From: a virus
Lineage: Duplodnaviria; Heunggongvirae; Uroviricota; Caudoviricetes; Crassvirales
Length of the DNA: 37,530 nucleotides
IMG/VR virus record: IMGVR_UViG_3300042473_001002
Reading direction: 5' to 3' (one strand)
The notes under the pieces were generated by a model. That model saw only the letters and a program-made list of their open reading frames with translations. It ran no database searches and had not been told where the DNA came from. How positions within the stretch are numbered: the first letter of the stretch is position 1; each line of letters starts with the position of its first letter. Both the position numbers and the translations under genes were made by a program. Shown one piece after another: positions 1 through 37,530 of the stretch.

Positions 1-651
1 AGGTGTTTTCTTTTTATTTAAAAATGAATTCACTATTTCCTCTCTTATCAAATCTATATAATGAGGTTGTAAAGGATAATCTGATTCCATTTCATCAAAA
101 CAAGGTTTAGGTGTATCACATCCACAACAATTAGAATAATTTGAAAGTTCTAAAGGATCTTCAAATACTCCTGTAACTGTAATACAGTCTAATAACTTAA
201 CTGTTTCTGATTCACTTATTACGTAAATATAACCGTCATTATCTAAAAATGAATAAATAGATTTATTAAAATTAGAATATTTACTAAATGTAGCTTGAGT
301 TTTAGTTCCAAAATTAAATGGTACACTTAATCTTATAACAGGTTTAACAGATGTTAACATTGGTTTTAAATGAGTTTCTAAAGGTTTTGGCACTTTATCA
401 ACTGTTCTCATAATAGTATTACAATCTGTATCTAAATTACATTCATTAGCTGAAACTTCTTCAAGTTTTAAACATAATGTTTGTAATATAGAATTATCTA
501 CAGAAATTTGCATATTATTTAATTGTTGTCTAAGATACTTAGCTCTTTTAATACCATAAAGATATATAATATATCTGTCGTCAATTTCTGAATCTGAAGT
601 ATATTCATTCAGTTGTTCTCGTACATCGTACAAAATTTTATTTAATTGCAT
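1..651 (-). CDS. crAss-like tail ring/neck protein, partial (runs off the window)
   Basis: Not in the ORF track. ATG at 651 opens a frame to position 1: MQLNKILYDVREQLNEYTSDSEIDDRYIIYL...GVFEDP...YPLQPHYIDLIREEI. The motif pattern resembles crAss ring proteins as I recall them. Confidence 0.6.
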   Translation of the reverse strand, partial: MQLNKILYDVREQLNEYTSDSEIDDRYIIYLYGIKRAKYLRQQLNNMQISVDNSILQTLCLKLEEVSANECNLDTDCNTIMRTVDKVPKPLETHLKPMLTSVKPVIRLSVPFNFGTKTQATFSKYSNFNKSIYSFLDNDGYIYVISESETVKLLDCITVTGVFEDPLELSNYSNCCGCDTPKPCFDEMESDYPLQPHYIDLIREEIVNSFLNKKKTP

Positions 652-662
652 ATTTTTTATAT

Positions 663-700
663 AAAAAAAGGTCTCAACTACATATTGAGTGAGACCTTTT
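663..700 (-). terminator. Intrinsic terminator (possibly bidirectional)
   Basis: AAAGGTCTCA...TGAGACCTTT stem flanked by A and T runs, just downstream of the exonuclease gene. Confidence 0.75.
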
Positions 701-704
701 GAGT

Positions 705-1640
705 TTATTTATTAATTTCTAAATATTTTAAATAGTTTGTATTTGACATTTCAAACATTCTATCTGTATCTTGATCTAACATTATATGTTTTATAGTTCC
801 AGAGTTTGTTGTGATAGTTTTAATTTGTTTAATATTAACTGTCCCTGAAATAGGTGAAGTTTGCTTAGTTTTACCATTTAAAACTCCAACATGAATTTTA
901 GGATTATCTAAATATTTAAGTTCATTATATACTTTTTCAAGTTGTCTAACATCTTCATCACAATAATCTAACATATCTTTCATTGCAGATCTATCATTTA
1001 ACATAACTACTTTATTCCATAAATCAGGAGTAGTTTGTATTTTACCTTCAAAACCTAAAAATTTAGATATATAATCCAATCTATTTGAATTTAAATACAA
1101 TTTAGATTTAGCAACTTTTAAAGTATCAAATTGTTTATAATTAGGTAATGTTGGAATTCTATGAAACAAAGCTCTAGTTTTAAACCACTTAATATCAAAT
1201 CTATCACCATTGTGTGCTACAATTAGATCAGCTTCATTTAACACTTCTGCAAATTGTTCAATTAAAAATTTATCATTTTGATTTTTATCCCATGATAGAT
1301 TATATACTTGATCTTCTCCTAACCATTTATAACTTACGCAAATTATAGCTCTTTCTTTTATTATTTGATTTGGTTGAATATTTTGTTTATAACCAGCTCT
1401 CCAAAACCATCCAATATTAGGACTAGTTTCCAAATCATAAATTAAAACTTTACCTTCAGTATTAAGTTTAACAAATTCTTTATCTTTTAGTTCTAAATTA
1501 ACTTCTCTTATTGCATCTTTACAATCTTGAATAGTTGTAATAAACCCTTTATTTAATAACACATTTCTAAGTCTTTTACCACCTTCTTTAAGATAACCAG
1601 ATTTATTTTTTAAGAATTCTTTAATTTCTAATTTATTCAT
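705..1640 (-). CDS. DEDD 3'-5' exonuclease, RNase H-like (RNase_H_2/YprB-like)
   Basis: ExoI LIYDLETSP, ExoII AHNGDRFDI, FDTLK, ExoIII YCDEDV. Confidence 0.85.
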   Translation of the reverse strand: MNKLEIKEFLKNKSGYLKEGGKRLRNVLLNKGFITTIQDCKDAIREVNLELKDKEFVKLNTEGKVLIYDLETSPNIGWFWRAGYKQNIQPNQIIKERAIICVSYKWLGEDQVYNLSWDKNQNDKFLIEQFAEVLNEADLIVAHNGDRFDIKWFKTRALFHRIPTLPNYKQFDTLKVAKSKLYLNSNRLDYISKFLGFEGKIQTTPDLWNKVVMLNDRSAMKDMLDYCDEDVRQLEKVYNELKYLDNPKIHVGVLNGKTKQTSPISGTVNIKQIKTITTNSGTIKHIMLDQDTDRMFEMSNTNYLKYLEINK

Positions 1641-1667
1641 ATTATTGTTTTAATTAATATATAACTA

Positions 1668-1699
1668 CAAAGATAATAAAAATAAATGACAATTCCAAA
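1668..1699 (-). promoter_or_regulatory. Bacteroidota sigma70-type promoter
   Basis: Minus strand TTTG-N20-TATCTTTG matches the TTTG(-33)/TAnnTTTG(-7) consensus. Confidence 0.8.
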
Positions 1700-1730
1700 T
1701 AAAAAGCCATTTATTTTATAATTATTTTTA

Positions 1731-2342
1731 TTATTTACTTAAATTAATTAAATATCCAACTTGAATTGATTTATCAAATATTCCATAAGATCCTAATATC
1801 AAGTCTCCATTTTTTCTTTGGATACCAATTTTTGGACTAAAATTAAATTTAGTTAAATCAACTGTATTAGAAACTTCTCCACCTATTAAAAATTTCATAC
1901 TAAGTTTAGGTACTTCAAATTTAACATCAGTTTTAAATTCTTTTACAGTCCAATCGTATTGTATATTTTTAAGAGTTCCTTCTACTTCAATGTTACCAGT
2001 TATCTTAATAGTATCATTTTCAAAAGGAACAGTATATTTTCTTATTTGAATTGAATTAAGATATTCAATAAGTCTATCTTTTTCATTTTCTAATTTTAAA
2101 TATCTATCTGCTAATTCTTTATTATAAGGATTTTCTGTGTAGATTAAACTATCTTGATATATCAAACTATCCTTAGTAGTTACAATTGGTTTAGGGTTAA
2201 TTATAACAGGTGAACTTCCTGTTTTTTCTGGAATCGTTACTGTTACAGTTTTAACTTCTTTTGGTGATGTCCATCTACCTATAAAAAATGCTAAAATTAA
2301 TATTAATGTTCCTATTGAAATGGTTTTTAAATTTACATTCAT
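1731..2342 (-). CDS. Membrane-anchored spanin-like lysis protein
   Basis: N-terminal TM segment, periplasmic coiled stretch and beta-rich C-terminus; lies immediately after the endolysin. Confidence 0.5.
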   Translation of the reverse strand: MNVNLKTISIGTLILILAFFIGRWTSPKEVKTVTVTIPEKTGSSPVIINPKPIVTTKDSLIYQDSLIYTENPYNKELADRYLKLENEKDRLIEYLNSIQIRKYTVPFENDTIKITGNIEVEGTLKNIQYDWTVKEFKTDVKFEVPKLSMKFLIGGEVSNTVDLTKFNFSPKIGIQRKNGDLILGSYGIFDKSIQVGYLINLSK

Positions 2343-2851
2343 ATGTTAATATATTTTATGTTATTTTCTATTTTATAATCATTTGAATCAATTTTAGCTT
2401 TCATTTTTTGCCAAGACAATCCAAAATCTTTTTGAAAATGAGGAAAATCCCATTTTTTACCATTAGTTATAAATCCATTCTTATATCCTTTAGATTCAAA
2501 ATATTTAGTAACTTCTAACCAATCAGCAATTCCATCTTTGTCATGATCTCTTTTCATATTCCAAGAAGCCTCTTCAAATGTTCCATTGTTATCATTATCA
2601 TAAAGTAATACAATATCAAAAGCTAATCCATATTGATGAATACTTTGCCAAGCTTTTGCATTTGTAACTTTAGGTTTTTGATTAAATAGTTTATTCTGTT
2701 CTTCTGGAGATCTATAAGTATATGCAAATCTAAGTCTTACTCCTTTACCTAATAATTTAGTATTTACATAAGTGTACATTTCTAAAACTTCTTGTCTTAT
2801 TTTTGGATGTAAAGTTTTAATTCTTTCTAATGTGATTGAATCTAATGCCAT
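2339..2851 (-). CDS. Endolysin, peptidase M15 family (L-Ala-D-Glu peptidase-like)
   Basis: YRSPEEQNKLF, QSIHQYGLAFD (SxH...D) and WDFPHFQ zinc-peptidase motifs. Confidence 0.9.
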   Translation of the reverse strand: MALDSITLERIKTLHPKIRQEVLEMYTYVNTKLLGKGVRLRFAYTYRSPEEQNKLFNQKPKVTNAKAWQSIHQYGLAFDIVLLYDNDNNGTFEEASWNMKRDHDKDGIADWLEVTKYFESKGYKNGFITNGKKWDFPHFQKDFGLSWQKMKAKIDSNDYKIENNIKYINI

Positions 2852-2857
2852 AATTTA

Positions 2858-3064
2858 TTATTTTTTATATTTATAATAAGGATCGTTTAATATTTTATTT
2901 ACCTCAATAATACTTTGTTCCGTTCTGTCTAAGCTTTTTTTAATTTCTTTTTTTTCTTCTTCTTCATTAAGTTTTGTTATATTGTCATAACTTGAAAATA
3001 AAAGAAATACACCTATTAACATTAAAAATGATAGTATTTCTATTTTAATAATTGTTTTTATCAT
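2858..3064 (-). CDS. Small single-TM protein in the lysis cassette
   Basis: N-terminal hydrophobic helix; tightly coupled to its neighbours. Confidence 0.55.
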   Translation of the reverse strand: MIKTIIKIEILSFLMLIGVFLLFSSYDNITKLNEEEEKKEIKKSLDRTEQSIIEVNKILNDPYYKYKK

Positions 3065-3432
3065 TGTCCTAATTTTTTACGAATTCTATTAATTTCTTTT
3101 TCTAATTTATCAGCTTGAAGTCTTAAATCTTTATTAGAAGTAGCTTGTAAATTATCAAATTTTGTAGACCATTCTAAATCTTTTGCTTTTTCAGCTTCTC
3201 TTATTAATTTTAAACAATCTTTACTATCTGTTAAATTTAAAGCTTTTTGAACATCTAGTTCTGTTTTAGCTTTAATTTCTCTATTTTCAGCATTAATCAT
3301 TCTAGAATAACAAAAAAAACAAGCTGCTGCTAAAATTATATTTAAAATTAAAGATAAAACCCAAGATCTATTATGTGGCTCTGTATCTAATACTTTTACA
3401 ACTACTTCTTTAGCATCTTCACTATTTATCAT
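3061..3432 (-). CDS. TM plus coiled-coil protein (holin- or spanin-like)
   Basis: WVLSLILNIILAAACFFC TM helix followed by coiled coil; upstream of the endolysin. Confidence 0.5.
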   Translation of the reverse strand: MINSEDAKEVVVKVLDTEPHNRSWVLSLILNIILAAACFFCYSRMINAENREIKAKTELDVQKALNLTDSKDCLKLIREAEKAKDLEWSTKFDNLQATSNKDLRLQADKLEKEINRIRKKLGQ

Positions 3433-3531
3433 TTTTAAATAATTTTAATTTAATGTTTATTTTAAGTTCATTTTTTACCGTTATATATTATTAATTTCCC
3501 TAGCGTTGTGTCAAATAGTGTTTTCCTGCTA

Positions 3532-3831
3532 TTAAAGTATGTTTTTAATTGTGAAAATAATAAAAGGAATTGCAAAGGTCGCAATTGCATCAAAGAAATT
3601 TCCCGTGCCTTTTTTTCTAAACTCGGATAAAAACTCGACAAAAAAAGCGATAATAACCACGCTTGCAAAAGCAATATCTTCGGGAATAAAAAAAGATAAT
3701 CCTAAGTAAATAACAGTTCCGAAAAAAGCGTGTAAAATGTATTCGGCATATTTCAAGTCCTTAAACCATTCGGGCATTAAATTGAAAATAGTTATCTTAA
3801 AATCGTTGATTTGTTCTAGTGTTTCTTTCAT
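3532..3831 (-). CDS. Small multi-TM membrane protein, possible holin
   Basis: Three hydrophobic segments in 99 aa with a basic loop (RKKG). Confidence 0.5.
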   Translation of the reverse strand: MKETLEQINDFKITIFNLMPEWFKDLKYAEYILHAFFGTVIYLGLSFFIPEDIAFASVVIIAFFVEFLSEFRKKGTGNFFDAIATFAIPFIIFTIKNIL

Positions 3832-3905
3832 TGTGGTTTGTTTAGTGGCATTTTGCCAATGGATATTAAGTATTAAAATAACCCTCTAATTAAAGAGGGT
3901 ATTTG

Positions 3906-4361
3906 TTAGATTTCTGAAATTTCGAAGTAAGAACCCTTTAAAACACTTTCGCTTCCAAAAACATTTTCGAATCCAATTGCAGGGATTAAAAATGAAATTC
4001 CATCACTTTTAAAAGTTCCTTCGATTAAAACACGTCCTTTTAAATCGTCATTTGACGATGTGTAGTTTAACAATGTTCTTTCAAATGATTCTCCGTTTGT
4101 CATTTGAGAATTACGCCCACTTGTTTCGCCTCCTAAGTTACTAATAGCAACATATTGGATGTTTGAAATTTTGTCTAAATCTCCAAGCATTCCGAAATAC
4201 AAATTACCTTCTGACGGGTGTAAATCTTTTAAACAAATAATTGCTTTAAATTTATAAAGCTTGCAAACTCCTGTTTTAAATCCGTTTTCTGGACTAAAAA
4301 TAGGCTGTAAATTCGGTGTGTCTTGAAGAAGTTTTTCTTCGTTTTGATAAATAAAATCCAT
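3906..4361 (-). CDS. Stand-alone paralog of the tail-fibre C-terminal domain
   Basis: Aligns by eye to the C-terminus of 4380..6044 (YxFK, F.MLGD, IEGTF, LIPAI, V.xG). Confidence 0.7.
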   Translation of the reverse strand: MDFIYQNEEKLLQDTPNLQPIFSPENGFKTGVCKLYKFKAIICLKDLHPSEGNLYFGMLGDLDKISNIQYVAISNLGGETSGRNSQMTNGESFERTLLNYTSSNDDLKGRVLIEGTFKSDGISFLIPAIGFENVFGSESVLKGSYFEISEI

Positions 4362-4379
4362 TTTATAAATAATTTAAAA

Positions 4380-6044
4380 TTACACGATTGTTGAACTTGT
4401 TACGATTGGAATAACAGTAAAAGAAGTTCCTCTTGATACTGTATCAATTCCTGACATTTGTTCTATATTAATTGCAGGAATGAGGTATCCATTATCAGTT
4501 GCTGTGAAAGTTCCTTCAATTACTGCACTTGCTTTCCCTGTGTTGTTGATAGTGTTGTTTATCAATAAGTCTGAAAAAGAAGTTCCTACACGTGCGTCGA
4601 CTAAACCTTGATAGTCTGGTTCGCCTATATCATTGTCAAAAACACTTAACGATTGATATCTTACATTTGATGTGTTTGCAACGTCCCCCAACATTGCAAA
4701 AGATAATTGAGTGGTATTAAGTAAGCCTTCTAAAAAAAGCAATAATTTAAACTCATAAGTAATTCCGCTTGTTATTGGGAAGCTTCCATTACCTGAGCTA
4801 CCAACATTAAATATTTTTTGTGTTGTGCCACCAGAATCGACTAAAGAATAATTTGTGTTTTGCAACATTACTGTTTTTAGCAAATCGCTTTTCTTGGCAT
4901 ATTCAACACTACTCCAGTCCGTCCCATCATAAAATCTGTAAACCAAAGCACCAGCTGTATAACCTACTCCGCCTATTGTGGTTGTTCCGCCAATAACGTG
5001 AACTATGTAGCCTTTGTTTGCTTCAGGCGTTGGGTCGGTAACGGTTAACGTTCCATTTGTGGAATAAGCTACTAAATTAACCGCTGTGAAATCTGATGTT
5101 TGGATGTTGGCGAATGGTAGATCTGATAGATAAGCCAAAGGATTCCAAATAATTCCATTGTGTACGTTTGGCCTTGCGTTTTCATCAAAAGCAAAAAAAC
5201 CTTTTACAGCATTTGTAATATTACTTAATGCCCTTGAAACAATTTTAAAACCTCCGTTTTTATAACTCGCAAACGAAGTCAATCTAAATCCATCTTGACC
5301 AATTCCTATACTAAATGCTAAATCGTTAGCCTCGTAATTTATTTGGCTTATTGGAGATATATTTTCGTTATAAGTTCCAACCGCAGTTTCAGAAAAACTA
5401 TTTGAAAAAACACCAAAACCGCTTGCATTTGAGTAATTTCCTATAGCTGCTCCTGCGCTGCTTGACGTTGAAAAATCCCCTACAGAAACCCCATTTCCAG
5501 ATGAAAAACTATTTTCTCCACTAGCGGCGCCGTCCACGCTAAGGTTTACACTAAAATTACCTTCATCAGTATAAGAAACGTCTTTTCTATGTATTGCACC
5601 ATTTTCCTCTTGCGTAAAAACAATTTCAGTATTTTCCGCAATAACATTAACACTCCAATATTCTACTCCTCCAACTACTTCAATTAATTTTAAAATAGCT
5701 AGTCCGTTTTTTGGGATTAAAGGAGAGCCGATAAATTCAATGTCTGTATCGAATATAACCTCTCTCGGTGTAGGCGAAGCGTTTTTAATCCAAAATTCCG
5801 TGTTAGCTGTAAATCCTAAACTTAAAACGGGGTCAAACTCCGTTGTGATTGTTAGAAATTTATCATCGTCGGATTGTAAAATTGTGTACGGGTCGGTATC
5901 TGTTATAATTTTAACTTCCCTTTTTTGGAATCCAATTATAGGATTAATAGGATCAGTATTATCAACATCTTGACCACTTACCGATTGAACGCCACTTATT
6001 CCTCCTGATGAATTTGTTCCAAGCTGTATTTTTATTTTAGCCAT
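4380..6044 (-). CDS. Tail fibre / receptor-binding protein
   Basis: Gly/Ser/Ala-rich repeats resembling YadA-head repeats (SFSSGNG, AIGNYSNASG, SETAVGTYN); modular; within the fibre cluster. Confidence 0.7.
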   Translation of the reverse strand: MAKIKIQLGTNSSGGISGVQSVSGQDVDNTDPINPIIGFQKREVKIITDTDPYTILQSDDDKFLTITTEFDPVLSLGFTANTEFWIKNASPTPREVIFDTDIEFIGSPLIPKNGLAILKLIEVVGGVEYWSVNVIAENTEIVFTQEENGAIHRKDVSYTDEGNFSVNLSVDGAASGENSFSSGNGVSVGDFSTSSSAGAAIGNYSNASGFGVFSNSFSETAVGTYNENISPISQINYEANDLAFSIGIGQDGFRLTSFASYKNGGFKIVSRALSNITNAVKGFFAFDENARPNVHNGIIWNPLAYLSDLPFANIQTSDFTAVNLVAYSTNGTLTVTDPTPEANKGYIVHVIGGTTTIGGVGYTAGALVYRFYDGTDWSSVEYAKKSDLLKTVMLQNTNYSLVDSGGTTQKIFNVGSSGNGSFPITSGITYEFKLLLFLEGLLNTTQLSFAMLGDVANTSNVRYQSLSVFDNDIGEPDYQGLVDARVGTSFSDLLINNTINNTGKASAVIEGTFTATDNGYLIPAINIEQMSGIDTVSRGTSFTVIPIVTSSTIV

Positions 6045-6436
6045 TATATATCTTCTTTAATTAATTCTACTAAAACATTACTTCCATTAGTAACTGTAAA
6101 TGTAAAATCTTGAGCGTTTAAAGCTGTGAATTCTAAATTATAAGAAGATCCAGCTGGAATAGTTACATTATCTTTAATTATAAAGCCTGCAACTACAACA
6201 ATTGATATCGCATGAAAAGTGTTTACATCGTAAGTAATTTCTTCATTTCCTTCTTCAGGAGTATAATTAAAAGTTTCTAATGTATTATAACTAGCTCCAC
6301 CATTAGCACAAGTACTTACAGTCATAACTAATTCAGTTAATTTTCTAAGATCTTCATTTTTTATTTTATTACAATCAGCAAATGCAGTTATTAATTCTGC
6401 ATAAACTTGATTGATTTCTTGACATTCTATTATCAT
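6044..6436 (-). CDS. Putative structural/tail protein
   Basis: 130 aa ORF coupled to the fibre genes; helical N-terminus, beta-rich C-terminus. Confidence 0.45.
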   Translation of the reverse strand: MIIECQEINQVYAELITAFADCNKIKNEDLRKLTELVMTVSTCANGGASYNTLETFNYTPEEGNEEITYDVNTFHAISIVVVAGFIIKDNVTIPAGSSYNLEFTALNAQDFTFTVTNGSNVLVELIKEDI

Positions 6437-6453
6437 TTTATTTGTTTATTTGT

Positions 6454-7554
6454 TTAATCGGTTGTTTTTGTATATTCTACAATTATTGTAAAATTAATTG
6501 GTAATGCTGTTAAACTTGCCCCTGAAGCAATTACTTCTCTGTTTAAAGAAGAAACTGTTAAAGTGTTTGGATAAGTAGTTCCACTCATAAAATATTCCTT
6601 TTCTAAACTTACTATTTTATTTAAAACAGAATCTATTCCTACAGTTATATAAGAAGGAAATATATTTATTGTTTCTCCTCCATTTGAGCTCCACGTTCCA
6701 CTATGTAAACAAATCTCTTCTAAATCAGCATTTATTAATATTGATTCACTTACAGTTGTTGTAGATCCAGTTATTACTTTTCTATATATTGGTTTATTAT
6801 TAATCCATTTTTTATTAGTAAGTGTTTCAGTTGTAGAATAAAGATCAGTTATTTCTAATAAATATAAAGGATCTTCTACAGTTCCACTTCCACCAATTGT
6901 TTCTCCATCGGCAATTACTCCATTAAATTTTATTACAGGATTTAAAGGATCTTCATTATCAACAATAACAACTATATTTCCATCATCTGTTACAGAATTT
7001 ATTCCTCCTGAAGGTCCAGTTTCTCCTTGTGGTCCTTCTGGACCTACTAAAGATAATAACCATTCTGAAACACTTCCTTCAAATCCATTTTCTAACGCTT
7101 GTTCATATGCTGACAATCCATTAATTCCATTTTCACCATTTATTCCAGGAATACCTTGTTCACCATCATCCCCTTTTATTCCTTGAATTCCTTGATTACC
7201 TTGAATTCCTTGAGGACCTTGTAGACCTTGTGGACCTATTTGTCCATCTACTACATAAGGAAAGAAATTAAAGCTTTTTAAGCTATAATCTATTCCAAAT
7301 GTTATAAGACCATTTGGATATACAAAATCTTCGCTTAAAAGTCCTGTATTTTCTTCTCCATCTAATACTTCTCTCCATTCCCATCTAGTTCCTTCTTCAA
7401 TACAATACACAACTAATCCTTTTACATATGTAAATGCTAAATTATTAGATATACCTAGATCAGATAAATTTGATTCAGATGGTGAATATTGTTTTACATC
7501 TAATGGTATTTGAGTTTGAACTCTTAACCCTCCTGTTAAATTCGAACTATCCAT
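6454..7554 (-). CDS. Collagen-like tail/head fibre protein
   Basis: Gly-X-Y run (GPQGLQGPQGIQGNQGIQGIKG...), SAYEQA..NGFEG...EWLLSL motif, YSTTET...KWINNKPIYRKV fibre domain. Confidence 0.85.
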   Translation of the reverse strand: MDSSNLTGGLRVQTQIPLDVKQYSPSESNLSDLGISNNLAFTYVKGLVVYCIEEGTRWEWREVLDGEENTGLLSEDFVYPNGLITFGIDYSLKSFNFFPYVVDGQIGPQGLQGPQGIQGNQGIQGIKGDDGEQGIPGINGENGINGLSAYEQALENGFEGSVSEWLLSLVGPEGPQGETGPSGGINSVTDDGNIVVIVDNEDPLNPVIKFNGVIADGETIGGSGTVEDPLYLLEITDLYSTTETLTNKKWINNKPIYRKVITGSTTTVSESILINADLEEICLHSGTWSSNGGETINIFPSYITVGIDSVLNKIVSLEKEYFMSGTTYPNTLTVSSLNREVIASGASLTALPINFTIIVEYTKTTD

Positions 7555-7559
7555 ATATC

Positions 7560-8027
7560 TTAATTATAAACTCTAATTTCTACATTTAAATCTACTATTG
7601 CGTTGTCTATTGGATTAAAATCAGAATTTGAATATAATCTTAATATTGTGTCATTAAATCTTTGTAAACTTACTCCGTAAAATTCTGTTGAAGGGCTTTT
7701 TCTTATAATAGTTCTATCTGGAGAAGTAAATGTTTTATTAACTGTAAAAACATTATCTCCCGATAAAGTTGCTAAATAATTACCTACTCCTAAATAACTC
7801 CAAATAATAGGTCCAATTGTATTTTCAAGAACCAATACTGTAGGAGCAGCTGTTCCTACTTGATTTAATACCGCTGTGTATATTTTATAAGGTCTTTTTT
7901 CTTGATCAACATAATCAATAACATTTTTTATTGAATTACCTACATTATTTCTTGTTACAGATTGAGGTAATGTTTTATTAATTATGTTAGTATCTATTTG
8001 TTCTTTTAATTCTGTATTTGTAGCCAT
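7560..8027 (-). CDS. Putative virion structural protein
   Basis: YKIYTAVLNQVGTAAP..LENTIG beta-rich domain in the fibre cluster. Confidence 0.5.
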   Translation of the reverse strand: MATNTELKEQIDTNIINKTLPQSVTRNNVGNSIKNVIDYVDQEKRPYKIYTAVLNQVGTAAPTVLVLENTIGPIIWSYLGVGNYLATLSGDNVFTVNKTFTSPDRTIIRKSPSTEFYGVSLQRFNDTILRLYSNSDFNPIDNAIVDLNVEIRVYN

Positions 8028-8029
8028 AG

Positions 8030-8755
8030 TTATTCAAATTGATTTTCAAATTGTGTTTCAAAAATTTTAAAATTTTCTTCTTGATCTCCAATTGTTACAT
8101 TGTTGTTTATTCTTTTTATTTTTATAAATATATTTCCAAAAGAATATATATTTTTAGATACAAATAAAGTATAATTATATTCTGGAATATTTACAATATC
8201 AAATTGATTTGTAATAATGTTTCCTAATATATCTTTAATTTCATAATTAATAGTATTTGAATTGTTATCAATAAAACAAATTCTACCTATATTATTGTAA
8301 GATATTGTTTTTCCTAATTCAAAACTTTTATAGGTATCAAAATCTTTATCTAATAAAAAACTAGGTTGAGTTAAAGAATATATATCTTGAATTGTTGTTA
8401 AATAATTTTCTTCTTGCCAATAATAAATATAATAATTATTATTGATTGGTATCTGACCACAATCAGTTGATTCTGATTGAGTAAATGTTTCTTTTATATT
8501 TGAATGTAAAGGTTTTAATATTTTATCTTTACAAATATTTTCAGATTTATGTGAAATTTTATTATATAAAGAAACTAAATCTTTTACATTTTTACTATTT
8601 ATTTCTAATCCACAATTATAAATTAGATTATATATTATGTCAATATAATAAATTTCTAAAGGTTTTAGTTCTCCATATATTTTAGATCTTTTATAATCTT
8701 TATTTAAAGAACTTATTATTGTAGATATATGTTTTTTTTCATTAATATATATCAT
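8030..8755 (-). CDS. Hypothetical protein (structural module)
   Basis: 241 aa ORF co-oriented and tightly spaced. Confidence 0.55.
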   Translation of the reverse strand: MIYINEKKHISTIISSLNKDYKRSKIYGELKPLEIYYIDIIYNLIYNCGLEINSKNVKDLVSLYNKISHKSENICKDKILKPLHSNIKETFTQSESTDCGQIPINNNYYIYYWQEENYLTTIQDIYSLTQPSFLLDKDFDTYKSFELGKTISYNNIGRICFIDNNSNTINYEIKDILGNIITNQFDIVNIPEYNYTLFVSKNIYSFGNIFIKIKRINNNVTIGDQEENFKIFETQFENQFE

Positions 8756-8756
8756 T

Positions 8757-9335
8757 TTATTGTTGTTTAAATTTACTACACTTTGAACAATTTACTTTTT
8801 CACAGTTAGTACAGTTTTTTAAATTACATAATTTTTTTAATTCTTCTAACATATCAATTGCTTCAGAATAATAACCCGTTTCAATTCCTTTTTCAATACT
8901 ATCAATTAATAAATTTATAGTTATTGCTGTTTTATTAATATAACTATTATTACAATCGTTACAATTTGAATTTTTATTTTCTAAAACATAATTTAGTAAA
9001 CAGTTATAATATGATAATAATGAATAAGTAATTCCTAATGCGGGTGTACCGCAAGTATTACATTCATCTTCTTCATTTTCATAATCGCTTTCTACTTCAA
9101 TAAAATATATATCTTTAAAACTATCAATTTGTATTTCTGAAGCATTAACAATAAATATTTCTTTATTATTAATTTGTTCTAATTTATAATTTAAACTAAT
9201 TGATTGTGATTCATCTTTAAATGTTTCATTATTCCAAAGTAAAATAGAAGTAATAGTTGAACCTATATTTGTTTCTACATTTATTGCTAACTTATCACCA
9301 TTCTCAATTATTTGAAAATCATTTATTTTTATCAT
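8757..9335 (-). CDS. crAss-like Cys-rich structural protein (tail hub-like)
   Basis: Cys clusters including a C-terminal CTNC..CSKC; syntenic position after the capsid genes. Confidence 0.5.
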   Translation of the reverse strand: MIKINDFQIIENGDKLAINVETNIGSTITSILLWNNETFKDESQSISLNYKLEQINNKEIFIVNASEIQIDSFKDIYFIEVESDYENEEDECNTCGTPALGITYSLLSYYNCLLNYVLENKNSNCNDCNNSYINKTAITINLLIDSIEKGIETGYYSEAIDMLEELKKLCNLKNCTNCEKVNCSKCSKFKQQ

Positions 9336-9347
9336 ATTATTTTAAAT

Positions 9348-9381
9348 AAAAAAGAGGAAGAAGCTTTCGCAACTCCCTCTT
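9348..9381 (-). terminator. Intrinsic terminator
   Basis: AAGAGG...CCTCTT stem with an A-run on + (U-tract on -), after the 335-aa gene. Confidence 0.6.
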
Positions 9382-9400
9382 AGGTTAATTTCTATTTTAA

Positions 9401-10408
9401 TTATGCTACTGGTAAGTTAGCAGGTACAGTTGCAAAAGTTCCAACAGCTGTTCTAATATCAGTAAGTACTGAATTAGTAGCTGCGTTATTTGCCAATGTA
9501 TTAGCTGCTTTTTCTACAGCAATTGTTAATACTTTGTACTGACGTTCTACTGAAGTTTCAGTACGAGGTGCGTAGTATATAATATGAATTACATTATACA
9601 ATCCGTCTGCTTTAGTATAAAAAGGTGTTCTACTGTAAAAATCTACAGGGAATGAAGTAAGTCTATCTGGATCATATTTATATCCTTTAACAAACTCTTC
9701 ATAATTAGTAGCCCATTTACCAGTTCCATTTCCAGGTTTACTAACAACAGTATTTGTACTTGTAAGTAATCCTAAATTACCACCTTGTCCATTTGTTGGT
9801 ACATTTTCATATACTTTACCTACTACAGTAAATTGAATTTTACGACCATCAACTTTTCCAGGGATATTAGCTTGTGCTTGTTCTGTAATTAAGATTCCAG
9901 TACCATCAGCGACAGCAGTAAATTCTTTATTACCTCTACGAGCTAAATCTTTATTTAAAGATGCTAACAATCCATTACGAACAGTTGTTGCTGTATCTGA
10001 ACCAAGTACTTGACCAGTTACATAATAACCTTGAATTAGTTCAAAGTTTTCAGGTGAAAGTTGATCTTGCATTCTAATTTCAACTTCATAGGTTCTTTTT
10101 TCTGCAACAGTACCTGCTACAGCAAAACCATCTACTTTATAAGCACCTAATACTTCAGGAGTATAAGTTGCTAATGTTACTTTCTCTACATATCGAGGAT
10201 CTACTTTATCAGAGAATTCAAATCCTCCTTGAGCCGCAGAAGCCTTTTGCAATACAAAGAAAGGTTTACCAGCAGCTACATTGCTACCGTCTTTTGACAA
10301 TACTTTTAATTCTTTGTCAGATGCTGTTGCGATAAATGTGTTTACTGTAGTTTCTGTTGCTACGGCATTACCAACCATTAATTCGCCTACTTGTCTAGGT
10401 CCAAACAT
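9401..10408 (-). CDS. Auxiliary capsid / abundant structural protein (crAss001 gp36-like)
   Basis: About 335 aa with an F.P.QV..L.V N-terminus, strongly biased codon usage, its own terminator and synteny with MCP. Family recalled, not searched. Confidence 0.5.
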   Translation of the reverse strand: MFGPRQVGELMVGNAVATETTVNTFIATASDKELKVLSKDGSNVAAGKPFFVLQKASAAQGGFEFSDKVDPRYVEKVTLATYTPEVLGAYKVDGFAVAGTVAEKRTYEVEIRMQDQLSPENFELIQGYYVTGQVLGSDTATTVRNGLLASLNKDLARRGNKEFTAVADGTGILITEQAQANIPGKVDGRKIQFTVVGKVYENVPTNGQGGNLGLLTSTNTVVSKPGNGTGKWATNYEEFVKGYKYDPDRLTSFPVDFYSRTPFYTKADGLYNVIHIIYYAPRTETSVERQYKVLTIAVEKAANTLANNAATNSVLTDIRTAVGTFATVPANLPVA

Positions 10409-10439
10409 TTTTGTTTATTTATTTAATTAATATTTATGT

Positions 10440-11186
10440 TTATTCATTTCTCATATCCAGTTGAACTTTTGATTCAAGTCCTTCTTTTTTATAATCCCTA
10501 ATTGCTAACTGAACAGCTCTATCAACTATTTCATCGTGAATTTCTGTATGTAATTCACAATCTGTAATAGATTGAATTCCTTCTATTGTTAAATTTTCAC
10601 CAGGAAAAGTTGTATTTAAATCTGCTAGTATAATAGGTTTTGGATATTTTAAATATCTTATTTGATATTCTAACAATCCTGTAATATTATAAGGAGATAT
10701 AATTTCTACAACTTGTTTATTATCTATTTTAGATATATCTAATCTCCAAGCAATATTTTTATCTGGAGTTTTAAAAGGATTTTTTATTTGAGTATTAAAC
10801 TCATCGTAAGTAACTGGTTTAACTTTAATTATTAAATTGTTATTACAATCTTCTGATATAACTTTAGCTTTTTCATTTACCAATAAAAATACATCATCGG
10901 GCAAATTATAAAATTTAGCAGTGGGATATATACTTGAAGGTAAAGATACAGCTGAACTTATTTTATAATCTTTAATTAATTCTTTTAAATCAACTCTTCT
11001 TTTTTCAGAACCTTCAAAACCTTTTTGCTTTCTATTACTATTAGGATCATAATAATTTTTAATAATCTCTAATTGAGCTTTAGTTAAATAAGAGCTTTTT
11101 TCAAATGCATCTATTCCTGGAGCATTTTGACCTGCAATACTATTATATCTTATATCAAAAGCATTAGACATTTCTACTCCATTCAT
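10440..11186 (-). CDS. crAss-like conserved ring/neck protein
   Basis: EMSNAFDIRYNSI...APG.D..EKS.YLTKAQ and CELH..IH.EIV.RAV motifs. Confidence 0.7.
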   Translation of the reverse strand: MNGVEMSNAFDIRYNSIAGQNAPGIDAFEKSSYLTKAQLEIIKNYYDPNSNRKQKGFEGSEKRRVDLKELIKDYKISSAVSLPSSIYPTAKFYNLPDDVFLLVNEKAKVISEDCNNNLIIKVKPVTYDEFNTQIKNPFKTPDKNIAWRLDISKIDNKQVVEIISPYNITGLLEYQIRYLKYPKPIILADLNTTFPGENLTIEGIQSITDCELHTEIHDEIVDRAVQLAIRDYKKEGLESKVQLDMRNE

Positions 11187-11188
11187 AT

Positions 11189-12064
11189 TTATTTACTTTT
11201 GTTTATTTTAGTTTCTATAATTGTACGAACTTCTTGATTTAAAGGATTGTCTAAATAGTTAATTGCATTATCAAATGTTGCAATTTCTCCACTATTACAT
11301 AAATCTAAACCATCTAAAGTTTTATATTTATTTCCAACTTTAAGAATAACTCCAGTTTCAACACCTTTGTTAAGTAATATTTTAGTATAGAAAGTTTTAT
11401 CATTAATAACATTCACAAATTGTGAAGGCATTGTGTCAATAAACTCTTCAACTTTATGTTGAACCCATTCTAAAGTAGAATCTTTTGAAATTGGTTTGTT
11501 TGTAAGTAATTTAAGAACTCCAATAAGTTTTTCCTTATCTTCATTAATTTTACCATACAACATAAACGCTTTCATTTTAGAATCATATTTACCTTTAGAT
11601 TCAAGCATTTCTTCATCTTGTTTACAAATTGCAAACTGATATGTTTGTTTTTTATTTCTTTCACTCCATGATGGAGCAATTTCATCTTTTAACACTTCTA
11701 AAAGTTTAATAGCTAAATAATCCATAGGATTACTTAAATCAAATCTATTACTAGCATCTTCTTTATGCAATGACACTTGAAAAGTTTTCCAAAAATCACC
11801 ATATACTGAAAGATTTAATCCTGTGACTTCTTCAAGATATTCTTTTTCTTCTTTTGTTAATACATTTGCAATTGTATTATTTCTTGTTAAAGGTGCTACA
11901 AATTTCTTTACAGACCCTATTAACATACCACCTGATATAACATGTGATGCTTCAACATTAGAAGCCATTCCTTTATTTTTTTTAATAAATTTTACAGTTA
12001 TAATATCATTTGGTAATGAGAAACCATTTCCTACAGTTTCTACCAATTTTGTTTTTGTTTCCAT
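11189..12064 (-). CDS. crAss-like conserved capsid-module protein
   Basis: H...GGM..G....FVAP and FDLSNP.DYL motifs; position downstream of MCP. Confidence 0.65.
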   Translation of the reverse strand: METKTKLVETVGNGFSLPNDIITVKFIKKNKGMASNVEASHVISGGMLIGSVKKFVAPLTRNNTIANVLTKEEKEYLEEVTGLNLSVYGDFWKTFQVSLHKEDASNRFDLSNPMDYLAIKLLEVLKDEIAPSWSERNKKQTYQFAICKQDEEMLESKGKYDSKMKAFMLYGKINEDKEKLIGVLKLLTNKPISKDSTLEWVQHKVEEFIDTMPSQFVNVINDKTFYTKILLNKGVETGVILKVGNKYKTLDGLDLCNSGEIATFDNAINYLDNPLNQEVRTIIETKINKSK

Positions 12065-12115
12065 TCTTCTCTAATTTTATTTCTTCTTCCGAAAGATTTT
12101 TAATTTATTTTAAAT

Positions 12116-12142
12116 AAAAGGGGATCTTTTACAATCCCCTTA
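12116..12142 (-). terminator. Terminator after MCP and the homing endonuclease
   Basis: AAGGGGAT...ATCCCCTT stem with U-tract on the minus strand. Confidence 0.75.
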
Positions 12143-12151
12143 TTATTATCT

Positions 12152-12859
12152 TTATTCAGTTACGTTATTTATAAGAGGTTTTACTGAATCTATTTTACTA
12201 TAATCATCTAAATACATGTAGTTAGATTTATTTCTAACTCTACCTTGACATCCATTTAATTGACTTCTTAATGTGTAATAATTTAAACTTGTTATATCTG
12301 AAACTTCTTTTAAAGAATTATATATTTCTAATATCGTAATGTTAATTACTTTTTTAGATCTTCTTTCTTTTAATTTACTAATTGTTAGCTCTGAAACTTT
12401 TCTTCCAGTTAATCCAATAGACATATTTAATTTATGCTCTTCAGATAATTTTCTACCTTTTAATGTATTACTAATTTTTAATTTAGTTTCTTCTGATAAA
12501 ACAACACCTAATCTTTTTTGATTACCTTTTGCACCAATAGATTGTTTTAAACGAGTTTCTTCTGAAACTAATTTAGGTAATTCTCCATCTGCAGGTAAGT
12601 TAAGATTAAGATTTTTTCTGGATAATACATCATATTGTAATCCTAAAAGTCGTTCATATTTGTTCAGTTCATTTCTTTCACATAATAAAAGTATTTCAAA
12701 AGTATGATTTTCCCAACCATATTTTTTAATACTACTATAAATCTTTTTCTGTGATTTACATCCTGCTCTAGCATAATCTGTCTCACGACGTTTTATATTA
12801 ACAGCTTGACCAATATAGATTGATCCTTTATGATTTGTTATTTTGTATATTCCAGTCAT
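12152..12859 (-). mobile_element. Free-standing GIY-YIG homing endonuclease with NUMOD3 repeats and C-terminal HTH
   Basis: MTGIYKITN..GSIYIGQA...R, followed by SEETRLK, SEETKLKISNTLKGRKLSEEHK and VSELT repeats. Confidence 0.92.
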
Positions 12860-12870
12860 TATTAATTATC

Positions 12871-14379
12871 TCAATCAATTATCGATGGTTTGAGCGTGGC
12901 AGTACGCCCAGCATCTTTAACTAATGCTCCAATTCCCTCAATCAATGCTGTCATTGTTGCAGAATCTTCCATTAATTGCATTTCTCCACCTCTACGTCCT
13001 GTAAATGGATTTCTAATACCAGCTTGGTAACCTCGAAGTTCATCAGAACCTTTAGTTTTAACTTTTTGGATATTAGGCTCTTCCATAGAACCAATGTAAA
13101 GAATATCATAACGATATGATTCAGCTACACCACCATCTGGGTGAAGTACTTTATTACGAACTTTATCATCATACATTGGATCAACTTCCAACATTACGTG
13201 AATGTTATTAGGAGCTCTCCATTCTGTAAATTGGAATCCTGCAGAAAAAGCATTATCATGAAATTTAGAACTTACTTGTTTGATTGCGTTAGAATTAGTG
13301 TTATCAAATCCTAATGAAGCCCAACCTGAAGCAATTTCAGCTACAGCTCTATGGAACTGAGCAGCTCCTCTTTCACCTGTACGCAACATAAATTTACGTT
13401 GATTCCAATCTAATTTACCTTCAGATAGTTCAGAAAGTAAATCTTCAAGTAATCTGATAGAGAATCTGTTATAAGTAGTAGTATTAGATACTTCCATTTG
13501 TTCACGAATTCCTGAACCAGCTTTAATTTCAATATTAGAATTACCTTTATTTAAGAATCTACCATTTTCATCACGATTTGTTTTACCAAACATGATTGTA
13601 AGAGCTTTAATCTTAGAGATAGATTTTTCAAACTGCCAATATACTTCTTGCATCCAGTTAATAGAACTGTGTACTTTTCCAGTATTAGGATCTCTTGTTT
13701 CAATTTTAGCAAAGTAAATTGGTTTTGATTCATAATCAAGCATTTTACCTGAAACTTTATGTTCCATACGAATTGAAGTAACAGAGTTTCTCATTAAGAA
13801 AGGAGAAGTAAATTGAATACCTGCACCCTGAATAGAAAGTTCATCCTCAACTGGAGCACCTTCAATAGAGAATCTCATATTTGGTAAAAGCTCATCACCT
13901 GGAATACCAGCTAACGAATCTTGACCACCCCAAGCTTCACACGTATAAACATAATTTTGTCCTTCTTCATAAGGCTCTTCTAAAATACGCATTTGATATA
14001 CATCTGGTCTATGACCTGCAATCAAGTGCATTTTTGTAAACCATTTTTCACCAAATACAAGTTCAAATGTTGCTCTAGCCGCACCTACACCTACTGTAGC
14101 ATCAGTTACAACTGCACCATTATATCTTGCTTCAACTAAAGGAATATTTCTTTCTTCACTACCAATTACTTTCCAAACGAAATCATCAGCAGTGGCTAAT
14201 ACTTTTTCTGGAAATAATGATAAAGTAGTATCTAGATTTTTCATCCCTGAGTTTTGCAATAAAACTGTAGTCAAAGGTGAGATCAATTGTGGTTGACTTC
14301 CGTACAAAGCCCCAATGTGATTCTTTAGTGTTATACCTGACCAAGCTCTCGCTTTCGTCATTACAAATTTACCTACCAT
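12871..14379 (-). CDS. Major capsid protein (crAss-like)
   Basis: 502 aa; W.G.T.KNH.G N-terminus, GSGIREQME, G.RNPFTG; highly biased codons; portal-X-MCP synteny. Confidence 0.9.
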   Translation of the reverse strand: MVGKFVMTKARAWSGITLKNHIGALYGSQPQLISPLTTVLLQNSGMKNLDTTLSLFPEKVLATADDFVWKVIGSEERNIPLVEARYNGAVVTDATVGVGAARATFELVFGEKWFTKMHLIAGHRPDVYQMRILEEPYEEGQNYVYTCEAWGGQDSLAGIPGDELLPNMRFSIEGAPVEDELSIQGAGIQFTSPFLMRNSVTSIRMEHKVSGKMLDYESKPIYFAKIETRDPNTGKVHSSINWMQEVYWQFEKSISKIKALTIMFGKTNRDENGRFLNKGNSNIEIKAGSGIREQMEVSNTTTYNRFSIRLLEDLLSELSEGKLDWNQRKFMLRTGERGAAQFHRAVAEIASGWASLGFDNTNSNAIKQVSSKFHDNAFSAGFQFTEWRAPNNIHVMLEVDPMYDDKVRNKVLHPDGGVAESYRYDILYIGSMEEPNIQKVKTKGSDELRGYQAGIRNPFTGRRGGEMQLMEDSATMTALIEGIGALVKDAGRTATLKPSIID

Positions 14380-14415
14380 ATTAATTATTTATTTAATTTA
14401 TTTGTTAATTTTTTA

Positions 14416-15498
14416 TTATAAATTTAGAACATGTCCTCGAACATTATCATAACTATTGCTATCTTGTGTCCATAAAGGTGTCCCATTATCTTGAATTGCA
14501 CTTTTTCTAGCAATAGCTTCTAAGTCTTTGACAGCATTAGATTTTGCAGAAGTAGCAATTTTAGAAAAATCTTTAAACCCATTTGTAAGTTCATAGAAAT
14601 GATACATACGTGTTTCAAAAGCAACAGGATCTTCTCTACGTTCTTTCATAAATTTATTTTCAAAAGTTCCGTCTGGAGATTTACCTACAATTTCAGTAAT
14701 AGATTTATATACTTTATCTTGAATTGCTTTATTAGGTTTAAAACCATTAATTAAATCTTTAGATTCATAAATGGATTTTTTTAATTGATTTTCTAATTCT
14801 ATTTGAGCTAATTTATCGGCTTCAATTCTTTCTTTATAAGATGCCTTTTCTGCTTCAATTTTTTTATTCTCAAATTGTTTTAAACTTTCTAAAGATTCTT
14901 GAGCATCTTCAAGAATAGCATCATCACCTAAATCAATTAGACGTTTTAACATTCTATTTGTTTTAGCTTCATCTAATCCTTGATTCTGATAATCTCTTTG
15001 AATAATTTGTTTTGCAAGTTCAAGGTTATCTTGTAAGCTCTCAACACTAATTTTAGAAAGATCTTGAATTTCTTTTTTACTTTGAGCAATTTGATTCACA
15101 TCAATATTTGCTAAATATTCTTCTAATTTTAATTGTGCTTGAATTTCTTGTTCTTGTTTAAAAACAGTTACAAAATCTTCAATATTCTCAATTTTATTTT
15201 TTTCGATGTCCCACGAAGGTATGAGTCCTTGTTCGTAAACAACAGTAGCTAAAGAAGAATATAAGTTGGAAGAAGATTCACTACCTTCCTCATTACCTTC
15301 TTCGGGTTCATCTACCTCATCTACTTCCTCTGGAGCTTCGTCCTCGATTTGGTCGTTTATATTAGTACCTTCTGGAGTATTTAATACACCATCAGGAATT
15401 TCATCATTTTCTGGTTCATCTTCATTATATTCTGGAGCATAATCTAAATTAAGCTCAATATTATTTCCAAATAAACCCATATTCAAATCTTCTTCCAT
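14416..15498 (-). CDS. Acidic coiled-coil protein between portal and MCP (scaffold-like)
   Basis: D/E-rich N-terminus, coiled coils; conserved crAss position. Confidence 0.6.
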   Translation of the reverse strand: MEEDLNMGLFGNNIELNLDYAPEYNEDEPENDEIPDGVLNTPEGTNINDQIEDEAPEEVDEVDEPEEGNEEGSESSSNLYSSLATVVYEQGLIPSWDIEKNKIENIEDFVTVFKQEQEIQAQLKLEEYLANIDVNQIAQSKKEIQDLSKISVESLQDNLELAKQIIQRDYQNQGLDEAKTNRMLKRLIDLGDDAILEDAQESLESLKQFENKKIEAEKASYKERIEADKLAQIELENQLKKSIYESKDLINGFKPNKAIQDKVYKSITEIVGKSPDGTFENKFMKERREDPVAFETRMYHFYELTNGFKDFSKIATSAKSNAVKDLEAIARKSAIQDNGTPLWTQDSNSYDNVRGHVLNL

Positions 15499-15530
15499 GA
15501 TTATTTATTTATGTGTTTTTTAATAAAGTA

Positions 15531-15562
15531 CAAAGATAATAAATATTAGGAAAAATTCCAAA
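15531..15562 (-). promoter_or_regulatory. Bacteroidota promoter for the capsid operon
   Basis: TTTG-N20-TATCTTTG. Confidence 0.8.
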
Positions 15563-15607
15563 CATTAATTCAATTATTATTAATATTTGGAAGTTCCCTA
15601 ATAGCTT

Positions 15608-18001
15608 TTATGTTGTACTTTTCTTTTTAATTCTACTTATAGAGTTAGACTCTTTTTTTAATTCAACATTATCCGCATGTTTTTTCATATCATTATCTAA
15701 AGCTTTAATCTTTAACAAATAGTCATTTCTTTTAGCTTGTACATCTAATTCAAATTTACTTTGTTCTAAAGGATTATCAATACCATCGGTTGAATCCACA
15801 TCATTAGACATTTCTTTTCCTAGTTCAGCTATATAAATTTTAGTTTCATTATCTCTAATATTTTTAGCTTCTTCTAATTGAAGTTTTTGTTGTTCTAAGG
15901 CTTGAGTAGCTTGATTAGCTTCCTGTTGAATTTTATTAGCTTCTTGAGCTTGTTCAGAATTACGTCTTTGAATTTCTTCTTCAGCAGTTTCGAGTTTTCT
16001 TCTCATATCAGATAAAGATGGACTAAAGTAAATATCCATAATTGTTGACATAGAACCACCATTCTGAATAAAAGCTTGAGCATATTGTTTAATAGCTTGT
16101 TCAAGTTCCATTGTTTTAGCAGTACTTGTAATAAGAATACCATAATCAGATTCTGCTAATTGTTCACCTTCCATATTTAGAATTTCAATAGTTTGATCAT
16201 CTAATATATATTGAACTTTTTTATTTTCAGAATTTCTTAATGCAACTTTAGCTGTTTCTAAGAAAGCTTCCAATACTCTAATTTTAACAGATTCATGCAA
16301 TATAAACCAATATTCTGTAATATGTGAACTTTGATTAACTGACCTTTCTACACCACCCACAGTTTCTCTATTGGAAATTTGTCCTTCACGTTGAGCAGAA
16401 ACTCCACAGATTTCACCCATTTCCATTTTAATAAACTCAAGTAACTGAATATGTTGTTGAATATAACTACCAGTTTCCATATCAATAGATCTACTTCCAG
16501 TACCATTACTCATACTACCTGCAAGTTTACCTGTAGCAGCTCCGTGGTTACCTTCTTTAAAACTGTCGACTACTGCAATTTTATTAACAACTGCAAAGTG
16601 CATCCATTTTTCAATTTCCCAATTAGATGGAACTTTAGCTAAATCTAATTCAAGTATTTTACCATAGTTAGTAGATATTGCTTTATTTAATCTATCAAAT
16701 AATGCATCATACATGTATTGATAATTTTTAGCTCTATCCATTAATGAAACAGCAATTCCCTGATTAGTATTATAAATTTGACCTATAATACCTAAATGAC
16801 CTTTAGATGGATTATTAGCTTTTACATATTGAACACTAAGAGGTTTCATTTTAAGATAAATATCTTTACCTAATTTAGTTCCTTCCCAACCTTCATTAAT
16901 CCAAAATATAGTTTCTTCCTCACCTCTAACTTTGTCTGTTTTATATTCTTCAGATTCAAAGCGATATTGTGTTTCACCATAATCATCGTAAAATTTAATT
17001 TTCTTAACTTTACGCAATGATTTCCATCTTAATTTTAATTCTCTAATATTACCATTCTCATCTGTATAATCAGATCCAAATGTATGACCATTTAATTCAG
17101 CAACATTTAATAAACCGTCATATAATTCACTTTGACTACCACCATCTCTAAATAACGCATGATTATTATGATCATCAGAATATGAACCATTTCCAGATTT
17201 AGTAGAATAATTCATAAGATAATCTATTTCTTCAGGTTTAAGTTCATCATAATATTCATCAACTAATTGACTAGGTGATTTATGATCTTCCATAATAATC
17301 ATAGAAGCATCTTCAAACTTATCTGAATTACCTGATCTAATTGCTCTTACTTTTAAAGGATTTAATTTAGTTAAAGTTGGTTCATTATGTGAAATATCTA
17401 CTAAGTAAATTTCTTCAGCCATAATTAAAGCATCTTTAAACCCTTTTAAAAATTTATTAGCAAAATCTTGTTCTTGATAATAATGTTTAAGTATTTGATT
17501 AGCCATTTTTTCACGAATGTCTGACCAACTATATTTCATATATTTACCAAGTTCTTCCATTTTAGCTTTAAGTTCATCATCTTGATAATTCATCTCAAGC
17601 ATTTCAGTAAGTTTTTGCATTAAGAATTTCTTTTTATCCTCTTCTTTCTTACTAATAGCATCAGGATTCGTAACTACTGCATAATAATCAAATCTTCTTT
17701 TAGATTCTTCACCTACAAGTAAATCAATCTTTGGAACTACAATTGGATGATGGGGAATATTATCTGGAATATAACTAGCATCTAAATGATGTGGATTAAC
17801 AACATCTGTTAAATCTCTAATATCTACAATTCCATTATAAAGATTTAAATTAATAGATTTATTTTTTAAACTTTTACGAACTTCTTCATTATGATAAAAT
17901 GAATGTGTATCTGCAAAATCAAGATTCTCTTTACGCCATTCTTTATTCTTTTGACTATAAGGTAAACGCTGCCTAGGTTGAGGTATATTTCTTATTCTCA
18001 T
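15608..18001 (-). CDS. Portal protein (crAss-like)
   Basis: 797 aa; P.Q.LP...K.K.W, PKIDLLVGEESKR, G.I..RE.VGGVER, coiled C-terminus; adjacent to TerL. Confidence 0.9.
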   Translation of the reverse strand: MRIRNIPQPRQRLPYSQKNKEWRKENLDFADTHSFYHNEEVRKSLKNKSINLNLYNGIVDIRDLTDVVNPHHLDASYIPDNIPHHPIVVPKIDLLVGEESKRRFDYYAVVTNPDAISKKEEDKKKFLMQKLTEMLEMNYQDDELKAKMEELGKYMKYSWSDIREKMANQILKHYYQEQDFANKFLKGFKDALIMAEEIYLVDISHNEPTLTKLNPLKVRAIRSGNSDKFEDASMIIMEDHKSPSQLVDEYYDELKPEEIDYLMNYSTKSGNGSYSDDHNNHALFRDGGSQSELYDGLLNVAELNGHTFGSDYTDENGNIRELKLRWKSLRKVKKIKFYDDYGETQYRFESEEYKTDKVRGEEETIFWINEGWEGTKLGKDIYLKMKPLSVQYVKANNPSKGHLGIIGQIYNTNQGIAVSLMDRAKNYQYMYDALFDRLNKAISTNYGKILELDLAKVPSNWEIEKWMHFAVVNKIAVVDSFKEGNHGAATGKLAGSMSNGTGSRSIDMETGSYIQQHIQLLEFIKMEMGEICGVSAQREGQISNRETVGGVERSVNQSSHITEYWFILHESVKIRVLEAFLETAKVALRNSENKKVQYILDDQTIEILNMEGEQLAESDYGILITSTAKTMELEQAIKQYAQAFIQNGGSMSTIMDIYFSPSLSDMRRKLETAEEEIQRRNSEQAQEANKIQQEANQATQALEQQKLQLEEAKNIRDNETKIYIAELGKEMSNDVDSTDGIDNPLEQSKFELDVQAKRNDYLLKIKALDNDMKKHADNVELKKESNSISRIKKKSTT

Positions 18002-18023
18002 ATTTTATATTTATTAAACTTTA

Positions 18024-18053
18024 CAATATACAACATTTTTATTTAAAATCAAA
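18024..18053 (-). promoter_or_regulatory. Weaker Bacteroidota-type promoter upstream of portal
   Basis: TTTG-N19-TATATTG, a variant of the consensus. Confidence 0.45.
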
Positions 18054-18080
18054 GTATATTTCATTTTATTTGTAATACAT

Positions 18081-20348
18081 TTAAAAACCTCTAATAGCTT
18101 TTGCTGTATTGTAGTTTTTATTAAAAAAGTTATCAGTACTTAAATGAGAAATTTGTTTATCTTGATTTTCAATTGCAGATTGTGTTCTTTTATATCTATC
18201 TTCTCTTAAAATAAATAACATACCAGCTGCTGAAATTCTATCAAAGTTACCATCTGAGTTCCATTTAATAGCTTCTTCAATATGTGCAATACCTCTCATA
18301 GTATGTAAATTAAGTTTTTCAACCTCATTTTCATTTGTATATGCTTTAGATAACATCCAATCTGCATGAAGCTTTCTACCCCATTTATTAATTTGAACAT
18401 TAGCATTAGTACCTTTAGATTTGTTACCATATAGATTTGTTCCTTTAACATATTCCATATCTTTTAATACTTGAGGTACATCACATAATCTGTGTAAAGC
18501 ATTTTTCTTATCAAAATAACTAAACAAACCTTTAAGATTACTTTCATAATTAGCTTCTCCATTATAAAATTCAATTATTCTTAATGCGAGTTCATATGCT
18601 TCTTCAGCTAATCTAGGTCTTCCAGTATATTCACAAACTATTCTATCTGTAAACGTATCTAACCCAATTATACTAAACAATGAAGTTCCAGCGTCTGCAT
18701 CAATAGGGTCAATACCAAATATATATCTACTTCTAGGTATTTCACCATTCGCGTTTTCTTTAGGCATTTCAAATATTTCTAAACAACCTTCTCTATTAGA
18801 AGTGTCTTTATCATAACTACGTAAAGGATATTTATCAGAATTAGGTCTCCATTTTAATTTATTATCAGAACCTCTAATTAATTCTCCTACATAATGTTCA
18901 GCTAAAAAAGTATCTTTTTTAACTTTAATTTCTTCAAGGTATTCTTTAAGATCCGATACAGGAAATACTGTACCTTCAGTACGCATAATAGCTTCTTGAG
19001 GTGTAATAGGTTCCTCAGCTTTCTTTTGAGTAATTGCATTAGGGTCTTGAGAGTTATATTTAATTTTAAATCTACCTAATTCAATTTCTATTAAAGATTT
19101 AATAATATCTGGTTCTCCTAAATTTTCATCATAACATCCATTACGATTCATATAACCTCCCCAAAAGAATCCACAAATTCTATCACCTGTTGCATTTTTA
19201 TCAAATACATTTGGTATTCCATAAATTTCATATGCTTCTGGTTGATAAAATAATTTTTCAGATCCTTCAAAAGATCCACCTTCAACTCCACCTGTTCCAC
19301 CTGCTAACATAAATCCAAACCCTACGTTACCATCTTCAACAGCTTTTAAGTTAACATTCCAAGCTTTTTCAAGATTTGGAAACAAACCATCTTCTTCATA
19401 ATGAATTAATGGTCCACGAATACCCCTAGCTTTATCTGGATTATCTTTTAATGATATGCCGTGTACAGATGATAATAATCCTTTACGAATACCATATTCA
19501 TCTTTAAAACCTAATTGTATTTCTAATGTACTACCAGCTCTATCCACTGTACGCATACGAGGTAAAGGGGTTGTTTCTGCAATCCAATCTAATGTATCTA
19601 CAACTTTACCCCAAATACCTTTATCACCAGCTAAGAAAGTTTTTTCAGAAGCTAAATGAAAGTTAGGATTACCTGAACCTGGATATACATACATATTACA
19701 AGGACTAATAGCTCCCATTTTAAAAGAAAAACCTACACCACGAGTTTTAAGTAATTTACCGTGAAGTCCACCATCTCTAGCTTGTTGCATATAATGATAA
19801 AATAAATAATCTCCTAACCAAGGTTTAGGAAACTTACGTAACCTTTCACCTTTTTGTTTAGCTGATTTACTTTTTGTTTCTATAATTTCAACTAACCATA
19901 TAGGAGAATAATTCCAATAAAAATATAATTGTCCAGGTATCCATTCCCCATCACTAGGTCTAATTAAACCATATTTCCATCTACGTTGTTCTTCTTTCCA
20001 AAATTCAGCATAAGCTGATTTAGGATTAGGATTAGGTGTGAGATTAGTATATTTACCATTTTTTTCAAAAAATATAGCACGTTCTCTAAAAAAATCCATA
20101 TCTTCTAAAATATGAGGATTAGTTAAATCTACGTTTATTCTACCATCATTATAAAATTTAGTTTCTCTAGGTTTATCTTTAGCATAACCTCTGACTTCTT
20201 CAGGAGCAATCAATCTTTTAATAAATTCAATAGAATTTAATGTTTCTATTAAAGCTAACCATACTTCTTTAGGTAATGATTTTTTTAATTCTTCAGTTAA
20301 AGGTGTTTGATATTTATTAAATTTATAATGTGTTAATTCTGATTCCAT
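18081..20348 (-). CDS. terL: Terminase large subunit
   Basis: LKTRGVGFS ATPase motif, RGIRG..IHYEE Walker B-like motif, GIDPID nuclease and NFDRISA motifs. Confidence 0.92.
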   Translation of the reverse strand: MESELTHYKFNKYQTPLTEELKKSLPKEVWLALIETLNSIEFIKRLIAPEEVRGYAKDKPRETKFYNDGRINVDLTNPHILEDMDFFRERAIFFEKNGKYTNLTPNPNPKSAYAEFWKEEQRRWKYGLIRPSDGEWIPGQLYFYWNYSPIWLVEIIETKSKSAKQKGERLRKFPKPWLGDYLFYHYMQQARDGGLHGKLLKTRGVGFSFKMGAISPCNMYVYPGSGNPNFHLASEKTFLAGDKGIWGKVVDTLDWIAETTPLPRMRTVDRAGSTLEIQLGFKDEYGIRKGLLSSVHGISLKDNPDKARGIRGPLIHYEEDGLFPNLEKAWNVNLKAVEDGNVGFGFMLAGGTGGVEGGSFEGSEKLFYQPEAYEIYGIPNVFDKNATGDRICGFFWGGYMNRNGCYDENLGEPDIIKSLIEIELGRFKIKYNSQDPNAITQKKAEEPITPQEAIMRTEGTVFPVSDLKEYLEEIKVKKDTFLAEHYVGELIRGSDNKLKWRPNSDKYPLRSYDKDTSNREGCLEIFEMPKENANGEIPRSRYIFGIDPIDADAGTSLFSIIGLDTFTDRIVCEYTGRPRLAEEAYELALRIIEFYNGEANYESNLKGLFSYFDKKNALHRLCDVPQVLKDMEYVKGTNLYGNKSKGTNANVQINKWGRKLHADWMLSKAYTNENEVEKLNLHTMRGIAHIEEAIKWNSDGNFDRISAAGMLFILREDRYKRTQSAIENQDKQISHLSTDNFFNKNYNTAKAIRGF

Positions 20349-21844
20349 TCTAATTCATTTAATACTACAGCTTCAGTACTGAGTATAACCTTAGCAACTG
20401 ATACTGCATTTTCTAATGCACATCTAGTTACTTTAAGTGGGTCTATTATATTTTGTTCAAACATATTTATAGATAAATCAAAACATATAACTTCTCCTAA
20501 TTCATTTATATCTATAATTGCTTTTGGAAATATTGTAGAATATGGCTTAGCTAAACTACACAATAATTTTGCAATAATTATTTCTTGATTTTTATCATCA
20601 TTTAAATTAAAATATACTTTATTTAAAGCTATACCCCCACCTTCAACAATACCTTCTTCTAATGCACAAGCTACTGCTAATACTGCATCATCATATCTAT
20701 CTTTACGTTCTTTCATTTCAAGTTCAGAGTTACCACCAACTTTAATAATAGAAACTTTACCATTAAGATATTGTATTCTTTGATTTAATAAATCTATTTC
20801 ATATTGTTCTAATTCATTAACTTTAGTTTGTTCAAAAAGATTATCAATTAAATCTTTAACATCATTATCTTCATGTTTAACTAAAATACTATTATGTTTA
20901 GTAATAGTACAAGAATCTAATTTACCCAAAACATTATTAGTATATCTTTTATTAACATCTGTAATAATAGTTGCACCTGTAAATTTAGATAAATCTTGAA
21001 TTAAATCTTTTCTATGTTTAGAAAATCCTGGTGTTTTAATTACACATACAGGTAAGTTATGACTAAGAACTAAACTTTCTAGTTTCATTAAAGCTGATTC
21101 ATGAACATCTTCGGTTATAATTAATAATGATGTGTTAGATTGTTGAGCTAATTCTAATTGTAATTGAAAGTTTTCAAGTTTTTCTAATTTAGTATCTAAT
21201 AATAAAACAAATACATTATCGCTAAATTCACAACTTCCTTTTTTATTATTATTAATAAAATGTTTAGAGAAAAAAGAAACTGGTAATGACATACCATTAA
21301 CTAATTCTAAAGTATCTTTTAAATTTTTAGATTCTTCAACTTTAACTATATTAGTATGGTCATAAGCCGATTGAATAATATTACCAATCTCCATATCATT
21401 ATTAGCAGAAATACTAGCAACATATTTAATATCTTCATTTTTTAACTCTCTCGAATTTAATTTTAATTGTTCAATAACTTTAGGTATGATTTCATCAAAA
21501 GCTTTATTAATATCTTTAGTTTCAAAATCTTTAAGATTATTAATAAAAGCTGTGGCTAACACTGTACTAGTTGTTGTACCATCACCAGCTTGATCTACAG
21601 TTCTATTTGCAGCTTCTCTAAGTAATTGTACACCTATGTTCTCAATTGGATTTTTAAATTTAATACTATTGATTACACTAACACCATCTTTAGTTACTTT
21701 ATAACTACCATACTTATCTTTATCAGATATGATAACAGTTTTACCATTTGGACCCATAGTAGCAGATACAGCTTTATTGGCTTTATTAATACCTGATAAT
21801 AATTTATCTCTACCTTCTTTACTAAATGCAATTTCTTCTATCAT
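20333..21844 (-). CDS. groEL: Phage chaperonin GroEL (likely ATG start at 21844)
   Basis: TMGPNG, VTKDGVSV, AGDGTTT, KVGG..E.E.KERKDRYDDA, EEGIVEGGG, IIDPLKVTR.ALENA; no GGM tail. Confidence 0.95.
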   Translation of the reverse strand: MIEEIAFSKEGRDKLLSGINKANKAVSATMGPNGKTVIISDKDKYGSYKVTKDGVSVINSIKFKNPIENIGVQLLREAANRTVDQAGDGTTTSTVLATAFINNLKDFETKDINKAFDEIIPKVIEQLKLNSRELKNEDIKYVASISANNDMEIGNIIQSAYDHTNIVKVEESKNLKDTLELVNGMSLPVSFFSKHFINNNKKGSCEFSDNVFVLLLDTKLEKLENFQLQLELAQQSNTSLLIITEDVHESALMKLESLVLSHNLPVCVIKTPGFSKHRKDLIQDLSKFTGATIITDVNKRYTNNVLGKLDSCTITKHNSILVKHEDNDVKDLIDNLFEQTKVNELEQYEIDLLNQRIQYLNGKVSIIKVGGNSELEMKERKDRYDDAVLAVACALEEGIVEGGGIALNKVYFNLNDDKNQEIIIAKLLCSLAKPYSTIFPKAIIDINELGEVICFDLSINMFEQNIIDPLKVTRCALENAVSVAKVILSTEAVVLNELEWNQN

Positions 21845-21848
21845 ATTT

Positions 21849-22412
21849 TTATTCAAATGAGAGCCCCTGTTCGTAGAGACCCATTTCTTGTTTACCTTTC
21901 ATTCTTCCTTCAGTTTCAACTTGTTCTTTAATTAATTCTTTTTCTGCAGCTTTTAAATCCTGCATTACAGTTTTAATTTTACTAACACCTGTTACAATAG
22001 TAGCTAATGTGTTTACAGGTTTATCATTCTTATCTCTTTCAGCAAGTAATTCACTTGTATGTGTAAGATATTCAGATATGTCATTAGCTGCTTTTAATGC
22101 GTTTTTATATAGTTTACCTATTACAGTTAAACTTCTAGTTTCATAAAAGTCTATTGCTTCTTTCATTACATCATCTATTTTCCAATCTTCACTTAAACCA
22201 ATATCTTTTTTAATTTCATTAATCCTAGTTTTAGGATCCATAATTAAATAATCAGATTTAATATCACAATAGTAATAAATAAATAACATCTCTTTAGTTG
22301 CTTTATCTTTATCTCTACTTTTATCTCTTTTTAGTATCTTCCTAAAAGGGATTAAGCCCCATAACTGATCTTCAACAGTTAAGGAGCCATCCTTTAATAT
22401 AAATCCATTCAT
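21849..22412 (-). CDS. Conserved helical protein upstream of TerL (small-terminase candidate)
   Basis: 187 aa, helical, in the packaging operon; function inferred from position only. Confidence 0.4.
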   Translation of the reverse strand: MNGFILKDGSLTVEDQLWGLIPFRKILKRDKSRDKDKATKEMLFIYYYCDIKSDYLIMDPKTRINEIKKDIGLSEDWKIDDVMKEAIDFYETRSLTVIGKLYKNALKAANDISEYLTHTSELLAERDKNDKPVNTLATIVTGVSKIKTVMQDLKAAEKELIKEQVETEGRMKGKQEMGLYEQGLSFE

Positions 22413-22777
22413 TATTTTACTTTAGGTTTTCTAGTTCTTTTAGGTTTAATTTCTGTTTCATTAATTGTTTTATTAATTGAAACATCATTAAAACCATTAA
22501 TTTTATCATTTAAAAATGAATTTAAAACCACTCCTTCATTAACTTGAATTCTAAGTTTATTAACAATATCATTTTGATATTTTAAATTATCTTCAAGTTT
22601 CATATTAGCAGCTACAACTTCATCTTTTTCATATTTTTGGTATAATGCAAAAATTGCAGATAGTACTGTTACTGAAATTGTTGTAAAGCTTTTAACATCA
22701 ATAACGCCAAAAGCCCATGCTGTTCCTAATCCTACTACCACTATAAGTGATGTTATTTGTGAGTATAATTTATTCAT
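22412..22777 (-). CDS. Two-TM membrane protein with coiled coil (holin-like)
   Basis: Two N-terminal hydrophobic helices and a basic C-terminus. Confidence 0.5.
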   Translation of the reverse strand: MNKLYSQITSLIVVVGLGTAWAFGVIDVKSFTTISVTVLSAIFALYQKYEKDEVVAANMKLEDNLKYQNDIVNKLRIQVNEGVVLNSFLNDKINGFNDVSINKTINETEIKPKRTRKPKVK

Positions 22778-23156
22778 TTGTTTGTAAAGGTTGGTTGTTT
22801 AAATATCTTGCTTTAATAAATCTATCTTCTAATATTGCATAAAAGATTCCATCAATTAGAATTGGATCAAATTTAATTGAACCTACTTCTTCATATACAT
22901 TATCTCTACTTTGATGTTTTACCATCATTTTTTCTAAATCTAAAATAACTTTATCATTTACATTTAAGTTATGTACACCTGATCCTTTAGCCATAATATA
23001 CTGTTCATCACAAACTGTATTATCTGTTAGTACTAAATTACCATCCATTTGTTCTTTATTCAAAGTTACAATTACTTTATTAAATAAAGGTTCAACTGGG
23101 AACATCTGTGTCAATAATATCACATCCTTTAATTCCAAATTCTTCTGATCTTCCAT
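22770..23156 (-). CDS. groES: GroES-like co-chaperonin
   Basis: EPLFNKVIV, GNLVL mobile-loop-like segment, AKGSG, VNDKVIL; GroES beta-barrel pattern near GroEL. Confidence 0.6.
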   Translation of the reverse strand: MEDQKNLELKDVILLTQMFPVEPLFNKVIVTLNKEQMDGNLVLTDNTVCDEQYIMAKGSGVHNLNVNDKVILDLEKMMVKHQSRDNVYEEVGSIKFDPILIDGIFYAILEDRFIKARYLNNQPLQTNE

Positions 23157-23445
23157 TTTCTTTTTGTTTATGTTTATTCATTATATACTCATCTCTTATT
23201 TTATGACGAGTAATTACTTCACTATTTGTATATACCTTACCAAGGTATTTATAATAAAAATTTGTTTTTAATTCATCTATTTCTTCATTTGTCATTGTTG
23301 ATAATGACATTGCTTTTATAGTTTTATAAGTAAATCTAAATTGAGATTCAACTATTTCTCTAATTTGAGAATCCATTAAATTATTATTTAAACCTACAGT
23401 GTGAATTATATCTGCTACCTTTCTTTCATCAATCTCATTTTTCAT
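23092..23445 (-). CDS. HU/IHF-like DNA-binding protein
   Basis: Helix-helix then IVESQF and F..KYLGKVY pattern typical of crAss IHF-like genes. Confidence 0.55.
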   Translation of the reverse strand: MKNEIDERKVADIIHTVGLNNNLMDSQIREIVESQFRFTYKTIKAMSLSTMTNEEIDELKTNFYYKYLGKVYTNSEVITRHKIRDEYIMNKHKQKENGRSEEFGIKGCDIIDTDVPS

Positions 23446-23818
23446 ATATAATATTAAAATTATAAGTTATTGAAAAAGTTTTAGAATCATTCTTAAGATT
23501 AGGTATATATACTTCAGATATATGTTTATCAATAATTACATTCTTTTTTCTTAACTGTGTTAATATATTTTCTATTTGAGCAACACTGATATTTAATTCA
23601 TCAATAATTAATTGTTTTGTATCATAGTCAAACACTTCTTTCCATAATACTTTATTATTAGTAATTTCTTTTGAAAACTTATAATGATAATATAATAACA
23701 AAGCTAAAACGTTACATTGTTGAGGACTTAATTTATGAAAAGGTTTTAAAAATTCAATGTATCTAAAAAAGAAAGTCTTAATTTTAACGTTTAGAGTTGC
23801 TACTTTAGTATTAATCAT
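23435..23818 (-). CDS. Putative HTH DNA-binding protein
   Basis: IIDELNISVAQIENILTQLRKKNVI resembles a winged HTH. Confidence 0.5.
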   Translation of the reverse strand: MINTKVATLNVKIKTFFFRYIEFLKPFHKLSPQQCNVLALLLYYHYKFSKEITNNKVLWKEVFDYDTKQLIIDELNISVAQIENILTQLRKKNVIIDKHISEVYIPNLKNDSKTFSITYNFNIIYEK

Positions 23819-24470
23819 TTTCTAAATATTTTATAATATCTGTTAATATTGGATTTCTATGATTTGCAGTTAAAGTTTTAAATCCAACAATATTACTATT
23901 TTCAAGTTTTAAAATTCTATGTAAACAACTGTTACCATTAATAGATTTATCAATTTGTTCTTTAGATCCACAAAATATCATTTTACTTCCTTTACCTAAT
24001 CTTGTAAGTATTGTTCTAAAATCATTATAATCCATATCTTGAAACTCATCTACAATAACTACTGATTTAATAAATGTTACACCTTTAGCTACTTCAATTG
24101 GCATAATCTTAATATCTCCATCTTTAAGCATATTATCAGTATTTAACTTTCCTTGACATACTTCTAAGTTTTGAATAATAGGAAATGTATAAGGTGCCAT
24201 TTTTTCTTCTAATGTTCCAGGAAGAGCTGCTAAGTTATTTCTTAACATTGGTCTAGTAATCCAAATATTATCAACTTGTTTCTTTCTAAATGATTTTAAA
24301 GCTGTATGTACAGCAGCTAATGATTTACCTGATCCAAAATCTCCTAATAAAAAATTAACATCATATTGATAAAATAATTCTACAAATTGTTTTTGTTCTT
24401 CATTTAAATCTACTAATAATTTAGGTTCTGTTTTCAATTTTCTTTTTTCTGTATTAGGTGTCTTTACCAT
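23811..24470 (-). CDS. phoH: PhoH-like ATPase
   Basis: LNEEQK, GDFGSGKS Walker A, ITRP, LPGTLEEKMAPY, VIVDEFQ, RLGKGSK, QID. Confidence 0.92.
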   Translation of the reverse strand: MVKTPNTEKRKLKTEPKLLVDLNEEQKQFVELFYQYDVNFLLGDFGSGKSLAAVHTALKSFRKKQVDNIWITRPMLRNNLAALPGTLEEKMAPYTFPIIQNLEVCQGKLNTDNMLKDGDIKIMPIEVAKGVTFIKSVVIVDEFQDMDYNDFRTILTRLGKGSKMIFCGSKEQIDKSINGNSCLHRILKLENSNIVGFKTLTANHRNPILTDIIKYLEND

Positions 24471-24765
24471 TTTTAAATTTATTATATTCGTGAATATTAT
24501 TAAATGTTATTAATTCATTTACAGAACCACATCTCATACAATGTTCATTCATATCATCGTCATATTTAATATGTAAACTTTTACAGTTTTTACATGCTAC
24601 AACTGGAAGTTCGTCATAATCTTCTTTAGTATTTTCCATTTCTTTAATTTTATCTTTTATATCCTTAACCCAATCAGTATCATAGATTGGGAAAGGACTC
24701 ATCTTATTATAGTACTCTACATGCTTATATAGTTTCCTAAGATGCTTGAGTATTTGTTTGTTCAT
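24454..24765 (-). CDS. Zn-ribbon (CxxC...CxxC) protein
   Basis: CKNC and CMRC motifs. Confidence 0.65.
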   Translation of the reverse strand: MNKQILKHLRKLYKHVEYYNKMSPFPIYDTDWVKDIKDKIKEMENTKEDYDELPVVACKNCKSLHIKYDDDMNEHCMRCGSVNELITFNNIHEYNKFKNGKDT

Positions 24766-24940
24766 CTTTTGTTTGTATATTTAATTTAAATAACCATTTA
24801 TCTAATTCTTTATTAAATTTAACATTATAAATATAATTAGGATATTTTAATAAAAACATTTCCATTTTAGTTTTAAAATTATCTACTTGATCTAATGCTT
24901 TTTTTAAACTTATTTCTTTTATTGTATATGTATTATTCAT
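24737..24940 (-). CDS. Hypothetical protein
   Basis: Coupled small ORF. Confidence 0.5.
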   Translation of the reverse strand: MNNTYTIKEISLKKALDQVDNFKTKMEMFLLKYPNYIYNVKFNKELDKWLFKLNIQTKDEQTNTQAS

Positions 24941-25101
24941 TAGATTGCGTTTCCATGTTTATTAACTTTAGTTACTTCAAATAGTAAATGATAATTATTA
25001 GTCATAATTTTATATTCACATATATCACCACTTTCTACTAATTTCTTAGCTTGTTCTAAGAATTGTATAATTTTAGTTTTCTCTTCTATCGTGTATTTCA
25101 T
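24940..25101 (-). CDS. Hypothetical 53-aa protein (not in ORF track)
   Basis: MKYTIEEKTKIIQFLEQAKKLVESG...; fills the gap, and its stop abuts the next ATG. Confidence 0.55.
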   Translation of the reverse strand: MKYTIEEKTKIIQFLEQAKKLVESGDICEYKIMTNNYHLLFEVTKVNKHGNAI

Positions 25102-25369
25102 CTTCTTTATATTTATACCATTCTTGTTTAGACATTAAATTAGGAAATCTTTCAGGATTACATGACTCAACCACTGATGTTTTACCTTTAAAATCACAAC
25201 CACATTTAATACATTCTTTATTAATTGCACAATCATCTTTACATTGCAATCTTCTATAAGCTATTTGTTCTTGTATATGTCTAGGTTGTAATTTTAGTTC
25301 TTCTAATATTCTTTGTGTATTACCTTCTAAGTATGAAGTTATATTTTTAAATGTTATTTTGTGTTTCAT
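25073..25369 (-). CDS. Cys-rich small protein
   Basis: CKDDC, CIKCGC, SCN; likely metal-binding. Confidence 0.6.
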   Translation of the reverse strand: MKHKITFKNITSYLEGNTQRILEELKLQPRHIQEQIAYRRLQCKDDCAINKECIKCGCDFKGKTSVVESCNPERFPNLMSKQEWYKYKEDEIHDRREN

Positions 25370-25607
25370 AACTATGAATTTTAGATAATATTAATGTTCT
25401 TTCTAAACTATCAAGATCTCTACCTATTAATTCTGGTACAATTAAATCTATATTATCTTCAGTTACTTTATCTTCTAATGTAACTAGATAAGAAACTAAT
25501 TCATCCATTTGTCTAATTCTAGTATAAAATTCTTTAACTTGTTTTTTTACTTTTCTATCTTCTTGCAACTTATGTTGTCTGTTACCATTTTTAGTATATG
25601 TATTCAT
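25347..25607 (-). CDS. Hypothetical protein
   Basis: Overlapping, co-oriented ORF. Confidence 0.5.
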   Translation of the reverse strand: MNTYTKNGNRQHKLQEDRKVKKQVKEFYTRIRQMDELVSYLVTLEDKVTEDNIDLIVPELIGRDLDSLERTLILSKIHSYETQNNI

Positions 25608-25750
25608 TATTTATCTAGTCTTTTAAATTTTAGATATTCAGGGTTTTCTTTACCCCATTTAGTTCTATATACTTCTAATTCTTCATCTGTTTTAGAAGGC
25701 ATTACTTTTCTCCAATATTCTAATTCTTTCGGGTTATTTTCTTTATTCAT
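25607..25750 (-). CDS. Hypothetical 47-aa protein (not in ORF track)
   Basis: MNKENNPKELEYWRKVMPSK...; stop/start coupled to 25347..25607. Confidence 0.5.
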   Translation of the reverse strand: MNKENNPKELEYWRKVMPSKTDEELEVYRTKWGKENPEYLKFKRLDK

Positions 25751-26021
25751 TGATTTTATAATTTAAAGTTTTAGTATTAATTATTTGATTACCTTCTCTA
25801 TTAAAAATTAAATGTTTTTTAACATATCCAGTTTTATTTCTAACAAAAACTTGAACTGTAGGTTGATTAAATTCATTTAAAAATAATCCAACATTAATAT
25901 CATTTAATCTATTACCTCTCCATTTATGTGTATAATGATTATAAAGATTAAATATATCTTTTTGATTAGTTATAATGTGATTTTCTATTTCTTCTACTTT
26001 ATTTTTTATATCTACGACCAT
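25743..26021 (-). CDS. Hypothetical protein
   Basis: Co-oriented ORF. Confidence 0.5.
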   Translation of the reverse strand: MVVDIKNKVEEIENHIITNQKDIFNLYNHYTHKWRGNRLNDINVGLFLNEFNQPTVQVFVRNKTGYVKKHLIFNREGNQIINTKTLNYKINE

Positions 26022-26202
26022 CTGGTTTATTATTTTTACTGTTAAACTTTCCTTTTTCTTGTAATTTTTTATATTCTTCTAAAGTATATCTTTTAATACC
26101 TTTTTCATTAAAATCTAATATTTCTAAACTATATGTTTCACTTCCAGGTTTACTTGGTCGATTCCATTCATCATTAAAATATTGTGTATTATCTTTTTCC
26201 AT
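25999..26202 (-). CDS. Hypothetical protein
   Basis: Co-oriented ORF. Confidence 0.5.
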   Translation of the reverse strand: MEKDNTQYFNDEWNRPSKPGSETYSLEILDFNEKGIKRYTLEEYKKLQEKGKFNSKNNKPDGRRYKK

Positions 26203-26206
26203 TATT

Positions 26207-26506
26207 TTAATATTCTGATGTTATATCTGACTGTCTTAATAATTTAGAAAATATATCTACAAATTTTTCATTACTTGATAATTCTTCTTCTTTCATCATA
26301 TCTAATATTGCATGAACTTTTTCATGATAGAAAGTATCTAGTATTTTCCCTTCACTTAAATCATCAAATCCGTCTTTAGTACTTAAAGTTATTTCTGATT
26401 TACTATAATCAGATAAACCATAAGCTTTCATATCATTCATTTTTTTATTATCAAATACTACATTATAAGTAGTTCCAAATAATTTAAAAGTTTTAGGTAT
26501 TTTCAT
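26207..26506 (-). CDS. Small HExxH zinc metallopeptidase-like protein (ATG at 26506)
   Basis: TFYHEKVHAIL and downstream EKFVD. The TTG at 26527 lies inside the -7 promoter box and so is unlikely to be the start. Confidence 0.7.
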   Translation of the reverse strand: MKIPKTFKLFGTTYNVVFDNKKMNDMKAYGLSDYSKSEITLSTKDGFDDLSEGKILDTFYHEKVHAILDMMKEEELSSNEKFVDIFSKLLRQSDITSEY

Positions 26507-26524
26507 ATGTTTTAATTTATAGTA

Positions 26525-26556
26525 CAAAGATACAAAATATTTATGACATTACCAAA
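26525..26556 (-). promoter_or_regulatory. Bacteroidota promoter heading the late block
   Basis: TTTG-N20-TATCTTTG. Confidence 0.8.
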
Positions 26557-26586
26557 TATTTTGTTAATTATTTTTTAAATTATAGC

Positions 26587-26624
26587 AAAAAAAAAAGACC
26601 TAACTCAATTAAGAGAAAGGTCTA
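26587..26624 (-). terminator. Intrinsic terminator
   Basis: AGACCT...AGGTCT stem plus a long U-tract on the minus strand. Confidence 0.75.
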
Positions 26625-26970
26625 GATATAATTAATGCTAGTTTATTTTAAAATCTACAATTAAACTTTAGTAAAAGGTTATAATATAATTTTGTTAATT
26701 AAAAGACAGAAAAACCCCTTTGCAATTTAATGCATTTACCGTTATTTTAATACAAATAGTTGTTTTAATGAAGCAGTGCAGTTTAATACCAAGAGATAGC
26801 TACCTTTATAAAGACATTTTCGGTTCGTGACACCATTTGCTAAATCAACTTCAGTTTAACTATTTTGGGAACAGTTGTTTTCAGACTCATTATTAACCCT
26901 AGAGACACTGTCGCAGTTGTTAGTTGCTACCAGCGTAGTCGTCATAATAATAATGATATTTTAATATTAG

Positions 26971-27002
26971 CAAAGATACAAAATTATTTTGTAAAATCCT
27001 AA
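26971..27002 (-). promoter_or_regulatory. Bacteroidota-type promoter driving an ORF-poor transcript
   Basis: TTAG-N20-TATCTTTG. Confidence 0.65.
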
Positions 27003-27137
27003 TAAAATGTCAATTATTTTCAATTTATTTTACAACACTAATAGCTTTTATGTTAGTTTGGAGTTAAAATTTTTATTTTTTTTAATTTTTTTAAAAAATT
27101 TATTAGTGTCGAGTGTGTTAAGTAACCTAAACTTCAC

Positions 27138-27178
27138 CCCCACTCTTTTCAAGTTTCGGGGATATACCCCACTCTTTT
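27138..27178. repeat. Direct repeat CCCCACTCTTTT x2 with overlapping GGGG-ATATA-CCCC inverted repeat
   Basis: Copies at 27138-27149 and 27167-27178. Confidence 0.8.
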
Positions 27179-27197
27179 ATAACTTAATTCACTTATT

Positions 27198-27575
27198 ATG
27201 TCTAAAACCACTTTTAAACCTGTTCTTAATGAACAAACTAATAAAACTGATTTCAATTTCCCAGCAACATTGAAATCTATCGGAACTTCAGTTTTAAAGC
27301 TTAACAATGCTAAGCAAACTGAATATGTTGTAGGTACAATTGACTTTACTTATCCTAATGGTACACCTGCAGTTGGTGTTACCACTCAAATCTTCAAGAA
27401 GTCTCTTGATCACGGTATTACTGTTGATTCTACATTGTTGTCAACTCTGTCTCTTGGTGACGACGGTAAAATGTATATTAGAACTTCACATTTAGTTGCT
27501 GGTAACAACGTTGATACTGAAGCTTTTGCTAGCTTGTTCAATGAAGTTGCTGAACCTGTTGCTAATGACGCATAA
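27198..27575 (+). CDS. Highly expressed beta-rich protein, possible OB-fold ssDNA-binding protein
   Basis: Optimal codons (GCT, ACT, GGT, AAC), beta-strand pattern, acidic tail, own terminator. Confidence 0.45.
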   Translation: MSKTTFKPVLNEQTNKTDFNFPATLKSIGTSVLKLNNAKQTEYVVGTIDFTYPNGTPAVGVTTQIFKKSLDHGITVDSTLLSTLSLGDDGKMYIRTSHLVAGNNVDTEAFASLFNEVAEPVANDA

Positions 27576-27578
27576 TCT

Positions 27579-27610
27579 ATAGGGACTCTTAGGAGTCCTT
27601 ATTTTTTTTT
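27579..27610 (+). terminator. Terminator hairpin, copy 1
   Basis: ATAGGGACTC-TTAG-GAGTCCTTAT plus T-run. Confidence 0.85.
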
Positions 27611-27632
27611 AAACTAACTAAACTTATATATT

Positions 27633-27815
27633 ATGACAATTACAATATCTGTTAAAATTGAAACTGGAGATAAATATAATTCTTCAACTTATAGTGAAAT
27701 AACTTTGGATTTAACTGATCCTATAGAAGTAGCTATTGCAGGAAATTTTGTAACTCAACGAATCATAACCTCTTTACAATCTGGAATTGTAGATTGTTGT
27801 GAAGTTGCAGTATAG
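27633..27815 (+). CDS. Hypothetical 60-aa protein
   Basis: ttATG start context; bounded by repeated hairpins. Confidence 0.55.
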   Translation: MTITISVKIETGDKYNSSTYSEITLDLTDPIEVAIAGNFVTQRIITSLQSGIVDCCEVAV

Positions 27816-27821
27816 ACTTTA

Positions 27822-27841
27822 GACTCTTAGGAGTCCTTATT
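27822..27841 (+). repeat. Hairpin copy 2, lacking a U-tract
   Basis: GACTCTTAGGAGTCCTTATT is identical to 27584-27603. Confidence 0.85.
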
Positions 27842-27845
27842 AACA

Positions 27846-28078
27846 AACCATAGTCACGTAGTGAATATTGATTATGGTTACAACATCTGTGGGGGTAAAT
27901 GCACACAAACCTTTTCTACGGAAAAGATAATTTGGGAGTGATTGCTGTAAGTAGAAATACTTGGGGTTAGGTGAAGCCACAGCGTTATTATAGGTAAAGA
28001 TAGTTAGTGGAGTCGTAAGACAGTGATGCGTTTGAAGCTAGATTACTATAATACAAACAGTTACGATAAGACTGTTAA
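27846..28078 (+). ncRNA. Candidate structured ncRNA of unknown family
   Basis: ORF-free and GC-elevated; six stems with C(UACG)G, GAAA and GUAA tetraloops; followed by a terminator. Confidence 0.55.
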
Positions 28079-28085
28079 CAAACAT

Positions 28086-28119
28086 ATATAAGGATTCTTC
28101 GGAGTCCTTATATTTTTTT
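28086..28119 (+). terminator. Terminator hairpin, copy 3
   Basis: ATATAAGGATTC-TTCG-GAGTCCTTATAT plus T-run; UUCG loop. Confidence 0.85.
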
Positions 28120-28164
28120 GATTAAAAGAAACCTATTGTGTCATTTCTCAATAAGTCACAATAC

Positions 28165-28305
28165 TACCTATATATTAAGGTATAAATAATTATGAGTTTA
28201 AATTAACATTCTAGTTGATTTAATGAACCTTTGAGACCTTGTTACAATTCTAGTAATGAGTCAGTAAATCTTATAATTATTTATACCTATATATTAAGGT
28301 ATAAA
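28165..28305. repeat. Two identical 22-bp sites TACCTATATATTAAGGTATAAA
   Basis: At 28165-28186 and 28284-28305; each is palindromic around an 8-bp ATATATTA core. Confidence 0.85.
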
Positions 28306-28395
28306 ATTCCAATTAAATATTAGTATTAATATTAAATCTTTAATCTTGACATTTTAATATTTAATCAATATTATTACTAAAACTTTAATTGGAAT
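28306..28395. repeat. Long AT-rich imperfect inverted repeat
   Basis: ATTCCAATTAAA...TTTAATTGGAAT with inner AATATTAAA/TTTAATATT arms. Confidence 0.7.
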
Positions 28396-28607
28396 ATTAA
28401 TGTATCATTCTAACTTCCCAAGGGTTAGCAGTTGTAACCAAACCAGTGCGATGATGACACGTTGAGTTACAACTGAATACAGAGGGTATTTATAATCTAT
28501 TAATGGAAGGTTGTTGTTGACAAATAGGATAGGATGTATGATTCTGACTTAGACATTAGATCTAGTTAACCCTAAGTTGAATAAAACAACACAAATATTT
28601 ATAATTT

Positions 28608-28678
28608 AAACTCTATCCAATTGCAGGTGAGTAGCAAAATGCATATACAATAGACAAGGTGCAACCTTGTAGAGTTTA
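28608..28678 (+). ncRNA. tRNA-sized element with acceptor stem and T-like arm
   Basis: AAACTCT/AGAGTTT 7-bp stem and ACAAG-GTGCAAC-CTTGT 5-bp/7-nt arm; D and anticodon arms not resolvable. Confidence 0.35.
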
Positions 28679-28831
28679 TTTTATTTAGTGTTGATGTGAG
28701 CTTATACCTAAACCTCACTTATCATCACATCTAATCACACTCAAATAATCCAATCATATCAATACAATAGCTTTTATATCACATTAAAACATATTCAAAC
28801 ATATCCTAATTATAACTAATTACTAACTAAA

Positions 28832-29011
28832 ATGCTACAAATTATGTTAAAATTATTAAAATATATACCAATTTTAGGTCTAATTATTGTATTTATTTAC
28901 ATTGATAACATTAAAATTAGCCCAAATGTAAATAATTTATTAGACTATTTTGGGTCTGCAATATTTCAAACAATTTCAATATTAATTATAATGAAATTAT
29001 TATTCTTTTAA
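28832..29011 (+). CDS. 59-aa two-TM protein (not in ORF track)
   Basis: MLQIMLKLLKYIPILGLIIVFIYID...; AACTAA-A-rich start context. Confidence 0.55.
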   Translation: MLQIMLKLLKYIPILGLIIVFIYIDNIKISPNVNNLLDYFGSAIFQTISILIIMKLLFF

Positions 29012-29109
29012 ATACACGAACATATCAGACTATAGTGAGCTGAATAGTATAAGGATGGTAGCCTTGAGAATATCTAAAACAAATTATTAACTGACTAAAT
29101 AACAAAATT

Positions 29110-29310
29110 ATGAATTATCCAAAAGCAACTAAATTAAAAAGTAAAGGAGCTAAAATATTCAAATCTAATGCTGGTTTAAAACATAATCAATTTGTAACTT
29201 TACATAATATTGTAGATACATGGTATATAATTCTAGATTCAGACAATTTAGAAAATTATCCAATTGGACAAATTGAACAATATTCTGATTATGAATTAGA
29301 AGAATTTTAA
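29110..29310 (+). CDS. Hypothetical protein
   Basis: aaaattATG start context. Confidence 0.6.
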   Translation: MNYPKATKLKSKGAKIFKSNAGLKHNQFVTLHNIVDTWYIILDSDNLENYPIGQIEQYSDYELEEF

Positions 29311-29571
29311 CAACACTTTAGTCAGTCAATTACAGGTAATGCTGGGTTGACTGATTACAAAATTAAATCACTTGCTTGAAGATAAACAATAATATAAAAT
29401 AAGCCATTAGGCAACATTAGGTTAGAGTCCTAGTTAAAATAGTATTATAGACTGTACTAGAAGTCGTGTTTATTGTAAAGATATTAAATAAAGAATTGAC
29501 TAAGTTGCATGACAACCAGTAGGCTTTTAAATAATATTCCACTAGAATTTGGACAAGTGACTTTAATATAT

Positions 29572-29658
29572 GGGGTAGTAGTTTAAACAGGTATAGAACG
29601 CTTAGGGTAATGTCAATAAATCCAGCGAGATGTGTGGAACCCATCTCCACCTACTCCA
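29572..29658 (+). ncRNA. tRNA-like element with aberrant anticodon and T arms
   Basis: GGGGTAG/CTACTCC acceptor, TA, GTTT/GAAC D-stem with GG loop, GAGATG/CATCTC arm. Confidence 0.5.
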
Positions 29659-29694
29659 CAATTAAAATAATTAACAATCTTAAAAACAAATGTC

Positions 29695-30387
29695 ATGGAA
29701 CAGTTTAAAAGAGCAAAGGTAATAATGTTACCAACAAATAATAAATCATTACTACATATTAATTATTCAAAACTACAATTAAATAAATTTGAACAATTAG
29801 ATGTTAATAATCAAAATTTATATTTTATTTCAAATGATGAAATAAAAGAAGGTGATTGGTTTATTCATCATTCACATGGAATTACAACACTGTTAAAAGC
29901 TATTGAAATAAATAATAGAATATTTGACAATCAAGGAACTTCATGTAGTAAAGATTATTGTAAAAAAATCATAGCTACAACAGATACTTCATTAAAAGTT
30001 AATTCTGAAGTAAATAATAATAATTCAATTAAATTTTTATTACCTCAACCATCACAACAATTTATTGAAAAATATATTGAATCTTATAATAAAAGTGATG
30101 TAGGTTCTAATAATTATACTGTTACTGATGTATTAGTTGAGTATGAAAAATGCTCTCACAAAACTTGTAATAATGGTTGTGATTCACAAATGTGTAGAAA
30201 TCAACATTATAAACTTAAAGTAAATCCTAAAGACAATACTATTACAATTAAAAAATTAAAAGATAGTTGGAATAGAGAAGAATATGAAATAGGTTTAAGA
30301 AAATCATTTAATGCAGGAATGAATTATGCAGAAGGAGGACACTTCGGTATTCCTGATGAAAATAAATGGATTGAACAAAATTTATAA
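29695..30387 (+). CDS. Conserved Bacteroidota-phage hypothetical protein
   Basis: EIKEGDW, CKKIIATTD, LPQPSQQFIEKY, VLVEYE modules recur in such phages, as recalled. Confidence 0.65.
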   Translation: MEQFKRAKVIMLPTNNKSLLHINYSKLQLNKFEQLDVNNQNLYFISNDEIKEGDWFIHHSHGITTLLKAIEINNRIFDNQGTSCSKDYCKKIIATTDTSLKVNSEVNNNNSIKFLLPQPSQQFIEKYIESYNKSDVGSNNYTVTDVLVEYEKCSHKTCNNGCDSQMCRNQHYKLKVNPKDNTITIKKLKDSWNREEYEIGLRKSFNAGMNYAEGGHFGIPDENKWIEQNL

Positions 30388-30402
30388 AAACAATTAAAAA
30401 TT

Positions 30403-30597
30403 ATGAAAACATTAAAATACATTTTAGGAGTAATATTAGGATTAATATGTCTAATATTTATTGAAGGATTGATGACACTTGGTAATGCCTTTAAATTTGA
30501 ACAATATAACGTATTTGGATATTTTATTCAAACATTATTTGTAATAGCTACAATATGTATATCAATTATTGTAACTGAAAAAGAAATTAACTCATAA
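30403..30597 (+). CDS. Two-TM membrane protein
   Basis: Hydrophobic helices. Confidence 0.6.
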   Translation: MKTLKYILGVILGLICLIFIEGLMTLGNAFKFEQYNVFGYFIQTLFVIATICISIIVTEKEINS

Positions 30598-30680
30598 ATA
30601 AATTAAAACTATGTGACACATTATTGTGGAAAGCTGAAACGCAAAAACACATAGTTTTATTTTAATTAACTAACAAAATT

Positions 30681-31142
30681 ATGAAAAAACTATTATTATT
30701 GTTAATGTTCACAATAGTTGGACATTCTCAAATTAACAAAACATTAAATTTCAATTTCTTAGCAGATAAAACTGCACATTTAATAACTGAAATTGAAGCA
30801 ATTGAAAAAAATATTTACATTAAACAATCATTAGAATATGCTCCAATGATTGAAGGTGGATATTTTGCAACAGGTACAGCTTTAGGTTATTCTAAAGAAT
30901 TAGGATTGTTTAAAAATTATAGAATATCTATTGCACCTAAACTACAATTTATTGTACGTGGTGGTAATGTATATCCCTCATATGGTGGAGAAATTGGTGT
31001 AGATAAAACGTTTTGGTCTGGATTAATACTAGGTATTAGAGGAACATATGATTATAGAACTGATTTTGAATATTGGGGAGATAAATATTCAGCAGATTGG
31101 CAACCTAGTTTATTTGTTAAAATAGGTTGGAAATTAAACTAA
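30681..31142 (+). CDS. Outer-membrane beta-barrel protein with signal peptide
   Basis: MKKLLLLLMFTIVGHSQ signal peptide, amphipathic strands, terminal LFVKIGWKLN. Confidence 0.7.
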   Translation: MKKLLLLLMFTIVGHSQINKTLNFNFLADKTAHLITEIEAIEKNIYIKQSLEYAPMIEGGYFATGTALGYSKELGLFKNYRISIAPKLQFIVRGGNVYPSYGGEIGVDKTFWSGLILGIRGTYDYRTDFEYWGDKYSADWQPSLFVKIGWKLN

Positions 31143-31245
31143 TATATTTATTGCGAGTAAATATAATAATTCATCAGCCCTTTGTGGTCCCACCTAAGTG
31201 ATGTATGACTCGATAGTGGTGTAGAGTCTTTTTAAATTAAATATT

Positions 31246-31356
31246 ATGAAACTATCAAATAAATTACAATTTAAACTATTAGTATCAACAGCTATATTAT
31301 TTAAATTATCATTAATATTAATTATAGCTTGTTGTATTAAATATTTAATAACTTAA
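31246..31356 (+). CDS. 36-aa single-TM peptide (not in ORF track)
   Basis: MKLSNKLQFKLLVSTAILFKLSLILIIACCIKYLIT. Confidence 0.4.
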   Translation: MKLSNKLQFKLLVSTAILFKLSLILIIACCIKYLIT

Positions 31357-31359
31357 ATT

Positions 31360-31626
31360 ATGAGTGTACAAGATAAAGTAAGAGCTATTCATGGAATAGA
31401 AAATTATTTAAGAAAATTTAAAATTGATGTTAATATTAATAAAGATAAACACATTAATCAAATATTTTTAGATTTTGCTAAATCTATGAATTGGGAACAT
31501 GAATTTGTTAAACAAAATAAACCTAATTATAAAGGTTCTAATAAACCTTCATGGTCTAATGCTTTATTAATACAAGCTAATTTTAAAGATTTTACTAACT
31601 ATATTACTAAAAATTATGAAAAATAA
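31360..31626 (+). CDS. Hypothetical protein
   Basis: ttATG context. Confidence 0.6.
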   Translation: MSVQDKVRAIHGIENYLRKFKIDVNINKDKHINQIFLDFAKSMNWEHEFVKQNKPNYKGSNKPSWSNALLIQANFKDFTNYITKNYEK

Positions 31627-31939
31627 TACAAAATTACAACAACAAGGTTATTCAGGTGTTAAAGTAACATCAATGTTAAATGCTTGTTTATCAAATGAAA
31701 TTAAAGTACATTTGAGATTAGTTCAATTAGATAATTTATCTAAGATTAATAACAAATATTTCAAAACTAAATTAATTTCCAAACCAGAAATGACTCTTCT
31801 GTGGAATATTTATTGGAATTTTGTATTAAATGATTTTAGATTTGATGATAAATCTAAAGAATATACTGTTGTTAAATCAATAGTTAAAACTGAACCAAAA
31901 CATATTGGTATGATTATGTTTGAAGAAATGAATAAATAA
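31616..31939 (+). CDS. Hypothetical protein
   Basis: Overlaps the upstream gene. Confidence 0.6.
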   Translation: MKNNTKLQQQGYSGVKVTSMLNACLSNEIKVHLRLVQLDNLSKINNKYFKTKLISKPEMTLLWNIYWNFVLNDFRFDDKSKEYTVVKSIVKTEPKHIGMIMFEEMNK

Positions 31940-31964
31940 ATTAACTAAATTAAATATTAAAATT

Positions 31965-32363
31965 ATGAAAAATCAAGAAATTACACCAGGGGATACTATT
32001 GTTTACAACTTAGTAAACAATGTTAAAGTAGTTCAACCTATTAACAAACAAGCTTTTGTTAATGAAAAAGGAAGACAACGTACTCATCAAGACATGATCA
32101 ACTTGTTTTCAGATACAGCATTTGATAAAAGAGCTGAATCTTTCACATTAAATTCTGAATCAGTTGTAAATGAAGTTCAAACATTTGAGCCAGAATTTAC
32201 AGCTAAAGAAAGATACAATGCTAAAAAAGACTATAAAGATTTTAAAAAAGAAAATCCAAATGGTTTTAATAATTCATTGAAACAATTCAGAGCTATGGTA
32301 ACTGACAAATTTGCTAACACAAAAATGCGTGTTAGAATGAATGTGACTGTTATTGGAGTATAA
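31965..32363 (+). CDS. Hypothetical protein with high-expression codon bias
   Basis: aaaattATG; GCT/AAC/TTC codons. Confidence 0.65.
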   Translation: MKNQEITPGDTIVYNLVNNVKVVQPINKQAFVNEKGRQRTHQDMINLFSDTAFDKRAESFTLNSESVVNEVQTFEPEFTAKERYNAKKDYKDFKKENPNGFNNSLKQFRAMVTDKFANTKMRVRMNVTVIGV

Positions 32364-32519
32364 ATTATAATAAAGTGTTGCCACTATTACGATAAGTACT
32401 TTACAAAATTGCAATTTTGTTTTATAGGAAATATATCTAGCATAGAGATTACTAACACGCAATCTGGTTAAAGTCAGATCAACACTTTATTTTATTAACT
32501 AATTAAAATTAAAAAAATT

Positions 32520-32810
32520 ATGACAAATACAATATTATTAGTAAATTCTACATTACTATCTATTTTATGGATTGTAGTAGCTGTAGCATTAGGAATTGTT
32601 TGTTATATGTTAAGAACAGCTCCTGAACTAGATGAAAATGAAAATATTAAAGATAATTCAATTCATCAAAATATCCAATCTATTAATAGAATGGGATATA
32701 AACCTGAAGAAGATGATGAATTAGATGGTTATCACAATGCTGAAAAACCACATGTTCAACAAGGATCTTATATTAATGAACATATGAAATCTGTAATTGA
32801 TAAAACTTAA
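32520..32810 (+). CDS. Single-TM membrane protein
   Basis: N-terminal TM segment, acidic tail. Confidence 0.6.
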   Translation: MTNTILLVNSTLLSILWIVVAVALGIVCYMLRTAPELDENENIKDNSIHQNIQSINRMGYKPEEDDELDGYHNAEKPHVQQGSYINEHMKSVIDKT

Positions 32811-33006
32811 TATTATGTTATATCTAATAGCGTGTTTTTGCATATACGGATTTGATTTACATTGGTCTTGGTATATTTGGTCATTGATAATATATTTAAT
32901 ACATATGTCAAATAAAAATAAATAAATATTATGAGTAATAAAAACAAGTGTTTCTTTCATTAAAAACTGCTGGTGGATTTATATTTACTAAAAAACTTCC
33001 ATTATT

Positions 33007-33222
33007 ATGATACAATTAGGAAATTTAATAGTATTATGTATAATTATTATTATTTATATAATATGGACTTATTATTCAATTAAAGATATAATTAGTATAA
33101 ATAATAAAATATCAAATAGTATATCAGATAGTACAGGTGTTTGGTTTATGTTAACATGTCTTATACTTCTTATATCATTTTTTATAACAATAAATTATTT
33201 AAATAAATATACAATACCATAG
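33007..33222 (+). CDS. Two-TM membrane protein
   Basis: Hydrophobic helices. Confidence 0.6.
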   Translation: MIQLGNLIVLCIIIIIYIIWTYYSIKDIISINNKISNSISDSTGVWFMLTCLILLISFFITINYLNKYTIP

Positions 33223-33541
33223 TATAATTCAAAAAGGCATTAGGAGAATTATATTATCAAACCTTATCACAGGATGCCTGAAATACCCGAAACTATGTTG
33301 CTAACATAGTAGTAACGCTGTATGATAAGGTTATTTGAAAAAACAAAACCATCTAATCCTTAAAATGGCTAGGAGTGAAATTATATGTACTGTTAGCAGT
33401 TAATTATAATGGAACTTGTGAGAGTTAATAGTATATAAAATTATAAATCCGTTTATGTTTATTGTTAACATTCAAGAAATATATAATAAAATACAATATT
33501 TAACGCCTTCACTTAGATGGTTTTTTATTAATAAATAAATT

Positions 33542-33790
33542 ATGAAAATAATAAATTTCAGGTTATATAATAAACAAAAGATTTTTATTTGTATTAAATT
33601 TAAAAATAATTATTCTCAAGTTTATAGTCTAACAGACCAGATTGAAAGATATAATTTAAATACTAAAAAAAAGATATTAAATCATATTTTAAAACTAAAG
33701 ATTAAAGATACTAAATATATTTGTCTATATAAAATATATAATTCAGATAAATATAATAAAAAATGGATTGAATCAATTCAAACTAATTAA
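33542..33790 (+). CDS. Basic hypothetical protein
   Basis: ttATG context. Confidence 0.45.
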   Translation: MKIINFRLYNKQKIFICIKFKNNYSQVYSLTDQIERYNLNTKKKILNHILKLKIKDTKYICLYKIYNSDKYNKKWIESIQTN

Positions 33791-33806
33791 AAATAAATTA
33801 AAAATT

Positions 33807-34472
33807 ATGAAATTAAAATTATTATTTGTTGCATTAATGACTATGACTCTGTCTTTTGCACAAGAAAAACAAGTTGATAAAATAATAGACAACTCTAAAG
33901 ATGGAGTTTCTACTGTTTACAATGATGGTAAAGAAGCTGTAAGTACAGTATATAAAGATGTTAAATCAATGTCACCTAAAGTAGAAGAAGCTGTTAAATC
34001 ATTAGCAGAACAATTTAAAACTACTACAAATGCATTGTGGAATATATTAGTTAAACAACAATTAGTTTGGTCTATTTGTTTTTTAATATTAACATTAACA
34101 TCTATATTTAATTGGTGGTTATTTTATAAACGTAATTTAAATACCAATATAAAAGATAGTGATTATGTAGTTGGTGAAAAAGATATGATTGGAGATGTTC
34201 CAAATCCACAATATGATAGATATTATGCAGATCGTACAGGTGATATTAGATCCAAACCTTTTATACCAGGAATTATTGGTGGTAAAGAAAATATTTTATT
34301 ATTTAAAGGAGATGTTAAATTACAAAACAATTGGTTTAAATATTTACATTTAGTTATTTGTATAACATTATCTGTATTTAGTTTTTATCATTTTAGTGAT
34401 ATGTTAACTGGATTCTTTAATCCTGAATATGGTGCATTACAAACAATTATGAAAGTAGCAACTAAATTATAA
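33807..34472 (+). CDS. Signal-peptide membrane protein (ATG at 33807)
   Basis: MKLKLLFVALMTMTLSFAQ signal peptide and two further TM segments. Confidence 0.65.
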   Translation: MKLKLLFVALMTMTLSFAQEKQVDKIIDNSKDGVSTVYNDGKEAVSTVYKDVKSMSPKVEEAVKSLAEQFKTTTNALWNILVKQQLVWSICFLILTLTSIFNWWLFYKRNLNTNIKDSDYVVGEKDMIGDVPNPQYDRYYADRTGDIRSKPFIPGIIGGKENILLFKGDVKLQNNWFKYLHLVICITLSVFSFYHFSDMLTGFFNPEYGALQTIMKVATKL

Positions 34473-34476
34473 TATT

Positions 34477-34689
34477 ATGACAATATTATTAATTATTGGT
34501 ATTTTACTAATTCTTGTAGCAATTAGTGTTTTAATTAGTTCATTTATGATTGCATGTAAAAATGATTTTAATGAAGGACAAACTATAGGTTTCGTTTTAA
34601 TTACAATTGTACTTACTTTAATTTTTGGAGCTTATGGTATAATGCTAACAAATCAATTTATACAAATAATATTAAACAATTACGAATAA
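34477..34689 (+). CDS. Two-TM membrane protein
   Basis: Hydrophobic helices. Confidence 0.6.
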   Translation: MTILLIIGILLILVAISVLISSFMIACKNDFNEGQTIGFVLITIVLTLIFGAYGIMLTNQFIQIILNNYE

Positions 34690-34883
34690 AATGAGTAAAA
34701 ATTCAAATAAATCAAAATTAAATCAACTAATGAGTTGGTTAGAAACTAGTAAAGTAATTAAACCAATTATTACTTTATACAATTAGAATGGTAGTAAACT
34801 ACCACATAAAGTATTGGGACCTGAACAAAAGTTCTTGAAGAAATGTGCTATAATAAGTTTTCCATGCACAATATTTTAATAAA

Positions 34884-34952
34884 GATGAGATAGTTTAGCG
34901 TTTAAAACACTACTTTGTTTGTAGTACATGGGTTGGAATCCCATAATCATCT
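34884..34952 (+). tRNA. Degenerate tRNA (nominal Thr-UGU) / tRNA-like RNA
   Basis: Cloverleaf: GATGA/TCATC acceptor with two mismatches, GTTT/AAAC, ACTAC-TTTGTTT-GTAGT, ATGGG-TTGGAAT-CCCAT. Confidence 0.5.
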
Positions 34953-35068
34953 TGTCGTAGCTTTATAGAGAGGCTTTAGCAAAATAATCTCTTGTAATGA
35001 GACCAATAGGACATATTCAAATTATATGTCCTTATTGAGTCTTAAATTAACTAATTAATAATAAAATT

Positions 35069-35338
35069 ATGAAAAATGAAGAATTACGTAGATTAAAATC
35101 TGCATTAATACAATATAATATTTGTTTATTATTACCATTTATGAAAATAATTTTTAAATGTAGTTATGGCTTATGTAGTCATTTTGATTTTAATTTACCT
35201 AAAGACTTATCAAAATTAAATCCAAATACTTATGAAGAGTATATGTTAAATGATTATTGGTTTAAAGTGGGTGAATTAAAACCTAGAATTAAATTAATTA
35301 AACAAGCAATTATTAATACTAAAGCTAAATATAAATAA
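35069..35338 (+). CDS. Hypothetical protein
   Basis: YWF...ELKPRIKLIKQAI C-terminal motif; ttATG context. Confidence 0.6.
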   Translation: MKNEELRRLKSALIQYNICLLLPFMKIIFKCSYGLCSHFDFNLPKDLSKLNPNTYEEYMLNDYWFKVGELKPRIKLIKQAIINTKAKYK

Positions 35339-35449
35339 TGAACAACTACTACAAATTAATATTTAGTAATGGAGAAATTGTATATCAACATATATTTAAT
35401 CGTATTGATTTAAATAATTGTTTTAAAAATAACTAAAAACTAAAAAATT

Positions 35450-35680
35450 ATGAACACAATTCAAATAATATTAGTATATATAATAATAGTAATTACTTTT
35501 TATTATATTAATAGAAGATTATTAATAGATAATCTAAGTAGAGGTAATACTTATAACTGGGATATGGTAACTGTAAATATGTGCTGTAGTTTAATAATAT
35601 TTCCATCTGTAATGTATTGGATAATTTTGATAATATTTAAATTACCAAAGTTTCCAAAACGACCACCTAAATGGTTGTAA
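35450..35680 (+). CDS. Two-TM membrane protein
   Basis: Hydrophobic helices; KPPKWL-like C-terminus. Confidence 0.6.
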   Translation: MNTIQIILVYIIIVITFYYINRRLLIDNLSRGNTYNWDMVTVNMCCSLIIFPSVMYWIILIIFKLPKFPKRPPKWL

Positions 35681-35691
35681 CTAATTAAGAT

Positions 35692-35765
35692 CAGTGTTGA
35701 GCTTTATGGTAAGCGATCCGACAGGATGTTGGATAGTGAAATCAGTTCGATTCTGATAACACTGA
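35692..35765 (+). tRNA. tRNA-like RNA with non-canonical anticodon arm (isotype undetermined)
   Basis: CAGTGTT/AACACTG, GCTT-TATGGT-AAGC, ATCCGA-CAGGATG-TTGGAT, ATCAG-TTCGATT-CTGAT. Confidence 0.65.
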
Positions 35766-35806
35766 CAAATCAATTTCATAGTTTGATTTAGTTAGTTAGT
35801 TTTTAG

Positions 35807-35918
35807 ATATGGGTGAAATAATCCGTTAAGGATAGGTATAATATTAATAAGTTCGAGTCTTAGTCTGGAAACCGTAATCAGGTCGGTCCAGATATTATTA
35901 TGTTAAAGTAACCCATAT
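35807..35918 (+). ncRNA. Candidate multibranch ncRNA with a T-loop hairpin
   Basis: ATATGGGT/ACCCATAT closing stem; ATCC/GGAT, TAAG-TTCGAGT-CTTA, TCTGG..ACCG/CGGT..CCAGA. Confidence 0.5.
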
Positions 35919-35975
35919 TTATTTTAAATAACTATAAATTATGAATATAAAATAAACTAATAAATAATAAAAATT

Positions 35976-37400
35976 ATGAATAAAAATGAATTAAAAGAAG
36001 GAGAGATTTATGTTTATCAAGGAAATTATATAAATAAAATAGGTACAGCATTAACACCATTAAATAGTCAATCTATTATTATAAATTATATTTCTATCAA
36101 TAGCAATATATATCATAATGAAACTAAATCAGGAGCTTCAAATGGTAGTAACGATATTAGATTAGCAACTCCAGAAGAAAAACATTGGTTATTAGAATGT
36201 ATCAGATTAGATAAATTTATATCTAAAGAAGAAGCTATAAAAACATTTGTGCCTGAGTATGTTGAATGTATTCATAATAAAGGTACAATAGGTTCAAAAT
36301 TAGAATTAAATAAAATTTATAAAGTTAATTTAAAAAAAACAGTTATTGATACTTTATATTTAGAAGATTTTAAAACTGGTATATATTGTGGATTAACTCC
36401 TAATGAAACTACAAAATATGACCAATATTCAGGATTCAAACCATCAACAAAAAAAGCTTATGATGCTCAATTTGTTAAACCTGTTAAAGAAGTAATTATT
36501 CCTAAGAAATTTGATATTTTATCAGTATATTCTAAAATAAGTGGTACTATTTTAGAACTACAAAAAGATGGTTATTATAGAAATATTAAAACTAATAATT
36601 CTGCATATTTAAAACCCTTAGATATAGTTAAAAAAGATTCTTTATATAAAATTAATTCTGTTATCAACGAAGAAGGTAATATATTTATGCTTGGTGATAT
36701 GATTACTCCTTGCAGTAGTAATAGTCACAATAAAGGTAAATCATTTAAAATTATTAGATTTAGACTAAATAATGATAAAACTATGATTTGTGCTATTACT
36801 GATACACATAATCCATATGGAATCGGTATTGATAAAATTGAACATTTTATTGAAAAAGAATTATCACCTATTCAATTAGCAAATATTCAACATCCTAAAT
36901 TAGCTATTCTTTATGAAAAAGTTGTTATAGCTCAAAGTCATGCTGATCAATTAAAATTAAAACAAGCTGGAATTGATTCTATAGTTATACCTAATGAAAC
37001 TTTATTAGAAAAAGCTAAAAGATTATATCCTGTTGGAACTAAATTTAAATGTATTTATCAAAGAAATAATTCTATTAATGAAATTTATCAAGTTATTGAA
37101 ATAGCATCACAAAAATCATTATTGTCAGATATAAAAGTTAAAACAAATAACCCTAAAGGATTTTGGAAAAATATTTATGATAGTTCTTTAAATCAATGGG
37201 CTGAAATTATTGAAGATAAACCTAAAGTTGGTGATAAATTTGAATTTATAGACGGTCATTGGAGAAAAGATATTAATGATATTAAAGTTATATCTAGAAT
37301 TTTTGAAGAAAGTGTTGCTTTTAATATTAGACATCATTATGATACTGAATTTATTTCAGGTGGTACAGTTTTACTTAAAAATATCAAAATAATTAAATAA
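35976..37400 (+). CDS. Mosaic hypothetical protein built from recurrent phage modules
   Basis: RLATPEEKHWLLEC, LLEKAKRLYPVGTKFK and several short SH3-like beta modules. Confidence 0.65.
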   Translation: MNKNELKEGEIYVYQGNYINKIGTALTPLNSQSIIINYISINSNIYHNETKSGASNGSNDIRLATPEEKHWLLECIRLDKFISKEEAIKTFVPEYVECIHNKGTIGSKLELNKIYKVNLKKTVIDTLYLEDFKTGIYCGLTPNETTKYDQYSGFKPSTKKAYDAQFVKPVKEVIIPKKFDILSVYSKISGTILELQKDGYYRNIKTNNSAYLKPLDIVKKDSLYKINSVINEEGNIFMLGDMITPCSSNSHNKGKSFKIIRFRLNNDKTMICAITDTHNPYGIGIDKIEHFIEKELSPIQLANIQHPKLAILYEKVVIAQSHADQLKLKQAGIDSIVIPNETLLEKAKRLYPVGTKFKCIYQRNNSINEIYQVIEIASQKSLLSDIKVKTNNPKGFWKNIYDSSLNQWAEIIEDKPKVGDKFEFIDGHWRKDINDIKVISRIFEESVAFNIRHHYDTEFISGGTVLLKNIKIIK

Positions 37401-37530
37401 TGGCTCAAGATACTAAAATATATCTAAAATTAGATAAAAGACCTAAAAATGTTGATGAAGTATTAAAATTATTTTGGAATAAGTATGGAAGTAATGAAAC
37501 TTTTCATGATAAAGAATGTACTAAACAGCA
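37400..37530 (+). CDS. Hypothetical protein, partial
   Basis: TAATG-coupled start, MAQDTKIYLKLDKRP..., open to the window end. Confidence 0.55.
   Translation, partial: MAQDTKIYLKLDKRPKNVDEVLKLFWNKYGSNETFHDKECTKQ

What the first reader, a model, noticed from the sequence alone, without database searches (positions are those of the whole stretch)
27846..28078. Approximately 230-nt tetraloop-rich ncRNA candidate packaged like a gene
ORF-free and GC-richer than its flanks. Stems: AACCATAGTCA/TGATTATGGTT; GTG/CAC; CTTTTC-TACG-GAAAAG (cUACGg); a three-way junction GCTGT[AAGTA-GAAA-TACTT][GGT-GAA-GCC]ACAGC; TATAG.TAA/TTACTATA enclosing GTC-GTAA-GAC; AACAGTT/GACTGTT. UNCG and GNRA loops read correctly only on the + strand. 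It lies between two copies of the repeated hairpin, exactly as the neighbouring ORFs do. I cannot assign it to a known family.
Basis: partly seen in the sequence, partly recalled or inferred. Interest (0 to 1): 0.7.

Follow-up and report, generated by a model that had tools for sequence, protein, structure and literature searches.

The report
Optional phage RNA behind boundary hairpin
In this freshwater crAss-like phage the flagged stretch is two things: a small hairpin that related phages reuse at the edges of genes and RNAs, and an optional, probably folded RNA of about 195 letters that matches no catalogued family and whose job is untested.

Summary
The stretch is non-coding, has no Rfam match, and lies in the early region of a phi14:2-like crAss-like lake phage. 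It is not one 230-nt unit.

Part 1 (27846-27879) is a separate hairpin with a near-invariant cap. It has 9 variants, and 8 of 14 pairs covary. In other phages it occurs without the rest: in front of genes, and at both ends of two-piece tmRNA genes. I read it as a processing or boundary signal.

Part 2 (about 27884-28078) holds three GNRA/UNCG-capped hairpins, the densest such cluster in the window (p about 0.001-0.01). It folds no better than shuffles (z -0.9). Only two alleles were found, 5 substitutions apart, all compatible with pairing.

The unit sits inside a split terminator. Carriers have the hairpin without a U-tract before it and hairpin plus U-tract after it; most relatives have a single hairpin plus U-tract.

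Best reading: an optional RNA cassette made by read-through, cut at the boundary hairpin and acting as a protein-binding RNA. Expression and function are not shown. The scan reported other, apparently unrelated crAss early RNAs before; a sequence look-up found no other genome with this one.

The parts
27198..27575 (+). First rightward (early-arm) gene, 125 aa, no Pfam or PHROG family; weak OB-fold/SSB-like structural look-alikes and an acidic tail. Its transcript would read into the cassette.
   Evidence: TM about 0.5, lead only
27579..27611 (+). Repeat hairpin copy 1: 10-bp stem plus 9-U tract, intrinsic-terminator-like
27633..27815 (+). Optional 60-aa ORF cassette; absent from L011-L013, L015, L016 and L185-L187, which carry the RNA directly after copy 1
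27822..27841 (+). Repeat hairpin copy 2: only a 5-bp stem here, no U tract, so read-through is expected
27846..27883 (+). Boundary hairpin (P1): 11-bp variable stem, bulged C, short upper stem and 5-nt loop; near-invariant 16-nt cap at 27855-27870 and conserved 3' tail UAC(U/A)A. Independent motif, also at both ends of two-piece tmRNA genes in relatives.
27884..27985 (+). Core, 5' domain. Robust hairpins 27911-27926 (UA(C/U)G loop) and 27949-27962 (GAAA loop). Probably closed by helix 27887-27892/27977-27982; G-rich junction strands. Long-range fold unresolved.
27986..28053 (+). Core, 3' domain. Stem 27986-27997/28043-28053 (the best fold when this domain is folded alone), GUAA hairpin 28012-28021, and a U-A to A-U swap at 28027/28036 between the two alleles.
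28056..28076 (+). 3' hairpin of the core, 7 bp, pairing probability 0.85-1.0
28086..28120 (+). Repeat hairpin copy 3: 12-bp stem, UUCG loop, 7-U tract; likely 3' end of the transcript

Best explanation
An optional non-coding RNA cassette was inserted into the terminator of the phage's first early gene, between the terminator hairpin and its U-tract, and carries its own copy of the hairpin. SHOWN: this anatomy, the patchy distribution, and that the first 34 nt are an independent, covarying hairpin reused at gene and RNA boundaries. INFERRED: transcription reads through the U-less hairpin into the cassette and stops at the U-tailed copy at about 28120. The boundary hairpin is recognised by a protein, most likely an endoribonuclease, and defines or protects the 5' end of a small RNA of about 195-240 nt. 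That RNA folds into a compact multi-hairpin shape and works in trans during infection by binding a protein (a decoy or scaffold useful against some hosts or defences), which would explain why it is gained and lost like an accessory gene. Recombination between the 20-nt hairpin repeats moves such cassettes.
For: Split terminator: 12 non-carrier loci have hairpin plus U-tract right after the gene (two more, L014 and L052, have weak or altered tails); carriers have hairpin, cassette, hairpin plus U-tract. The same allele sits behind 125-aa genes that differ by 17% in DNA, showing recent exchange. Boundary hairpin: 9 variants, 97.6% of cells paired, 8 of 14 pairs with compensatory change, 0 of 500 shuffles as high, slid controls low. 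It occurs without the core in L053, L060, L062, L180-L183, 3-8 nt before the acceptor piece and about 20-30 nt after the tag stop codon of permuted tmRNA genes in two phages. Core: unique tetraloop density, + strand only; G:C ratio 2:1. None of the 5 allele differences has to break a pair: G-U to G-C in P1, U to C opposite a G in either of two candidate helices, one loop position, and one U-A/A-U swap. In phi14:2, early intergenic regions give abundant, stable non-coding RNAs (bioRxiv 10.1101/2020.03.07.982082). A twister-like element 300 nt downstream suggests this arm's transcripts are cut up.
Against: Only two alleles of the core, 98% identical, and the flanking AT-rich scaffold is at least as conserved, so conservation is not evidence of selection. 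No distant homologue in any search. Core folding z -0.91. The two alleles give different minimum-energy folds, and forcing the swap pair costs about 5 kcal/mol. No nuclease or binding protein identified. The boundary hairpin was found in only 3 of 39 related IMG/VR records and not in phi14:2, so it is not a general signal. Cleavage is inferred from position alone, and the decoy role is a default guess.
Confidence: 0.45

Rival explanations
1. The whole stretch is a cis-acting 3' untranslated structure of the early mRNA (125-aa gene, with or without the 60-aa gene). It is never released, and it tunes mRNA stability or read-through; the boundary hairpin is a protein-binding or end-protecting element, not a cut site.
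For: No promoter is evident inside the cassette (sigma-70-like hits at chance level), it always follows the same gene, and it ends at that transcript's terminator.
Against: Most relatives express the same gene without it. The boundary hairpin elsewhere sits at the 5' edge of an RNA or gene that follows, including a tmRNA piece.
Confidence: 0.22
2. The core is a non-functional or decaying passenger, a remnant of some other RNA or DNA carried along by recombination at the hairpin repeats; only the boundary hairpin and terminators work.
For: Folding z -0.91; no family found; divergence not lower than that of the flanks.
Against: Three canonical tetraloop hairpins, p about 0.001-0.01 and unique in the window; 37% GC kept in a 26% GC genome; no indels and no necessarily disruptive change among 5 substitutions.
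Confidence: 0.15
3. The 233 nt are one integral RNA, with the first hairpin as a structural domain and a GCUGU/ACAGC three-way junction.
For: In both alleles the hairpin and core are adjacent and unchanged in spacing.
Against: The same hairpin, in the same upstream context, is followed by an unrelated ORF in L053. The junction has pairing probability below 0.1, and models that force it are 3 kcal/mol worse than the alternative closing helix.
Confidence: 0.1
4. The core (or the boundary hairpin with its conserved tail) is a self-cleaving ribozyme of an undescribed class that cuts the early transcript.
For: A twister-like element lies 300 nt downstream; G-rich junction strands and crossing candidate helices could form a pseudoknot.
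Against: No match to any Rfam ribozyme. By eye the hammerhead, twister, pistol, hatchet and HDV cores are missing. The hairpin alone is too simple for known ribozymes.
Confidence: 0.08

Closest known systems
Early long non-coding RNAs of Cellulophaga phage phi14:2 (g004-g005 and g005-g006 intergenic regions; bioRxiv 10.1101/2020.03.07.982082)
   Same: Same phage group (major capsid protein 63% identical), same early rightward arm, non-coding, function unknown.
   Different: No sequence or structure similarity (nhmmer; covariance model on the whole phi14:2 genome). The g004-g005 family is present in relatives L003 and L020 (compared by eye) but is a different RNA. The g005-g006 region reads by eye as a standard tmRNA gene.
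PeSL promoter/stem-loop cassettes of T4-type phages RB49 and phi1 (PMC2839356)
   Same: Repeated terminator stem-loops flank optional small modules in a variable early region, and recombination between them shuffles the modules.
   Different: No sigma-70 promoter joined to each hairpin here; the repeat is about 20 nt; the cargo includes a non-coding RNA; excision circles were not tested.
RNase III processing hairpins of polycistronic phage RNA (T7 early sites, own knowledge; determinants reviewed in PMC3867540)
   Same: A stem of about 11 bp or more between units of a long early transcript.
   Different: RNase III reads the helix with degenerate sequence; here the stem is free to vary and the loop, bulge and 3' tail are conserved, which points to a loop-reading protein.
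ROOL and GOLLD RNAs (PMC12286853)
   Same: Phage-associated, tetraloop-rich RNAs of unknown function.
   Different: Much shorter, no Rfam match, no covariation family.

Membership tests
Any Rfam 15 family | Covariance-model score at the family threshold | tested here: not met
   best hits are snoRNA noise, E 1.2 or worse
phi14:2 g004-g005 long non-coding RNA | Sequence or structure homology | tested here: not met
phi14:2-type early non-coding RNAs (as a kind) | Non-coding unit on the rightward early arm of a phi14:2-like phage | tested here: met
   (shared element at the divergence point)
phi14:2-type early non-coding RNAs (as a kind) | Abundant, stable transcript during infection | not testable with these tools
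PeSL-type cassette | Optional module bounded by repeated terminator stem-loops | tested here: met
PeSL-type cassette | Strong sigma-70-like promoter joined to each stem-loop | tested here: not met
   promoter-like hits at shuffle level; the scan does not cover Bacteroidetes or virion-polymerase promoters
RNase III site (boundary hairpin) | Helix of about 11 bp or more | tested here: met
   11 bp plus 3 bp
RNase III site (boundary hairpin) | Cleavage by RNase III | not testable with these tools
   needs mapped ends or an in vitro assay; a conserved loop is not typical
Y RNA Ro60-binding helix (boundary hairpin) | Conserved GUCCGA/UUGAC helix with bulged C (consensus from memory) | tested here: not met
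   alignment A5: bulged C and G-U are present, but there is an extra A-U pair and the G-C/U-A pairs are not conserved; no Ro60 family among the 10 window proteins scanned
Known self-cleaving ribozymes (hammerhead, twister, twister sister, pistol, hatchet, HDV) | Catalytic core motif and topology | tested here: not met
   Rfam; inspection by eye
Conserved structured RNA family (core) | Significant covariation across diverged homologues | tested here: inconclusive
   two alleles only; one compensatory swap, RNAalifold finds no double change in its own fold

The most novel reading that the evidence does not exclude
The bulged hairpin is an undescribed, sequence-specific RNA cutting signal of crAss-like phages that punctuates early transcripts and sets the outer ends of two-piece tmRNAs, so that RNAs as well as genes can be swapped as ready-processed cassettes; the 195-nt core is a new class of accessory phage RNA that neutralises a host defence or translation factor.
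Probability: 0.2. Interest if true: 0.7.

Novelty: new member of a known kind. Interest (0 to 1): 0.42.

Why it matters
crAss-like phages transcribe their early arm with their own polymerase from promoters that have no known motif, and phi14:2 makes abundant early RNAs of unknown function. How these transcripts are cut into units is open. The 40-nt boundary hairpin is small, well supported by covariation and placed at defined RNA ends, so it gives a direct test of that processing. The core shows that a non-coding RNA can come and go as an accessory cassette at a terminator repeat, like a gene. Its narrow range and weak structural evidence keep its own interest moderate.

Tried and rejected
Homologue searches that found nothing for the core:
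- blastn in phages and plasmids.
- Exact or gapped patterns in IMG/VR, GTDB and JGI metagenomes. All hits were chance, mostly inside ORFs.
- A covariance model of the core on 39 related virus records plus phi14:2 (71) and on ENA/Logan loci. The model came from two near-identical sequences, so its reach is limited.
- These collections did not even hold the phage's own copy, so absence is weak evidence.

No whole genome was held.

Ideas considered and rejected:
- Recoded or decayed ORF: stops of all three kinds in every frame.
- Antisense pairing of 27889-27896 with the conserved C-rich element at about 27137: not among the ten best duplexes in the window.
- Pseudoknot between the cap and tail of the boundary hairpin: no covariation and sterically unlikely.
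- Word-level resemblances to 16S rRNA, RNase P, pistol, hatchet, cobalamin and SAM riboswitches, and a k-turn at 28023-28037: order or partners do not fit, and Rfam gives nothing.
- DNA hairpin promoter for the virion polymerase: not excluded, but G-U pairs on the + strand favour RNA.

The supplement of the 2023 survey of 10,000 candidate viral RNAs (PMC10690425) was not available, so overlap with that list is unchecked.

Full report
Setting. The window is part of a crAss-like phage genome: portal, terminase, major capsid protein and groEL match PHROG families, and the capsid protein is 63% identical to that of Cellulophaga phage phi14:2. Genes run leftwards up to 26527 and rightwards from 27198. 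The finding lies 650 nt into the rightward arm, which is the early arm in phi14:2. Identical copies occur in several metagenome contigs.

The observation. Rfam has no match. Three canonical tetraloop hairpins read on the + strand and none on the - strand. Shuffles give p=0.009 for the count and p=0.001 for summed stem length, and no other + strand stretch of the window reaches this density. Other claims are weaker. GC content equals that of the upstream gene (36.9% against 35.2%). The folding z-score of -1.77 comes from the first hairpin (z -4.4); the remainder scores -0.91. The three-way junction and the long 3' stem have pairing probabilities under 0.1 in the full sequence, although the 3' stem is the best fold of its domain alone.

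Relatives show a cassette. I followed the upstream 125-aa gene into about 20 related loci. In 12 non-carriers the gene is followed by one hairpin and a U-tract; two more have weak or altered tails. In carriers the hairpin has no U-tract, the candidate follows, and a second hairpin with a 7-U tract closes the unit. The unit was therefore inserted inside the terminator, bringing its own hairpin copy. The 60-codon ORF of the window is a second insert of the same type: L011 and L015 lack it, and its one homologue is likewise flanked by UUCG hairpins in another phage. One allele of the RNA sits unchanged behind 125-aa genes that differ by 17%, which shows recent recombination. This parallels PeSL shuffling in T4-type phages (PMC2839356), without the attached promoter.

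The first hairpin is a separate motif. L053 has the same terminator hairpin and the same first hairpin, with a U-A to C-G change, followed by an unrelated ORF. Pattern and model searches found more copies. Nine variants share a near-invariant 16-nt cap and a short 3' tail on a freely varying 11-bp stem: 97.6% of cells pair, 8 of 14 pairs change on both sides, no shuffle reaches the score, and slid controls are low. The copies sit after stop codons, in front of genes, and in two phages at both outer ends of a permuted tmRNA gene (Rfam RF04321 in L180). In permuted tmRNAs the inner ends are made by tRNA-processing enzymes (PMC11915505). A motif at both outer ends fits a cut site or an end-protecting protein site; a tandem duplication trimmed at such a site would leave this pattern (inference). 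RNase III needs about 11 bp but reads the helix rather than a loop (PMC3867540), so a loop-reading protein is more likely. The motif was found in only 3 of 39 related IMG/VR records and not in phi14:2.

The core. For 27884-28078 I found only two alleles. The five differences over the whole 233 nt are 27872 (G-U to G-C in the first hairpin), 27886 (U to C, opposite G in either of two candidate helices), 27919 (loop) and 28027/28036 (U-A to A-U). None has to break a pair, but 2.1% divergence is no lower than in the AT-rich flanks, so this is not proof of selection. Robust elements are hairpins 27911-27926, 27949-27962, 28012-28021 and 28056-28076. No distant homologue was found in any collection. 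It is unrelated to the phi14:2 g004-g005 RNA.

How it most likely works. Shown: the split terminator, the patchy distribution and the independent boundary hairpin. Inferred: the early transcript reads through the U-less hairpin and ends near 28120; a protein recognises the boundary hairpin and cuts or protects there; a folded RNA of about 195-240 nt accumulates, as early intergenic RNAs do in phi14:2; it acts by binding a protein, as an accessory decoy or scaffold. I put 0.45 on this chain and about 0.8 on the anatomy alone. Rivals are a cis-acting 3' structure (0.22), a non-functional passenger (0.15), one integral RNA (0.10) and a new ribozyme (0.08).

Novelty and score. The kind is known: structured non-coding RNAs of unknown function in the early arm of crAss-like phages, reported for phi14:2 and noted by this scan on other DNA. 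This sequence and its boundary hairpin match no catalogued family; a sequence look-up in the scan's notes found no other genome with them. Overlap with the 2023 list of candidate viral RNAs could not be checked. The core is narrow in range and thinly supported; the boundary hairpin is well supported and easy to test. Interest 0.42.

Noticed in passing
window 28393-28490 (+); L011 5957-6054, L012 5957-6076, L025 10439-10611: Twister-ribozyme-like element: invariant core with the expected stems and two pseudoknots, and a variable 49-124 nt insert in a side stem. Rfam does not call it; identified by pattern only.
   Followed up: partly
L180 1501-1848; L181 1501-2124 (G019, G016): Permuted two-piece tmRNA genes in crAss-like phages, flanked on both sides by the boundary hairpin; in L181 the spacer is about 370 nt. 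Relatives L001 and phi14:2 have a standard one-piece tmRNA instead.
   Followed up: partly
window about 28191-28278 (+): Recurring motif in nearly all relatives: a conserved stem and a CCUUUGA-containing junction enclosing a freely swapped hairpin; the insert differs between window and L011 while the flanks are identical.
   Followed up: no
window 27128-27165: C-rich element with a hairpin just before the first rightward gene, conserved in all relatives and partly in phi14:2 (L051 about 5955-6023); candidate early promoter, leader or genome-end signal.
   Followed up: partly
window 26525-26574 and 26971-27020 (-): Repeated motif upstream of leftward units, also in relatives and phi14:2; probably the host-polymerase middle promoter.
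   Followed up: no
window 26774-26848 (-), 29354-29396 and 29439-29485 (+): Further non-coding stretches conserved with L003 at 76-86%; likely additional small RNA modules.
   Followed up: no
window 27198-27575: The first early gene has over 100 homologues, an acidic C-terminal tail and weak structural likeness to single-strand-binding OB-fold proteins (TM about 0.5).
   Followed up: partly
L003 about 5690-5930; L020 about 8600-8850; L052 about 5880 onward: Look-alikes of the phi14:2 g004-g005 long non-coding RNA, seen by eye; absent from the window's equivalent position.
   Followed up: no
L052 4986-5065: A different structured 80-nt module with GUAA and GAGA loops inserted between the stop codon of the same gene and the terminator hairpin.
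   Followed up: no
L182 and L183 (G040): Phage-like early-region contigs inside a genome labelled as an uncultured archaeon; probably mis-binned phage DNA.
   Followed up: no
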